This document shows positions 1 through 64,000 of a stretch of 64,000 nt of DNA, in pieces. Position numbers and translations under genes: made by a program. The DNA is from Candidatus Omnitrophota bacterium (lineage in GTDB: Bacteria; Omnitrophota; Gorgyraeia; Zapsychrales; Zapsychraceae): NCBI GenBank assembly GCA_050250375.1, contig JBFWOS010000002.1, positions 282,980-346,979 of the forward strand. Direction: 5' to 3'. The notes under the pieces were generated by a model, which was not told the DNA's origin, made no database searches, and worked only from the letters and a program-made list of their open reading frames with translations. Numbering within the stretch: position 1 is the first letter of the stretch; every line of letters starts with the position of its first letter.

Positions 1-53
1 AGATCATCTGTCTACGGAACAGAAGGTTAGAGGTTCAAATCCTCTCGGGCGCG
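1..53 (+). tRNA. tRNA-Arg(ACG), 3' portion. The window starts inside the gene; no CCA is encoded.
   Basis: Anticodon arm tctgt/ctACGga/acaga with anticodon ACG. 5-nt variable loop aggtt. T-arm agagg/ttcaaat/cctct. 7-nt acceptor 3' strand cgggcgc plus discriminator g. The architecture parallels canonical tRNA-Arg(ACG). Confidence 0.65.
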
Positions 54-90
54 GTTTCTTCTTTTAACGGTTAATTGGCCTTTAAGACTC

Positions 91-1257
91 ATGACTCCCA
101 AACCAGTCCACTCATCCAAGACTTCTTCCCAGCCTATTAAAATTAACGGCGCTATTGAAGGTTTTTACCAGCAGCTGATCGAACAGGCCGCCGACGGAAT
201 ATTTACCGTGAGCCTTAAAGGGGAGATCCTGTATGCCAACAAGGCCGCCTGCGACATCGTCAAACTGCCGCCGCGAAAAATCATCGGCAATCATTTCATG
301 CTGTTTCTCGACAGACGCTCACGTCCGAAGTCCAAGGAATATATCCTGCAGGTGAAAAAAGGGGTAACTCCGATGCGGGATGAATTGGTGATCAAAGACA
401 GCAAAGGGAAAAAGAAGCCGATTGAATTCACCGCGTCGCCCATATATCAGGGAAAGGAAGTCGTCCAGATTCACATCTCCATCCGGGATATATCCCGCCG
501 GAAGAATCTGGAGGAATACGCCCGCGAATCGGTCAAGTCCGGGGCGATCCAGAATTTCATTTCCGGGACCACCCACGAAATCCAGTCACCTCTCAAAGGT
601 CTGCTGAGCCAGACCCAGAGCCTGATCGACAAATACAAAGACCGTGATTTTGAGTATATCGGTTTTAAGGAATTCACCGAAATTTTTGAAACCCTCGTGC
701 ACATGCGGGACAAGGCGCAGTACTGCTGCGACACGACCGACCGCCTGATCAACATGAGCCGGGGCCGCGCGGAGCACGGCCAGAAATCGAGCGATGTGAA
801 TAAAGTGGTCAGGGATTCGGTCCAGAGCCTGAAAGACAGCCTCGTCAAGTCCGGGGTCAATGTCCGTTTGCATCTTTCTTCCCATCTGCCGCCGGCCGCC
901 ATCGGCGAGGTGGAGCTGGGGCAGGTGATCGTCAAGATCATCACCAATTCCATCCAGTCCCTGACACGCGACGGCCATATAGATTTCAAGACCGCTTTTT
1001 CGAAGAAGGAAAACAAGATCCGGATTGACTGCGTTGATGACGGCATCGGTATCCCCAAGGAAAATCTGCCCAAGGTCTTTGACCCGTTCTTTACCACCCG
1101 GGAAAAAGGGGAACAGCAGAGCGCGGGGCTTGGGCTGGCCATCGCCCATTCCATTATGAAATCCTGCCAGGGCAATATTGTGATCAGCAGCCACCAGAAC
1201 CAGGGAACACGGGTGAAATTGGTCCTGCCGGTTTTCAAGAAAACAGCTAAAAAATGA
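91..1257 (+). CDS. sensor histidine kinase (PAS-like N-terminal region, HisKA, HATPase_c)
   Basis: H-box THEIQSPLKGLL. N-box and G-boxes DDGIGIP...GLGLAIAHSIM. 388 aa. No cognate response regulator is adjacent. Confidence 0.85.
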   Translation: MTPKPVHSSKTSSQPIKINGAIEGFYQQLIEQAADGIFTVSLKGEILYANKAACDIVKLPPRKIIGNHFMLFLDRRSRPKSKEYILQVKKGVTPMRDELVIKDSKGKKKPIEFTASPIYQGKEVVQIHISIRDISRRKNLEEYARESVKSGAIQNFISGTTHEIQSPLKGLLSQTQSLIDKYKDRDFEYIGFKEFTEIFETLVHMRDKAQYCCDTTDRLINMSRGRAEHGQKSSDVNKVVRDSVQSLKDSLVKSGVNVRLHLSSHLPPAAIGEVELGQVIVKIITNSIQSLTRDGHIDFKTAFSKKENKIRIDCVDDGIGIPKENLPKVFDPFFTTREKGEQQSAGLGLAIAHSIMKSCQGNIVISSHQNQGTRVKLVLPVFKKTAKK

Positions 1258-1730
1258 GTGTCCCTGAATTATTAACGGATGAGAATTACATGCGCCAGGC
1301 CATCGGCCAGGCAAAGCAGGCGTATGAACGGGATGAGGTGCCGGTGGGCGCCGTAATCGTCTTCGAAAACCAGATCATCGCCAAGGCGTATAACCAGGTG
1401 GAGACGCTGAAAGACCCGACCGCGCACGCGGAAATGATCGCCGTGACCCAGGCGGTCAACACACTCAAAACGAAATGGCTCAACAAATGCACGATGTACG
1501 TAACGCTGGAACCCTGCGCCATGTGCGCCGGGGCGCTTGTTCTTTCCAGGATCAGCACGCTGGTGATTGCCGCCGAAGACCCCAAGACCGGCGCGTGCGG
1601 ATCGGTGATGGATATTGTCCGGCATAATGATTTGAATCACCGCATCGAAGTCCGTCCCGGGATCCTCCGGGAAGAAAGCTCCGCGCTCCTCAAAGATTTT
1701 TTCCGAAAAAAACGCCACACGCTGAATTGA
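1254..1730 (+). CDS. tadA: tRNA-specific adenosine deaminase TadA
   Basis: CMP/dCMP deaminase zinc motifs HAEMIAV and PCAMCAGAL. 158 aa. The start overlaps the kinase stop. Confidence 0.85.
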   Translation: MSVPELLTDENYMRQAIGQAKQAYERDEVPVGAVIVFENQIIAKAYNQVETLKDPTAHAEMIAVTQAVNTLKTKWLNKCTMYVTLEPCAMCAGALVLSRISTLVIAAEDPKTGACGSVMDIVRHNDLNHRIEVRPGILREESSALLKDFFRKKRHTLN

Positions 1731-1777
1731 AAAAGGGGACACCGTTTTCCAATATAAAAACGGCGTCACCTTTTTCT

Positions 1778-1797
1778 CAAAACACCACGCGCGTGGT
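1778..1797. promoter_or_regulatory. 20-mer CAAAACACCACGCGCGTGGT containing a 16-bp perfect palindrome (CACCACGCGCGTGGTG). A second identical copy lies at 55154..55173.
   Basis: Exact 20-nt identity between two intergenic sites 53 kb apart. Both lie between a gene end and the start of the next transcription unit. Could be an operator or a hairpin terminator. Confidence 0.45.
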
Positions 1798-1863
1798 GAA
1801 ACGGGCGGCGGGATTATCGACATTCATCTTGCCGATTGTCCCGGTGCCGTGTAAAATAGGGGC

Positions 1864-2271
1864 ATGAAAATTTTTTACGGCATCCTGGTCTGTCTGACCC
1901 TCGCTGTTCCGGCCCGCGCCGCGGACATTTACAGGGTTGAAAAAGTCATCAATGGCCATACATTGTTGTTGTCCAACCACAAGACGGTCCGGTTGATCGG
2001 GATTGAAGCGTCATCTGACGCGGCCACGGAATTTGTCCGGCAAATGGTGGAAGGCAAAGGGGTAAAGCTCGAGTTTGACAAGACCAGGGAAGATGCCGAC
2101 GGGATATGGCTGGCGTACGTCCTTATGATCGAGACGTTCCTCAACGCGACTTTGGTTCATGCCGGGTATGCTGTCCCTGTATCAATGCCGCCGAATACGG
2201 TTCATGATGAACTGTTCAACAGTCTGTATGAAGACGCCGTGAAAAATCATCGAGGCTTATGGAAAAATTGA
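1864..2271 (+). CDS. secreted SNase-like (thermonuclease family) protein, possibly catalytically degenerate
   Basis: Signal peptide MKIFYGILVCLTLAVPARA. Staphylococcal-nuclease-like layout (VINGHTLLL...VRLIGIEA...GLW). The canonical Ca-binding DGDT motif reads NGHT. Confidence 0.5.
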   Translation: MKIFYGILVCLTLAVPARAADIYRVEKVINGHTLLLSNHKTVRLIGIEASSDAATEFVRQMVEGKGVKLEFDKTREDADGIWLAYVLMIETFLNATLVHAGYAVPVSMPPNTVHDELFNSLYEDAVKNHRGLWKN

Positions 2272-3935
2272 AAATGGATAAAGAATCCTGGTCCGTGCGG
2301 ATCAGGGGATGGAAGGAAACGCTGGGCCAGCCGTTCGACCCGGTGAACCTCGGATGTTTCCGGATTTGTTTCGGCCTGCTGATGGTCCTGTACATCTATT
2401 TATACCGGACACCCGCCATCGTCAAGACCATTTACCTGACAGCGGATTTTCACTTTACCTATTCTTTATTTGACTGGCTGGGACTGCCGTTTCCCACCGC
2501 CGCGATCATGTCCGTTCTTACGAAAGTGATTGCCGTTTCCGCCCTGTTTATCGCGCTGGGACTGCTGACCCGGGTCTCAGCCGGAGTGTTTTTTTTAACA
2601 TTCGGTTACATGTTTCTCATCGAGAAGACGCATTATAATAACCACTATTATCTGATTTTGCTTTTTTCGTTCTTTTTTATCATCACCGGAAGCAACCGGT
2701 TTTTTTCCCTGGACCGGCTGATATTCGGAAAAAACAGAAGGGACTATCTGCCGTACTGGCATTTGTTCCTGTTCCAGATCCAGATAGCCCTGGTTTATTT
2801 TTTCGGCGGCCTGGCCAAACTAAACACGGACTGGATCAGCGGCCGGGTGACCCAGAACATATTCGATGGCGCCAGCGACGGGTTCTTCTTTGTAACGGCC
2901 ACGGCCGGCCTGGTGATTGACTTTTGTGTGGCGTTCATGCTGATCTACAAGCCGTTAAGGAAGACGGGGATTCTTCTGTCGATCCTGTTCCATGTGTTTG
3001 TTAAATATTACCTGAACGTCGGTGTTTTTCCTTTTTTGATGATCGCCTGCGCGCTGTTGTATCTGGAACCCGGGGCCATCCGGAATTTTCTCGGACTGTT
3101 CCGGGAAGAAAAAGACCGGACCGTTTATGAATTGCCGGGAGAGGCCCGGAGGGATCCGGTTGCGCGGCCCGTGTGGATATTTATCTGTGTTTATATCGGG
3201 ATTCAGGTTTTAGTGCCCCTGCGGTCTATGCTGTACCCGGGACATGTCCAATGGAACCTTAAAGGCGACCGGTTTGCCTGGAGGATGTTTTCCCAGGATA
3301 ATCTGGGCCACATTGATTTTTTCGTGACGGACGTGATTACCGGCGACACGGTGGAAGTCCCGCGTCTTAAGGGGATCACGATTGACGCCTACAGCCAGAT
3401 GGCGTTTCATCCGGATATGATTCTGCAGTACGCCCGCTACCTGCACGATTTATATCAGAGGAAAGGGGTCTATGACCCGATCATCACGGCGAATTCCTTT
3501 GTTTCGTTAAACGGCCGGCCGTTTTCACTGTTTATTCATTCCGATCTTAATCTGGCGCATCCGGATATCCATCCGGACACCAAAGATCTAACCGGTCCTG
3601 CGCCGTTTAAAAAGCAGGATACCCTGATCGATCCGAAAAATGTGGGGCGGTTTTTTTCACCGGCTTATCAAATGGCGGTCATTGATGAAGAAACCTTGAT
3701 CCCCGGGGACCATCCGACGGTAATCCTTATGCAGGGGTTGATCGACCGGCTGATCAGGAACCCGGTCATCAGTCCTTACCAGATCTCGAATTTGGTGGTG
3801 GATCTGAAACAGATTTTATACACGGAATACGGGCACCACTTTACAGCCAAACAAATCCTGGAAAGAATATTTGAAAAGACCGGCCCGTTAGATACCGTTC
3901 CTTCCATTAATCAACTCCTCAAATATTTTATTTGA
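2259..3935 (+). CDS. HTTM-domain (vitamin K-dependent gamma-carboxylase-like) integral membrane protein
   Basis: N-terminal LGCFRICFGLLMVLYIYL pattern typical of HTTM domains. More than 8 predicted TM helices, followed by a ~250 aa soluble C-terminal domain. Confidence 0.5.
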   Translation: MEKLKMDKESWSVRIRGWKETLGQPFDPVNLGCFRICFGLLMVLYIYLYRTPAIVKTIYLTADFHFTYSLFDWLGLPFPTAAIMSVLTKVIAVSALFIALGLLTRVSAGVFFLTFGYMFLIEKTHYNNHYYLILLFSFFFIITGSNRFFSLDRLIFGKNRRDYLPYWHLFLFQIQIALVYFFGGLAKLNTDWISGRVTQNIFDGASDGFFFVTATAGLVIDFCVAFMLIYKPLRKTGILLSILFHVFVKYYLNVGVFPFLMIACALLYLEPGAIRNFLGLFREEKDRTVYELPGEARRDPVARPVWIFICVYIGIQVLVPLRSMLYPGHVQWNLKGDRFAWRMFSQDNLGHIDFFVTDVITGDTVEVPRLKGITIDAYSQMAFHPDMILQYARYLHDLYQRKGVYDPIITANSFVSLNGRPFSLFIHSDLNLAHPDIHPDTKDLTGPAPFKKQDTLIDPKNVGRFFSPAYQMAVIDEETLIPGDHPTVILMQGLIDRLIRNPVISPYQISNLVVDLKQILYTEYGHHFTAKQILERIFEKTGPLDTVPSINQLLKYFI

Positions 3936-3942
3936 TCAGCTC

Positions 3943-5361
3943 ATGAACATTTCAGAGAAAATAAAAAAACGAGCTTTAATCCTTATTTTTATTTTATCCG
4001 GTGTGGCGGTCTTATTTATGCCGGCCGCCGGCGCGCAGGAGTTTAAACCCCTGCCCGCGATCCTTCCGGAAGACCGTGTCCTGATCATCGCCCCGCATCC
4101 GGATGATGAGACCATCGCCGCCGCCGGGGTGATCCAGAATGCCGTGAAGAATAAATCCCAACTCAGGATTGTCTGGATGACCAACGGCGACAGCAATGAA
4201 TATGCTTTTTTGCTTTATAACAAACAGCCTGTCCTGAAACGAGAGGCCGTGATCAAGATGGGCAAACTCAGACGGAAAGAAGCGATTGAGGCCATGCGTG
4301 TTCTGGGGGTGAGGGAGGACCGGCTGACGTTTCTGGGATATCCGGATTACGGGACGATGACGATCTTTAAGGAATACTGGGGAGAATCAGGCCCCCTTAA
4401 GAGTGTGCTGACCCGGGTCAGAAACGTGCCTTATTCGGACAGCCCGTCCTACCGGAAATCTTATGTCGGGGACAATATTCTCGAGGATTTGACCAACCTT
4501 CTCAGAAATTTTAAGCCCACCAAGATATTTGTGACGCTGTCATCTGATTTTAACGTCGACCACCAGGCGGCCTTTCTTTTCCTGCAGGTAGCGGCCTGGG
4601 CAACACAGCCGGATATCGGCACCCCTGAGATTTATTCTTATTTGATCCATTCCCCGCGCTGGCCGTCGCCCAAAGGGTATAATCCGGAACTGTCCCTTGA
4701 ACCGCCGTCGAGTTTTAAATCGGCCAATCTGCAGTGGTACAGTCTGGACCTGAAGCAGGAACAGATCGAGCTGAAAAGGCAGGCCGTCCTGAAATATGAA
4801 TCTCAAATGTATAACCCCGGTTATCTCCTGGCGTTTGCCCGGAAAAATGAGATGTTCGCCCAGTACCCGGTCATCAAGTTGAATGACAGCCTCGGCAATG
4901 TGATTGATTGGGAATCGATCGGAAAAGAGGCGCGCCTGGAATCCCGCATCTTTGATGAAGATTATACCGGCGGGAAAACCATTGACGGCGTACTGTACGC
5001 GAAAACGAAACAGTCCCTGCATGTCAAAATAAAATCTCCGACCTACAAAAGCCGTTTGTTCGGGGTGAATCTTTTTTTGTACGGTTACAGGAAGGACCGG
5101 AGTTTCAGTGAAATGCCCAAGCTGAGATTTCATTTCCTGCGCCCGAATAAAATCGTCATTTATGATAAACGCCATCCGGTCATGATGGAGGAAGTCCGCT
5201 ATGAATACAAGGGGCAGGAGATCGAATTCAGCATCCCGCTGGAGCTGCTGGATCATCCGGATTTTATCATGACCAGTGTTTCTTCATGGCTGCGGGGGAT
5301 TCCCCAGGAAACAACGGCCTGGCGCATCCTGGAATTACCGGACGCGCGGGAGGGACACTAA
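3943..5361 (+). CDS. secreted PIG-L/LmbE family N-acetylglucosaminyl deacetylase with a C-terminal extension
   Basis: Signal peptide. PIG-L signature LIIAPHPDDETIAAAG. 472 aa. Confidence 0.7.
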   Translation: MNISEKIKKRALILIFILSGVAVLFMPAAGAQEFKPLPAILPEDRVLIIAPHPDDETIAAAGVIQNAVKNKSQLRIVWMTNGDSNEYAFLLYNKQPVLKREAVIKMGKLRRKEAIEAMRVLGVREDRLTFLGYPDYGTMTIFKEYWGESGPLKSVLTRVRNVPYSDSPSYRKSYVGDNILEDLTNLLRNFKPTKIFVTLSSDFNVDHQAAFLFLQVAAWATQPDIGTPEIYSYLIHSPRWPSPKGYNPELSLEPPSSFKSANLQWYSLDLKQEQIELKRQAVLKYESQMYNPGYLLAFARKNEMFAQYPVIKLNDSLGNVIDWESIGKEARLESRIFDEDYTGGKTIDGVLYAKTKQSLHVKIKSPTYKSRLFGVNLFLYGYRKDRSFSEMPKLRFHFLRPNKIVIYDKRHPVMMEEVRYEYKGQEIEFSIPLELLDHPDFIMTSVSSWLRGIPQETTAWRILELPDAREGH

Positions 5362-6014
5362 TGGACGTCAGCATCCGGGCTTATGACGAGAAAGACCGGG
5401 ACGGGGTGCGCCGGATCGCCTGCGCGACGGCCTTTCTGGGAGAACCCTGCCAAAAGGTTGTATCAAACGCCGAAGTGGTTGCCGACGCGTTAAGCCTTTA
5501 TTACACGCGTTACGAACCGGAGTCGTGTCTGGTCGCGGAATCCGGCGGAAAAGTCGTCGGATACCTGATCGGGACGAAAGATTCCCGGCGGATGAGCAGA
5601 TTTAACGGGAAAATCGCGGCCGTCATTACCGGAAAAGTCATCCGTTACGGCCTGCTGTTTGACCGGAAAAATATCCAGTTTATCTGGTTTAATTTTCTCA
5701 GTATTCTGAAAGGGGAATTCCGCAAGCCGGACCACTCTAAAGAATATCCCGCGGTGATCCATATTAATGTTGATCATCCTTACCGCTCACAGGGGATCGG
5801 CGGACGTTTGATGGCGGCGTTTCTGGATGAACTGCGGGCCAAAAAGATCCCGGGTGTCCGGATATCGACCAACACGGAAACCGGCAAACAATTTTTTCTA
5901 AAACAGGGATTCCATTTTCTATACAGCCAGGAGCAGACCCAGCTCCGGTACTTAACCAAACAGAACTTCACCAATTTTGTTTACGGGTTGAAACTGGGCG
6001 GTACGAACAAATAG
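5361..6014 (+). CDS. GNAT family N-acetyltransferase
   Basis: ATG at 5361 in a TAATG stop/start overlap. GNAT motif A RSQGIGGRLMAAFLDELR. The ORF-track start at 5286 is probably an upstream extension. Confidence 0.65.
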   Translation: MDVSIRAYDEKDRDGVRRIACATAFLGEPCQKVVSNAEVVADALSLYYTRYEPESCLVAESGGKVVGYLIGTKDSRRMSRFNGKIAAVITGKVIRYGLLFDRKNIQFIWFNFLSILKGEFRKPDHSKEYPAVIHINVDHPYRSQGIGGRLMAAFLDELRAKKIPGVRISTNTETGKQFFLKQGFHFLYSQEQTQLRYLTKQNFTNFVYGLKLGGTNK

Positions 6015-6322
6015 AATATTTCCGGATATCCATGTATCAACCGTAATAAATTTGCTTTATATGCTTGTACAGGTTACACTTACTGATCAGTTTCAAAATT
6101 TATTAAGCTATACAATTTTTGAAAAAGTGATAATATATGGCAGGTTATTGGCGCATAGAAATAAAGAACGGGTGAGAAGCGTTTATAAAAATGTTGGTAA
6201 AACATAAATTATTTATTGATAGATGTTTATGATAATTAATTTTAACCTTTTTGTCTTTTCTTCTGTGGTAAGCCTTCAAGGTCCCCTCTTTGCCCCTGTT
6301 AACCAAGATTAAATCAACATAA
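6015..6322 (+). promoter_or_regulatory. AT-rich 308-bp leader/promoter region upstream of the EPS locus
   Basis: Sharp GC drop. TATAAT-like hexamers. The only large non-coding gap before 17 co-directional EPS genes. Confidence 0.3.
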
Positions 6323-7564
6323 ATGAGGTTATCTATGAATGTCCGTATCGCTGTTTGGAGTATATTAATTAGTAGTTTGATGTCAGTTTTAAGCGTGACA
6401 GACGTCTTTGCCCAGACATTTTATAGGGAAGAGAATATTCGCAGGGTCCTTCAAGGCTATCAGGATCTCAAAGGCATTCGTATTGGCCAGGCGGCCAGCT
6501 TAAAGGCCACTATTTCACAGGAAGGACTGTATGACGACAATATCTTTTTATCCGCAGAAGACAAGAAGCATGATTTTATCAGCATTACCAGTCCTCAATT
6601 TCTTCTGGATGTGCCGGTAGGAAAGGATGCCCGCCATCATCTGCAAGTGTTATATAAGGCGGATGCCGCGGCTTATTCAAATTATAAAAATCAGAATTAT
6701 GTTAACCAGGGCGTAGTGGCGTTGGCGGACATGTCCCTGCCATTCGGATATCTCAATGTGCAAAATGCTTTTCGGGATACGGTCGACAGGGCCTCAACCG
6801 AGTTTACAAATCAGGTGCGACGAAATGAAAATCTGTCCCGGATTATCTTTGGTGTCAAAAAGAACAAATTCACCTATGAAACCGGGTATATCCATTTTAT
6901 ATCCGATTATCGGGATAATGATCTCGAGGTTTTGAACCATCAGGAAGATATTTTTACGGGGACGGTCTATTACCAGATTTTCCCAAAGGCCAGAGCGCTT
7001 CTTGAATATAATCATGGTCTCATCAATTATTCCAACGACGAGACTCGTGACGGAGATTATGACCAGTTCCGTACCGGCGTTAAATTTGACCTCACTGGAA
7101 AGACCGACGGCATCGTCAAAGTGGGTTACCAGCAACGGGAGTATGATTCCGCGGGACGAAGCGGTTTTAACGGATTTGTCACCGAAGCCGGGATCAACAC
7201 TGTATTCTCCGAGCGCACATCGTTATCACTTAATTATGACAGCACAGCCGTGGAATCGATTGATTCGACGAATAATTATTACAATATGAATTTAATTGAA
7301 GCCAATTTGACCCAGAATCTCAGAGGTAATTTTGATCTGGTGCTGACGTCCCGGTTTGAACGGCGTGATTACCCCGAAGCAGATCCAACGGCCAATGTTA
7401 AACGCCGTGACACCGTTCTGACCGAGGGAATTACACTTAAGTACAAGATCAATAAATTAGGGGAGATAAATCTGGGCTATCGATATACGAATGACAAGTC
7501 CAATATCGACAGCAATGAATACAAGGATAATTTAATCTCCCTGCGGTTTGATTTATTAATTTAA
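6323..7564 (+). CDS. outer-membrane beta-barrel protein, putative EPS-associated porin
   Basis: Signal peptide. Alternating amphipathic strands. C-terminal aromatic residue (…LRFDLLI). First gene of the EPS locus. Confidence 0.45.
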   Translation: MRLSMNVRIAVWSILISSLMSVLSVTDVFAQTFYREENIRRVLQGYQDLKGIRIGQAASLKATISQEGLYDDNIFLSAEDKKHDFISITSPQFLLDVPVGKDARHHLQVLYKADAAAYSNYKNQNYVNQGVVALADMSLPFGYLNVQNAFRDTVDRASTEFTNQVRRNENLSRIIFGVKKNKFTYETGYIHFISDYRDNDLEVLNHQEDIFTGTVYYQIFPKARALLEYNHGLINYSNDETRDGDYDQFRTGVKFDLTGKTDGIVKVGYQQREYDSAGRSGFNGFVTEAGINTVFSERTSLSLNYDSTAVESIDSTNNYYNMNLIEANLTQNLRGNFDLVLTSRFERRDYPEADPTANVKRRDTVLTEGITLKYKINKLGEINLGYRYTNDKSNIDSNEYKDNLISLRFDLLI

Positions 7565-7584
7565 GATAAGAGGTTTTAAAAAAT

Positions 7585-8214
7585 ATGAAAAAATGGATAC
7601 CGGTAGTATTAATTTCAGTGTTTTTGATGACATGGTCCGCAGACGGATTTGCGGCTTCCCCGGCAACACAGCCGACGAGTGAAGTTTTGGAAAAGAAATC
7701 TGCGGAAACGTCCGAATATCTGATCGGGTCCGAAAATGTCCTTCTGATTGATGTCTATTACGGCAAAGGGGAAAAAATATCCCAGAGAGTGCGGGTCTCA
7801 TCTCGTGGATTTATCACATTCCCATTGGTCGGGGAAATCGAAATTGGAGGCCTGACGGTGTCAGGTCTACAGGAAAAATTGACGGATATTCTTGGCAAAG
7901 ATTACCTGGTTAATCCCCAGGTTACGATTTTTATTGAAGAGTACAGTACCGTTTCGATCATGGGCGAGGTCAAAAAACCCGGGGTTTACCCGATCAAAGG
8001 GCGGCTTTCGGTCATAGAATTAATTTCACTGGCCGAAGGGTTTACATCCATCGCGGCGCCTAATAAGGTTAAAGTGATCCGTACCAACTCCAACGGAATC
8101 AGGGAAGAGTTGCAGGTTCGTATTAACGATATTATTAACAAAGAAAGCGGAGATAAGGATAACGTAGTCTTACGCGCGGGGGATATGGTTATTGTCCCGG
8201 AAAGTATGTTTTAG
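7585..8214 (+). CDS. polysaccharide export protein, Wza-like (Poly_export + SLBB)
   Basis: Signal peptide. Poly_export/SLBB-like region (PLVGEIEIGGLTVSGLQEKL, GEVKKPGVYPI). Confidence 0.8.
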   Translation: MKKWIPVVLISVFLMTWSADGFAASPATQPTSEVLEKKSAETSEYLIGSENVLLIDVYYGKGEKISQRVRVSSRGFITFPLVGEIEIGGLTVSGLQEKLTDILGKDYLVNPQVTIFIEEYSTVSIMGEVKKPGVYPIKGRLSVIELISLAEGFTSIAAPNKVKVIRTNSNGIREELQVRINDIINKESGDKDNVVLRAGDMVIVPESMF

Positions 8215-8224
8215 GGAGTTTCAT

Positions 8225-9931
8225 ATGGCCGATGGGAATATGGATAGAACACGAGAGGGCAAAGAAATCATAGAGATTGATTTGCAGGATATTATTCGAA
8301 AATTGTTTAAACATAGGGCGACGCTTATTAATACGGTTTTTATTGCAGCGGCTGCTTCGCTGGTTTATTCATTCACGACCATACCGGTTTACCGGGCGAC
8401 CAGCCGGGTCATGGTGGAGCGCCGGGCTCCTAAAATTGTCAAGGTCGATGACATGATTATTCCAGATCAAACCGACCAAACCAATTTTTTCAACTCACAG
8501 GTAGAAATTCTAAAGAGTCAGACTCTGGCTAATTTGGTCTTCCAGGAACTCGGCACCTACGAACCGGCCTCCAGGCGCGGCAAATCGGCGGATCAGCTTA
8601 AACCGATTACTAAATCCGAACGGCTTGAGGCCTTGCTTGAACAGATCATCATTTTTCCGGTCCGGATGACTCAGATCATTGATGTCAGCGCGGATGATCC
8701 TGATCCCCAACTAGCTGCCCGAATCGCGAATACGTGGACACAAGCATATATCTTTTTATCATCGGTTGACCAGCTCATCCAACGGCGCAGTGAACTGGAG
8801 ATAGATATGTACCAGCGTTCAAAATATCTTAAAGGAAAGAATCCGGTCATTTTGGGGTTGCAGAGTGAAATTGAGGCGATCGACGAAAAAATTCAAAGTG
8901 AACGCTCGCGGCTGACTTTGGTGAGTAATCAGTCCCCGGAGAATACGACCTGGGGCGGTAATACATCCAATGTTAAAATTATTGACATGGCAACCGTTCC
9001 CGTAAATCCGGTTCGGCCGCGCAAGGCGTTCAATCTGGCCTTGGCAATTGTTTTTGGGATATTTTTCGGCGGAGCGCTGGCCTTTTTGTTTGAATCGCTG
9101 GACCATACGATCAAAACCGCGTTTGATCTGGAACAGACCATCAAAATGTCCTGTCTGGTCGCAATTCCGGCGTTTAATAACAAAAATGCACCCAAAGATT
9201 TGATCCCTGAATTCATATCCGAGAAAATCCGCAGTTCACTGGTCGCAGAATCTTTTAGGCATTTGCGGACTAACATCGTCTACAGTAATCCAGATTTTCC
9301 ATCGCGGACCATTATGGTTACCAGTTCTTCCACGCTGGAAGGCAAGACCACGACGGCCATTAACCTGGCGTGCGTGTTCGCGCAGGCCGGGGAGCGTACC
9401 ATTGTGATTGACACCGATATGCGCAGTCCGCGTCTTCAGGCGGTATTCAGGACAGAACGCATCGAAGGGTTGTCCGATGTCCTGATTTCAGAGAAGGGAG
9501 ATGTCCGGCCATTTATTCAGAAAACCGATATTCCAAACCTGGATATCATAACTTGCGGAAAGATTCCGCCGAATCCTTCGGAACTTCTGGTGTCCAAGAA
9601 AATGGAGGATGTCATTACTAAGCTGTCAAAGGATTATGATCGGGTGATTCTAGATACACCGCCGGTATTAGCAGTCACGGACGCCGTGATCCTTTCGACA
9701 AAAGTACAGGCGATTATTTTTGTTGCCCGTTCCGGGTTCACCCATCGTCAAGCTGTGCTTAGCAGCATCAAGACTCTCAAGTCCGTTAACGCGCGGATTT
9801 TAGCCGTTGTGTTAAACATGGTGGATTTTTATGGCCATGGAGATCACTATGGTTATTCACTTTACGACCCGAATACCCGTGCGAAGATAGCAGCAAAAAC
9901 TAAAGCCAAAGGTTTTTTCAAAAACTTTTGA
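8225..9931 (+). CDS. polysaccharide co-polymerase (Wzz domain) fused to a BY-family tyrosine kinase, Wzc/EpsB-like
   Basis: Two TM helices flank a periplasmic coiled-coil region. Walker A SSSTLEGKTTTAINLA. Walker B VILDTPPV. Tyr-rich C terminus (DFYGHGDHYGYSLYD). ATG at 8225 with an RBS. Confidence 0.8.
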   Translation: MADGNMDRTREGKEIIEIDLQDIIRKLFKHRATLINTVFIAAAASLVYSFTTIPVYRATSRVMVERRAPKIVKVDDMIIPDQTDQTNFFNSQVEILKSQTLANLVFQELGTYEPASRRGKSADQLKPITKSERLEALLEQIIIFPVRMTQIIDVSADDPDPQLAARIANTWTQAYIFLSSVDQLIQRRSELEIDMYQRSKYLKGKNPVILGLQSEIEAIDEKIQSERSRLTLVSNQSPENTTWGGNTSNVKIIDMATVPVNPVRPRKAFNLALAIVFGIFFGGALAFLFESLDHTIKTAFDLEQTIKMSCLVAIPAFNNKNAPKDLIPEFISEKIRSSLVAESFRHLRTNIVYSNPDFPSRTIMVTSSSTLEGKTTTAINLACVFAQAGERTIVIDTDMRSPRLQAVFRTERIEGLSDVLISEKGDVRPFIQKTDIPNLDIITCGKIPPNPSELLVSKKMEDVITKLSKDYDRVILDTPPVLAVTDAVILSTKVQAIIFVARSGFTHRQAVLSSIKTLKSVNARILAVVLNMVDFYGHGDHYGYSLYDPNTRAKIAAKTKAKGFFKNF

Positions 9932-10006
9932 GTGTCGGATGACGAGAAAATATTTAGAACGTAGCGGTGCCACTGCCGGCAAGTGATTTATTTTGTGAGT
10001 TATTAA

Positions 10007-11320
10007 ATGAACATGGATTATGTTAAAATCGAAAATTTATTAACGCCGACAAAAATCAATTTTTTGTGGATGATGCTGGCCAATGGCATTTATGCGTTGT
10101 GTCAATGGGGGATGCTGATTGTACTGGCCAAGCTCGGGAGCCCCGAAATTGTTGGGCAGTTTGCCCTGGGGATAGCCATCACGGCACCGGTGATCATGAT
10201 AGCGAACATGCAGCTTCGCGGCGTTCAGGCCACGGATGCCCGCAAGGAATATTTTCTCGCCGATTATATGGCCGTGAGAATTGCCTCAACGGCCGTTGCT
10301 CTTCTGGTAATCCTCCTGATCCTTTATCTTGGTCATTTTAGCCGGGAGGTTTTTTTTGTCACGGTTATTCTCACCCTGGCCAAAGCCGTAGAATCGCTCA
10401 GTGATGTCTTTTACGGATTTTTCCAACAGCATGAAAAAATGGGTTTTCTGGCCGTATCCATGATTATAAAAGGGATATCCTCCGTCGGTGTTTTAGCCTT
10501 TATTTTTTATATATCTTCCAGCTTACGGTGGGCCCTGACCGGCTTGTTCTGTGTCTGGCTAGCGGTGCTCGTATGTTATGATGTCAGCCGCGTTAGACCT
10601 CTGGTCAAAATGACGGAAGGAGCGACTCACGGCGATTTGCTCCGCTCCATCGTTACAGCATTTTCTAATCGCCGGAAATTTCTCGCGCGAATGATTCTCA
10701 TGGCTTTCCCATTGGGGATTGTGATGGGGATTATATCCCTAAATTCCAATATTCCCCGTTACGCGATTGAAAAATTTCTCGGAGCGAGGGACCTCGGCAT
10801 TTTTGCGGCATTGGTATACACGACGGTTGCGGTCAACATGTTTATTCTGGCCCTGGGACAGGCGGTGGCGCCAAAAATGTCCCGGTGTTTTGCCACGAGG
10901 GATATTCCGGGTTTCAAATCTATTCTGAATAAAATGATCGTGATCAACCTTGTGATTGGCCTTGCCGGTGTTTTAGTGATTTCTGCCGGTGGAAAATGGA
11001 TCTTGTCATTATTGTACACAGCTGAATACGCTGATTATTCAAATTTGTTTATCCTCCTAATGGTGTGTGCGACCGTCATGGGGATTGCATCAGCCTACGG
11101 GTTTGCGATGACCGCCGCGCGGCAGTTTAAACTGCAAGTGCCGCTGTTTTTAGTTGTACTTTTTTCCACAGCACTCATTTCTTACATATTTATTCCGCAG
11201 TTCAAGCTGAACGGCGCTGCGTTAGCCCTTCTTGTGTCCGCTGGTATACAGATTGGCGGAAGTGCGCTGATCGTTCAGCGTGAAATTAACCGAGCAGTCC
11301 GGGAAGGGATGTCCCTATGA
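10007..11320 (+). CDS. oligosaccharide flippase Wzx (MOP superfamily)
   Basis: About 12 TM helices. N-terminal pattern typical of polysaccharide biosynthesis protein family flippases. Confidence 0.65.
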   Translation: MNMDYVKIENLLTPTKINFLWMMLANGIYALCQWGMLIVLAKLGSPEIVGQFALGIAITAPVIMIANMQLRGVQATDARKEYFLADYMAVRIASTAVALLVILLILYLGHFSREVFFVTVILTLAKAVESLSDVFYGFFQQHEKMGFLAVSMIIKGISSVGVLAFIFYISSSLRWALTGLFCVWLAVLVCYDVSRVRPLVKMTEGATHGDLLRSIVTAFSNRRKFLARMILMAFPLGIVMGIISLNSNIPRYAIEKFLGARDLGIFAALVYTTVAVNMFILALGQAVAPKMSRCFATRDIPGFKSILNKMIVINLVIGLAGVLVISAGGKWILSLLYTAEYADYSNLFILLMVCATVMGIASAYGFAMTAARQFKLQVPLFLVVLFSTALISYIFIPQFKLNGAALALLVSAGIQIGGSALIVQREINRAVREGMSL

Positions 11321-12468
11321 CTATTCCTGATCAGAAAAAAACTATTCGCGTTTTACATGTCGTCGGCGGCATGGATACCGGAGGAGTCGAAACCTGGCTG
11401 ATGCATGTCATGCGCCGGATTGATAGAAGCCTTTACCAATTTGATTTTTTAACACATACCAACAAGCCTTGTTTCTATGATGAAGAAATCAGATCTCTTG
11501 GCGGACAGATTATTCCCTGCCCGCATGCCGCGCGTCCGTGGGAATACGCGAGGTGTTTCCATCGCATCATCAAGGAGCATGGGCCGTATGATGCCGTCCA
11601 CAGCCATGTCCACCATTTTAGCGGGTTTCCGATGATGCTGGCCAAACAGGCCGGTGTGCCGGTCCGTATTTCCCACAGCCATAATGATACTTCCTTAATT
11701 GAAAGCCGGGCCGGATTCGGACGAAAGTGTTATTTGCACACGGCCCTATGGCTGATCCGCCGTTATTCCACCAATGGGCTGGCTTGCAGCGGTGTGGCCG
11801 CCGCAAATTTATTTGGTAAGGACTGGTCCCGTGATTCCAGCCGCCGGATTTTATATTACGGGATCAATCTGGATTCCTTCATGGCGACGGTCCATCGGGC
11901 GGATGTGCGCAGCGAACTGGGTGTGCCGTCAGATGCTTTTGTGGTCGGTCATGTCGGCCGGTTCGCGGAACAGAAAAATCATGATTTTTTGTTGGACGTT
12001 TTTGCCGACTTTTTAAAAAACGAGAAGAACGCCCGTTTACTTCTGGTGGGAAAGGGAATATTAGAAGCAGAGGTTGCGCAAAAAGCTGAACGCCTGGATC
12101 TGATGGACAAGATCATTTTTGCCGGTGTGCGGCCGGATGTTCCGCGTCTTATGTTAGGGGCTATGGATGTATTTGTGTTCCCTTCGCGTTACGAAGGGCT
12201 CGGGCTTGTCATCGTTGAAGCCCAAGCCGCCGGTCTGCCGGTTGTCATGTCTGATGCCATTCCAGAGGAGGCCATAGTTATCCGACCCTTGGTCAAAATG
12301 TTGACTCTGAAGGATGATGTTTCCATCTGGGTTCAAGCCATTGCGGATAGTAGGAGTCTTAATCGGCCGGTCAACGAGTCATACCAAAGCGTTCGGGATT
12401 CAAAGTTTAATGTCATACGGGGTGTGGAAGAATTGTGCGGCATATATGCCGGAAAAACTCAACCATGA
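11317..12468 (+). CDS. glycosyltransferase family 4
   Basis: GT4 E-X7-E region EGLGLVIVEAQAAGLPVVMSD. Confidence 0.8.
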   Translation: MTIPDQKKTIRVLHVVGGMDTGGVETWLMHVMRRIDRSLYQFDFLTHTNKPCFYDEEIRSLGGQIIPCPHAARPWEYARCFHRIIKEHGPYDAVHSHVHHFSGFPMMLAKQAGVPVRISHSHNDTSLIESRAGFGRKCYLHTALWLIRRYSTNGLACSGVAAANLFGKDWSRDSSRRILYYGINLDSFMATVHRADVRSELGVPSDAFVVGHVGRFAEQKNHDFLLDVFADFLKNEKNARLLLVGKGILEAEVAQKAERLDLMDKIIFAGVRPDVPRLMLGAMDVFVFPSRYEGLGLVIVEAQAAGLPVVMSDAIPEEAIVIRPLVKMLTLKDDVSIWVQAIADSRSLNRPVNESYQSVRDSKFNVIRGVEELCGIYAGKTQP

Positions 12469-12511
12469 AAGGGCAGCTGTTTTATACGGATTTAAACGTT
12501 GGACATAACTA

Positions 12512-13678
12512 ATGAACAAATACGATTATACAAATTACCTGTTTTTATATTTCCCTTACCATGTCCTGTTTGCATTTCTGGTCGGCTTGTCTCTTTTTTT
12601 TGATTTTCACAAGACCAGCCGCTCATTGCAGCAAGGGCTGTTTTTTCTATTGATCATCCTGCTGTCGGTTTTCTGCGGCACCCGGGTGGGGTGGAGTGAT
12701 CAGGACGGTTATATGTGGATTTTTGATATGGTACCGCCACTACCCGGGTTTTTGACCGGGCAAACGTATGTGCCGTTTCGGATTGAGTATCTTTATCTTC
12801 TTCTTAATTCTTTTGTGAAATGTTTTTCGCAAAACCCGATGGTTCTTTTCTTGACGGTCGCCAGTGGTGTGGTGACGATGAACCTGTGGGCTTATAGAAA
12901 ATATTCGCCGTATTTTTTTTTAACGGTGCTGGCCTATTATTCCAATTATTATTTTGTAGGAACAATGACCGCCATGAGGCAGGGGATCGCCACAGGCATC
13001 GTTTTATGCGCGGTCTCCCTTTTGACAGGTAAAAAAGATTTAGCGTTTATTGTCTTTGTTATGGTCGCGGCTATGTTTCATTTCTCGGCGATCTTTGCAT
13101 TATTCGGATATGTAGTTTACCGTCTGAATTTTTCTTCGCGTGTTTTGTACTGTTTGGTACTGGGTTCATTGGCGCTTGGTATTTTTTCTCCGGTTTCGCA
13201 CTGGCTGTTCAGCCATTTTCTGTCTTTCAGCAACTTGAATCCACAGATTGAGACGGGATTAAGTTATCTGGAAAATGAGTCCCAAGGTTTTGCTCTCGGT
13301 GTACTGCGGCCGACGTCACTGAAGCAATTGATGATCTGTTTGCTGGCGATCAGATACCGGGAGACTTTAGGTAAACAGATGAAATATTTTGAGGTCTTAT
13401 TCCTTTTTTATTGCGGGGCTACCATCTGGAGGTTTCTCTTTAACGATGTGGCTGTTTTAGCGGCGCGCGTCGCCGGATTGCTCAGTTTGGGAGAACCTGT
13501 ACTCATCGTTTCATTTTTGCTGTTGTTTAAGCACGATCAGCGCAGGTGGATTGCGCTGGGTATTATTTTACTGGCGGCCGGTTCGCTGTATTTAAATTTT
13601 ATCACCTTTAATTATCCTCCTTATGTTTCGGCTTTATTCGGAGGGATGTACTGGAAAGAAGGATTTTTTGGAATTTAA
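12512..13678 (+). CDS. EpsG/Wzy-like polysaccharide polymerase (integral membrane protein)
   Basis: About 10 TM helices. EpsG-like R-x-G-x-D-x-x-Y motif (GTRVGWSDQDGY). Sits between GT genes. Confidence 0.45.
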   Translation: MNKYDYTNYLFLYFPYHVLFAFLVGLSLFFDFHKTSRSLQQGLFFLLIILLSVFCGTRVGWSDQDGYMWIFDMVPPLPGFLTGQTYVPFRIEYLYLLLNSFVKCFSQNPMVLFLTVASGVVTMNLWAYRKYSPYFFLTVLAYYSNYYFVGTMTAMRQGIATGIVLCAVSLLTGKKDLAFIVFVMVAAMFHFSAIFALFGYVVYRLNFSSRVLYCLVLGSLALGIFSPVSHWLFSHFLSFSNLNPQIETGLSYLENESQGFALGVLRPTSLKQLMICLLAIRYRETLGKQMKYFEVLFLFYCGATIWRFLFNDVAVLAARVAGLLSLGEPVLIVSFLLLFKHDQRRWIALGIILLAAGSLYLNFITFNYPPYVSALFGGMYWKEGFFGI

Positions 13679-13696
13679 CGGAGGTATCCCGAAATT

Positions 13697-14896
13697 ATGA
13701 AAGTTTTATTTGTGCATAGTGTGCGTTTTGTCCGCACTCCTGATGGAAGAGTGTTTGCTGAAGGCCAGTTTTCCTATGAAGGATGGACTCGTTATTTAAA
13801 ATATTTTGATGAATTGACTGTGGCGGGACGTATGTCCGAGCGTACAACGGTACCGGAAAAGTGGAATCTGTCTTCCGGCCCGCGAGTAACATTCATCGGG
13901 ACTCCGGATGACCATGGCCAGCGGCTGAAACAATTACAGCAAGGCGAAGCCCGGTCTATCCTTAAGAAAGCTGTTGCAAATTGTGATGCGGTCATCGTCC
14001 GCCAATCGCAGTTGGGCTGGGTGGCAGCCCAGCAGGCTCGGCGGGCTGGGGTTCCTTGGGCGGTTGAAGTGGTATGTAACAGCTGGGACTCGTATTGGAA
14101 TTATGGGGCGTTGGCCGCGAAGTTGTACGCTCCTGTGGCTGAATGGAAATCCCGCTATTGGATCAAACGGGCGGGGTTTGCGATTTACGTAACCCAGGAA
14201 TATTTACAAAGACGTTATCCATGCCGGGGATTTTCCTGCGGTGTTTCAGATGTTGAGGTTGGATCCGAAACGGATGTTCCCAATGGGGTGGAAAAAAAGA
14301 TAACGCGCTGGAAGACCCGCGATAAAGATGGAGCAAAACCTTTCATCGTTGGTCTCATCGGAGATTTGTTCCATCGCGGCAAGGGACTTCATGTGGCCAT
14401 GAGGGCTATGCGTCGTTTACGAGATCAAGGGATTCTGGTTCATTTGCGTGTCCTAGGGAGCGGCCCCCAGGATGGATGGCTCAGCGAAGCCAGGCAAATC
14501 GGTGTGGAGGATTTACTTTTTTTGAACGGCAGCCTGCCCAGCGGCGGCCCGGTGAAACAATGGCTGGATGATTTGGATATTTATATTCAGCCCAGCTTCA
14601 CAGAGGGGTTACCCCGGGCGCTGATAGAAGCCATGAGCCGGGGTCTGCCCGCATTGGGATCAAAGGTAGCCGGTATCCCGGAATTGCTGGCCTCAGAATG
14701 TCTACATAGGCCGGGAGATGACAAAACGCTGGCCCAACAATTAGCCCGGATGGTACAAGATTCATCCTGGCGGTTACAGCAGGCACAAAGAAATTGGGAC
14801 GAGGCACAAAATTTTTGTGGGAACCGTCTGCAGGCCCGGAGAGACGCCTTTTGGAACCAATTTAGTGAATATGTTATGAAGATAAGGAAAAATTAA
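13697..14896 (+). CDS. glycosyltransferase family 4
   Basis: TEGLPRALIEAMSRGLPALGSKVAGIPE (GT4 C-terminal domain). Confidence 0.8.
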   Translation: MKVLFVHSVRFVRTPDGRVFAEGQFSYEGWTRYLKYFDELTVAGRMSERTTVPEKWNLSSGPRVTFIGTPDDHGQRLKQLQQGEARSILKKAVANCDAVIVRQSQLGWVAAQQARRAGVPWAVEVVCNSWDSYWNYGALAAKLYAPVAEWKSRYWIKRAGFAIYVTQEYLQRRYPCRGFSCGVSDVEVGSETDVPNGVEKKITRWKTRDKDGAKPFIVGLIGDLFHRGKGLHVAMRAMRRLRDQGILVHLRVLGSGPQDGWLSEARQIGVEDLLFLNGSLPSGGPVKQWLDDLDIYIQPSFTEGLPRALIEAMSRGLPALGSKVAGIPELLASECLHRPGDDKTLAQQLARMVQDSSWRLQQAQRNWDEAQNFCGNRLQARRDAFWNQFSEYVMKIRKN

Positions 14897-16845
14897 TGTG
14901 CGGTTTTGCCGGATATTTAACTGAACATAAACTGGACAACGCCTCAGACATCCTGGTGAAGATGGGTAAGACCATCACCCATCGCGGACCGGATGACCAA
15001 GGTGTATGGCTGGATGCTGATGCAGGGCTTGGATTAGCCCATCAGAGATTATCGATTGTGGATTTGTCGCTGGCAGGACATCAACCGATGGTCTCCGTCA
15101 GTAACCGTTATGTGATTGTCTTTAACGGAGAAATTTACAATCATCTCCAATTGAGGGAAGAGTTGTCTAAAATAAAGGCGGATATATCCTGGCGCGGGCA
15201 TTCTGATACTGAAACTTTGTTGGCCGGTTTTGATGTCTGGGGGATCGAAACGACTGTTAAGAAATCAACCGGTATGTTTGCCTTTGCCGTTTGGGACCGT
15301 CGTGACCGTCAGTTGATTTTGGGGCGGGACCGGGTCGGCGAGAAGCCGTTGTATTACGGATGGCAAGGTTCTACCTTTCTCTTTGGTTCAGAGTTGAAAG
15401 CGTTTAAAGCCCATCCTGATTTTCGCCGAGAAATCGACCGTAATGCCCTGGCCCTGATGATGAGGCATAGTTGTATTCCCGCGCCGTATTCCATTTATCA
15501 AGGTATTCATAAATTATTACCCGGGACACTGCTGAAGGTTTCCTTACAGGATCGTGCAAGTCAGCCACGACCGTATTGGGATATTCATCGGACCGTGGCG
15601 AATGGCTTGGCGGAACCGTTCCAGGGGACCCCCGAGGAAGCTGTAGAAGATTTGGACAAAATATTACGCCAGGCCGTTTCTGATCAGATGGTCGCCGACG
15701 TGCCTCTGGGGGCTTTTCTTTCCGGCGGAGTCGATTCATCCGCAGTGGTTGCGTTGATGCAGGCGCAATCGAAACGTCCGGTGCGCACATTCACGATCGG
15801 TTTAAGCGAAGAACAGTATAACGAAGCGGTGTATGCCAAAGAGGTCGCCCGGCATCTTGGAACAGATCACACCGAACTTTATGTTTCCGCCCAGCAGGCC
15901 AGGGATGTTATTCCACATCTGGCAGAAATGTACGATGAGCCATTTTCCGACGCATCGCAGATTCCCACATTTTTGGTGAGCCGAATGGCACGCCAGCATG
16001 TTACCGTGTCATTGTCCGGTGATGCGGGCGATGAGCTGTTCGGAGGTTACAACCGGTACGTGCTCGGTCAGCGGTTTTGGGGAAAGTTATCGTTCCTGCC
16101 GAAAAGTTTACGAAGGATGATGGCCCGCATGATTACCCACGTTGCGCCTGACCAATGGGACCGGTATCTGTCACGAGTTCAAAAAATTTTGCCTTTGGGA
16201 TTAGCTCAGGCCAACATTGGAGACAAGTTGCATAAAGGCGCAGGAGCGATGGCCGCGCAAACACCGGCCGAACTTTACCGTCACCTGGTGACTCACTGGC
16301 CGCAGCCCGATAAATTAGTTCTGGGCGCGACTGAACCGCCAACCATGTTGACAGGTATAGCGTCTGTTCCAAAAACGGATCATTTTGTGCATCAGATGAT
16401 GGCTCTGGACGCGCTCACCTATTTACCGGACGATATTCTTTGCAAGGTAGACCGGGCCGCGATGAGTGTTTCCCTGGAAACACGGGTTCCGCTATTGGAC
16501 CACCGGGTGATTGAATTTGCCTGGCGATTGCCGTTGGAATATAAAGTACGTGACGGTGTTGGAAAATGGATTCTGCGGCAAGTGCTTTACAAGTATGTAC
16601 CACCCGAACTAATTGAACGGCCTAAAATGGGCTTTGGGATTCCCATTGATGATTGGTTGCGCGGACCATTACGCGATTGGGCCGAAAACCTTCTTAGTGA
16701 ATCGCGTCTGCGAGGGGAAGGTTATCTCAACCCGGAACCTATCCGTCAAAAATGGGCAGAGCATTTGTCTGGGAAAAAAAACTGGCAACATCATTTATGG
16801 GATGTGTTGATGGTCCAGATGTGGCTTGAAAACGAGGGAAGATGA
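14896..16845 (+). CDS. asparagine synthetase (glutamine-hydrolysing) family amidotransferase, WbpS/exosortase-associated type
   Basis: N-terminal Ntn Cys (MCGFAGY). PP-loop SGGVDSS. 649 aa. Embedded in the EPS locus. Confidence 0.8.
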   Translation: MCGFAGYLTEHKLDNASDILVKMGKTITHRGPDDQGVWLDADAGLGLAHQRLSIVDLSLAGHQPMVSVSNRYVIVFNGEIYNHLQLREELSKIKADISWRGHSDTETLLAGFDVWGIETTVKKSTGMFAFAVWDRRDRQLILGRDRVGEKPLYYGWQGSTFLFGSELKAFKAHPDFRREIDRNALALMMRHSCIPAPYSIYQGIHKLLPGTLLKVSLQDRASQPRPYWDIHRTVANGLAEPFQGTPEEAVEDLDKILRQAVSDQMVADVPLGAFLSGGVDSSAVVALMQAQSKRPVRTFTIGLSEEQYNEAVYAKEVARHLGTDHTELYVSAQQARDVIPHLAEMYDEPFSDASQIPTFLVSRMARQHVTVSLSGDAGDELFGGYNRYVLGQRFWGKLSFLPKSLRRMMARMITHVAPDQWDRYLSRVQKILPLGLAQANIGDKLHKGAGAMAAQTPAELYRHLVTHWPQPDKLVLGATEPPTMLTGIASVPKTDHFVHQMMALDALTYLPDDILCKVDRAAMSVSLETRVPLLDHRVIEFAWRLPLEYKVRDGVGKWILRQVLYKYVPPELIERPKMGFGIPIDDWLRGPLRDWAENLLSESRLRGEGYLNPEPIRQKWAEHLSGKKNWQHHLWDVLMVQMWLENEGR

Positions 16846-18011
16846 AAATATTAGTTTTGGCGGGATATGCTGATTCATTAATCAAATTTCGTGGTCCCTT
16901 GCTGGAAACGATGGTCAGGGGAGGACATAAGGTGATCGCCTGTGCGTCCGGACATCCCGTTGAGATTGTAGAACGGCTGGAGAAAATGGGAATTATTTAT
17001 CGGGAAATTCCTCTTCAACGGACAGGAATGAATCCAGTCCGGGACATATACACCGTATTTTTTTTATATCGATTGTTGAAGAGAGAACGCCCGGATATTG
17101 TTTTTGCTTACACGATAAAACCGGTGGTTTATGGTTCTCTGGCCGCACGCTGGGCCGGGATACGGAAATGTTATGCGATGGTAACCGGGTTGGGAAATAC
17201 ATTTGATCATTCGGCCGGAAAAAAAAGATGGTTGCATAAACTGGTTTGTTTTTTATACCGTTTCAGTCTCAAAAAGAATAAAACAGTTTTTTTCCAGAAC
17301 CCGGATGACCGGAATTTTTTTCTGGCATTGAATCTGATAGGGAAAAATACAACGGCAGCGCTGGTGAACGGGTCCGGGCTTGACTTAGAACATTATACCG
17401 TTGCACCAGTGGCTGAAAATCCGGTGGTGTTTTTACTGATCGCCCGGATCATCCATGAAAAGGGGATTGTCCAATACTTTGAAGCGGCCCAACAGTTAAA
17501 AAAACGGTACAGCAACATGATTTTTCGATTGCTCGGAAGGTTTGACACCAATCCTTCTGCCATCAGTCAGGAAACTGTTATGGAATGGCACAAACAGGGA
17601 ATCATTGAGTTTTTGGGATCCGCAGATGACGTCCGGCCGCAGATTGCCGCTGCCAGTGTTTATGTCTTGCCATCCTATTACGGAGAAGGGACTCCCCGAA
17701 CGGTCCTGGAGGCGATGGCGATGGGCCGGCCGGTGATCACAACCGATGCCCCGGGATGTCGGGAGACGATCAGAAAGATAAACAATTCTCCGTGGGATAT
17801 GGAAGAAAAAAAGGGAAGATTTATGATCGGAGCCAATGGTATTTTGGTTCCGGTTAAAGATGTTGAAGCCTTGGCCGCGGCCATGCAGTTTTTTATGGAT
17901 CATCCGCAGGAAATCAGGAGGATGGGACAGGAAAGCCGCCGCTACGCGCAGGAACGTTATGATGTTATTAAGGTCAACGACGTCTTGATGAAAGGCATGG
18001 AGCTACGGTAA
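16842..18011 (+). CDS. glycosyltransferase family 4
   Basis: GEGTPRTVLEAMAMGRPVITTDAPGCRE. Confidence 0.75.
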   Translation: MKILVLAGYADSLIKFRGPLLETMVRGGHKVIACASGHPVEIVERLEKMGIIYREIPLQRTGMNPVRDIYTVFFLYRLLKRERPDIVFAYTIKPVVYGSLAARWAGIRKCYAMVTGLGNTFDHSAGKKRWLHKLVCFLYRFSLKKNKTVFFQNPDDRNFFLALNLIGKNTTAALVNGSGLDLEHYTVAPVAENPVVFLLIARIIHEKGIVQYFEAAQQLKKRYSNMIFRLLGRFDTNPSAISQETVMEWHKQGIIEFLGSADDVRPQIAAASVYVLPSYYGEGTPRTVLEAMAMGRPVITTDAPGCRETIRKINNSPWDMEEKKGRFMIGANGILVPVKDVEALAAAMQFFMDHPQEIRRMGQESRRYAQERYDVIKVNDVLMKGMELR

Positions 18012-18382
18012 TGGCTGAACTGATTTTTAAGCGCAGACAATTTGATGCGGCAACCGCACAAAAATTGCCCTATATGAACGAACAGTTCGAGCAATACCGG
18101 TATCTTCAGCAACTTATATCATTGATTGAAGCCAAAGAAAACAGTCTGGCCGCGTTAAGAGAATTGGCTAGAATTTTAAAGAAGAACGGAGTCGCTTATT
18201 TATTATTCTTGTTCCGGGCGTCACGCGAAAAAACGCCGGTTGGTTTCTTATTAAAATGGTATTTAAAGATAGTCCGGACATTTGTCCATCAAATGGAAGA
18301 AGGTTACTGGGTGAGTCCGAATAATTTAAGGGATAAAACATTCACAGAGTTTCTTTATATTAAATACGGAAAGAATAATTAA
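18011..18382 (+). CDS. hypothetical protein
   Basis: 123-aa ORF translationally coupled between two EPS genes. No recognisable motif. Confidence 0.4.
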   Translation: MAELIFKRRQFDAATAQKLPYMNEQFEQYRYLQQLISLIEAKENSLAALRELARILKKNGVAYLLFLFRASREKTPVGFLLKWYLKIVRTFVHQMEEGYWVSPNNLRDKTFTEFLYIKYGKNN

Positions 18383-18384
18383 GT

Positions 18385-20211
18385 ATGTTGTCTAAAATAA
18401 TATGGTTGAAGCATCATTGTCCGGGTATATGGGCTGTCATTGAGAAAATAAATAATGGATTCCTCTTTCTGTTGTGGGGTAAAAGGATCACGGCTGTCCG
18501 TGAAAAGCTGACCCAGTGGCAAGCTTTAGCGGATGGACGTATCCGTTTATTAAATAGACATGATACCGATAGTCTGGTTGAATTTCTAAAACAGGTCACC
18601 AAAGAAGAATTGACTTTTTTCAAGCCGCATGGATTTGACAAGGCGAGTATTGAAACTGTCTTGAATAGCTTAGGGTACATGCCGATTGGTTTTTTTATTG
18701 AAGATAAGTTGGCCGGTTATTTTATGATGCGCCTATTTTGTTCGAAAAAGGCCTTTATTGGCCGGTATTTGTCCGGCGATATGAGACGAAAGGGGTTGGG
18801 AGGGCGCATGGCGCAGGTCTTGTACGGTATGGGAGAAGATTTGAATTTTGAGGTCTTTTCGACGATCAGCCGGGATAATAATTCTTCGCTGCGGTCACAT
18901 GAAAACATGGGAATGATGACCATTGTTAAAGAGTTGCCCAATAATTATCTGCTGGTAAAGTTCACGAATGGGAATGGTCAGCCATCGCAATCTTTTAAGG
19001 GAGTGACCGGCAAGAAAACAGTGGATGTAGTCCTCAGTTATGGCTGGAACCGTGTCGCCTATAATATGCTTCGGGCCCTGGCCTTAAATAACCTGCGAGT
19101 AGCTGTCGGAGACAGTTCCCGCTTCGCCATGGCCAAGGCATCGCGTTATTGCGCGGGTTCATTTCGATATCGATCGTTTTACCGGAACCCTCAGGATTTC
19201 ATCAGTGACCTGGAGAGGGCATTTAGCCGGTTTAAGCCACAGGTATATTTGCCATCTCACGAAGAGACCTTTATCGTCGCGCGTTATATTGACCGGTTGC
19301 GAAAGACCGGAGTTAAGATTCCCATTGCGGATTTTAATACCATCAAAACTCTTCACCGCAAAGATCTTTTGATGCCGGAAACTCATAAATTAGGAATACC
19401 AACTCCGAAGACGTTTAAGTTAGAACATCTTGACCAACTAAAACATTTTTGGGCCGAAGCGGGGAAAGATAACTGTGTAGTGGTCAAGTTATTAAATACA
19501 AACAGTTCAAAGGGAGTATTTTATGCCCGTTCGCTAGAGGAATTGAAATCAATCTGCCAATGTGTTATCAAAGGACAGACTCGGGAGAATTATCCGATTA
19601 TTCAGGAATATGTGGAAGGGGCCGGATACGGGGTATCCATGCTTTTCAATCAGGGTGTGTTAAAGGCAAAATTCACGCATAAACGTTTAAGGGAAAAAAT
19701 TTATACGGGGGGAACAAGTACTGTGCGCATAAGTACGGAAAATATTGAATTGGAAAATTATGCTGAGCGATTGTTGAGCAGTATGAATTGGCATGGAGTC
19801 GCTATGGTGGAATTTAAGTACAATGAAACCGAAAAACGAGGGTGGCTTATAGAAGTTAATCCCCGTTACTGGGGATCATTAGCGTTGGCGATCCAGTCGG
19901 GAGTAAATTTTCCGCTCCTTGCGTATAAAATGGCGCAGAATGGGGATGTGGCTCCAGTCAAAGATTATAAGAAAGGTGTGGTTACCCGCTGGATCCTCGG
20001 TGATGTCTTGGCCGCCCTGGATTGTATTAAATATAAAAAGAAAATGTCTGATATGAAGAAATTTACGACAAAAAGGATTAAGTACGATGATTTTTATTTT
20101 GACGATCCGTTACCCTTCTTTGCCCAGGGAGGGTATTATGCCGCTAAATTCCTTAAGGGGTTTAAGATGAATCCCCTGAAAAACGCGATTTTGGATATTG
20201 ACCGGATATGA
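18385..20211 (+). CDS. bifunctional GNAT acetyltransferase / ATP-grasp ligase fusion protein
   Basis: N-terminal GNAT motif (RRKGLGGRMAQVLYG). C-terminal ATP-grasp region with IIQEYVEGAGYGVSMLF and VAMVEFKY...WLIEVNPRYWGSL. Confidence 0.65.
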   Translation: MLSKIIWLKHHCPGIWAVIEKINNGFLFLLWGKRITAVREKLTQWQALADGRIRLLNRHDTDSLVEFLKQVTKEELTFFKPHGFDKASIETVLNSLGYMPIGFFIEDKLAGYFMMRLFCSKKAFIGRYLSGDMRRKGLGGRMAQVLYGMGEDLNFEVFSTISRDNNSSLRSHENMGMMTIVKELPNNYLLVKFTNGNGQPSQSFKGVTGKKTVDVVLSYGWNRVAYNMLRALALNNLRVAVGDSSRFAMAKASRYCAGSFRYRSFYRNPQDFISDLERAFSRFKPQVYLPSHEETFIVARYIDRLRKTGVKIPIADFNTIKTLHRKDLLMPETHKLGIPTPKTFKLEHLDQLKHFWAEAGKDNCVVVKLLNTNSSKGVFYARSLEELKSICQCVIKGQTRENYPIIQEYVEGAGYGVSMLFNQGVLKAKFTHKRLREKIYTGGTSTVRISTENIELENYAERLLSSMNWHGVAMVEFKYNETEKRGWLIEVNPRYWGSLALAIQSGVNFPLLAYKMAQNGDVAPVKDYKKGVVTRWILGDVLAALDCIKYKKKMSDMKKFTTKRIKYDDFYFDDPLPFFAQGGYYAAKFLKGFKMNPLKNAILDIDRI

Positions 20212-20795
20212 AAATTGTATTATTTGATTTTGACCGGACACTGACGAATCGGGACACCTTGCGTCCGGTAGCGAAATATTTTTCCGGGGAAGACCGTAAA
20301 TATTTTTCCTTGGTGATTTTGTATTTTATCCTGGTGTTGTCCCGTTTTCGGATCATCAATGATAAGACGATGAAAGAATTTTTCTTAAGTGTTTTCATAA
20401 AAGGAAAAGAACTTTCCTGGGTAAATACAGCGGTAAGAAAATATTTCGGAAATAATCTGGAATCTTTAATTAACCGTCCGGTGTTTGAAGCCTTGGAGAA
20501 TTATCGAAAAAACAGTGCCAAGATTTATATTGTATCAGCCAATTTTGATTTTCTTTTAGAGCCACTCATTGAATTATGGGGGATTACCGGAGTTATATGC
20601 ACGCAGACGGAAAAGTTAAACGGCGTTTTTACCGGAAAAATAACAGGTGAAACATGCAAAGGGAAAGAAAAAGCGGCAAGACTAAGGACGATGTTTGCCC
20701 CGCAGGATTTCTCCGGTATGACGGCCTATGGTGATGAAGGCGACCGCGAAATGCTGGATATGGTTGGAGAGGCGAAGTTGATTAAGAATAGTTAA
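20208..20795 (+). CDS. HAD-IB superfamily hydrolase
   Basis: Motif I FDFDRTLT. C-terminal GDEGDREML. Confidence 0.65.
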   Translation: MKIVLFDFDRTLTNRDTLRPVAKYFSGEDRKYFSLVILYFILVLSRFRIINDKTMKEFFLSVFIKGKELSWVNTAVRKYFGNNLESLINRPVFEALENYRKNSAKIYIVSANFDFLLEPLIELWGITGVICTQTEKLNGVFTGKITGETCKGKEKAARLRTMFAPQDFSGMTAYGDEGDREMLDMVGEAKLIKNS

Positions 20796-20820
20796 ATATT
20801 AATATAAGTGAGGGTATTTT

Positions 20821-21480
20821 TTGAGATTTAGAAAATTCATTATTTTTTTTGCTGTTTGTGTTTTTATCGCAGGCATTTTGATTGCTTCAAAGGATTATTA
20901 TCTACCTTTGTTCGGATCATTTTTGGTTATAAAGGACGACCTAAAACCGGCGGATGCGGTCATTGTCCTGGGAGGCGAAGAGGAACGGATATATTACGCG
21001 GTGAAACTGTATAAACAGAAACTCGTGAAATATATCGTGATTACCGGTGGAGGCGTGACCGGCCGTGAAATCAGCATCGCCGGCTGGTTAAAAATTAGGG
21101 CGCTCAAATCGGGTGTCCCTGAAAAAAATATTTTACTTGAAACAAAGGCTGAGCACACGTACCAGCATCCAATTTTTGTTAAGCCGATTTTAGTGGAACA
21201 TGGGTTTACATCGGCGATCGTGGTGAGTTCTCCCTATCACATGCGCCGATCGGTGATGCTGTTTAACCGGGCATTCCGAATGAGCGGAATCAACCTGACT
21301 TACATTCCTGTTGCCGACAGCTGGTTTAAGTCTGATCGCTGGTGGAAAAGTTCGGATGGCCGGAGAATTGTATTTTCAGAATACATAAAGCTCGCGGTGG
21401 ACATGTGGGGCGTCAAGGTGAGCGATCGGGCCTGTGCCTTGTTAAAGGAGAAAAAGTGGTCCATACTTGTTACCCGTTGA
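20821..21480 (+). CDS. DUF218 (SanA/YdcF/ElyC family) protein
   Basis: ADAVIVLGGEE...IVITGG and SSPYHMRRS patterns. TTG start with an N-terminal membrane anchor. Confidence 0.55.
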   Translation: MRFRKFIIFFAVCVFIAGILIASKDYYLPLFGSFLVIKDDLKPADAVIVLGGEEERIYYAVKLYKQKLVKYIVITGGGVTGREISIAGWLKIRALKSGVPEKNILLETKAEHTYQHPIFVKPILVEHGFTSAIVVSSPYHMRRSVMLFNRAFRMSGINLTYIPVADSWFKSDRWWKSSDGRRIVFSEYIKLAVDMWGVKVSDRACALLKEKKWSILVTR

Positions 21481-21507
21481 AGAATCTTAACGGAAAGACT
21501 TAACCTT

Positions 21508-22161
21508 ATGAAAAGACTTTTTGATTTAATTTTCTCATTTTTTGGGCTGGTAGTTCTCGCTCCCTTACTGGCTGTTGTCGCGGTAATCATAAAACTGACA
21601 TCGGAAGGGCCGATCCTTTTTTCGCAAAAACGCGTCGGACTTTATGAGAAGATATTCCTGATCTATAAGTTCAGGACCATGGTGGATAAAGCCGACACGA
21701 AAGGGACTTCAGTTACGACCGGGAATGACCCGCGCATTACGCCCATCGGGCGAATATTACGAAAGACAAAACTGGATGAATTACCCCAGTTATTTAACGT
21801 TATGAGAGGGGATATGAGTTTCATCGGCCCTCGGCCGGATGTGCCGGAGATTACGGCGAAATATACACCGCAGATGAAGAAAATTTTTTCCGTTCGTCCG
21901 GGCATAACCAGTGTAGCGACTCTGCATTTCCGGCAGGAAGAAGAAATCCTGGCGAAAATTAAGGATCCGGATCGGTTTTATGATGAGAGAGTTGTGCCTT
22001 TAAAAGTGGCTTTGGCCATGGAGCATGTCGAACGCAATTCATTTTTATTTGATTTATTGATTCTTATGCAGACTGTGTGGGTCCTGCTGCCTTTGGGGAA
22101 AATTTGGCCGGTCAAGGAATTGCCGGCGGTTAAACAATTTAGAGAGGAATATTCGTTATGA
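21508..22161 (+). CDS. small bacterial sugar transferase, PglC/WecP-like initiating phosphoglycosyltransferase
   Basis: Re-entrant N-terminal helix. Bac_transf motifs KFRTM and DELPQLFNVMRGDMSFIGPRP. Confidence 0.85.
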   Translation: MKRLFDLIFSFFGLVVLAPLLAVVAVIIKLTSEGPILFSQKRVGLYEKIFLIYKFRTMVDKADTKGTSVTTGNDPRITPIGRILRKTKLDELPQLFNVMRGDMSFIGPRPDVPEITAKYTPQMKKIFSVRPGITSVATLHFRQEEEILAKIKDPDRFYDERVVPLKVALAMEHVERNSFLFDLLILMQTVWVLLPLGKIWPVKELPAVKQFREEYSL

Positions 22162-23339
22162 AGAAGCCGACGTTCGCGCCTTGGCCGTCGTTTGACGCCG
22201 AGATTATTGACGCAGTTAAAAGCGTATTAGTATCCGGGAAAGTAAGCCAATGGACCGGAACAAATGTTTACGCGTTTGAAAAAGAATACGCGCAATATTT
22301 GGGAGTGAAACATGCGATTGCGATGGCCAATGGTACGGTTACGCTGGATGCCGCCTTAAAAGTTTTAGGCATTGGTCCGGGTGACGAGGTAGTTGTATCG
22401 AGCCGTTCCTTTGTTGCGTCGGCCAGTTGTGTCGCATATGCCGGGGCTCTGCCGGTCTTTGCTGATATTGACGGCTCTAGTGGAAATATGACGAAGGAAA
22501 CGATCGAGGCCGTTCTCACAAAGAAAACAAAGGCGGTCATCGTTGTTCATTTAGCCGGATGGCCTTGTGATATGGATCCGATCGTGCAATTGTGTCAGTC
22601 TCGAAAATTATGTCTGATCGAAGATTGTGCACAGGCGCATGGAGCCCTATATAAGGGAAGGCCGGTCGGGACATTCGGAGATTTTGCCTCTTTTTCTTTT
22701 TGCCAGGATAAGATATTTACGACCGGCGGGGAGGGAGGGCTTTTGGTTACCAATGATCCGAGACGATGGAAAAAGGCCTGGAGTTTAAAGGATCATGGGC
22801 GCGACTATGATGTGGTCTTTAACCAGACGAGCGGAACGAGCTTCAAGTGGATGGTCAACAGCTTCGGGACAAATAACCGTATGACTGAGATCCAGGCGGC
22901 GATCGGGAGGATTATGTTGAAGCGGCTGGATGAAATGGTGGGTAAACGCCGCCAGCATGCAGTTTTTTTTGATGCTGCTTTTAAAAAAATGGAGGGGCTT
23001 GTGGTCCCGGTTGTGCCGTCTGAAATAAAACATTCTTATTACAAATATTATGTCTATGTTGATCCGAAAAAATTAAAAGCCGGTGAATCCAGAGATACGA
23101 TCCTGCAAGAATTATCTGCCTTGGGTGTTCCCTGCGGGAGCGGGGCATGTCCGGAAATTTATCGGGAAAAGGCGTTCCGCGACCAGCGTAAAAAAATGAG
23201 TTTGTCGGCGCAGAAACATCTTTCGGTGAGTAAGAAATTGGGAGAGACGTCGATTATGTTGCAGGTGCATCCGACATTATCATCAGATAGTATCCATTAT
23301 GTGATTGATTCCATGAAAAGTGTATTTAAGAAGGATTAG
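22158..23339 (+). CDS. DegT/DnrJ/EryC1/StrS family PLP-dependent sugar aminotransferase
   Basis: Fold-type I aminotransferase pattern. Probable PLP-binding Lys in SFCQDK. Confidence 0.8.
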   Translation: MKKPTFAPWPSFDAEIIDAVKSVLVSGKVSQWTGTNVYAFEKEYAQYLGVKHAIAMANGTVTLDAALKVLGIGPGDEVVVSSRSFVASASCVAYAGALPVFADIDGSSGNMTKETIEAVLTKKTKAVIVVHLAGWPCDMDPIVQLCQSRKLCLIEDCAQAHGALYKGRPVGTFGDFASFSFCQDKIFTTGGEGGLLVTNDPRRWKKAWSLKDHGRDYDVVFNQTSGTSFKWMVNSFGTNNRMTEIQAAIGRIMLKRLDEMVGKRRQHAVFFDAAFKKMEGLVVPVVPSEIKHSYYKYYVYVDPKKLKAGESRDTILQELSALGVPCGSGACPEIYREKAFRDQRKKMSLSAQKHLSVSKKLGETSIMLQVHPTLSSDSIHYVIDSMKSVFKKD

Positions 23340-23341
23340 CT

Positions 23342-25195
23342 ATGAGACCACTACGACAATTAAAATTTTTACTGAAATACCGGCGGTTAGTGACTATCTT
23401 CGTCCACGCGATCTTGTTTATAATGGCCTACGTTTTTGCGTATTTGTTAAGGTTTGAATTCGATATTCCGGAATACCAAATGGTCAATTTTTACGAGGCG
23501 TTACCGATGGTGATAGCGATTCAATTGATGATTTTTGGATTTTTGGGATTGTTTCATGAACTCTGGCATTATATATCCATCGAAGATGTGGTACAACTCA
23601 TTAAAGCGAACGTGACCGCGTCAATTCTCTTTTTAGCGCTGACCAAACTGCTGGGCTGGAATTCCTTCCCGCGCTCCATTATTATTCTGGATTTTATCCT
23701 TGCTTTGGGGTTTTCCTCAGGTTTACGGCTGTCATTAAAGATGTTTAAAGATTATTTGCAGAGAAATAAATACTCTTCCGTCCGTGCCCACCGTATTCTT
23801 ATCGTTGGGGCAGGCGAAGCCGGGGTCATGCTGCTCAAAGAGATCACTCGCAATAACCCGGGTATGGGGGGCGAGGTCGTCGGGTTTATCGATGACGATC
23901 CGTTGAAGCAAAAATCAAACATCCAGGGAGTAAGAATTATGGGGACCCGCTGTGAAATTCCCCAGGTCGTCACCAAACACAAAGTCGATGAGATCATCCT
24001 GGCCATTCCATCGGCGGATGGTGGGACCGTACGAGGAATTCTCGCTCATTGTGAAAAGACTAAAACCAAGATCCAGGTTATTCCGGGGATCAAACAGATT
24101 TTGAGCGGGGAGAAGCAATTGAAGCCCCGTGATGTCCATCCGGATGACCTTCTCGGTCGAGAAACCGTCACAATCAATACCGAAGAAGTACGCCAATATA
24201 TTAAGAACCGTGTGGTCTTAGTCACGGGGGCTGGCGGTTCGATTGGGTCTGAGATCTGCCGGCAGGTCGCGTCTTTTGTCCCAAAAGAATTAATCCTTCT
24301 TGATCACTATGAAAACTCATTGTATTTTCTTTTGCTGGAACTCAAAAATACATATCCACATCTTTTAACAACCCCGATCATCGGTGATGTCAGGGATGTT
24401 GGACTTTTGAAACAGGTTTTTAGCCGGGCCAGACCGCAGGTGGTTTTTCACGCCGCCGCGCATAAACATGTGCCCCTTATGGAAATTAATCCGGCTGCTG
24501 CGGTAAAAAATAATATCTTCGGCACACGGAACATGATTTATGCCAGCAATCACTACGGGGTGGAACGTTTTGTATTCATATCAACGGATAAAGCGGTTAA
24601 TCCGATCAATACCATGGGAATGTCGAAGCGCGTCGCGGAGATGATCCTCCAAGCCCGGGCGCAAAAAAGTAAGACCAAATTTATGGCGGTACGGTTCGGT
24701 AATGTCCTGGGTTCTGCAGGTTCGGTGGTGCCACTCTTTAAGCAGCAGATCGAGAAAGGCGGTCCGGTTACGTTGACTGACCCTGCAGTAAAACGCTATT
24801 TTATGAGCATTAAAGAGGCCTGTATGCTCGTCCTGCAGGCAGGGGCATTGGGAAAAGGCGGGGAAATTTTTATCCTCGATATGGGTGAGCAGATCAAAGT
24901 CTTGGACCTTGCGCATAACCTGATTACATTATCAGGTCTGGTCCCGGAAAAAGATATTGAGATTCAATATGTCGGCCTTCGCCCCGGTGAAAAACTTGAA
25001 GAGGAGCTACTGTTGGACAAAGAAAAAGACGCGATGACGCAACATAACAAAATCTTTGTTAACTATTGCGGAGTGACATTTAACCGCCAGGTCCTTGGGC
25101 GCAATCTTCGCCGGTTGCATCGTAAGACTCAGGAAATTAATGAAGAAGAAATTAACCGGTTGTTGATGGAAATTATAGCAGCTGGGAATATATGA
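23342..25195 (+). CDS. membrane-anchored UDP-GlcNAc 4,6-dehydratase (PglF/CapD/WbpM family)
   Basis: Four N-terminal TM helices. Two Rossmann segments (VGAGEAG; VLVTGAGGSIGSE). 617 aa. Confidence 0.8.
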   Translation: MRPLRQLKFLLKYRRLVTIFVHAILFIMAYVFAYLLRFEFDIPEYQMVNFYEALPMVIAIQLMIFGFLGLFHELWHYISIEDVVQLIKANVTASILFLALTKLLGWNSFPRSIIILDFILALGFSSGLRLSLKMFKDYLQRNKYSSVRAHRILIVGAGEAGVMLLKEITRNNPGMGGEVVGFIDDDPLKQKSNIQGVRIMGTRCEIPQVVTKHKVDEIILAIPSADGGTVRGILAHCEKTKTKIQVIPGIKQILSGEKQLKPRDVHPDDLLGRETVTINTEEVRQYIKNRVVLVTGAGGSIGSEICRQVASFVPKELILLDHYENSLYFLLLELKNTYPHLLTTPIIGDVRDVGLLKQVFSRARPQVVFHAAAHKHVPLMEINPAAAVKNNIFGTRNMIYASNHYGVERFVFISTDKAVNPINTMGMSKRVAEMILQARAQKSKTKFMAVRFGNVLGSAGSVVPLFKQQIEKGGPVTLTDPAVKRYFMSIKEACMLVLQAGALGKGGEIFILDMGEQIKVLDLAHNLITLSGLVPEKDIEIQYVGLRPGEKLEEELLLDKEKDAMTQHNKIFVNYCGVTFNRQVLGRNLRRLHRKTQEINEEEINRLLMEIIAAGNI

Positions 25196-25225
25196 AATTG
25201 AGAACCCGGGAAAGGACCAGTTAAA

Positions 25226-26221
25226 ATGAGAGTAGCCGTTTTTAACACCAAGTCGTACGACAAGCAGTTTCTGGAAGAGGCCAACGCCGGCCGGCATGAA
25301 TTTGTTTTTTTTGAAGCCCACATAAACCGGACCACCTGCCCGCTGGCTTACGGGTTTGAAGCCGTCTGCGTGTTCGTCAATGATATCATTGACCGGGAGG
25401 TCCTGGAGCTGCTGGCCGCCAACGGGACCACGCTGATCGCCCTGCGCTGCTCCGGCTATAATAATGTCGACCTTCCGGCGGCCGCCCGGCTGGGGATCAA
25501 GGTCGCCCGGGTGCCCGCGTATTCCCCGCACGGCGTCGCGGAACACGCGGTGGCCATGATGATGTCGCTGAACCGCAAGATTTACCGGGCGTATAACCGC
25601 ATCCGCGAGGGGAATTTTTCGCTGGACGGTCTGCTTGGGTTCGAGATGAACGGCAAGACCGTCGGGATCATCGGGACCGGAAAGATCGGTTACCTCACCG
25701 CGGCGCTCTTAAAAGGTTTCGGCATGAACCTGCTGGGGTACGACGTCCGCAAAAATCCGGAAGCGGAAGCCATCGGGATGACATACGTGAGTCTGGATGA
25801 ACTCTACCGGCAAAGTGATATCATCAGCCTGCATATCCCTCTGCTGAAAGACACTTATCACATCATCAACGAGCGGTCGGTCGCCCTGATGAAAGACAGG
25901 GTGATGCTGATCAATACCAGCCGGGGCGGGCTGATTGATACCCAGAGCGTGATCGACGGATTGAAGTCCGGGAAGATCGGATATCTGGGCCTGGATGTTT
26001 ACGAAGAGGAAGGGGACCTGTTTTTTGAAGACCTTTCCGGCCATGTGATCCAGGACGACGTCTTCGCGCGGTTATTGATTTTTCCCAACGTGGTGATCAC
26101 CGGGCACCAGGCCTTTTTCACCGCCACTGCCCTGAAAAATATCGCTGAAACGACCATTAGCAACATCACCGCCCACGCGGAAAACCGGATCGATCCGGCC
26201 AATCTGGTCGTTTTGAAATAA
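25226..26221 (+). CDS. D-isomer-specific 2-hydroxyacid dehydrogenase (D-lactate dehydrogenase-like)
   Basis: NAD-binding GIIGTGKIGY. Conserved catalytic region. Confidence 0.75.
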   Translation: MRVAVFNTKSYDKQFLEEANAGRHEFVFFEAHINRTTCPLAYGFEAVCVFVNDIIDREVLELLAANGTTLIALRCSGYNNVDLPAAARLGIKVARVPAYSPHGVAEHAVAMMMSLNRKIYRAYNRIREGNFSLDGLLGFEMNGKTVGIIGTGKIGYLTAALLKGFGMNLLGYDVRKNPEAEAIGMTYVSLDELYRQSDIISLHIPLLKDTYHIINERSVALMKDRVMLINTSRGGLIDTQSVIDGLKSGKIGYLGLDVYEEEGDLFFEDLSGHVIQDDVFARLLIFPNVVITGHQAFFTATALKNIAETTISNITAHAENRIDPANLVVLK

Positions 26222-26315
26222 TTTATCCCAGTTATCTGAATTTTTTTAACGGTTGGTCCAAATTCTTTAACACCAAAAACTTCGTGCTTTACACCGTGGT
26301 AAAAGTCTGGTATAA

Positions 26316-26606
26316 ATGATTCTCATTAAATCCCCCTTATTTTCTAAAAGGGGCGGTTTTGTGTATTATTTGTATATATTAAAAAGCGAGAATTATCCGA
26401 AAACATACGTTGGGAGTACGGAGAATTTAAGCAGAAGGTTCGCAGAGCATAACAGACGGAAAGTAAAGTCCTCCAAAGCTTTTGCTCCGTATGGATTGAT
26501 ATATTCCGAAGAATTTTGTTCATTGAAACAAGCAAGACAAAGAGAAAAATATTTTAAGTCGACCTCAGGCAGAAGAGAGATAAAAAAGAAATTCTTTTCC
26601 TGTTAA
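26316..26606 (+). CDS. GIY-YIG nuclease family protein (YhbQ/UPF0213-like)
   Basis: VYYLYILKS...YVGSTENLSRRFAEHN matches the GIY-YIG core. About 95 aa. Confidence 0.65.
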   Translation: MILIKSPLFSKRGGFVYYLYILKSENYPKTYVGSTENLSRRFAEHNRRKVKSSKAFAPYGLIYSEEFCSLKQARQREKYFKSTSGRREIKKKFFSC

Positions 26607-26629
26607 AATATTTTTTGGAAAGTTATTTG

Positions 26630-27085
26630 TGCAATAGGAGAGTCCTCCAAATTTGGAGAGACTTCTCCAAAGTTTTTTCTGGAGAAAGTTAAAGGAGAGT
26701 CCACCTCACCGGTCATATTGAAGATATTTGACCGGTGGGTGAGACTTTCACGCTAAGAATTCGATTATCGAAGATTAATGAGGAGAGTCCGCCTCGCCAA
26801 AATCAAAGATTTTGGCGGGCGAGACTTCTCCAAAATTTTTTCTTCGAAAAAATTTTGGAGAGGTGGCAGAGTGGTCGATTGCAGCTGCCTGCTAAGCAGT
26901 TGTCCTGGAAACGGGACCCAGGGTTCGAACCCCTGCCTCTCCGCCATTTTCTGACAATACTCGGGTCCTCCAAATTTGTTTACAAATTTGGAGAGATCTC
27001 ACAAAATTCATAGAATTTTGTGGACGAGACCTCGCCCTCCAAAATTGTGAAACAATTTTGGAGAGACGGGTCCGCCATTTTACTT
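26630..27085. repeat. array of at least 7 short quasi-palindromic hairpin units that surrounds the tRNA-Ser gene
   Basis: Units are bracketed by GGAGAGTCC...GAGAC boxes. Cores include the perfect 14-bp palindrome CTCCAAATTTGGAG, a 15-bp-stem hairpin ctccaaaattttttc/ttc/gaaaaaattttggag, a 12-bp-stem ctccaaatttgt/tt/acaaatttggag and ctccaaaattgt/gaa/acaattttggag. Confidence 0.6.
26857..26946 (+). tRNA. tRNA-Ser(GCT), type II with long variable arm; CCA encoded
   Basis: Acceptor GGAGAGG/CCTCTCC. Anticodon loop CTGCTAA. 17-nt variable arm. T-arm CAGGG/TTCGAAC/CCCTG. Discriminator G followed by CCA. Confidence 0.8.
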
Positions 27086-27216
27086 CCTCAAAGCCCGCGT
27101 TGAATGCCTGATCCCGGATCTCAAATCCACGTACGATCCAATGTGAATTATCTATTTACATAATCCCCATCGCCGATTAATATAGAAAAGAATTTAATCG
27201 CCTCAACAAATCCACT

Positions 27217-28362
27217 ATGAAAAAAAACTGGATCAAATTTAATCGCAATGAATTTTCGGGAAGTATTGGTGATTTAGGAACCGATTTTCCTTTGATCACG
27301 GGGATGGTCCTCGCCGCTAATCTGGATGTCGTCAGCGTTTTTGTGATGTTCGGACTGATGCAGGTCCTGACCGGACTGATTTACGGTTTACCGATGCCGC
27401 TGCAGCCGTTAAAGGCCATGGCCGTTTTGGTTATTACCCAGAATATCCAGGCGCCGGTTTTATATGGAGCGGGTCTAGCCATTGGAGTTGTCATGCTCAT
27501 TTTAAGTATGTCGGGCCTTCTTGACTGGCTGGCGAAAATGATCCCGGCCTGTGTGGTTCGGGGAATTCAGTTCGGTCTGGGGTTGTCGCTGGCTTCGCTG
27601 GCGCTTAAGAAATACGTGCCGAGTATGGGCGGGGAAGGATATGTCCTGGCCGGCATTTGTTTTGTGATCATGGTCATTTTGTTGGGAAACCGGCGTTTTC
27701 CGCCCGGAGTTTTTGTGATCGGATTAGGTCTGCTGTACGCGGTTTTTTTTAAGGTGGATTTTCATGCGCTCGCCCAATCCGTGGGATTCAGCCGTCCGCA
27801 TTTTGTTGTTCCAACAGCGGGGGATATACTGACCGGATTTTTTATTTTAAGTCTTCCTCAATTACCTTTGTCCATTTCAAATTCTGTCATTGCGACCAAT
27901 AAAACAGTCCAGGATCTTTTTCCGGAACGAAAATTGTCGGTCAAGAAAATCGGGTTAACATATTCCGTCATCAACCTGATCCTGCCTTTTTTCAGAGGGA
28001 TTCCTGTCTGCCACGGCTGCGGGGGGTTAGCCGGCCATTATGCCTTGGGGGCGCGCACGGGAGGGTCGGTCATTATTTACGGATCCGTTTTTATCCTGAT
28101 CGGACTTTTGTTCAGCCAGGCGTTTCATCAAATCATTGATTTTTTTCCTCAGCCGGTGCTGGGGGTGGTGCTGATGTTTGAGGCCTTGACCCTGTTGCTT
28201 TTTATCCGGGATCAGACACAAAGCAAACGGGATACCGCGATCGCCCTGCTGGTGGCCCTGATCGCGATGACCCTGCCCCAGGGTTATATTGTCGGGCTGA
28301 TTGTCGGGACAATTTTATATTACGCTCACAAGAATTTTTATCGGGATGCCCCTTCCGTCTAA
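27217..28362 (+). CDS. MOT1-family (sulfate-permease-like) putative molybdate transporter
   Basis: MOT1 signature motifs PMPLQPLKAMAVL and PVCHGCGGLAGHYALGARTG. About 10 TM helices. Confidence 0.55.
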   Translation: MKKNWIKFNRNEFSGSIGDLGTDFPLITGMVLAANLDVVSVFVMFGLMQVLTGLIYGLPMPLQPLKAMAVLVITQNIQAPVLYGAGLAIGVVMLILSMSGLLDWLAKMIPACVVRGIQFGLGLSLASLALKKYVPSMGGEGYVLAGICFVIMVILLGNRRFPPGVFVIGLGLLYAVFFKVDFHALAQSVGFSRPHFVVPTAGDILTGFFILSLPQLPLSISNSVIATNKTVQDLFPERKLSVKKIGLTYSVINLILPFFRGIPVCHGCGGLAGHYALGARTGGSVIIYGSVFILIGLLFSQAFHQIIDFFPQPVLGVVLMFEALTLLLFIRDQTQSKRDTAIALLVALIAMTLPQGYIVGLIVGTILYYAHKNFYRDAPSV

Positions 28363-28400
28363 CTCAACAAAACCCAAACGGAAAAGAAGATAGACCAAGG

Positions 28401-29438
28401 CTATTTATTTTTTTTCAGCCGCTCCAGCCGCCAAATAATTCGCAGAACATACCCTCCCGGTTTTGTAAAAATAAAACGTTGCCAGACCATGTGGAAAAAA
28501 GATATGATCCGTTCCGGCCAGTAAGCCGAAACAGAGGCGGGAGGATTGGGTGAAGCGATAAATTTCTTAAGGGTGTCGGAAAACTTCTTGAAAAATATTT
28601 GATGGATATCCAGCCGGTTCGGGTCGGTGAGATTACTCATGGAAATGATCATCGGGTTGGTGTTGATCTCCCAGGTCTGGACACGTCCTTCGAGGATTCC
28701 AAAATCGATCCGTCCATACTGGATGCCGGCGGTTTTAAAGATGGTCAGCAGCTGATCCTGGTACGGATTGTTTTCCAGAAAATTTATTTCTTCAGAATGG
28801 AACGACGGCGTGAGATCTTTCTTTGAATATTTCAGGACCCAGTCATTCCCGAACAGGATATGACGGGGGATGATGACGCCGTCCATGATGAACGATGAAT
28901 ATTTGCGGAAGATCCCGTCGGAATCGGCCACGTCGCAATATTCCGTCACGAGCCATTCATCCATGTTTTCCCGTTCCGATTGGAGTCGGGCCACGGCCGC
29001 GCGCAGGTCCTGCGGCGAGCGGAGCAGTCCGGTCTGCGGCCCGCGGTGATCGTCGGCCCGACGCAGAAACACCGGAAAGCGGGCGCGGGAGAGGTCTTCA
29101 TCCATCCTGTAAACATTAAACGAATTTAATCCTTGATCATGCAGTTTCCGCAGCAGCGGGTAGCGGCTTAATGTCGTGTTGGGGTTGTTCAGGATTTTGT
29201 ATTGATCGGGCAAGCCGCCCAGTTTCCGGTAGATATCGAGCACGGAATCACGAAACGGAAGCCCCTTGAGCAGTTCAAGGTCACTGAAAATATAAAGCCC
29301 TTTGGGAAATGTCTTTTTCCGGACCAGGGACTGATAAGGGACCGGAAGTATGTTCCAGAAATGGACCCTTCCCCAAAGCGCGAGGTAATGGTTGATCGGA
29401 TTACGGTTCTTTCGGGTGAATAGATAATAGATCTGCAT
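28401..29438 (-). CDS. ATP-grasp-like domain protein of unknown substrate
   Basis: VTEYCDV...FIMDGVIIP and RIDFGILEGRVQTWEINTNP resemble ATP-grasp adenine-binding and Mg-binding segments. Confidence 0.35.
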   Translation of the reverse strand: MQIYYLFTRKNRNPINHYLALWGRVHFWNILPVPYQSLVRKKTFPKGLYIFSDLELLKGLPFRDSVLDIYRKLGGLPDQYKILNNPNTTLSRYPLLRKLHDQGLNSFNVYRMDEDLSRARFPVFLRRADDHRGPQTGLLRSPQDLRAAVARLQSERENMDEWLVTEYCDVADSDGIFRKYSSFIMDGVIIPRHILFGNDWVLKYSKKDLTPSFHSEEINFLENNPYQDQLLTIFKTAGIQYGRIDFGILEGRVQTWEINTNPMIISMSNLTDPNRLDIHQIFFKKFSDTLKKFIASPNPPASVSAYWPERIISFFHMVWQRFIFTKPGGYVLRIIWRLERLKKNK

Positions 29439-29440
29439 GG

Positions 29441-29893
29441 TTAGACCGTTTTGGGCCCGAACGTCTGGTTCGGTGTCCCCGGATAAAGGGAATAGTGGGT
29501 GTGTTTGGCCAGCCAGGCGCTTTGCGCCTCATCCCTGATCAGCAGGATCGTGACGCGTCCCAGGCGGGGGAAGGATGTTCCGTCCCGGTGGTATCCGGTT
29601 GACGTCCAGGGGGCCAGGACACAGGCAAATTTCTTGTCAGGGCTGAATTCACAGTGGAACTGGTCGGTCAGAAAATTAAAATCGGTAATGTTGGGCCAGA
29701 TCATTTTCCACTGCCGCTCAATCAGGTCATCCAGGCCTTCCAGGATTTCCGCCCGGCTGCCGAAGCAGTAAATATCTTCATAAAACATGGTCCGGCCCGC
29801 CGCGAAGTCTTTATTACGGACATGCAGGGCGAATTTCGTCAGCCATTTCCTGATTTCATCTATATATGTGTCCATCGTGAGCAAGGCGACCAT
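29441..29893 (-). CDS. SnoaL/NTF2-like fold hypothetical protein
   Basis: 150 aa. YxxxxDxxxLxxL...W spacing like SnoaL-like/DUF4440 proteins. Weak. Confidence 0.3.
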   Translation of the reverse strand: MVALLTMDTYIDEIRKWLTKFALHVRNKDFAAGRTMFYEDIYCFGSRAEILEGLDDLIERQWKMIWPNITDFNFLTDQFHCEFSPDKKFACVLAPWTSTGYHRDGTSFPRLGRVTILLIRDEAQSAWLAKHTHYSLYPGTPNQTFGPKTV

Positions 29894-29965
29894 TTTTTAA
29901 TTGCCATGGCTGAAAAGGTTAGGTAAGATAAGTTCAATCATTGATCACCGATTTCCTTATTATTC

Positions 29966-32089
29966 ATGAAATGGACTAAACCGCAAACAATTTTTTTAAT
30001 ATCAGCCCTGTTGATCATCAGTCTGGGCATTTTGATCTATTCCAATTCCCTCCACAACGGTTTTCATTTTGACGATATGTTTTTCATCGTGGACAAACCC
30101 AATATCCGGGACGTCCATAATATCCCGGCCATTTGGCACGCGCATTCGCATCCGGCGCGGTTTGTCGCTTTTTTTACCTTTGCCCTGAATTATCACTGGC
30201 ACCAGTACCGGGTCTTCGGGTACCATGTGTTTAATTTGAGCATCCATCTGATCAATGCCCTTTTGGTCTGGTGGATGGTCCATTTATTATTCTTGACCGG
30301 ACGGATGAAAGAGGACCCTCTCAATAAATTGAAAGGCTGGATCGCCTTGTTCGCGGCCTTGATCTTTGTGGCGCACCCGCTGCAGACCCAGGCGGTGACA
30401 TATCTTTCACAAAGGTTTGCCTCATTGTCCACGCTGTTTTATCTGGCCGGGGTGTGTTTTTATTTGAAGGCCAGGCTGGCCCGGACCAGGATCAGTGTTT
30501 TCTATTTTCTTGCGGCGGCGTTGTCGGCCGTTCTGGGGATGTACACCAAACAGATTGTTTTTACATTGCCGGTCATCCTGATCCTGATCGAATTGGTTTT
30601 TGTCCGCCCCCGGAAGATTCACTGGCCGGTCATCCTTGGCGTCGCCGGGTTCCTGCTGGTCGTCCCCGGGATTTTTTCATATAACCTGACGATCCTGAAT
30701 ATTCACCATATGTCCGAATCGCATGAGGGGGACAAACTCACGCCGCTGGTCTATTTTTTGACCCAGATGCCGGTATTGATCACGTATCTTCGGCTGCTCC
30801 TGGTGCCCATCGGGCAAAACCTGGATTATGATTTTCCGGCGTACACCAGCTTTTTGGTGCCGCAGGTCTTTGTCCCTTTTATTTTGCTGGCCGTTCTGTT
30901 TGGTTGGTCGATCGTTCTGCTGAAACGAAACAGGCTGATGGCGTTCGGCATCCTGTGGTTTTTTGTGACGATCAGCGTGGAGTCGTCATTCATCACGATT
31001 AAAAATGTGATCTTTGAGCACCGGATGTACCTGCCGATGGCCGGTGTTTCCGTATTTCTTTCCGTCATGCTTTTCAGGGCGGTTCGGAATGCCAGAACCG
31101 CCATTGTCTTGTTGTGCGTGATCGTCTCGGTATTGGGCCTGTTGACCTACCAGCGTAATTTTATCTGGAAGGACGGGATCACGCTGTGGACCGATGTGCT
31201 CAAGAAGTCTCCGCACAAGTCGCGGCCGCATATCAGCCTGGCGATCGCGTATATCCAGGACGAACGCTTTGATGAGGCACTGGACCATCTAAACATCGCC
31301 ATCGCCTTGGCCCCGGAAGACTTTAAGGCTTATAATAACCGCGGACTGATTTTGACCAAAAAAGGATATTATAGGGAAGCGATTGAAGAATACAACCGGG
31401 CGATTGCCTTGAATCCGGACAATCCGGTCAGTTACAACAACCGCGGTGACGCTTACCGGGAAATCGGCCTCAATCAGCGGGCGTATGAGGATTATGGCCG
31501 GGCCATCCGTCTGAACCCTTATTACGCCCAGGCGTATATCAACCGCGGCGTGTTTTACGGAAAGAATGAACAATATGACCTGGCCCTGGCTGATTTCGTT
31601 ACGGCCATCAAGATCAACCCGACCCTGCCGGAATCGTACAACAACCGCGGGATCGTTTATCAGCAGAAGAAAATGTATGACCTGGCTGAATCGGATTTTA
31701 ACCAGGCGCTTAAGATCAAACCGGGTTATGCTGATGCGTTATATAACCGGGGCAATGTTTACAAGGACCTCGGCCAATTTGTTGAAGCGCTGAATGACTA
31801 TAATAATGCGTTAAAAATTAGAATTAATTATCCGCAGGTGTATAATAACCGAGGTATTATTTACGGCAATAACGGAAAAAACAACCAGGCGCTGGAAGAT
31901 TTCAACAAGGCGATCGAGTATGACCCGAATTATTCCGCCGCCTATTTTAACCGCTCCATCGTGCATTTGAAGCGGGGGGCTTATCAGGACGCCCTGGCCG
32001 ACACATTAAAGGCCAGGGAACTGGGAAAATCCGTGGATGAATTGTATGTCCGGCGGATCAAATCACTTATTAAACCACAAACAGAGTAG
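29966..32089 (+). CDS. multi-pass membrane protein with C-terminal TPR repeats (TMTC/PMT-like GT-C architecture)
   Basis: About 11 TM helices over 400 aa. At least 8 TPR repeats (AYNNRGLIL..., AYINRGVFY..., SYNNRGIVY...). Confidence 0.5.
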   Translation: MKWTKPQTIFLISALLIISLGILIYSNSLHNGFHFDDMFFIVDKPNIRDVHNIPAIWHAHSHPARFVAFFTFALNYHWHQYRVFGYHVFNLSIHLINALLVWWMVHLLFLTGRMKEDPLNKLKGWIALFAALIFVAHPLQTQAVTYLSQRFASLSTLFYLAGVCFYLKARLARTRISVFYFLAAALSAVLGMYTKQIVFTLPVILILIELVFVRPRKIHWPVILGVAGFLLVVPGIFSYNLTILNIHHMSESHEGDKLTPLVYFLTQMPVLITYLRLLLVPIGQNLDYDFPAYTSFLVPQVFVPFILLAVLFGWSIVLLKRNRLMAFGILWFFVTISVESSFITIKNVIFEHRMYLPMAGVSVFLSVMLFRAVRNARTAIVLLCVIVSVLGLLTYQRNFIWKDGITLWTDVLKKSPHKSRPHISLAIAYIQDERFDEALDHLNIAIALAPEDFKAYNNRGLILTKKGYYREAIEEYNRAIALNPDNPVSYNNRGDAYREIGLNQRAYEDYGRAIRLNPYYAQAYINRGVFYGKNEQYDLALADFVTAIKINPTLPESYNNRGIVYQQKKMYDLAESDFNQALKIKPGYADALYNRGNVYKDLGQFVEALNDYNNALKIRINYPQVYNNRGIIYGNNGKNNQALEDFNKAIEYDPNYSAAYFNRSIVHLKRGAYQDALADTLKARELGKSVDELYVRRIKSLIKPQTE

Positions 32090-32097
32090 ACCACACC

Positions 32098-34299
32098 ATG
32101 CATGAAAATCATCTGAAGAAAATCTCCCAGGAATTAAAAATTGCACACGACAAAGTCGAAGCGACGGCCCGGCTTTTAGACGACGGAGCTACTGTCCCGT
32201 TTCTGTCCCGTTACCGCAAGGAGGTCACCGGAAACCTTGATGAAGTCGCGATCACCGGTATCCGTGACCGTTTGGCTCAGTTAAGGGAAATGGACAAACG
32301 CCGGGCGACCATCCTGACTTCCATCCAGCAGCAGGGGAAATTAACGGATGAGTTGAAGAAAAAGATTGAACAGGCCGAGACCATCGCCGTGCTGGAAGAT
32401 ATTTATCTGCCGTATAAACCCAAACGCCGAACCAAGGCTACCGTGGCCAAGGAAAAAGGTCTTGAGCCTCTGGCCAAATTGATCTTTGATCAGCTCGGTA
32501 TGGATACCAAAGAACTCGAAGAGGAAGCGGCTAAATTTGTCACCAAAGGCAAAGTGATCGAGGTCAAAGCTGACCCGGCAGAGTCTAAAGATAAAAAAGA
32601 TGATGCCAAAGATAAGGTCGTCAATGATACGGAAGAGGCCCTGGCCGGCGCGCGTGATATTATCGCCGAGTGGATCAGTGAAGACGCCAAGGCCCGCGCG
32701 CAGCTGCGCGCGGTTTACCAGGAAGAAGCGAGGATTTCCTCCCGGCTGGTGCGCGGGAAAGAACAGGAAGGGGTCAAGTTCAGGGATTATTTTGACTGGG
32801 AAGAGCGGGCCAGCACCACCCCGTCCCACCGCATGCTCGCGGTCCGGCGGGGAGAAAAGGAAAAATTCCTGATGGTCCGGATGACGGTTTCGGCGGACAA
32901 GGCGGTGGCACTGCTGGATTCGCTGTTTGTTAAAGGCAACGGCGCGGATTCCCGCCAGGTCAAGATGGCGACGGCCGACAGTTTTAAAAGGCTGCTGGAC
33001 CCGTCGCTGGAAACAGAACTTCGCCTGGAATTGAAGAAGAAGGCGGATGAAGCGGCGATCCAGATTTTTGCCAGCAACCTGAGGGAACTCTTGATGGCAG
33101 CCCCGCTCGGGGACAAAAATGTCATGGCCGTCGATCCCGGCCAGCGCACGGGCTGTAAAGTTGTGTGCCTGGACAAACAGGGAAAACTGCTGATCAACGA
33201 CACGATTTATCTGGTCGGCACGGAAAAACAGAAAGAACAGGCCGCCGGGACGATCGTTAATCTCTGCAAAAAATATAATACGGAAATCATCGCGGTGGGA
33301 AACGGGACCGCCTCGCGTGAGACCGAACAGTTCTTAAAAAGCCTTGAGCTCCCGAACAAAATCCCGGTGGTGATGGTCTCGGAAAGCGGCGCGTCGATTT
33401 ATTCGGCTTCGGATGTTGCCCGGGAAGAATTTCCGGATTATGACGTAACCGTGCGTGGCGCGGTGTCGATCGGACGCCGGCTGATGGACCCGCTGGCGGA
33501 ACTGGTCAAGATCGACCCGAAGAACATCGGGGTCGGACAGTACCAGCATGATGTCGATCAAAACCTGCTCAAGAAATGCCTGGATGACGTGGTGATCAGC
33601 TCGGTCAACCAGGTCGGGGTTGAGGTGAATACGGCGAGCAAACAATTATTGATGTATGTGTCCGGGCTCGGGCCGGCCAGGGCCCAGACGATCATCGACC
33701 ACCGCAACGCCAACGGTCCGTTCCAGTCGCGGGAAGAATTCAGGTCGATCACCGGACTGGGCGCCAAGGCATTTGAACAGGCTGCCGGTTTCCTGCGGAT
33801 CCGCAACGCTCCCAACCCGCTGGATTCAAGCGGAGTCCATCCGGAGACATATCCGATTGTTGACCGCATGGCCAGGGATCTGGGCTGTCAGCTGAAAGAT
33901 TTGATGACCAACGACGGGCTGCGCAACAAAATTGACCTGAATAAATACGCGACGGAAACGGTCGGCCTGCCGACCTTACGGGATATCAAGGAAGAACTCG
34001 CCAAGCCCGGCCGGGATCCGCGTGAACCGTTCCAGTTGTTTTCTTTTAAGGAAGGGGTTGAGACGATCAATGATTTAAGGGAAGGGATGAAACTTTCCGG
34101 GGTTGTCACCAACATCACGGCCTTCGGCGCGTTTGTGGATATCGGCGTTCACCATGACGGATTGATCCACATCAGCGAATTGTCCGACCGGTTTGTCCGC
34201 GATCCGCATGAAGTCGTCAAGGTCCATCAGAAGATCAACGTGACGGTCCTGCAAATCGACATGGAACGCATGCGCATCGCTTTATCGGCGAAGAAGTAG
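32098..34299 (+). CDS. tex: transcription accessory protein Tex (YqgF/RNase H-like, HhH, S1 domains)
   Basis: Conserved Tex N-terminus (LDDGATVPFLSRYRKE). YqgF-like segment. C-terminal S1 domain (GVVTNITAFGAFVDIG). Confidence 0.85.
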   Translation: MHENHLKKISQELKIAHDKVEATARLLDDGATVPFLSRYRKEVTGNLDEVAITGIRDRLAQLREMDKRRATILTSIQQQGKLTDELKKKIEQAETIAVLEDIYLPYKPKRRTKATVAKEKGLEPLAKLIFDQLGMDTKELEEEAAKFVTKGKVIEVKADPAESKDKKDDAKDKVVNDTEEALAGARDIIAEWISEDAKARAQLRAVYQEEARISSRLVRGKEQEGVKFRDYFDWEERASTTPSHRMLAVRRGEKEKFLMVRMTVSADKAVALLDSLFVKGNGADSRQVKMATADSFKRLLDPSLETELRLELKKKADEAAIQIFASNLRELLMAAPLGDKNVMAVDPGQRTGCKVVCLDKQGKLLINDTIYLVGTEKQKEQAAGTIVNLCKKYNTEIIAVGNGTASRETEQFLKSLELPNKIPVVMVSESGASIYSASDVAREEFPDYDVTVRGAVSIGRRLMDPLAELVKIDPKNIGVGQYQHDVDQNLLKKCLDDVVISSVNQVGVEVNTASKQLLMYVSGLGPARAQTIIDHRNANGPFQSREEFRSITGLGAKAFEQAAGFLRIRNAPNPLDSSGVHPETYPIVDRMARDLGCQLKDLMTNDGLRNKIDLNKYATETVGLPTLRDIKEELAKPGRDPREPFQLFSFKEGVETINDLREGMKLSGVVTNITAFGAFVDIGVHHDGLIHISELSDRFVRDPHEVVKVHQKINVTVLQIDMERMRIALSAKK

Positions 34300-34656
34300 T
34301 CGGATTTTGTCGAGCAGCTGTTCAATCTCAAAAGGTTTGATGAGGTAATCGTCCGGTTTCAGAAGACGGGGGTTGCCGCCGGTCGGGGTTTTCATCAGGG
34401 CCTGGGCGGTGCACATCAGGACCGGGATTTTTTGGGTGGATTCGGCGGATTTCCATCGGTGCACGATCACATCACCGTTTTCCCCCGGGAGCCGGTAATC
34501 AATGATGATCAGATCAGGTTTCTGGCGGGCGACCGCTTCGAGCGCCGCTTCTCCGGATACGACGCTTAAGACATTGAAACCCCGTTTGGCCAGGACATCC
34601 GCTGTCAGTCTGACCACCTCGGCTTCATCATCTACGATCAGGATTGTTTTTTTCAT
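34282..34656 (-). CDS. single-domain response regulator (CheY-like receiver)
   Basis: ILIVDDE...DLIIIDYRLPGENG with a conserved Lys. Convergent with tex and overlaps its 3' end. Confidence 0.75.
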   Translation of the reverse strand: MKKTILIVDDEAEVVRLTADVLAKRGFNVLSVVSGEAALEAVARQKPDLIIIDYRLPGENGDVIVHRWKSAESTQKIPVLMCTAQALMKTPTGGNPRLLKPDDYLIKPFEIEQLLDKIRLLLRR

Positions 34657-34732
34657 GGAATGAACTCCGGATTATTTTACTGCGTCCTGGCGTTAAACCC
34701 AATAAGAAAATCCAATGGTTTGAAAAGGAAAA

Positions 34733-36373
34733 GTGTTGTTCCCGTTTAATATCATAAAGAGAAGCTATGAGCATAAAGTCGACGCAACCGGTTTAGCCGT
34801 GTTTCGGATCGTTTACGGAGTGACCCTGTTTCTCCAGATTTTATATTTGAGTTATTTTCAGAAACTGATATTTGTATATCATACATCTTCCCATCGGATC
34901 GTGCTCATCCTTTGGCTCTTTGTTTCATTTTTACTGATCATCGGATGGAAGACAAGAATGGCGGCTATAATTAACTATCTTTACTCCATCCTGGTCCTCA
35001 ATAGTTTATACGGTGATAACCGGTATGTTTACGATTACGATAAGATTATGATCGCGGCTAATTTTCTTCTGATGTTTCTGCCTGTTTCCCGGGTGCTGTC
35101 TGTTGATCATTGGATCAAAGGACGAAGGCCTGACAGCCGGGAGGATACGGATACCAGCATTTCAATTTTATTTTATTACATCCCCATGTTTTTATGTTTG
35201 GGTATTCCATACATTGACTCGGTTTATCACAAATTATTATCCATGAATTGGTTGACCGGAGTCGGGATCTGGATCCCCATGTCCATGCCGCAGATGACAT
35301 GGCCGCCTTTCTGGGACTTCTCTCTGGTCTTGAATAACCGGCTTATTTCCGACATCATGAATTATCTGACGATGCTGTTTGAATTGACATTTATTTTTAC
35401 GTTTTGGTTCAGGCGGATGCGGCTGATTTTATTTGTGATCGGTATAGGTTTTCACATCGGCATCCTGCTTATATTTCCGATCCCGGTCTTTGCGCTGGGT
35501 TGTGCTTCATTCTATATTCTTCTTCTGCCTCAGGAATGGTGGAGAAAGCTGGTTCCGGGACATAAAATCACGAATTCTACTGGATCGGGCGAAGCCAAAA
35601 ACAAAAACACGAAAGTTTCCTTACCCAAGGATTCCCGAAAAATATATCTGATCGCATCATTTTTTATTCTAAGCACCTGCATGCAATTGGGATATTTCTT
35701 TGATTATGTATTTGATTATAATTATGGCGGAAAACCGGTTTTGATCAACTATAAACATGATTTTACGAAGAAACAATGGAAGATGATCGACGGCCTGATC
35801 ACGATAAATAAATATTTGCTGCCTGTTTACAAGTCTTTTTTCGGGATCGGTCCCCATGATGTCATGCTGGATAATCAATGTGAAGACTACGACCTGATCT
35901 GGGCCGTTGTATATACGGACCGGGAGGGCAGGGAGCAATGGTTGCCGATTATTAACAAGGACGGACACCCGGGCTTTTACGCGATGGATCGGGGCTGGTC
36001 CAAATGGACCCATTATGTGCGACGATGCCATATGCTGAGCAGTAATAGGGGGGTTATCGCGTATAAAAACCGCAGAAAGAACTACTCCGTAAAAAGTTTA
36101 AAGCTGGAATCTTCTTCCCGGGATGTTAAACCCGTTTTAGTCAGGTTTATCGAGTTTTGGTGTTCTAAGAACGACGTCCAATGTGAAACCGGCCAGTTTA
36201 CACTTAAAGAGCGGGGTGTGATCGCCAGTCGTTCCTGGCAACATAATATTCTTAAGAAGCAAAAGAATTTTTCCTGGGCCGATATCGGAGACATTCACGT
36301 TACGGCGGATAACATTGTGGTGGACATTTATAAGGAACACTTTGGCGAACACCTGGAATTTCAAAGAGATTAA
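34733..36373 (+). CDS. HTTM-domain integral membrane protein (second paralog)
   Basis: N-terminal TGLAVFRIVYGVTLFLQILYL pattern. Multi-TM. About 250-aa C-terminal soluble domain. Confidence 0.5.
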   Translation: MLFPFNIIKRSYEHKVDATGLAVFRIVYGVTLFLQILYLSYFQKLIFVYHTSSHRIVLILWLFVSFLLIIGWKTRMAAIINYLYSILVLNSLYGDNRYVYDYDKIMIAANFLLMFLPVSRVLSVDHWIKGRRPDSREDTDTSISILFYYIPMFLCLGIPYIDSVYHKLLSMNWLTGVGIWIPMSMPQMTWPPFWDFSLVLNNRLISDIMNYLTMLFELTFIFTFWFRRMRLILFVIGIGFHIGILLIFPIPVFALGCASFYILLLPQEWWRKLVPGHKITNSTGSGEAKNKNTKVSLPKDSRKIYLIASFFILSTCMQLGYFFDYVFDYNYGGKPVLINYKHDFTKKQWKMIDGLITINKYLLPVYKSFFGIGPHDVMLDNQCEDYDLIWAVVYTDREGREQWLPIINKDGHPGFYAMDRGWSKWTHYVRRCHMLSSNRGVIAYKNRRKNYSVKSLKLESSSRDVKPVLVRFIEFWCSKNDVQCETGQFTLKERGVIASRSWQHNILKKQKNFSWADIGDIHVTADNIVVDIYKEHFGEHLEFQRD

Positions 36374-36449
36374 TCAGTGGCCATCAGCCCGGGTGGTCCC
36401 CTATCCTTTGTTTCCGGTTTTAAGGGCGGATACCGGCAGGTCTTAACGA

Positions 36450-37415
36450 TTAACGATCCGGTTTCCGGGAAAGGATTATTGAATTAATATCGTCAGCCAG
36501 TTTTTCAGAAATGACTTTTGCTCCAAGGATATTGGTGTGCTGGAAGTCATAAAAATTGTTTTGATTGTTTGTCATTGGATGGCTGAAGTAATTTAGATAT
36601 GGAAGGTTGTTTTCCCTGGCGATTTCTTCATACGCCGACAGGATTTCGTCTTTGTTGGTAAATAATTCCCTGCCTTCGACGTACATGGGGGCCGTGACGA
36701 GAATAAGTTTAATATTGTTTTCACGGCACGTTCGGATCAGCATTTTTAAATTTTCAAGTCCTTCGGTAGATAAAGCCCCGGTAATCCCGTCTTTATGCAT
36801 GTTTTTAAATTGCTGAATATCAAGATTCCAAAACGAATAGACCGGAAGATAACCATTTATCCGCGTGTCCGAAGGATTGGGGGCGAACAAATCATCCACG
36901 ATATTTAAAGACCTTCTTATCCTGAAATAAGAAAACCCGTACAGCGGGAGCAGTTTGGCCTTTACAAAGATGTCTTTATTTTCTGTTTGCCGTAATGCGG
37001 AATACAACTCAATTTCATTCAGGAACGGGACAAATTGGAGAGGATTCGAAGGCGTTGACAATTCGAGCGTACTTCGCCCGAGGACCTGGATCAGGACTTT
37101 GGGGTGTTTGTTGTACTTTAGCAATAATCTAAGCCGGGCCAGCTGAATATCAATCAGATTTCCATTAACCGAAAGGTTGAAACAGGACAGCTGTGTGACA
37201 GCGCTGATGACCCGGCAATCATAAGCAGTTAACGCCCTGGAATCACCTGAAATAACCAGATCCGCATTGATCGTTCCATGAACGACTTTATTCCATATTC
37301 CGATCTCTTCATTATCAAATCGCCGGAAGGCTGAAAGGAAGCCGTAGTGGATCATGAAAGCAATCCCGCTAAACACGGCCATAAACAAGATGACTTTAAT
37401 AATATTGTTTTTCAT
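36450..37415 (-). CDS. membrane-anchored SGNH/GDSL-like hydrolase, DltD/AlgJ-type partner of the MBOAT
   Basis: N-terminal TM helix. Block I VISGDSRA. C-terminal DFQHTN (block V D-x-x-H). Directly downstream of the MBOAT. Confidence 0.5.
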   Translation of the reverse strand: MKNNIIKVILFMAVFSGIAFMIHYGFLSAFRRFDNEEIGIWNKVVHGTINADLVISGDSRALTAYDCRVISAVTQLSCFNLSVNGNLIDIQLARLRLLLKYNKHPKVLIQVLGRSTLELSTPSNPLQFVPFLNEIELYSALRQTENKDIFVKAKLLPLYGFSYFRIRRSLNIVDDLFAPNPSDTRINGYLPVYSFWNLDIQQFKNMHKDGITGALSTEGLENLKMLIRTCRENNIKLILVTAPMYVEGRELFTNKDEILSAYEEIARENNLPYLNYFSHPMTNNQNNFYDFQHTNILGAKVISEKLADDINSIILSRKPDR

Positions 37416-37422
37416 TTTGACC

Positions 37423-38847
37423 TTAAAACTGAAAATAAATAAATTGGGTGGTATCGAAGATCCCCCAGAATATGCTTAATAACAACAGAACATAATAGGC
37501 CGGCCAACGGAACCAAACGGGCCATTTCGATATCAATTTTCTCAGGCCGGTCCTTTCCTGGATTATTTGGACCGTTATTAATAACGCAATCAAGAATAGA
37601 TTGGTTATGATCGTACGGTTATTGACATGATAGAGTGGAATTTCAAAAAGGTTCTTTATCAGTAAACCCGCATCAGAGATTGAATTGGCCCTAAAAAAGA
37701 TCCAGGCAAAACACACCAGATTGAATGTGACCAGAATGCGGATTCCTTTCCCTAAACGTAATTCGGGTTTCAGAGAGTATTTATTTAGGAAATAGTCTTG
37801 AATATATTTTTTGAACCGGGAACTGAGCATATAAATGCCATGCAGAAAACCCTAGACAAAGAATGTCCAGTTCGCTCCGTGCCAGATTCCGCTCAACAAG
37901 AAGACGACCAGTATATTCCGGGCCCAAAGAAGAACCGGAACACGATTTCCGCCCAGCGGAAAATACAGGTATTCTTTAAACCAGGTGGATAAAGATATAT
38001 GCCAGCGTTTCCAGAACTCCGGGATTGACTGAGCCAGGTACGGTCTTTTGAAATTTTCCATGAGTTCATAACCCATCACCTGGGCACTCCCGATTGCGAT
38101 GTCGGAGTATCCGGAGAAATCACAATAGATCTGAAAGGCAAAAAAATAAGTCGCGATCAGAATGTAATAACCATGACCTCCCGCGGGGTTGTTGTAAACA
38201 TAATTAACAAAATAGGCCAGCCGGTCGGCGATTACTATTTTTTTAAATAATCCCCATAAAATGAGTTTGAGGCCATCTGTCACGCGCTGGTAATCGACAT
38301 GATTTTTTTTATAAAGCTGGGGCAGGAGATGGGTGGATCGTTCAATGGGGCCGGCAACCAGTTGCGGGAAAAAGGCGATATAAAGGGCAAAAAGGCCAAG
38401 ATGTTTTTCAGCCGGCCTCTTTCCGGAATAGACATCAATGGTGTAACTCAATGATTGAAACGTGTAGAAAGATATTCCGACCGGCAGAAGAACCTTAAAC
38501 GACGGGACATTATAAAAAATATTGAAATGGCTGAAAAGTTCCCGGAATGAAGCATTAAAGAAATTGTAGTATTTGAAGGCAAATAAGACGCCTAAATTGC
38601 AGATAATGCTGAGAGTAAGGAGATGTTTTGCGTGCGTCCTGTTTTTTGCTTCGGCCATGGATAGGCCGATGTAATAATCAATCAGCGTGGATAAGATGAT
38701 CAGGACGACATACTCCGGCTTCCAGCACATGTAAAAATAATAACTGCTCAGCAGCAGCCACGGCCAGCGGAAGCGAAAAGGAAGGACAAAATAGACGAAC
38801 GCCACAACCGGAAAGAAGAGCAGGAATTCAAATGAATTAAATAACAT
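37423..38847 (-). pseudogene. MBOAT family O-acyltransferase (AlgI/DltB-like) interrupted by one in-frame TAG (37852..37854) at the conserved Trp
   Basis: ORFs 37852..38847 and 37423..37830 are in the same frame. Read-through gives ...[22 protein letters not shown]...SGIWHGANWTFFV*GFLHGIYM. The intact paralog at the window's right edge has [11 protein letters not shown]. Confidence 0.6.
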
Positions 38848-39075
38848 AATCCGTTAATAAGGTTCGGAGCAATAGACTTCCGGGTTTTAAATAACAGGGC
38901 ATGCGGGTTTAATTGTTCTGGAATGAGTCATGGACACAATATTAACAAAAAATGATGCCAATGACAATATCAATATCCGTGTTTAAACGAATATAAATCT
39001 ATACAATTCCAGGATAAACTGATATCGTACTTATTAAAAATCATATCCTTGACGCTGGTTTTCAGTGAAGATTGA

Positions 39076-40626
39076 ATGGTAAACTTCGCAGACAAAATGA
39101 AGAATCGGGAAAAGATAATTCTAGGAATACTGGCCCTGGGCAGTCTTCTGATCCGTTTAATGCTGGTCAGTAAGGGGCCTTTCAGTCACGAATCGTTAAA
39201 TCTGGCTTTAAAAGCCGAAATAACCCTCGCGACTCACCAGCTTCAATTTATATACGGCACCGGATATCCTTTGATGATGCTGATCACCTCGGGATTTATT
39301 CTATTCGCAAAACTGTTTAATATTCAAGATCCGGTCCTGGCCTCAAATCTGCTGAGCGTAATTGGCAGCGCTTTCACTATTCCGGTGTTCTACATTCTTG
39401 TTAGGAAGATGTTCGATCAAACCACGGCCTTATTGAGTGCGGTCATGCTGTCGGTTTGTCCGATTTTCCTGGCGGTTTCTGTTTACGGATACGGCCATTC
39501 ATATGAACTTATTTTTTTATTCAGCGGTATGCTTTTTATTTTTCGGTTTCGAGATACACGCCGGACTTTAGATTTGATCCTAAGCGCCGTATGGCTTGGA
39601 TTGATGGGTGCGACCCGAATCCAGGATCTGATGCTGGCCATGCCGGCCGTATATTTTTTATTATTCGTCAGTGTCCGGCTTCCGAACGAGTTGTCGCACG
39701 ACCGGGAAAAGATCAGGATGGGAATAAAGAACCTTTTTATTTTTAGCGGAATCATCGTTCTGGTTATAGTCCTGTTTCACTGCCCGTACCTGCTGGGGAA
39801 AAATCGTCAGGCATATATCGAACAGTATTTGTCGTTTAAAAACGCCTCTTTTTCGGCCGAACATCAACAAAATTTTTTTCATTCGTTTCCATTTTATAAA
39901 CAATGGTTTATCCAGAGTTTTTCAGTGATCGGGGTTGTTGCTTTTTTACTGGGAATTCTCACGGTATTGTTTATCAACTGGCGAACGGGTGTTTTTTGCA
40001 TTTTATGGCTTATGGTGCCATTATTATTTTTCCTTAAGATCGACACGACCATACCCCGTTTGTTTGTGATCTTGCTTCCTCCGATGATTATGCTGATTTG
40101 TAATCTTTTCGCCCGGTATTTGAAAAAAGAAACGATATTGATGCGGGGCCTGAGTGCCGGAACGTTTCTGGTCGTCCTTTATTTGATGTTTATGGAAATT
40201 TATCCTGTGCTTAAATACCGGCACGAACACGCGCTGCTTCCGGAGTACGTCCAATGGGTCAAAAAGAATACCCCGGTGAATACACAGATGATACTTATGG
40301 ATGATTATTTGTTTTTTAAACATTATGGCCGGTTTGAGGTGTTGCCTCGGCCTGTGCCGGCGGGTGAAAAAACCAAGAAGCAAATGGAAGAATTTAAAAC
40401 AAAGATCGACCGGATGCTTGCTGCCAAAGTTCCCGTTTATACAACGGGAACGGGATTATACAGTTACAATCCCGGGAATGAATTTTCCAATTTTATGAAA
40501 ACGAATTATACCGTTGAGGAAGTCGGATCTTATTTGTACGAGGATTATCACAGCGGGGAACTGGTTAACGCCGTCTTTAAAAACCATCTGATACGCATTT
40601 CTTTTAAAACAGATCAAATGAACTGA
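39076..40626 (+). CDS. multi-pass membrane protein, putative GT-C (ArnT/PMT-like) glycosyltransferase
   Basis: About 11 TM helices in 400 aa, then a soluble C-terminal domain. No sharp motif. Confidence 0.3.
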   Translation: MVNFADKMKNREKIILGILALGSLLIRLMLVSKGPFSHESLNLALKAEITLATHQLQFIYGTGYPLMMLITSGFILFAKLFNIQDPVLASNLLSVIGSAFTIPVFYILVRKMFDQTTALLSAVMLSVCPIFLAVSVYGYGHSYELIFLFSGMLFIFRFRDTRRTLDLILSAVWLGLMGATRIQDLMLAMPAVYFLLFVSVRLPNELSHDREKIRMGIKNLFIFSGIIVLVIVLFHCPYLLGKNRQAYIEQYLSFKNASFSAEHQQNFFHSFPFYKQWFIQSFSVIGVVAFLLGILTVLFINWRTGVFCILWLMVPLLFFLKIDTTIPRLFVILLPPMIMLICNLFARYLKKETILMRGLSAGTFLVVLYLMFMEIYPVLKYRHEHALLPEYVQWVKKNTPVNTQMILMDDYLFFKHYGRFEVLPRPVPAGEKTKKQMEEFKTKIDRMLAAKVPVYTTGTGLYSYNPGNEFSNFMKTNYTVEEVGSYLYEDYHSGELVNAVFKNHLIRISFKTDQMN

Positions 40627-40696
40627 AGAATTCTCCCATCAGAAGGAATGATTAACAAAATCACTTCGTTTAATTTATACCGGACTGGACGTTGGA

Positions 40697-41926
40697 TTAT
40701 TCGGCCTTGACCTGAGGCGTCTGTTTTTTAGGGAGAAGGTCTTTTTCAGTCAAATACTGATAAATATATTCCGCCATCCGTTGATTTCCTAGGGCTGTGA
40801 AATGGTATTCAGGCGCGAACAAAGGAACAAAGGACGCGGCGTTCCGTTTGTCGTATAAAAATGGATCGGTTATATCAATGTAATTCCATTTTTTATTCTC
40901 GAAAACTTTAAGAAACGGCTGATAATTTTTCAACTGATGTTTCTGCAGCCGCATGAGGTCCCCGGTACTCGGGATGATCACAATGACGGGAATCGCGCCG
41001 TCTTCCAGGATGCTTTTATAAAATGTTTCGAGAATTGCCACAGATACCTGGAAGATTTCGGAATCGGGGTCGTACATCGATTCTTGAGTGAAGATGTTAT
41101 CTTTGGGATTTATATATTGGGCGAAGAGGAGTTTTATCAGCCGAACGACGGCCATCTTGTCGGCAAAGTGCGGAACAGTCTGGTTTTGGAAATAAAAATC
41201 TTCTTGTCCCAATTTTCTGAGAAGCTGGCGTTCCTGGGTCAGAAATTGATGATAATCTTCGACGGCAGGAAGCGGATTTCCGATCAATTGAAGCCGACCT
41301 CCGGTCAATTTGTATCGCGGTTTTGTTAGTACAAAATCCGATTGTGGCAGAAAAAACGGCCGGTACACGGATCCGTGCCGGGTTGGATCTTCCGACATAA
41401 ATCCGATCAGAACAACCTGCGGATGAAATTTTCGGCCTTCCTGCAGGTAACGCAACAGCGCCTGGTCTACCCCGTAACCGCTCACCCCGAAGTTAAGGGT
41501 TTCCAGCCTCGGGTCCAGGGCATTCAGATATTCCTGCCAGGTTTCGTTATTATGGACTTCATCCCCGTGCGTAAAAGAGTCTCCGAAGGAAAGGATTCGA
41601 ATCTTATTTTCTTCAGGCGTTAAGGGATAATTATGGTCCGCGCGGATTCCCTGCGAATTGGCGCGGTAAAGTTCGGTTGACCCGTTCGGTTTGACCGACC
41701 AGCCAAGTCCCGGATGGTGAGTAATATATTTTTCTTCCTGATGTAGAATCTTGAGGACAATTTTCTTTTGAGGCGAAGTCAATGTCAGCCGGACTTGAGG
41801 GGCATAGACCAGATTCTTCCGGGACGCAAGAAAAAACAATCCCAGGCTGGATACGGCTTCCACCAGGAACACGAAGATGGCAACCGTTAAGGTCATAAAC
41901 AAGAATTTTTTAGACATGGGGAACAT
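40697..41926 (-). CDS. membrane-anchored SGNH/GDSL-like hydrolase
   Basis: Signal anchor. Block I RILSFGDSFTHGDEV. Block III-like GVSGYGVDQ. Confidence 0.5.
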   Translation of the reverse strand: MFPMSKKFLFMTLTVAIFVFLVEAVSSLGLFFLASRKNLVYAPQVRLTLTSPQKKIVLKILHQEEKYITHHPGLGWSVKPNGSTELYRANSQGIRADHNYPLTPEENKIRILSFGDSFTHGDEVHNNETWQEYLNALDPRLETLNFGVSGYGVDQALLRYLQEGRKFHPQVVLIGFMSEDPTRHGSVYRPFFLPQSDFVLTKPRYKLTGGRLQLIGNPLPAVEDYHQFLTQERQLLRKLGQEDFYFQNQTVPHFADKMAVVRLIKLLFAQYINPKDNIFTQESMYDPDSEIFQVSVAILETFYKSILEDGAIPVIVIIPSTGDLMRLQKHQLKNYQPFLKVFENKKWNYIDITDPFLYDKRNAASFVPLFAPEYHFTALGNQRMAEYIYQYLTEKDLLPKKQTPQVKAE

Positions 41927-41946
41927 TTGTATGTTTAAATAAAAGA

Positions 41947-44532
41947 CTAGTCAGAAACAAAAATCAAGGACAGATAAAGACCCGCCGCAATCAGGATAAA
42001 CCAGCTGAATCCGAACATCATGGACATGTAGATGCTGACGGCGCTTCCTACCGTGCTCATATACCCGTTGAGGCCCCACGCCCATGGCACCAGATCATTG
42101 TTTTCCGCCGCGAGTTTTTTCAGTCCCTGCGGAAACATCATGCCCAGGCACATCCCCAGCGGCAATAGAATTAAGAAAGTGATGCCCAGTTTCAGGGCAA
42201 AACTGATTCCGAGAAAATGATTGAGGACGAAAGGCATCAGGAAAAAATAACCGACCAGTAATAAACTGCACATGACCGCTGATTTACGGATACTCAGAAT
42301 TCCTTTTTCAAACAGGCCATTGGACATATACGAACCGATTCCCGTTGAGGCCAACAGGCTGGCCAGGATCAGCGTGAAAGAATATATGGGATTGCCCAGA
42401 AAAAGAATAAATTTATTCATCATGGCGATTTCAATCAGGATAAACCCGACCCCCAAGATGGAGAAATAATATAGATAGGGAAGGGCGCTTTTGATCATTG
42501 TGATTTGCCGGGTCAGGATCAGCGGCAGGATAATCAGGACGAACGCCGCCAGGATTAAGAAAACGATGAACCAGAAAGTGTACAGGTTCAGCGAATACTG
42601 CTTGGTCGATTCCCGCTGGGCGATTTTATCCAGATTCATCCAGAAATCTTTGGAGAAAATGATCATCGGGTAAAACATGTTTTCGATGAACGGTTTGTCA
42701 TCGGAAGAAATGGTCAAATCGATTTTATTCAGCCGGCTCAGGTCTTTCATGGTCTGGTCGGTATTTCGCGAGCGGATTACGTCCGTGTATATGGTGTAAT
42801 CGGGATGGATATAATCTGGCGTGTAGATAATCTCCAGATCATGGCTCAGGGCGTTCTGAACGACGGTTTTCAGTTCTTGGGATGAGAATGGAGAATTCTT
42901 AAAGAAGATGATCTGGTTGTTTAAGGAGCTGTAAATGCCCTTGCTAAACAATTGCGTATAGATATCTGATTTGCGTTCCAAAATAAGAATATGTTCCGCA
43001 AAATTTTTGTGTCCGAGTTCTTCAAAGGCCTTTTTCATGACCGCCGCCAGCCGGAGTTTATTGGAATTGACAATACTGATCGTGCCGTTCGGTTTTAAAT
43101 GATTCATGACGCTTTTCATCGCTTCGGTGGTATATAGAAACCGCCCTGTATAGCCGGATGTACCCAGATAATTGGAAAATGACGCCCCGGCCCAGGAATA
43201 CACGATCGCATCATACGTTTGGGCGTTTGATTCCAGAAAGTTCCGTCCTTCCTGGATATGGATGTGGATATTGTCTTTGGCGAAAAATTGTTTTAAATGA
43301 AATTCCGGCAGACTGACGGCGGTGTTGACAATCAGCGGATTTAATTCAACCCCGGTGATATCCGTTTGTCCCCGGGAAAAGCTGTTGGCCTGGATCATGT
43401 CAATGCCGGCACCGACAAACATAATCAGCATATTCTGGGGAGTATTCAGCAAATAAGGCAATGAAACAGGAGTGAACGTATCGTGAATGTTGATGTTAAA
43501 CGGATTGTCCGCATCATAGGCGAACAAATGGGCATTTCCGCTGCCGCCATCAATGCTGAACATATGCCGGGTATGGTCTTCATTTCTCTTTTTATGCCGG
43601 ATCAACGACAGACGGGAATATTCGTTCCAGCTGTGCCAGAGTTCTTCCACGTCATCTTCCATTTTATAATCAAGGACCGACAAATGCGGGTTATGGTTAA
43701 ATTCAAGAAAGGATGTTTTTTTATTTAAATAAATCGTAAACGCGGACATCACCAGAATCAGGATGGTCAGGTATCTTGAATATTTTGCCTTTGGGGCATC
43801 TTTGAGGATGATCAGGGGCAGGAGGGCAGACAAAAAACACATCACCAGCGGGATTGAACTGAACTGGACATATTTGATCATGACATTGCCGAGTATGCAT
43901 CCCGTCGAGGCGCCCAGCAAATCAAACAGGTATATCTTGGGTGCTTGTTGTGAATGCATTTTGTACAAATAGGACATGGCCGCCCCCAGAAAGAAAAAAC
44001 AGATCGAGATGAAAAGTCCGTAATAAAGTGAGTTCAGGATAATATCAACCAGGATAAAATCCAGCAACTGCGAAAAGCCAACGGTGCTGGTGGTCGTGCT
44101 GAAAAAATTGCTTTTTTGCCCCCCGAAGTATCTTGAAATCTTGACGCCGTACAGGGCGTAGAAGAGCAGGGACAGGTTAAACGCATGGAACAGGCCGGCC
44201 AGATAGACCGGGGACATGCGGTTTTGTTTTTTATTGAAATAGATAAATGTAAACACTCCGGCGGAACTTAACCCCAGGAAGGCGAACGATATCGCGTAGA
44301 AAGGCAGTTGGACCAGAAAACGCAGCAAGGAGGACAGATAAATCTGCAAAGACAGAATAAAAAAACTTAAACTGAATATGAGAATATACACGGACCGTCC
44401 CGAATGTGATTTCATATTGAGAAATTCTAACAGAAAGCGGATATTGAAACAACTGATTTTACCCTTTGGTCGAGAGTCAGCCATTTGGTTTTTTATCATC
44501 GTCCGGATCAATTGCAGATATGGTATTGACAA
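41947..44532 (-). CDS. large membrane protein with a central spermidine-synthase-like (SpeE-fold) domain
   Basis: 861 aa with about 14 TM helices. Central LIMFVGAGIDMIQ...GVELNPLIV...QEGRNFLESNAQTYDAIVYS matches the aminopropyl/methyltransferase fold. Confidence 0.4.
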   Translation of the reverse strand: MSIPYLQLIRTMIKNQMADSRPKGKISCFNIRFLLEFLNMKSHSGRSVYILIFSLSFFILSLQIYLSSLLRFLVQLPFYAISFAFLGLSSAGVFTFIYFNKKQNRMSPVYLAGLFHAFNLSLLFYALYGVKISRYFGGQKSNFFSTTTSTVGFSQLLDFILVDIILNSLYYGLFISICFFFLGAAMSYLYKMHSQQAPKIYLFDLLGASTGCILGNVMIKYVQFSSIPLVMCFLSALLPLIILKDAPKAKYSRYLTILILVMSAFTIYLNKKTSFLEFNHNPHLSVLDYKMEDDVEELWHSWNEYSRLSLIRHKKRNEDHTRHMFSIDGGSGNAHLFAYDADNPFNINIHDTFTPVSLPYLLNTPQNMLIMFVGAGIDMIQANSFSRGQTDITGVELNPLIVNTAVSLPEFHLKQFFAKDNIHIHIQEGRNFLESNAQTYDAIVYSWAGASFSNYLGTSGYTGRFLYTTEAMKSVMNHLKPNGTISIVNSNKLRLAAVMKKAFEELGHKNFAEHILILERKSDIYTQLFSKGIYSSLNNQIIFFKNSPFSSQELKTVVQNALSHDLEIIYTPDYIHPDYTIYTDVIRSRNTDQTMKDLSRLNKIDLTISSDDKPFIENMFYPMIIFSKDFWMNLDKIAQRESTKQYSLNLYTFWFIVFLILAAFVLIILPLILTRQITMIKSALPYLYYFSILGVGFILIEIAMMNKFILFLGNPIYSFTLILASLLASTGIGSYMSNGLFEKGILSIRKSAVMCSLLLVGYFFLMPFVLNHFLGISFALKLGITFLILLPLGMCLGMMFPQGLKKLAAENNDLVPWAWGLNGYMSTVGSAVSIYMSMMFGFSWFILIAAGLYLSLIFVSD

Positions 44533-44584
44533 GGAAAAGGCCGGATTGTAACATAAGTTTTGAATTAAATCCCGAAGGAATCGT

Positions 44585-45496
44585 ATGCCGTTAAAAATCG
44601 CTATTTCCGGTTCGACCGGTCTGGTCGGGACCGCGGTTTCCGGTCATTTTAAAGCCCAGAATGCCGAGATCATCCCGGTTGTCCGGTCTGTCAGCCAGGC
44701 CTCTTCGGCCGCCAAAACAATTGTCATGGACATCAAACACCAGACGATTGACACCAAAGGGCTGGAAGGCCTGGACGCGGTCATCCATCTGGCCGGCGCG
44801 AATATTGCCGGTCAACGCTGGGATGACGCATACAAAACCGAGATTTTATTGAGCCGGGTGGAGAGCACCAAACTGATTTCAAACGCCCTGGCCAGGGTCG
44901 AGGAGCCGCCCAAGGTATTTATCTGCGCGTCGGCGATCGGCTGGTACGGTAACGGCGGAGCAGACAAGGAGTTTGTTGAGTCGGATCTGCCGGCCATGGA
45001 TTTTTTAGGTGATGTCTGCCATCAGTGGGAGACGGCCACCCAAACCGCCCGGGAACGGGGGATACGGGTCGTCACCCTGCGTATCGGCGCGGTACTCAGC
45101 AGAAAAGGCGGGGCGGTCGAAAAGATGTGGGTACCGTTCAGCCTGGGTTTAGGCGGAAGGCTCGGTGACGGAAAACAGATGTTCAGCTGGATCGCGCTGG
45201 ATGAGATTCCATTAATCATTGATTTTATTATCCGTAACGAACTGATCCTGGGGCCGGTCAATGTGACGGCGCCTAACCCGGTCACCAACGCGGAATTTAC
45301 CAGGGTGTTCGGCAAGGTGATCAAACGTCCGGTGATTTTTCCGGTTCCGGCGTTCGGGGCGCGGCTGATGTTCGGGGAGATGGCGGACGCGCTTCTTCTC
45401 AACGGGGCCAGGGTCGTTCCGAAGAAATTGACGGACGCCGGTTACAAATTTAAATATGATCAAGTGGAAGCCGCGTTAAGGGCCAGCCTGAAATAA
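44585..45496 (+). CDS. TIGR01777/YfcH family NAD-dependent epimerase (SDR39U1, DUF1731 C-terminal domain)
   Basis: IAISGSTGLVGTAV Rossmann. Length and C-terminal pattern fit the YfcH family. Confidence 0.65.
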   Translation: MPLKIAISGSTGLVGTAVSGHFKAQNAEIIPVVRSVSQASSAAKTIVMDIKHQTIDTKGLEGLDAVIHLAGANIAGQRWDDAYKTEILLSRVESTKLISNALARVEEPPKVFICASAIGWYGNGGADKEFVESDLPAMDFLGDVCHQWETATQTARERGIRVVTLRIGAVLSRKGGAVEKMWVPFSLGLGGRLGDGKQMFSWIALDEIPLIIDFIIRNELILGPVNVTAPNPVTNAEFTRVFGKVIKRPVIFPVPAFGARLMFGEMADALLLNGARVVPKKLTDAGYKFKYDQVEAALRASLK

Positions 45497-45517
45497 TTTA
45501 TAGTTCCCCCATTTTTT

Positions 45518-45832
45518 GTGTTCAGGTATATAATGATCGATGACGTAACAACCCATGTGCATGTTTTGACGGTCCGGCTGCATATCCCGCAGGCCCGGTC
45601 CTTAAAAGACAAACGGATGGTCGTCAAGAGCCTCAAGGCGCAGATCCGTAACAAATTTAATGTGTCCATCGCTGAACTGGATGCGCTGGACAAGTGGCAG
45701 GTCGCCATCCTCGGGGTTGCGATGATCGGCAATGAAAACCGGCTTTTGCATTCAACAGCCCAGAATATAATCTCGTTTATCGAACGGTTCGGCCTCGCCG
45801 ATCTTTGTGAAACCAACATACAGGAATACTGA
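45518..45832 (+). CDS. DUF503 (YlxP-like) protein
   Basis: 104 aa. VRLHIPQARSLKDKRMVVKSLKAQIRNKFNVS fits DUF503. Confidence 0.55.
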   Translation: MFRYIMIDDVTTHVHVLTVRLHIPQARSLKDKRMVVKSLKAQIRNKFNVSIAELDALDKWQVAILGVAMIGNENRLLHSTAQNIISFIERFGLADLCETNIQEY

Positions 45833-45834
45833 GC

Positions 45835-47508
45835 ATGTCTTATTTAGTTTTAGCCCGCAAACACCGCCCCCAGACATTCAAGGATGTCATCGGACAGGAA
45901 CATATAACGGATTTGTTGGTGAAGGGGATTGGGTCCGGCCGGATCGCGCATGCCTATCTGTTCAGCGGTCCGCGCGGGATCGGCAAGACCACCTGCGCGC
46001 GCATCCTGGCCATGTGCCTGAACTGTGAAGGCGGACCGCTGTCGACCCCTCCGCCGGACAGCCCGATTTGCCGGGAGATCGCCGAAGGGCGCAGCTTTGA
46101 TGTGCTCGAGATCGATGGTGCCTCCAACCGCGGGATTGATGAGGTCAGGGCCTTACGGGAAAACGTCAAGTTCGCCCCGGCCCAGGGCCGTTACAAGATT
46201 TATATTGTGGACGAGGTCCACATGCTGACCACCGAGGCGTTCAACGCGCTGTTAAAGACGCTGGAAGAGCCGCCTGAACACGCCAAATTTATTTTTGCCA
46301 CCACCGAACCGAACAAAGTCCCCCCGACGATTATCTCCCGCTGCCAGCGGTTTGATTTCAAACGCATCCCGGTCAACATGATTGTTGCCGGCCTGAAAGA
46401 AGTCAGCCGCAAGGAAAAATATAATATTGACGAGAACGCCTTGTTTTCAATCGCCAAGGCCGCGCAGGGCAGCCTGCGCGACGCGTTGAGTATTCTCGAT
46501 CAGCTGAGCGCGCTGGGCAATGACGGGATCAGGGAAGAGGATGTCTATTCGATGCTCGGGCTGGTGGAGGTCCAGTGGCTGTTTGATCTGGTGGATGAGG
46601 TTGCCGCGAAGAACTGCGCCAACGCGTTAAGGATTTTGGATGAGATCATCAACAAGGGAAAAGACGTCAAACAGCTGGTCAAGGACCTCACGGAACATTT
46701 CCGGAATCTGCTGGTGATTAACATCGGCGGGAAGACGTTGGGGAAACTCGTGGATTATCCGGTGAATGTCAAAGAAATGATCCTGGAACAGTCGCAGCGT
46801 TTTACATTGCAGGAGATCCTGGAAGCGATCGACACGCTGATCGAGACCCAGGAGACATCCAGGATAACAGAATCTGTCCGCATGCCGCTTGAGGTCGCGC
46901 TGGCCAAATTGACTTACAGCGGATCGGCGGCGGTAACACCGGCGCGTAAAAATGACGCGCCTGTCCAGAACAAACCGTCCGTCAGGCCGGAAACCAGGAC
47001 AGAGCCCAAGCCGCATGTCAATCCGGCCCAGGTTTTAAAGAGCAACAAAGGCAGTATGGATTTCAGCATCAAACCCTCCCTGGGCGTTCCGGACGAGCCG
47101 GCAGCCGCTGAAGAGGCGTTGACCGAACCGGCCCCGGCGGTGTTAAACACGCTTTCGCCGGAGAAGGATTTGGACCATATCCAGAAAGTCTGGGACATTC
47201 TGACATCGGCGGTGAGTAAAGAAAAGATGTCGGTGGCCACCTATCTGCAGGAAGGCATGCCGTCCAGGATCAGCGGGGATGTTTTGTTCATCGGTTTTCC
47301 GCCGCACTGCGGATTCCAAAAGGAAGTCCTGGAAGGCAAAGACAATACCCTGCTGATTGAACGGATTTTCAGCGACCGGCTCAAAGCAAAGGTCGTCGTC
47401 CGTTTTGAATTTATTGAAGTGATCAAAGAGGCCGCGGTCGACCCGAAGGTTCAATCGGCGCTCGACGCGTTCAACGGGAAGGTCGTTAACCGCTGGCATA
47501 ATGAATAG
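45835..47508 (+). CDS. dnaX: DNA polymerase III subunits gamma/tau
   Basis: ARKHRPQTFKDVIGQEH. Walker A GPRGIGKTT. Zinc module CLNC. DEVHML. SRC sensor. Confidence 0.9.
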   Translation: MSYLVLARKHRPQTFKDVIGQEHITDLLVKGIGSGRIAHAYLFSGPRGIGKTTCARILAMCLNCEGGPLSTPPPDSPICREIAEGRSFDVLEIDGASNRGIDEVRALRENVKFAPAQGRYKIYIVDEVHMLTTEAFNALLKTLEEPPEHAKFIFATTEPNKVPPTIISRCQRFDFKRIPVNMIVAGLKEVSRKEKYNIDENALFSIAKAAQGSLRDALSILDQLSALGNDGIREEDVYSMLGLVEVQWLFDLVDEVAAKNCANALRILDEIINKGKDVKQLVKDLTEHFRNLLVINIGGKTLGKLVDYPVNVKEMILEQSQRFTLQEILEAIDTLIETQETSRITESVRMPLEVALAKLTYSGSAAVTPARKNDAPVQNKPSVRPETRTEPKPHVNPAQVLKSNKGSMDFSIKPSLGVPDEPAAAEEALTEPAPAVLNTLSPEKDLDHIQKVWDILTSAVSKEKMSVATYLQEGMPSRISGDVLFIGFPPHCGFQKEVLEGKDNTLLIERIFSDRLKAKVVVRFEFIEVIKEAAVDPKVQSALDAFNGKVVNRWHNE

Positions 47509-47616
47509 AGTAAAGAATGAAGAAGAAAGTAGGAAGCAGGAGAAGAGAGAGAAATTTTTTTTTGATGAAACGGGTCATCACACAGATCACTCATCACGGA
47601 TCACGGATCACTAATT

Positions 47617-48216
47617 ATGTCCTATCCTAAACTATTGGAAAATTTAATCACCCAGCTGGCCAAGCTCCCCGGAGTCGGGCGTCGCAGCGCCGAGCGCATG
47701 GCCTTCTGGTTCCTTGACCAGGATAAAGAAGCGGTCGAGCAGTTCGCACATGACATGCTTCAATTGAAAGAAGGCCTGAAATGCTGTTCCCGCTGCAATC
47801 ATCTGAGCGACCATGAGACCTGTTCCATCTGCCTGGATCCGTCCCGCGACCGGAAGACTGTCTGCGTGGTGGAAGATCCCAAAGACGTGATCGCGATCGA
47901 AAAATCCGGTTCTTTCCGAGGGGTTTATCATGTCCTGCTGGGAACGATATCTCCCAGCGACGGACGCGGTCCGGAAGATTTAAAGATCCAGCATCTGATG
48001 GACCGCCTGGCCGCCGAAGGGATCATGGAGGTGGTCATCGCCACCGACCCGGACAATGACGGCGAGATGACCGCGCTGTATTTGCTCAAGCAGCTCAAGC
48101 CGACCGGTGTTCGCATCAGCCGGATCGGGTTTGGAATCCCGGTCGGAGGTTCCCTGGAGTTTGCCGATATTTCAACGTTAAGTATGTCCCTGTCCGCGCG
48201 GCGGGTGTTTGAATAG
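47617..48216 (+). CDS. recR: recombination protein RecR
   Basis: HhH KLPGVGRRSAERMAFW. C4 zinc finger CSRCNHL...CSIC. Toprim domain. Confidence 0.9.
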   Translation: MSYPKLLENLITQLAKLPGVGRRSAERMAFWFLDQDKEAVEQFAHDMLQLKEGLKCCSRCNHLSDHETCSICLDPSRDRKTVCVVEDPKDVIAIEKSGSFRGVYHVLLGTISPSDGRGPEDLKIQHLMDRLAAEGIMEVVIATDPDNDGEMTALYLLKQLKPTGVRISRIGFGIPVGGSLEFADISTLSMSLSARRVFE

Positions 48217-48225
48217 GAGGTCATC

Positions 48226-48678
48226 ATGCCAAAAATATTTATGATCGTTCTATGGTTAACCTTGGTGTGCACGGTTTCTTTGGCGGAAGAAAATCCGGTA
48301 ACGGCTTCGCAACAGACCGGTCCGGAAAAGGCGGCGGTTTCACCGACGCTGACGGAGAAACAGCAGGAATTGTATAAAGAGATGCAGATCTGGTACGGCA
48401 AATCCCTGGAGATGAGTGAAAAGGGGAAAGAATGGATCAGGGAAGACATCCAGAACATCGGTGACTGGGAATACCAGATCGTCACGCTCAGCCCCGATGA
48501 TGAAGAAAAGCTGGCTGAACAGCTCAATAAACTGGGCAAAGGACGCTGGGAAGTGTTCTGGGTCCAGGAAAAGATGCACGGGGTCCGTTTTTATCTGAAA
48601 CGGCCGGTGCGGACTTACCTGAAACATATCCCGGTCAGTGATCTGCTGCAGGTCATCCCCAAGGGCGAAGGGGAATAG
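48226..48678 (+). CDS. hypothetical secreted protein
   Basis: Signal peptide MPKIFMIVLWLTLVCTVSLA. Charged, helical. Confidence 0.4.
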   Translation: MPKIFMIVLWLTLVCTVSLAEENPVTASQQTGPEKAAVSPTLTEKQQELYKEMQIWYGKSLEMSEKGKEWIREDIQNIGDWEYQIVTLSPDDEEKLAEQLNKLGKGRWEVFWVQEKMHGVRFYLKRPVRTYLKHIPVSDLLQVIPKGEGE

Positions 48679-48682
48679 ACGG

Positions 48683-50725
48683 ATGGAACAGCTGCGCGTC
48701 GGATCACGCAACAGCCGTCTGGCGATTGTACAGGTTGATGAAATTGAACGGCTGTTGAAGGAACAGGCCTTCACGGGACAGTTTATCCGCACGACCTACC
48801 TGTCCAGCGGCGACCGCGATAAAGTAACGGCCTTGACGGACAATACCAAAGACGATTTTTTTTCCGATACCATCGACCAGGCCCTTCTTGACAACGAAAT
48901 TGACATAGCAGTCCACAGCGCCAAAGATCTCCCTAAAAATTTAGATTCAAGACTCAGCATCTACGCTTTGACCAAGGGCCCGGATGATACCGACGCCTTT
49001 GTGGGCCGGACTCCCATTGAGCAGTTACCGGACGGCAGCCGTATCGGTTCAAGCAGCCTGCTCAGACAGGAAGGTATCCGGCAATTGAATAAAAATTTTC
49101 AGATCGTGTCTGTCCGCGGCACGATTGACGAACGGATCAAACTGGTTGACGACGGGAAAGTGGACGGGGTCATCGTGGCGACGGTCGCGCTCAAACGGCT
49201 GGGCCTTGAAGGGCTGATTAAAAATATTATGCCCTGGGAAGGGTCCGCGCTGCAGGGGCAGCTGGCGGTGGTCGGACGCAGGGGAGACCGGCATTTAAAG
49301 AAAATATTTGAACCGCTGGATGTACGACGGACATACGGCCGGGTCACGCTGGTCGGGGCCGGCCCGGGCGATCCGGATTTGATCACGCTTAAAGGCGTGG
49401 ACCTCTTAAAACAGGCTGACTGCGTGTTGTACGATTATCTGGTCCATAAATCCGTCCTTGATCACGCCCCGGCGGCGGAAAAAATTTATGTCGGCAAACG
49501 CAAGGGGGAACATACCCTCAGGCAGGCAGACCTCTCACGGCTGATCCGTCTGAAAGCGTTTGAAGGAAAGTCGGTTGTCCGTCTCAAAGGCGGCGACCCG
49601 CTCATTTTCGGTCGCGGGGCGGAAGAACTGGACTATTTAAGAAGTTACCATATTGATGTTGATGTTGTGCCCGGAGTCAGTTCCGCCACGGCGGTCCCGT
49701 CCCGACTGGGGATCCCGTTAACGGCCCGCGGGTTTTCATCGTCGGTTGCTTTTTTGAGCGGCCACCAGGCCGAAGGACATGAGGGCGAAGACGAAGATAT
49801 CCGGGTTCCGGAGAATATCGACACGATGGTCTTTTTAATGGGCCTGACCAGGCTGGACAAAATTATCACCGCCCTGAAACAGGCGGGAAAAGATTCAGAT
49901 ACGCCGGTTGCGGTTATTTCACGGGGCACCCGTTGCGACCAGACGGTCGTCACCGGGACCATCGCCACGATCCAACAAAATGTTGAGGCCTGTACGCTCC
50001 ATCCGCCCGCGCTCATTGTCGTCGGACGGACCGTTGATTTCTACAAAGAGGATCTGAACCGGGAGGTCATTGTTTATACCGGAACCAACCCGGAAAAATA
50101 TCAGTCGCTGGGAAAGATACTCCACCTGCCGATGATTGAAATCACCCCGGCGCCGCTGGATGAAACGCAGTTGAACAAACTGACCCGGGATCTGGGCTGT
50201 TACGACATGATCCTGCTCACCAGCCGGTTTGCCGTCCGTTATTTTGTGGACCGCGTCAAAGGCGACAAAAAAGTCCGGGAAGAGTTATTAAAAAAAGATA
50301 TCATCGTGATCGGCAAGGATACGGCGACCGCCCTGATGGACTGCGGTCTTTGTCCGCGGCATATTGCCCGCGACGAAACATCCCGGGGGGTCCTGAATTT
50401 ATTTAAAGAACAATATGAACTGAAAGGCAAGTCGATTCTTTTTCCCCGGTCAAATTTGTCCAATCCGTTTTTAAAGGAACAGCTGGAGACCCTCGGAGCG
50501 CGGGTGGATGAGGTCGCGGTTTATGTCAACACACAGACCGCAAAGGCCCCGCTTCCCGCCGGTCCGGTCGACCGGATTATTTTTACAAGCCCTTCGACCG
50601 TGCACAGTTTCCTGGAGAAATACCACTCGATTCCCGCGGGCTGGCTGATCTGGTGCAAGGGGCCGGTGACCCAGAAGGCCCTGCTGGATAAAGGTTACGA
50701 AAGTGAGTTGATGATTTATGGCTGA
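48683..50725 (+). CDS. three-part tetrapyrrole enzyme fusion: truncated HemC (domains 1-2), CobA (uroporphyrinogen-III C-methyltransferase), HemD
   Basis: N-terminal RVGSRNSRLAIVQ...SSLLRQ...ALKRLGL. Then VTLVGAGPGDPDLITLKGVDLLKQADCVLYD. Then about 230 aa HemD-like. ATG at 48683. Confidence 0.7.
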   Translation: MEQLRVGSRNSRLAIVQVDEIERLLKEQAFTGQFIRTTYLSSGDRDKVTALTDNTKDDFFSDTIDQALLDNEIDIAVHSAKDLPKNLDSRLSIYALTKGPDDTDAFVGRTPIEQLPDGSRIGSSSLLRQEGIRQLNKNFQIVSVRGTIDERIKLVDDGKVDGVIVATVALKRLGLEGLIKNIMPWEGSALQGQLAVVGRRGDRHLKKIFEPLDVRRTYGRVTLVGAGPGDPDLITLKGVDLLKQADCVLYDYLVHKSVLDHAPAAEKIYVGKRKGEHTLRQADLSRLIRLKAFEGKSVVRLKGGDPLIFGRGAEELDYLRSYHIDVDVVPGVSSATAVPSRLGIPLTARGFSSSVAFLSGHQAEGHEGEDEDIRVPENIDTMVFLMGLTRLDKIITALKQAGKDSDTPVAVISRGTRCDQTVVTGTIATIQQNVEACTLHPPALIVVGRTVDFYKEDLNREVIVYTGTNPEKYQSLGKILHLPMIEITPAPLDETQLNKLTRDLGCYDMILLTSRFAVRYFVDRVKGDKKVREELLKKDIIVIGKDTATALMDCGLCPRHIARDETSRGVLNLFKEQYELKGKSILFPRSNLSNPFLKEQLETLGARVDEVAVYVNTQTAKAPLPAGPVDRIIFTSPSTVHSFLEKYHSIPAGWLIWCKGPVTQKALLDKGYESELMIYG

Positions 50726-52013
50726 TATTACTCCGGGACGTCAAAAAAATTCCGACCGGCTGTTTGCCGGCGCGCTGGATGTGATGGTCGGCGGGGTGAA
50801 TTCCCCGGTCCGGTCGTTTAAAGGGGTCGGCGGGCGTCCGCTGGTCATGAAGTACGGCCTGCGGTCAAAATTGTACGACCAGGATAACAACGAATACACG
50901 GATTACTGCCTGTCCTGGGGCGCGCTGATCGCCGGGCACGCCCACCGTAACGTTGTTCTTGGGGCCAAGAAGACCATTGAACGCGGGACGAGTTTCGGGG
51001 CGACGACCAGGGAAGAGATCGAGACGGCCAGGCTCGTGACCGGATTTGTCCCGTCCATTGAAAAGGTCCGCTTTGTCAATTCGGGGACCGAAGCGACGAT
51101 GAGCGCGATCCGGCTCGCCCGCGGCTTTACCGGTAAATCTATGCTGATCAAATTTGACGGCTGTTATCACGGGCATTTTGATGACCTTCTCACCAAGGCC
51201 GGATCCGGCGTGGCCATGCTGAAGGAATCATCCTCCGCCGGTATTCCGCCTTCCCATATCGAAAATACGGTCAGCCTGCCTTACAATGATTCAAACGCCT
51301 TGCGGGAAACCATAAAAAAATATAAAGATCAGCTGGCTTGTGTAATCCTTGAACCCGTGGCCGGGAACATGGGGGTCATCCGGGCCGAAAAAGAATTTCT
51401 TGAAACCCTCAGGGACCTGACGGCGGAACATAACATCGTCCTGATCTTTGATGAAATCATGACGGGGTTCAGGACAAACACCGGCTGCGCCCAGGCGGAT
51501 TACGGCATCACGCCGGATTTGACCTGCCTGGGAAAGATCATCGGCGGCGGTTTTCCGGTCGGCGCGTACGGAGGAAGGCGGGAGATTATGGACAATCTGG
51601 CCCCGCTGGGCGGCGTTTACCAGGCCGGTACGTTCTCCGGAAATCCGGTGGTGATGAAGGCCGGTTCCTGCACATTGAAACTGCTGAACAAAGATTTTTA
51701 CCGCGGCCTGAATGAACGCTGCTCCGCGTTCGCGCAGGACATGAACGGGTATTTCAAGAGCCGAAATATTGAGGCCCATCTGTCTCACTATTTTTCGATG
51801 ATGAGCCTTCGCTTTTCGGCAAAAAATGTTTATAATTATCAGGACGCGCTGAACGCGCAGGGGCATGAGCGTTACGCTCGGTTATTTCATCATTTATTGA
51901 AACGGGGGATTTATTGGCCGCCGGCGGACCTGGAGGCTTTTTTTGTCAGCCAGACCCATTCAAAGCGGGACCTGGATGACCTGGCGTGCGCGTTGAAAGA
52001 TTTTTTTAAATAA
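50718..52013 (+). CDS. hemL: glutamate-1-semialdehyde 2,1-aminomutase
   Basis: GVNSPVRSFKGVGG. LIFDEIMTGFR with PLP Lys. 431 aa. Confidence 0.9.
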   Translation: MADITPGRQKNSDRLFAGALDVMVGGVNSPVRSFKGVGGRPLVMKYGLRSKLYDQDNNEYTDYCLSWGALIAGHAHRNVVLGAKKTIERGTSFGATTREEIETARLVTGFVPSIEKVRFVNSGTEATMSAIRLARGFTGKSMLIKFDGCYHGHFDDLLTKAGSGVAMLKESSSAGIPPSHIENTVSLPYNDSNALRETIKKYKDQLACVILEPVAGNMGVIRAEKEFLETLRDLTAEHNIVLIFDEIMTGFRTNTGCAQADYGITPDLTCLGKIIGGGFPVGAYGGRREIMDNLAPLGGVYQAGTFSGNPVVMKAGSCTLKLLNKDFYRGLNERCSAFAQDMNGYFKSRNIEAHLSHYFSMMSLRFSAKNVYNYQDALNAQGHERYARLFHHLLKRGIYWPPADLEAFFVSQTHSKRDLDDLACALKDFFK

Positions 52014-52051
52014 ATGAGAATTCTCGCTTATTAAAAGGAAAGGAATAAACG

Positions 52052-52441
52052 ATGAGAAAAATATTTAACTTTATCATTGGAGCAAGTTTTTTGGCAACGG
52101 TTGCCGCGAGTCAGGGGTGTGTCTTATTGGCCGGGGCTGCGGTGGGGGCCGGCGGTTACGCTTACGTAACCGGCGCCTTGTCCAAGAACCTGGACGCCAA
52201 GGTCGACAAGGTTCACGCGGCCTCGCTCAAAGGCCTTCAAGACCTTGGAGCGTTTGTCGTGTCGGAAGACCAGTCCATGCAGAAATCCGAGATCCACGCG
52301 GAAAGCGAAGACGGCAAAAATATTAATATTGATATCGAGGCCCTGACCGAGCAGGCATCCAAGATCAAGATCCGGGTCGGCACCATCGGCAACGAATCGG
52401 ATTCACTCAGGGTCCTTAAAGCCATTATGAGCCATCTCTAA
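52052..52441 (+). CDS. hypothetical small secreted protein or lipoprotein
   Basis: Hydrophobic N-terminus with ASQGC. Gly-zipper-like AGAAVGAGGYAY. Confidence 0.35.
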   Translation: MRKIFNFIIGASFLATVAASQGCVLLAGAAVGAGGYAYVTGALSKNLDAKVDKVHAASLKGLQDLGAFVVSEDQSMQKSEIHAESEDGKNINIDIEALTEQASKIKIRVGTIGNESDSLRVLKAIMSHL

Positions 52442-52467
52442 TCAAACCGCGTTACGGAAATTATAAG

Positions 52468-53238
52468 ATGAAAAACAGCTTGAGATTGAGTGCCTTTCTG
52501 GGGGTGGTCCTCGTTTTTGGAGGGCCACTCTTTTTCTTTGATGCGGCCCGGGCCGATACAGTGGCGTTTCTTGTTGATTACAGTTTGTGGGCGGATGTCC
52601 TCGCAAAACATGTTAACGCCCAGGGTCGGTTTGATTATGAAGGCCTGATGAAAGATCCTGCCCGGTTTAATCAGTTTATCTCCCAGATTGAAAATGCCAA
52701 CCTCAGCCAGCTCGGCCCGGATGAAAAAAAGGCGTTCTGGATCAATGCCTATAACGCCTTGACGGTCAAAGTGATCGTGGACAATTATCCGGTCAAGAGC
52801 ATCCTGCGGATTAATTTCGGGCTGGTCTGGAAGATCGGCCGGGCTGCGGCCGGCGGGAAAAAAAGCCTGGGAGATATCGAACACAAGGTCCTGCGGCCGC
52901 TGGGCGATCCGCGGATCCATTTCGCGATCAATTGCGCCTCGATCGGTTGTCCGAAATTGTCGGACAAGCCATACTATCCCCGGACCCTGGATGAACAGCT
53001 GGACCAGGCGGCCCGGCAGTTTATCAATGATCCGGAAAAAGTCATCATTGACCGCCAAAAAAATATACTGTTCCATTCAGCGATCTTTAAATGGTTTGAA
53101 AAGGATTTTCTTAAAGCCGCGCCCGACTTGAGCGGGTATATCCGGCACTATTTAAATGACACCGATAAGGCTTATCTGGATTCCAGCCGGCCGGAACTCC
53201 GGGAGCTGGATTATGACTGGGGTTTGAACAGACAGTGA
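52468..53238 (+). CDS. DUF547 family protein
   Basis: Signal peptide. WINAYNALTVKVIVDNYPVKSI is characteristic of DUF547. Confidence 0.55.
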   Translation: MKNSLRLSAFLGVVLVFGGPLFFFDAARADTVAFLVDYSLWADVLAKHVNAQGRFDYEGLMKDPARFNQFISQIENANLSQLGPDEKKAFWINAYNALTVKVIVDNYPVKSILRINFGLVWKIGRAAAGGKKSLGDIEHKVLRPLGDPRIHFAINCASIGCPKLSDKPYYPRTLDEQLDQAARQFINDPEKVIIDRQKNILFHSAIFKWFEKDFLKAAPDLSGYIRHYLNDTDKAYLDSSRPELRELDYDWGLNRQ

Positions 53239-53897
53239 AGCAATCCCGCGCTCTGATTGTTTTTGCCCGTGAACCCCGGCAGGGCCGCGTCAAAACCAGA
53301 CTTCTGAAAGTTCTGGACCCCGGCCTGGTGACTTCCCTTTACAAAGCCTTTGTCATGGATGTCCTCGCGCAGACCGCCGGTTTAAAAGACTGCGCCCGGT
53401 TTCTTTATTACGCGGACGGGGAAACCGAGCCGGTTTTTTTGAACCAGTTTAAGTCCGATTTTGAGCTTGTCGGCCAGCAGGGGAAAGACCTGGGGGAACG
53501 GATGCAGCGGTCAGCCTCTGATTGTTTTCAAAAGGGTTTTCAGAAAGTGGTGATCATCGGGAGCGATTGTCTGGAGATTACGTCCGGGGACCTCGAACAA
53601 GCCTTTGACAGGCTGGAAGGAAGTGATTTTTGTTTCGGTCCATCCAGCGACGGAGGATATTATCTGGCCGGGATGAAGAAATTCCGGCCCGAGATCTTCA
53701 CCGGAGTTGAATGGGGCACTTCCGCGGTCTTAAGCAAGACACTTGAAATTATCGGAAAAATAGAGCATAATGTTGCATTATTAGACGAAAAAGAAGATAT
53801 GGATACCATTGAATCTTTGAAGCGTTTCTCCGGACGGATGGAGACTGTACCCGGCGCGAAAGAGACCAAGAAGATATTGAGGACAATCAAATTATAA
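53235..53897 (+). CDS. DUF2064 (TIGR04282) GT-A-like glycosyltransferase
   Basis: ALIVFAREPRQGRVKTRL and DGGYYLAGM patterns. Confidence 0.55.
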   Translation: MKQSRALIVFAREPRQGRVKTRLLKVLDPGLVTSLYKAFVMDVLAQTAGLKDCARFLYYADGETEPVFLNQFKSDFELVGQQGKDLGERMQRSASDCFQKGFQKVVIIGSDCLEITSGDLEQAFDRLEGSDFCFGPSSDGGYYLAGMKKFRPEIFTGVEWGTSAVLSKTLEIIGKIEHNVALLDEKEDMDTIESLKRFSGRMETVPGAKETKKILRTIKL

Positions 53898-53911
53898 ACC
53901 AGACTTCACCC

Positions 53912-54994
53912 ATGCCCAAAGTCGCCCACATCGCCTATTCGATCACCCAGTCTGATCTGAAAGACCTGATCGCCGCCCTCATTTATAAACAAAAGGAGAA
54001 GGGTGTCCAGGCGGATATTATCCATATTGTTCAGGAGAGGGATATTTCCAGGGTCCTCAAGGTCCGCGGGGTTGACGTTTATACGTACACCAAAGCGCCC
54101 GGGACGGATTTCCGGCTGATGTTCAAACTGGCGAAGTTTTTACGCACGCACCGTTATGAGGTGGTCCATACCCACAGCCTGGAAATTGCCGTACTGGCCG
54201 GAGCGGCTGCCCGGTTGAGCAACGCGAAATCGATTTATTCCTGTCACTGGATGAGCCACCGCCCGATTCCCGCCCTGGCCCGCCGGTTTAACAATCACAT
54301 CGTCACGGCCTGCGAATACATCCAGAAGAAATTGCTGAGTGAAAAGGTTCTGAATGACCCCAAGGTCAAGATTATTTATGACGGTATTGACGAGCAATTG
54401 TATATGAAGGATTTCGGTAAGGAATCCTCCCTGGAAAACCGCCGCAAGCTCGGCCTTCAGGAAGACAGCTTTATCATCGGAAATATCGGCCCTTTGGTCA
54501 AGGAAGAGGACCAGGCAACGCTGATCAAGGCGTTCAGGAAATTAAGGGCCAAGGGACTGAATGCCGAACTGGTCTTTGCCGGCGAAGGCCCGCTCTTGGG
54601 GGACCTCAGCAAGCTCGGGGAAAATTACCAGCTCCTTGACCGTATCAAATTTATCCCGGGGATCCTGTCCCGGGCGGAATATCTGCAGATGTTTGACGTG
54701 CTGGTGCACAGCGCGCATAAAGAGGCCTATCCGTTCAACCTGCTTGAATCCATGGCCGCCGGCACGCCGGTCATCGCCACCAAGATCGGGGCCAACGCGG
54801 AAGTCATTGATGAACGCAAGACCGGATACCTTGTGCCGTGCGGATTCCCCGAACGCATTGACTCGGCGATCATGCGCCTCAACGCCATCAAGACACTCTC
54901 CCGGGAAATGGGCGAGCACTCCCAAAAACATGTCCTCAATGATTTCAGCATCGAACGCATGGCGGCCAAATATCAGGAATTGTACACGTCCTAA
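53912..54994 (+). CDS. glycosyltransferase family 4
   Basis: YPFNLLESMAAGTPVIATKIGANAEVI. Confidence 0.75.
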   Translation: MPKVAHIAYSITQSDLKDLIAALIYKQKEKGVQADIIHIVQERDISRVLKVRGVDVYTYTKAPGTDFRLMFKLAKFLRTHRYEVVHTHSLEIAVLAGAAARLSNAKSIYSCHWMSHRPIPALARRFNNHIVTACEYIQKKLLSEKVLNDPKVKIIYDGIDEQLYMKDFGKESSLENRRKLGLQEDSFIIGNIGPLVKEEDQATLIKAFRKLRAKGLNAELVFAGEGPLLGDLSKLGENYQLLDRIKFIPGILSRAEYLQMFDVLVHSAHKEAYPFNLLESMAAGTPVIATKIGANAEVIDERKTGYLVPCGFPERIDSAIMRLNAIKTLSREMGEHSQKHVLNDFSIERMAAKYQELYTS

Positions 54995-55016
54995 CCTATT
55001 GATTTGAATTTCCAAG

Positions 55017-55135
55017 ATACAAGTAACAAGATACAAAAAAATTACCAACAACAAATTTCAAACTAAAAGAAAGAATATTTATGTTTGGATTTTGAAGATT
55101 GTTGTTTTTTTGGTTTTTGTTACTTGTTTCTTTCA
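55017..55135. repeat. AT-rich imperfect inverted repeat (about 45-bp arms, 22-bp spacer) in the intergenic region upstream of the secretin operon
   Basis: Left arm caagtaacaagatacaaaaaaattaccaacaacaaatttcaaa. Right arm reverse complement caagtaacaaaaaccaaaaaaacaacaatcttcaaaa. Confidence 0.4.
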
Positions 55136-55153
55136 TCTAAAAATGTTCTCTGC

Positions 55154-55173
55154 CAAAACACCACGCGCGTGGT
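55154..55173. promoter_or_regulatory. second copy of the 20-mer CAAAACACCACGCGCGTGGT
   Basis: Exact 20/20 match to 1778..1797. Intergenic, 150 bp upstream of the secretin operon. Confidence 0.45.
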
Positions 55174-55328
55174 ATTTTGGCCTATTCCTTGAACATCCCC
55201 CATAAGTGTGTCCTGGTGTGTCCGGTTATGCGATATTGACTAATGGGCATTATTATTGAATAATAAAGGCCATTAATATTAATTATAATAATGATTAGTA
55301 CTATATTAAAAAAGCCGGATGTTGACCG

Positions 55329-55913
55329 ATGAGTCTACAGCTGACCAAATTTTTTCGAAAATCCCCTTCCCGGGAGGAATGGCCGGCCATGAACGGCCGC
55401 CAGGCGGATATCCGCCAATATGCCGAACAAACGAGGGCATTCAGGAAGGTCAACCGCGTTCTCTGGGTCCTTATTGCCCTGGGTGGGCTGGCGGTCATCA
55501 TTTACGGACGGCATTTGTACCGGACGGATTTTCAGTCCAATATGAAAAAGCTGGATTCAATTAACCGTGTCCGGTTTGAGCCAAACCGCCCGGAGATTGA
55601 TCAAACGGTGGTGGTCCGTCCGGCATTTGACCTAAATTTTCTCAACCGGCGCAATATTTTTACGCGGTACCGTTCAGACGAAAAAAAAGAAACCAGGGTA
55701 TCGACCAAAGACGTTCATAAATTCAAAAGTTCCATCCGGGTGGTGGGGATTACTTTTGACAAGGATTATGAAGTCCTGATTGAAGACCTGGACAAGAAAG
55801 AAACCGTCCTGCTGACGAAGGGGAATTCCATCGCCGGGGCGAAATTGATCGACATCAGTGAGAAAAAATTAATCTTTGAACTCGACAATAACCAGATCGA
55901 AATAGAACCGTAA
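55329..55913 (+). CDS. membrane-anchored hypothetical protein, possibly a secretin-associated pilot/PilP-like component
   Basis: Single N-terminal TM helix. Immediately upstream of the secretin with a 5-bp gap. Confidence 0.3.
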   Translation: MSLQLTKFFRKSPSREEWPAMNGRQADIRQYAEQTRAFRKVNRVLWVLIALGGLAVIIYGRHLYRTDFQSNMKKLDSINRVRFEPNRPEIDQTVVVRPAFDLNFLNRRNIFTRYRSDEKKETRVSTKDVHKFKSSIRVVGITFDKDYEVLIEDLDKKETVLLTKGNSIAGAKLIDISEKKLIFELDNNQIEIEP

Positions 55914-55918
55914 ACCCG

Positions 55919-57424
55919 ATGAACAGCTTGTTGCGACACCTTATGTGTTTTTTCCTCTGTTTGGTCCTGGGCCTTTCCTCCGGGTCAGCCAACGCGCAGA
56001 CCGGACCGGTTGCGCCGGCCCAGGCGACTGAAACGAACGGCGTCATCAGCCTGCTTGATTTCAAGAACATGGAAATGACCGATGTCCTGAAATACCTTTC
56101 CCAGAAAAGCCAGTATAATTTTGTGCCCAGCCAGAGCGTCAAGTCCCGGGTGACGATTTACCTGAAAGATGTCGAGGTGCTGGAAGCGATGGAGATTATC
56201 GCCCGGTCGCAGAACCTGGCGTATGTCATTGACGGGAAGGTCATCCATGTCATGACGGCCAAAGAATATGAGCAGGAATTCGGTTATCCGTACGGGAAGC
56301 CGGTCGTGACCGAATATATGCAAATGGCGCATATTAACCCGGGGCGGGCGGTGGAAATTATTGAAAAAATGAAAGGGCCGATGGGGATCGTTTACGTTGA
56401 TTTATATTCCAAGAGCCTGATGATCAAAGATGAACCGGCCCGGATTGAAGAAATGAAAAAAGCCATCGCGATGATCGACCGGCCTTTGATTACAAAAGAG
56501 ATCCGGCTGAAATATATTCCGGTCAAGGACATCGCGGAAAAAATAAAGGATCTGACGACCCCGTCGATCGGTTCGGTAAAATATGATGAGCCATCCAACA
56601 GCATGGTGATCATGGACAACGCCGATGTCATCGACCGGATCAAGTCTGTTGTGCGGACCTTTGACCAGCGCCAGTCCGAGGTCTCGATTGAGGCGAAAAT
56701 TATCCAGGTCACTTTAAGTGACGATACCAAACTGGGGGTCAACTGGCAGGCGGTGATCAAGGAATTCCATGATATGAAGGTGGAGAGTGATTTTGAAGCG
56801 ATGCCCACCGGCAACCTCGGCCGGCTGAGCGTCGGGACGATTGAAAAAGACAATTATTCCGCGGTTGTCAATGCCCTGGAGAGTGTGGGGAATACCAAGA
56901 TCCTGTCCAATCCGCATATTACGACCCTGAATAACAAGGAAGCCAAGATCCTGGTCGGATCATCCGAGCCGTATGTCACGGCGACGACCACCACCCCGTC
57001 TTCAGGCCCGGCCATCACCGCGGAAAATGTCACCTTTATCGATGTGGGGGTGAAACTCTATGCCACGCCGACCATCCATGACGACGGGTACATCACCATG
57101 GCCATCCGGCCCGAGGTCAGTTCGGTGACCCGGACCGTGACGACATCCAATAATAACTCGATCCCGGTCGTGGAAACATCGGAAGCGGAGACGACGGTCA
57201 TGATCAGGGACGGAGAGACGATCGTGATCGGCGGGCTGATCCGGGAAGACCGCATCGACACCGTCCAGCAGGTCCCGGTGCTGGGAGACATCCCTGTTGT
57301 CGGATCTGCGTTCAGAAATAAAGACCACACCAACCGCACCACCGAGATCGTGATTTTTCTGACACCCCGCATCATCAACGGCACCTCGCAGGAATACCGG
57401 GATTACCGGAGCATACTGGAATAA
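55919..57424 (+). CDS. secretin (PilQ/GspD family outer-membrane channel)
   Basis: Signal peptide. N0-like domain. C-terminal secretin signature VPVLGDIPVVGSAFRN...TEIVIFLTPRII. Confidence 0.8.
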   Translation: MNSLLRHLMCFFLCLVLGLSSGSANAQTGPVAPAQATETNGVISLLDFKNMEMTDVLKYLSQKSQYNFVPSQSVKSRVTIYLKDVEVLEAMEIIARSQNLAYVIDGKVIHVMTAKEYEQEFGYPYGKPVVTEYMQMAHINPGRAVEIIEKMKGPMGIVYVDLYSKSLMIKDEPARIEEMKKAIAMIDRPLITKEIRLKYIPVKDIAEKIKDLTTPSIGSVKYDEPSNSMVIMDNADVIDRIKSVVRTFDQRQSEVSIEAKIIQVTLSDDTKLGVNWQAVIKEFHDMKVESDFEAMPTGNLGRLSVGTIEKDNYSAVVNALESVGNTKILSNPHITTLNNKEAKILVGSSEPYVTATTTTPSSGPAITAENVTFIDVGVKLYATPTIHDDGYITMAIRPEVSSVTRTVTTSNNNSIPVVETSEAETTVMIRDGETIVIGGLIREDRIDTVQQVPVLGDIPVVGSAFRNKDHTNRTTEIVIFLTPRIINGTSQEYRDYRSILE

Positions 57425-57492
57425 CTTTCGGAATTGCAAGTTATCTGTATAATAGATATCTGAACAGTCAAACAGGAACGGAGAACCAATCC

Positions 57493-59571
57493 ATGCATTT
57501 ACGGTTAATCTTAACCAGTTTCATATTTTTTATGATCGTTGTTAAATCCGGTGATGCGGAAATTATCAAGATCCCCATTCCGGACCAGATTCAGTCGTTT
57601 ATGGATGAACGGCATTATAACCCGGCTGAGATTGACACGCTTTCCCTTCCGCCGAATACAAACAGGGAAGAAACTTATTTCATCGATGGAACGAACGGGA
57701 ATGACGAGTGGAACGGCCTGTTTCCGCGACACACCCATGGGAATAACGGACCGTTTAAAACAATTTCACGAGCGTCGGGGCGTTATGATGCGCATAAGAC
57801 GGGTGAACGGATATTGATAAAATCCGGATATTATAGGGAGGGGTTTGGGATCGGAAATTTAACCGGCCCACTCGATGAATTACATTATAATTCCTGGGGG
57901 CCTTATGGAGACGGCGAGGTTGTGATTGATGTCAGCCAGACTCCGGGGCTTGATGAATTTACGCAGTTCAACAATCAGGTGTGGAAGGCTGCGGTTAACA
58001 AGAAATGGCCGGGGTTTCCCGTCAGCAGTGTCTATTGGGCGGTGATGGACTGGGACCACCGGTCCTGCCGGCAGGCGATCGGATATAAAGGGAGCGACAA
58101 CGGGGGCACTAAAAACAGAGCCACGTCTCTGGTCGATAGCACCAAAGATTTTAAACAATATAAAAAAGAAGCCGGGTCCGGCCTGACGGATTTTATCGGA
58201 GCTTACATCTGGAATATTACAGACGGGTCCTGGGGTGTGGTTAGTTCAGTCACCACAACAAAAAACAAGAATGACACGTTGAATATTAAGAACGGATTGT
58301 CCGGCGGTAAAAATAATCTTTTTAACCCCGGAGATTCATATGCGGTTTATCAGCTTGACCGTGACGGGAAATTCGCCAATGTCGCAGATTCATTTTATAT
58401 TGTTTCCACTAAAGGAGAACCCCGCACCAGAAACTTAATCGCTAACAGTGGGGATTGGGACAATGCCTATGTTCCGATTTATTTGGAATCAAATCGGAAT
58501 TATTTTTATGGATTAACTATTGTTGGAGCTCCTTCCATTGGAATTATGACGGTGGGATTTGGAGGGCAACATACAATTTTTGAAAAATGCAGATTTTTGT
58601 TTACCGGAAAACATGCGACATCAGCTTTTGGAAACAATATTAAATCCATAAAATGGATTAAAAATTTCTTTTACGCGAACGTCATGATGAATTGGCCCAG
58701 GGGGAACACCTGGGGCGGAAACGGAGGGTGGCCGAATAATATCGGGGGAGGAGGTTCTCCCGAAACGGTGGCTTTAATTGAAGGAAATATAATTCTGAAC
58801 GGCGGCGGGGAAGGGCTGAATTCCGCCAGCGTCATAAAAGATAATATTGTCGTTGATAATTACAGTATGAATATTTACGCTGGGGACGGTCCGGTGATTG
58901 AGTCAGGGTATGAAATTTCTCATAATGATGTCATTTATACGGGGTACAGACCAGAAGATGCGCTGGAACGGTTTTATCTGGATGCGTCGTATAATGGCTT
59001 TCAACGGAATTATGTCAAGATGCATCCGAACGGAATTACTATCGCTTCGGAAAGAAGCGGAGGAGGGCATGCTCCTAAGGGGTTCAGGATCAAAAGTAAC
59101 AATATCATCGGATGCTGGAATGGAATTTCCGGTTATTTTGAGGTGCCCACGGCCGGATTTCAGAATTCTGTGATTGAGAATAATATAATCGTTGCCATGA
59201 CATCTCAGGATAGCCCGCCTTTATTGTATACAGAAAGTGCAGGGCTACAACTCCGGGCCAGAAAAGGGATAGATTTTAATACAGTCGTACGGAATAACCG
59301 GATTATAGGGGCAAACAATATGGACGGACATCACCAAATCATTTTAATTTACGGAAAAGATTATCCGGGTATTTCTGTCGATCATAATATTTATTCGTTT
59401 CCGGGAAATGATTCGTTCATGACGGATAGCGGGAAAAAGACGTTTGCCCAATGGAAGGCCTTGACCGGATATGACAAGAATTCTAAATTGACAGATGATC
59501 CGGGACTGGCAGGAAGGGACTGGACCGATTCTTCTAAAATCTTTAAACAGCATCTCCAGGTACGAGAGTAA
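57493..59571 (+). CDS. secreted right-handed parallel beta-helix repeat protein (polysaccharide lyase/hydrolase-like)
   Basis: Signal peptide. Repeated NNIIV/NNRIIG/GNIILNGGGEG beta-helix rungs. Confidence 0.45.
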   Translation: MHLRLILTSFIFFMIVVKSGDAEIIKIPIPDQIQSFMDERHYNPAEIDTLSLPPNTNREETYFIDGTNGNDEWNGLFPRHTHGNNGPFKTISRASGRYDAHKTGERILIKSGYYREGFGIGNLTGPLDELHYNSWGPYGDGEVVIDVSQTPGLDEFTQFNNQVWKAAVNKKWPGFPVSSVYWAVMDWDHRSCRQAIGYKGSDNGGTKNRATSLVDSTKDFKQYKKEAGSGLTDFIGAYIWNITDGSWGVVSSVTTTKNKNDTLNIKNGLSGGKNNLFNPGDSYAVYQLDRDGKFANVADSFYIVSTKGEPRTRNLIANSGDWDNAYVPIYLESNRNYFYGLTIVGAPSIGIMTVGFGGQHTIFEKCRFLFTGKHATSAFGNNIKSIKWIKNFFYANVMMNWPRGNTWGGNGGWPNNIGGGGSPETVALIEGNIILNGGGEGLNSASVIKDNIVVDNYSMNIYAGDGPVIESGYEISHNDVIYTGYRPEDALERFYLDASYNGFQRNYVKMHPNGITIASERSGGGHAPKGFRIKSNNIIGCWNGISGYFEVPTAGFQNSVIENNIIVAMTSQDSPPLLYTESAGLQLRARKGIDFNTVVRNNRIIGANNMDGHHQIILIYGKDYPGISVDHNIYSFPGNDSFMTDSGKKTFAQWKALTGYDKNSKLTDDPGLAGRDWTDSSKIFKQHLQVRE

Positions 59572-59611
59572 TCAAGAATAAATATTTTTGTTACGCAAAC
59601 CGGGATAAAAT

Positions 59612-59648
59612 AAAAAACCCTTACTCATAAGAGTAAGGGTTTTTTATT
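59612..59648. terminator. bidirectional rho-independent terminator between convergent genes
   Basis: aaaaaaccCTTACTCataaGAGTAAGGgttttttat: a 9-bp stem with a 4-nt loop, flanked by A-run and T-run. Confidence 0.75.
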
Positions 59649-59667
59649 GAATTGGAGTAGAAAAAAC

Positions 59668-60279
59668 TTATGCTAATTTTCGTCGGCGTAAACCTAAAGC
59701 ACCCATCATGCCGGAAACGAATAATAATGAAGTGGCCGGTTCAGGAACCACGGCTTCGCGTGTGACGATTTTGAATTTCACACCGTCATTCCAGTAATGG
59801 CAGTCAGGATCAAATCCGAAACCGATCCGACCGTCGTTTAATGAATAATTCTTTAAGGTAGCCAGCTGATCAGCCGTAAAGTTATACACATAATTTTCAG
59901 CCGGGCCGGGATAATCGTTCAGATCGGTAAAGGTATCAAGCAGGATATCGTCACCTGGCCAGCTGGCGAAATTATCACCGCCGCCCTGATTGTCTTCAAA
60001 TGTGGTGACTCCCAATGTTGCGGAATCCAATAAATGGATGTAGAGGATATCTTGTTCTACGGTCCAGTTATTGATATTTTTGATGGAAAGGGTTGCGCTG
60101 ACGATCTGCTGGTTGGCCGGAAGAAGCCAGTTAACGCCCCAAGTATAATATTTATAATGATCCAGGTCATACAAATCAGCCGGTGATGGTGTGAATGTAT
60201 AGATGGCTGCAAAGGCTTTATTCACAGCCACACCGGTCAGGATAACGGTTAATAGAATAATCACTAAGTTTTTTCGCAT
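59668..60279 (-). CDS. PEP-CTERM sorting-domain protein (exosortase substrate)
   Basis: Signal peptide. C-terminal VPEPATSLLFVSGMMGALGLRRRKLA (PEP motif, TM helix, basic cluster). Confidence 0.75.
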   Translation of the reverse strand: MRKNLVIILLTVILTGVAVNKAFAAIYTFTPSPADLYDLDHYKYYTWGVNWLLPANQQIVSATLSIKNINNWTVEQDILYIHLLDSATLGVTTFEDNQGGGDNFASWPGDDILLDTFTDLNDYPGPAENYVYNFTADQLATLKNYSLNDGRIGFGFDPDCHYWNDGVKFKIVTREAVVPEPATSLLFVSGMMGALGLRRRKLA

Positions 60280-60652
60280 AGGTCAAACCTCCAATATTTA
60301 GTATACTTTTAAATAAGCAATTTTTATGCCAACAACAAAATATAATTTAAATTGTTTAATTACAATATGTTATGGTAATTTATATATTTCTTCCATTTTA
60401 AAATGTTTAAAAAATACCCGATTTTGTCAAAGTTTTTCAACATCTAATTATATATTCGTTTATTAATTAATTCATAATCTGTGGATAACTGAGTTTATTT
60501 TTTGGTGTTTTATCATAAAAAGATGGGAAATGTGGTTATACGTAAAACCATTTTGAAAAATCAGATATTTCTGTTTGACTTATCTTGTTGTATCCCTGAT
60601 ATATTTGTGGCATACTTAGGTCTAAATTTGACTTGTAAGGAAAGTTGTTGTT

Positions 60653-62521
60653 ATGTGCGGAATTTTTGGGTTATTGCATCACCATTCGGATCAGCCTCCG
60701 GATACCGGTTTGTTAAATGTCTCGGCTAAAAAATTAAGCCATCGCGGCCCCGATAACCAGACTGTATTTACGGACAAAGGCGTCGGGTTTGTTCATACGC
60801 GGTTATCGCTGCTTGACCTGTCGGAACGAAGTAACCAGCCTTTTTTCAGCCGTACCAGATCCCATTGCCTGGTGTATAACGGCGAGATTTACAATTTTGT
60901 GGAAATTCGTGAAGAGTTGGAAAAAAAGGGGATTACGTTTCGTACGACCAGTGACACGGAAGTCGTGCTTGAGGCGATGCTGCATTACGGTTACAAAGAG
61001 GCCGTAAAACGCTTTGACGGAATGTTCTCGTTGGCCCTGTACGATTTCGCGGCTGAAACCCTGACCCTTGTCCGTGACCGGTTCGGGATCAAACCGTTAT
61101 TTTATTACGACCAGGATGACCGGTTTATCTTCGCTTCCGAATTATCGGCCCTGGTGCCGTGGATCAAACCTGAAGCAAATATACCGTCGATCATTTTCTT
61201 TATACAGGGGTTCGGCGGCCCGACCAAAGGACCGACTTTCTTACAGCATGTCCGCATTTCCGAGCCCGGAGAGATCATCACCGTTCAAAAAGGAAGGCGG
61301 GCCAGTTTTAAAACAGCGGTCACGATCACGGACCTGTATGACAAAGAGTACACACAGTCCCTGAGTACCCTGAGTCCCGGGCAGATTATTGACAAGGCCG
61401 ATGAACTTTTGTTTTCGTCCGTCAAAAAACAACTGGTGGCGGACGTTCCTGTCGGGGCGTTCTGCAGCGGAGGGGTTGATTCTTCGGTCGTCATGGCCAT
61501 GGCCAGCCGGCTCCATGGTGACCTGGCCATCTTTCACGCCAATGTTTTGGGAAAATACAGTGAACTGGACGCGGCGAAGATGCTGGCCGCGCATCTGAAA
61601 CTGGATCTGAAATTTATCGATACATCCGATCAGGATTTTATTACACTGATCCCTGAAATCATTCACCATTACAGTCATCCCTATGTTTATCATCCGAATT
61701 CAATCCCGTTTTATAAAGTGTCCCAGCTGGTCCGGCAAAACCGGATCAAGGCGGTTTTATCAGGGGAAGGGTCCGATGAATGTTTTATCGGGTATCCCTG
61801 GCTGATTCCCAACACCAAAGAAAATTTCAAAGGGATTTTCCGGCAGTCCCTGCTGTATTCGATCAAACAACTGGCCGACCGGCTGAGGGGGAAGATCCTG
61901 GCCGAGAAGAAAAATGATGATTCCGACAATATCCTCAATTTTCTGGAAGTCCGTTTGGGAGACATTAATATTCAGAATATGTTGTCGGAAAACAATACTC
62001 GGGAATTTGACAAAAAAGATATGATTACATTAAATCAGCTTCATTATCACCTGCGCACATTGCTGCATCGTAACGATTGCCTGGGGATGTCCTCCAGCAT
62101 TGAGTCCCGGTTTCCGTTTCTGGATCTCGGGGTGGTCAAATTTGCCGTCAACCTGCCGTATCAATACAAGGTCAGGTTTTCGCCGTCTTACCGGCATGAT
62201 ACGCATGAGTTCCTGGTGGATAAATGGATTCTCAGGTCCGTGGCCGCCCGTTATTTACCCAAAGGCCTCGCTTATCGCCGGAAAATAGGATTTCCGACCA
62301 ATGCCCAGTCCCGCATGAAAATCCCGCTGGAATTCTTTGAGAAGGCCTTTGTCTGCAGTCTATTTGACTTGTCGAAAAAAGAGTTTTCGGATTTCTACAC
62401 TCACGCCAGCCAGAATGTCAAACTCAAACTCATGCAGACAGAGATCTGGGCGCAGTTATTTATTCACCAAGTACCCATTGAAAAATTAAAAGACGATTTA
62501 ACAAAAAAAATAACGTACTAA
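60653..62521 (+). CDS. asparagine synthetase family amidotransferase (second paralog)
   Basis: MCGIFGLL Ntn Cys. SGGVDSS PP-loop. 622 aa. Divergent from the PEP-CTERM gene across an AT-rich 370-bp region. Confidence 0.75.
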   Translation: MCGIFGLLHHHSDQPPDTGLLNVSAKKLSHRGPDNQTVFTDKGVGFVHTRLSLLDLSERSNQPFFSRTRSHCLVYNGEIYNFVEIREELEKKGITFRTTSDTEVVLEAMLHYGYKEAVKRFDGMFSLALYDFAAETLTLVRDRFGIKPLFYYDQDDRFIFASELSALVPWIKPEANIPSIIFFIQGFGGPTKGPTFLQHVRISEPGEIITVQKGRRASFKTAVTITDLYDKEYTQSLSTLSPGQIIDKADELLFSSVKKQLVADVPVGAFCSGGVDSSVVMAMASRLHGDLAIFHANVLGKYSELDAAKMLAAHLKLDLKFIDTSDQDFITLIPEIIHHYSHPYVYHPNSIPFYKVSQLVRQNRIKAVLSGEGSDECFIGYPWLIPNTKENFKGIFRQSLLYSIKQLADRLRGKILAEKKNDDSDNILNFLEVRLGDINIQNMLSENNTREFDKKDMITLNQLHYHLRTLLHRNDCLGMSSSIESRFPFLDLGVVKFAVNLPYQYKVRFSPSYRHDTHEFLVDKWILRSVAARYLPKGLAYRRKIGFPTNAQSRMKIPLEFFEKAFVCSLFDLSKKEFSDFYTHASQNVKLKLMQTEIWAQLFIHQVPIEKLKDDLTKKITY

Positions 62522-62554
62522 TCGTATAAATAGCATCAGAACTCCGCAAGTCCA

Positions 62555-62571
62555 AAACGACACTATTTTTT
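62555..62571. repeat. 17-bp repeat AAACGACACTATTTTTT, left boundary of the toxin cassette
   Basis: Direct copy at 63685..63701. Inverted near-copy at 63497..63517. Confidence 0.55.
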
Positions 62572-63186
62572 CGCCGGTGGGATACAGAATCGAGCATATA
62601 CCATTACCGCGCGAGGCAGTATGACCCTAGTATCGGCAGGTTTTTGCAGAGGGATCCGTTGGACTACATTGATGGAATGAATCTTTATACTTATGTTCAT
62701 AACAACCCAACTAATTTTACAGACCCAACAGGTGAAGCATGGTGGATACCAATTATTGAAGGTGCTTTATTTGCATATGATACTTATGGATTAATTTCAA
62801 CCTTTAGTGATCCGTGTGCAAGCGGTGCAGAAAAGGCTGCTGTTGGAGCAGCATGGACTGCTGGGGCTTTATCTTTTGGAGATGGGACTACTTTAGCGGC
62901 ACGAAGAGCAGCACAAGAAGCCGCTGAAAGAGCCTCTAGTCAATTTAGTAAGAAAATTACAAAACAAATAAGTGAAAGGGGCTGGACAAAAGAATCAATT
63001 CACTCTACGATATTAAATCCTACTCAAAGAAAGACTGCTATAAATAAAGCTACCGGCAATAAAGCAACTGCATTTTTTAGTAAAGATGGCTCATATGTTG
63101 TGAAAGATGATGTTACTGGTGACATAATACAAATTAGTGACAAAACTGACCCATTTTGGGTTCCAGATAGTAGCATTGGGAGATAA
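62572..63186 (+). CDS. orphan Rhs/YD-repeat core-tip fragment fused to a polymorphic toxin C-terminal domain; no full rhs gene upstream
   Basis: The frame is open from 62530. ...YHYRARQYDPSIGRFLQRDPLDYIDGMNLYTYVHNNPTNFTDPTGE is the hyper-conserved Rhs core end (DPxG cleavage region). About 140 aa of unrelated sequence follows. Low GC. Confidence 0.6.
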   Translation, partial: RRWDTESSIYHYRARQYDPSIGRFLQRDPLDYIDGMNLYTYVHNNPTNFTDPTGEAWWIPIIEGALFAYDTYGLISTFSDPCASGAEKAAVGAAWTAGALSFGDGTTLAARRAAQEAAERASSQFSKKITKQISERGWTKESIHSTILNPTQRKTAINKATGNKATAFFSKDGSYVVKDDVTGDIIQISDKTDPFWVPDSSIGR

Positions 63187-63191
63187 AAGTT

Positions 63192-63494
63192 ATGAAAAAT
63201 TTTAACAAGGTAGAGTTAGAATTTAAGGAGGTGGGAACGATAAGAGGGGGTATTTTATTCTTGCCATTGGATAAGGCTATCAAGATTGTCAATCGTGCTG
63301 AGCAAGAAGGAATTGGAATACTAGGTATAGATGCGTTTTATTTAAAAAGTGATAAAACACAACCTTCAATGGATGATTCAAAGGAGTTTAAATTTGAGGA
63401 CAACACAGATTATGATGAAGTAAGAACATTTCTTAAAAATAAGAGCGAGAATAAAGAGCTTTGGTTTGAGGTGGTTTTTGATGAGAAGGAATAA
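63192..63494 (+). CDS. putative cognate immunity protein
   Basis: 100-aa acidic ORF 5 bp downstream of the toxin domain, with the same low GC. Position and size are typical of Rhs/CDI immunity genes. Confidence 0.4.
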   Translation: MKNFNKVELEFKEVGTIRGGILFLPLDKAIKIVNRAEQEGIGILGIDAFYLKSDKTQPSMDDSKEFKFEDNTDYDEVRTFLKNKSENKELWFEVVFDEKE

Positions 63495-63496
63495 GA

Positions 63497-63517
63497 AAAT
63501 AATAGTGTCGTTTCTCG
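63497..63517. repeat. inverted near-copy of the cassette boundary repeat (AAAATAATAGTGTCGTTTCTC)
   Basis: The reverse complement matches GAGAAACGACACTATT(T/A)TTTT at 63682..63702. Confidence 0.45.
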
Positions 63518-63684
63518 CAAAGTACTTAAATCTGGGTATTTATAAATAATTCAATTAAGTGATGACATATCGAAACGGCTTCAAGACCAGATCATGGAGT
63601 TATTACCCAAAAAACGAAAAAGAGGGAGTCCTCGAAATCGTGATTTGAATTTAGTATAAATAATTGTATAATCAAGACTTCTGA

Positions 63685-63701
63685 GAAACGACACTATTTT
63701 T
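63685..63701. repeat. 17-bp repeat AAACGACACTATTTTTT, right boundary of the toxin cassette
   Basis: Identical to 62555..62571. Overlaps the stop codon of the MBOAT gene on the minus strand. Confidence 0.55.
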
Positions 63702-64000
63702 TATATCCATTTATGAATGAGCGGATGTTTGTTGAGACTGAACATTTTTGTGAGACGCTGCCTGTACGGTTGTAAAACTAACGAGAATACCAGATAAAGC
63801 CCATGGAGGGCTCCCCAAATGATAAAAGTCCAGCGGGCGCCATGCCAAAGCCCGCTGACTAGAAAGATGATCAGCAAATTACAATACCACCGGATTTTTC
63901 CTAAACGATTTCCTCCCAAAGGAATGTACATATAGTCTCGGAACCATGTGGACAAGGATATGTGCCAACGGCGCCAGAATTCTGCAATGGACTGCGAAAA
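63701..64000 (-). CDS. MBOAT family O-acyltransferase (AlgI/DltB-like), C-terminal part; gene continues past the window edge
   Basis: Read-through beyond the ORF-track TTG start gives [32 protein letters not shown]...[19 protein letters not shown]. Confidence 0.7.

Follow-up and report, generated by a model that had tools for sequence, protein, structure and literature searches.

A probable orphan Rhs tip of colicin E5 type beside relics of a RAYT-type mobile element in an Omnitrophota genome

We analysed a stretch of 64,000 nucleotides from an Omnitrophota MAG (the whole stretch is called 'the window' hereafter), which carries close to its right end, within an exopolysaccharide locus, an Rhs fragment followed by a small acidic ORF. 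This arrangement is most likely a displaced, or 'orphan', Rhs C-terminal module, lying beside the relics of a mobile element of the RAYT type, that is, an element with a Y1/HUH transposase. The features on which this reading is based are the following, in window coordinates.

62524..62571, + strand: solo, diverged right-end remnant of a putative RAYT-type element, consisting of the subterminal sequence GTATAAATA and the 17-mer AAACGACACTATTTTTT; begins 3 nt past the asnB stop
62572..62736, + strand: Rhs core end (RRWDTESSIYHYRARQYDP...NPTNFTDPTGE), 5'-truncated and without start codon; TIGR03696
62737..62940, + strand: hydrophobic/helical linker of 68 aa (AWWIPIIEGALFAYDTY...DPCAS...GDGTTLAARR) that joins the toxin to the Rhs cleavage motif
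62941..63186, + strand: predicted anticodon tRNase domain of colicin E5 type, toxin residues 124-204 plus stop; PF12106
63192-63494, + strand: predicted ImmE5-like immunity gene, 100 aa, acidic (pI 4.78), preceded by a GGGAGA ribosome-binding site of its own
63495..63703, + strand: putative internally deleted RAYT-type element of 209 nt, with ends at 63497-63516 and 63683-63702 and the last 28 transposase codons at 63567-63650
63701..64000, - strand: 3' end of an MBOAT paralogue (Pfam MBOAT), which runs off the window and has its stop codon within the right end of the element

The Rhs part belongs to a stop-to-stop frame (62530-63186) that reads ...TTLFFRRWDTESSIYHYRARQYDPSIGRFLQRDPLDYIDGMNLYTYVHNNPTNFTDPTGE and continues for 148 more residues. 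It comprises the last ~55 residues of an Rhs core, the DPxG self-cleavage motif among them, and matches the TIGR03696 Rhs_assc_core profile (E 1.3e-19, 70.4 bits for a cutoff of 32.5) over positions 23-75 of 76, with the PxxxxDPxG motif present. The shell ends of Rhs and TcC proteins in the PDB match it as well, with E values of 1e-8 to 1e-5. The first canonical starts in the frame are TTG 62644, TTG 62659 and ATG 62677, and the original prediction of an Rhs tip devoid of a proper start is borne out. The same holds for the surroundings that had been described: the stop of an asnB-like gene (TIGR01536, E 1.4e-113) lies at 62521, which leaves 50 bp to the Rhs homology, and tblastn detected no rhs body upstream and no further Rhs homology elsewhere in the 64-kb window. 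Both the YD-repeat shell (about 1000 or more residues) and the N-terminal plug/delivery region are missing, only 55 residues preceding the cleavage motif. When the 10 kb downstream of the window are added, the sole other Rhs homology is a second truncated fragment, 5 kb downstream, whose protein is 78% identical to the core end; the homology between the two begins exactly at 62572.

No full-length rhs was found in the 62 kb that precede the module or the 10 kb that follow it, the survey having covered 84 kb of the genome, on a contig that extends ~0.9 Mb further. A wider search for full-length rhs genes, with the core of the second fragment as query, returned only proteins of less than 270 aa and missed P0013, the parent of the query; given this retrieval bias, its result cannot show the absence of a full-length rhs. 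Another Omnitrophota MAG has the canonical locus, in which a full-length rhs is followed by orphan fragments.

Orphan rhs-CT/immunity modules are recognised by a core-end homology lacking a start, followed by a tip that varies and then by a small ORF, and all three are present here. GC content falls stepwise from the Rhs core end (0.448) through linker and toxin (0.391) to the immunity ORF (0.333), for a window mean of 0.476. This is the typical pattern of Rhs tips, and it agrees with the predicted AT-richness of the cassette. The module can be compared with the orphan rhs-CT/rhsI modules of Enterobacteria (Poole et al. 2011, PMC3150448; Koskiniemi et al. 2014, PMC3967940). As in these, the conserved core end and the variable toxin tip stand alone without a translation start, the cognate immunity gene follows directly, GC content is below that of the core, and reactivation is presumed to proceed via recombination at the core-end homology. 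Unlike them, it has no full-length rhs upstream in an array over the distances given above, it lies in an exopolysaccharide locus, its 5' break falls at the end of a mobile element, and its host is an Omnitrophota MAG.

The domain following the core had been described as lacking any recognisable motif. This did not hold: a profile search assigned it to PF12106, the colicin E5-type tRNases, with an E value of 7e-22 and 78 bits (cutoff 25), over profile positions 4-87 of 88. In the PDB, the colicin E5 C-terminal ribonuclease domain (CRD; 2A8K/2DFX) matches it with E 1.5e-11, and NCBI names the protein 'colicin E5-related ribonuclease'. Eight residues of the E5 CRD, K25, Q29, R33, K60, Y81, I94, S95 and W102, whose catalytic or substrate-binding roles have been described (PMC1669751, PMC3482391), align to identical residues of the toxin. 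The basic triad K25/R33/K60 corresponds to K128, R136 and K154, and the others are Q132, Y175, I188, S189 and W196 (numbering from 62572). Judging from this alignment, all active-site residues known for colicin E5 are conserved in the toxin domain. By homology, the toxin is predicted to cut the anticodon loop of tRNA Tyr, His, Asn and Asp, its QUN/GUN anticodon specificity being inferred from colicin E5 only.

The linker that separates the toxin from the Rhs cleavage motif gave no match in a Pfam search. In P0002 and P0003 this module is followed by a divergent ColE5 domain, and in L121 by an Ntox8 toxin (32% identity, E 5e-18); the linker is one that is reused with other toxins.

The small acidic ORF, for its part, had been proposed to be the immunity gene, and several observations argue for this. 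Its ATG lies 8 nt downstream of GGGAGA, and only 5 nt separate it from the toxin. On L121, an independent contig, the adjacency of toxin and immunity gene is repeated (71% and 59% identity): there, the closest relative of the 100-aa protein stands 2 nt behind a ColE5 fragment that is 71% identical to the toxin. The protein itself found no match in a Pfam search, PF11480 included. Its family, which Pfam does not cover, counts 267 clusters at 50% identity, and one member of the family scores E 0.005 to PF11480, below the cutoff. With the family profile, the top PDB match was the colicin E5 immunity protein, through the ILGID motif, at a weak E value of 0.039. The AlphaFold model of the protein has a pLDDT of 95.3, and a Foldseek search with this model gave a sole match at E <= 0.001, namely ImmE5 (2FHZ_A; E 3.3e-4, TM 0.61, 83 columns). 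Mainly on the strength of predicted fold and gene context, we assign the 100-aa ORF as a distant homologue of ImmE5. By homology, the predicted immunity protein would block the RNase by filling its basic active-site pocket.

Toxin and immunity protein thus resemble colicin E5/ImmE5 (2DFX, 2FHZ, 2A8K; PMC1669751) in toxin residues, immunity fold, ILGID motif and the order of toxin, then immunity gene. They differ from it in that the toxin is carried by an Rhs tip instead of a colicin equipped with domains for receptor binding and translocation, in that the toxin is devoid of the 9-residue loop of E5, and in that the immunity protein, which is missed by PF11480, is only about 20% identical to ImmE5. 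RHS-repeat proteins and filamentous haemagglutinins have already been reported to carry the ColE5 tRNase as a tip, paired with ImmE5 as immunity protein (Zhang et al. 2012, PMC3482391). The Tox-ColE5 domains of that survey came from beta-/gamma-proteobacteria and firmicutes, whereas the present one is found in Omnitrophota, together with a divergent ImmE5 branch.

Lacking a start codon, the YD-repeat shell and the N-terminal delivery region, the fragment cannot be exported as it stands, and we consider the toxin to be probably silent. One may ask whether it acts inside the cell instead, an internal start at TTG 62644 or ATG 62677 giving an intracellular toxin that would form a toxin-antitoxin-like pair with the immunity protein. 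There is a precedent, since a Salmonella orphan rhs is reported to act inside the cell in a toxin-antitoxin-like manner (PMC7043789). In addition, the toxin domain is intact with all its active-site residues, the immunity gene has a good ribosome-binding site, and P0003, a relative on another contig, is called from the equivalent Met (MNLYEYVHNNP...). This last start may, however, be merely the first ATG open to the gene caller in a truncated frame. None of the three internal starts of the Rhs frame (TTG 62644, TTG 62659 and ATG 62677) has a Shine-Dalgarno sequence at good spacing, and a promoter/terminator scan of the region detected nothing above shuffled expectation, promoter-like sites being no commoner than in shuffles (6, for 5.0 expected). 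An intracellular toxin appears unlikely on these grounds.

We then come to the repeats. The 17-mer AAACGACACTATTTTTT is found at 62555-62571 (+), at 63686-63702 (+) and, with one mismatch, at 63497-63513 (-). The copy at 62555 and the inverted near-copy at 63497 are as originally predicted, while the second direct copy starts at 63686 and not at 63685. Allowing up to 3 mismatches, 4 matches were counted for 0.35 expected, and no shuffle reached 4. The last two copies belong to the ends of the 209-nt unit at 63495-63703, whose 20-nt arms are 95% complementary, and the resulting doublet folds as a long hairpin (z = -4.8). The element end GAGAAACGACACTATT has no internal self-complementarity, that is, it is not a palindrome. 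A 100% identical 209-nt unit is present 2.6 kb downstream (L001:12896-13104), between an EEP-family gene and small membrane-protein ORFs; both units are non-autonomous doublets, made of two inverted repeats and a spacer. The solo end at 62524-62571 was defined by alignment with the four ends of these two complete units, by its exact 17-mer and by its right-end orientation. Altogether, the 84 kb surveyed contain five element ends, all clustered within 3.7 kb. No target-site duplications could be identified around the units and no terminator was found at the 17-mer in the promoter/terminator scan. An Rfam search of L001:9000-17000 was without match, so that described RNA families do not explain the unit.

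The nature of the unit was revealed by its relatives. The end motif GAGAAACGACAC adjoins a Y1 transposase gene in four other contigs (L058, L131, L021 and L130), none of which has Rhs genes nearby. In the first three it stands, inverted, on both sides of the Y1_Tnp / REP_Tyr_transpos gene, and in L130 at one end. The transposase of these relatives matches Pfam Y1_Tnp with E 3.7e-17, and passes narrowly the NCBIfam RAYT model REP_Tyr_transpos (81.4 bits for a cutoff of 80). Furthermore, the window unit retains a remnant, ISKRLQDQIMELLPKKRKRGSPRNRDLN, that shares 54% identity with the C-terminal end of the transposase of L058 and lies at the same distance from the right end. Taken alone, the 37-aa remnant has no Pfam match; a reading of it as the N-terminus of an IS5-family protein was dropped, since it aligns to the Y1 transposase C-terminus of L058. 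A scan of representative genomes with the 17-mer listed about 119 single matches, a number close to chance expectation, and follow-up of the matches listed left only L058, L021 and L079 as real relatives, L079 holding a similar doublet of about 170 nt. Scanning metagenome contigs with a 20-mer gave 4 matches: those in L130 and L131 adjoin RAYT genes, and the other two are solo ends. From these comparisons, in which the adjoining RAYT genes were seen in other contigs and none was found in the 84 kb surveyed of the source genome, we identify the 17-mer as the terminal inverted repeat of a Y1/HUH element of the RAYT type (REP-associated tyrosine transposase).

As in the RAYT/REPIN systems (Bertels & Rainey 2011, PMC3116915; PMC3337134), a Y1/HUH transposase gene is placed between inverted short repeats, and non-autonomous inverted doublets with a spacer are found in intergenic positions, just past stop codons. 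The repeat differs from classical REPs in not being itself palindromic. Compared to typical REPINs, the 209-nt unit is larger and has retained a transposase remnant, for which reason it looks like a recent internal deletion. In the 84 kb surveyed only five ends were seen, all of them clustered, where RAYT/REPIN systems have many copies dispersed over a genome.

The repeats had originally been interpreted as a device for cassette insertion or exchange. They would then be dedicated recombination sites, comparable to integron attC or to a shufflon, at which a site-specific recombinase inserts or swaps toxin/immunity cassettes. The geometry invites such an interpretation: the cassette is bracketed by the direct pair at 62555 and 63686 and by the inverted copy at 63497, one repeat boundary is the exact start of the Rhs homology, and all five copies lie in this mosaic region. 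Yet in four unrelated contigs, with no Rhs genes nearby, it is Y1 transposase genes that the motif adjoins, and the identical unit 2.6 kb away has unrelated neighbours. Moreover, other orphan Rhs arrays (L121-L125, L132, L133) are devoid of the motif, and no integrase, invertase or recombinase family was found among the called genes of the 20-kb locus. Finally, a right end stands on one side of the cassette and a left end on its other side, both pointing outward, which makes the cassette flanking DNA rather than cargo. We regard a dedicated exchange system as highly improbable.

To the right of the cassette, the MBOAT paralogue is truncated at residue 369 of about 485. Its residues 1-369 are 62% identical to an intact MBOAT of 485 aa (L001:16693-18150), after which it is cut, and the cut coincides with the end of the 63495-63703 unit. 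The missing C-terminal third was not found in the 74 kb searched. An assembly artefact, by which unrelated genome parts or strains were joined through the identical 209-nt repeat, is hardly credible: the source is a MAG, whose assembler could mis-pair joins across two 100% identical units 2.6 kb apart, and same-sample short-read contigs do break at window 62646 and L001:13879, but the asnB / solo-end / Rhs junction recurs mismatch-free in a separate, independently built short-read contig, the exact match of the solo end to the units is 17 nt, too short to mislead an assembler, and Rhs fragment and MBOAT are truncated under either pairing of the unit flanks.

The displaced Rhs module beside RAYT-type relics may have arisen as follows. 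The solo end passes into the Rhs homology without a single base between them, and for this reason Rhs very probably lost its 5' part in a rearrangement associated with the repeats. A copy of the element would have inserted into, or recombined at, an rhs gene at the codon between ...FTG and RRWD, and everything upstream of the break, up to the end of asnB, would then have been lost, so that about 48 nt of the right end of the element came to be joined to the Rhs tip. Another copy, with an internal deletion, sits just past the immunity stop codon and would have truncated the MBOAT gene. Either an insertion followed by a deletion or a recombination of one repeat copy with another may have led to this arrangement. 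The predicted immunity gene could still protect against neighbours deploying this toxin, while the tip itself would be reactivated only by recombination onto a full-length rhs via the conserved core-end sequence.

A more general proposal would be that RAYT-type elements of Omnitrophota and of related bacteria in the PVC superphylum are not passive neighbours, and that their ends, or recombination among their copies, disrupt rhs genes at the core end time and again, scattering toxin/immunity tips into unrelated loci. We hold this to be decidedly unlikely; if true, it would amount to a transposon-driven route to orphan toxin cassettes unlinked to any main rhs gene. Such scattering is compatible with a break that falls exactly at an element end, with the five clustered ends, and with the orphan arrays lacking an rhs gene that are frequent in related genomes.

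Overall, the locus is of a known kind: an ordinary leftover of a bacterial warfare gene, severed from its delivery body, beside the relics of a small mobile element. It reveals no new mechanism and leaves the understanding of Rhs toxins unchanged. For genome scans it carries a caution, as short repeats on either side of a cassette can turn out to be the termini of a mobile element unrelated to it. Naming the ImmE5-like family of 267 clusters that Pfam misses would improve the annotation of polymorphic toxins in uncultivated phyla.

The components of the orphan Rhs cassette and its borders are, in window coordinates:

60653-62521: upstream gene, asparagine synthase family amidotransferase (TIGR01536, E 1.4e-113)
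62527-62529 (stop) to 63186, plus strand: toxin-bearing frame, opening after the stop, 218 aa
62737-62940, plus strand: linker of ~68-70 aa, mildly hydrophobic, between the DPTGE motif and the RNase
63192-63494, plus strand: small ORF, 100 residues, pI 4.78
62555-62571 and 63686-63702, plus strand, and 63497-63513, minus strand, with one mismatch: copies of a 17-mer
63495-63703: repeat unit of 209 nt, whose 20-nt inverted ends (the copies at 63497 and 63686) are 95% complementary

The original prediction of a start-less frame carrying an Rhs core end was borne out. The HMM search for the Rhs core gave a significant match to TIGR03696 (Rhs-associated core; residues 16-68 of the frame, 70.4 bits, cutoff 32.5, E 1.3e-19), and the Rhs part also matches the final ~50 residues of solved Rhs and TcC shells. 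The frame reads ...TTLFFRRWDTESSIYHYRARQYDPSIGRFLQRDPLDYIDGMNLYTYVHNNPTNFTDPTGE and continues for 148 more residues. Its earliest canonical in-frame starts are TTG 62644, TTG 62659 and ATG 62677, and a well-spaced Shine-Dalgarno is absent at all three. The asnB-like gene does end 50 bp before the start of Rhs similarity, and the cassette is AT-richer than its flanks, as had been noted: GC content is 0.448 in the Rhs core end, 0.391 in linker plus toxin and 0.333 in the small ORF, compared to a window mean of 0.476.

The toxin domain, said to have no recognisable motif, is in fact of the ColE5 type. The C-terminal 81 residues match Pfam Colicin_E5 (PF12106; 78 bits vs 25, E 7e-22), and the domain also matches the solved colicin E5 C-terminal ribonuclease domain (2A8K and 2DFX, E 1.5e-11); the NCBI name of the protein is already 'colicin E5-related ribonuclease' (Candidatus Omnitrophota MAG). 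In colicin E5, the basic cluster at the scissile phosphate consists of R33, K25 and K60, and killing is abolished by R33Q and by K25Q/K60Q; Q29 binds phosphate, W102 stacks on guanine and I94 supports R33 (2006 structure paper, PMC1669751). Y81 and S95 were added to the list by Zhang et al. (PMC3482391). In the PDB alignment, K25, Q29, R33, K60, Y81, I94, S95 and W102 pair with the identical residues K128, Q132, R136, K154, Y175, I188, S189 and W196 (numbered from 62572). Since all listed residues are conserved, the domain looks catalytically intact, as judged from its sequence. Such a toxin would act by cutting tRNA Tyr, His, Asn and Asp in the anticodon loop.

Pfam gave no match for the linker. 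It recurs ahead of a divergent ColE5 domain in two relatives of the toxin fragment, P0002 and P0003, and ahead of an Ntox8 toxin in another contig, L121. It acts like a pre-toxin segment that can be reused with different toxins, and may be a translocation or pre-toxin module that such proteins share. The segment following the Rhs DPxG cleavage site has a conserved DPCAS motif (window 62737-62940; L121:1345-1560).

Downstream, the small acidic ORF was found as predicted, with GGGAGA 8 nt ahead of its ATG. A word-indexed search returned a sole relative, P0034 (59% identity), whose gene in L121 follows, at a distance of 2 nt, a 68-aa ColE5 fragment with 71% identity to the window toxin. Searching 1.84 billion cluster representatives exhaustively with HMMER yielded a family of 267 clusters (E <= 0.001), almost all 90-110 aa long, with the common motifs RGG, ILGID.F, TQP.ME.S and FE.V. 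No relevant Pfam family was matched by any of 45 members; one member reached E 0.005 against Pfam ImmE5 (below cutoff). The top PDB match of the family profile is the colicin E5 immunity protein, a weak match (E 0.039) running through ...A.e...e..k.g..ILGIDG. A confident AlphaFold model on the family alignment (pLDDT 95.3, pTM 0.87) has an ImmE5-like fold: Foldseek gave a single significant PDB match, the ImmE5 chain of the E5 complex (2FHZ_A; E 3.3e-4, probability 1.00, TM 0.61). From this predicted structure, on which the homology depends, we conclude that the toxin-adjacent ORF is probably a distant ImmE5 homologue. The Asp of ILGID is near-invariant across the family and, as we read the numbering, probably corresponds to ImmE5 Asp51. 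Asp51 contacts the K25/R33/K60 cluster, mimicking the substrate phosphate (PMC1669751). The acidic partner would occupy the basic pocket and so block the toxin.

The copy number of the 17-mer in the window is far above chance. The plus-strand copy at 62555 and the inverted copy at 63497 stand as first described, while the second plus-strand copy lies at 63686, not 63685. A second unit 2.6 kb downstream, on the window's own contig (GCA_050181705.1, 1.006 Mb; L001:12896-13104), is 100% identical to the window unit and lies beside unrelated genes. In genome and metagenome scans, the motif (T/C)AGAAACGACAC(T/C)A occurs directly beside a 240-260-aa gene in four contigs, other matches being at chance level. 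It lies on both sides of the gene, inverted, in L058, L131 and L021, and at the one side contained in the contig in L130. The L058 product is a Y1/HUH transposase: it matches Pfam Y1_Tnp (E 3.7e-17) and only just passes for the NCBIfam REP-associated tyrosine transposase (RAYT; 81.4 bits vs cutoff 80). The repeats are of RAYT-type origin. The window unit still encodes ISKRLQDQIMELLPKKRKRGSPRNRDLN, 54% identical to the final 28 residues of this transposase. Because this remnant matches the transposase C-terminus at the same spacing from the right end, the unit is a RAYT-type element derivative, REPIN-like and with an internal deletion. As single-stranded DNA it folds into a long hairpin (z = -4.8); Rfam gave no match for it. 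An inverted doublet of ~170 nt with the AGAAACGACAC core, between two convergent genes of a Planctomycetia-labelled MAG (L079:1327-1506), is a REPIN-like derivative of the same family, without the transposase remnant.

No conventional target-site duplication was seen at the units. The outermost ~10 nt of the element end are tandemly duplicated just outside it in two independent copies (L001:13094-13113, ACTATTTTTTACTATTTTTT; L058:1497-1518, CTATTTTTTTTCTATTTTTTTT, reverse complement), which might reflect a target preference or cleavage site of the Y1 transposase.

The repeats had been proposed as a device for cassette insertion or exchange. Intact elements have the motif's T-rich side pointing outward; by this rule the 62555 copy is a right end, with asnB on the side where its interior would be, and ~48 nt of that end can still be recognised, the subterminal TATAAATA among them. 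The 63497 copy is a left end with its interior to its right. It follows that the cassette is DNA between two elements, not cargo within one. Both gene truncations coincide exactly with element ends. The Rhs tip resembles a second Rhs fragment (L001:14194-15219) from the very first base past the solo end at 62555, and the second fragment has YD repeats upstream of that same point; an MBOAT paralogue is cut at residue 369 of 485 by the other end of the window unit. The second fragment (L001:14194-15500, 5 kb past the window end) is a 341-aa truncated frame with a few YD repeats and a core end 78% identical to that of the window; neither its C-terminal tip nor the overlapping 93-aa ORF that follows has a Pfam match.

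The sequence comes from a MAG, in which the joins running through the pair of identical 209-nt units are provisional. The asnB/solo end/Rhs tip junction is reproduced without mismatch in an independently built short-read contig of the same sample. A short-read contig from this sample (SRR27751815) stops at window 62646, inside the Rhs core end; exact matches to the other local Rhs fragment reach no more than 17 nt, which hints that the sample contains another rhs copy, or a strain variant, sharing the preceding sequence.

All five element ends of the 84 kb examined fall within 3.7 kb, an AT-rich mosaic between asnB and the MBOAT-AlgX pair of an exopolysaccharide locus. This locus, in which the orphan cassette is embedded, is of the exosortase type (also secretin, glycosyltransferases, MBOAT, AlgX). 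A 203-aa protein at 59668-60279 (minus strand) ends in a PEP-CTERM sorting signal (VPEPATSLLF...RRRKLA), and its gene adjoins that of a 692-aa secreted-looking protein (57493-59571, plus strand).

Of the toxin's relatives the nearest is P0002 (302 aa, 51% identity), likewise a truncated Rhs fragment; it is the first of three fragments in an array whose start lies 20 bp beyond a Na/Ala symporter gene and which has no full-length rhs. Similar scattered fragments occur in L132. In these arrays or scatters (L122:10001-15880 and L132:10001-15910), fragments of ~250-700 aa are each followed by a small ORF, and no full-length rhs lies near them. The homology search for a full-length rhs returned short proteins only and missed the query's own parent, a retrieval bias. 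A complete rhs locus of classical layout is present in another Omnitrophota MAG (GCA_043821285.1, L133:2429-13857), where a 1575-aa Rhs carrying DUF6531 is followed by a 72-aa ORF and then by two orphan fragments, both with a small ORF of their own. This locus is placed within the S10 ribosomal-protein operon, flanked by rplB and rpsS.

Two routes could have led to the window arrangement: an element inserted into an rhs gene and a deletion then extended leftward, or copies of the repeat recombined with each other. Lacking both a start codon and a delivery body, the Rhs tip would be silent; expression of the immunity gene may persist and still give protection. The literature documents orphan rhs tips with immunity genes well (PMC3150448, PMC3967940), a 2012 survey lists ColE5 tips on RHS-repeat proteins alongside ImmE5 immunity (PMC3482391), and RAYT/REPIN systems are known (PMC3116915, PMC3337134). 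What is new is confined to details: an Omnitrophota host, an ImmE5 branch that is divergent and outside the coverage of Pfam, a RAYT-associated repeat that is non-palindromic, and an Rhs break located at an element end.
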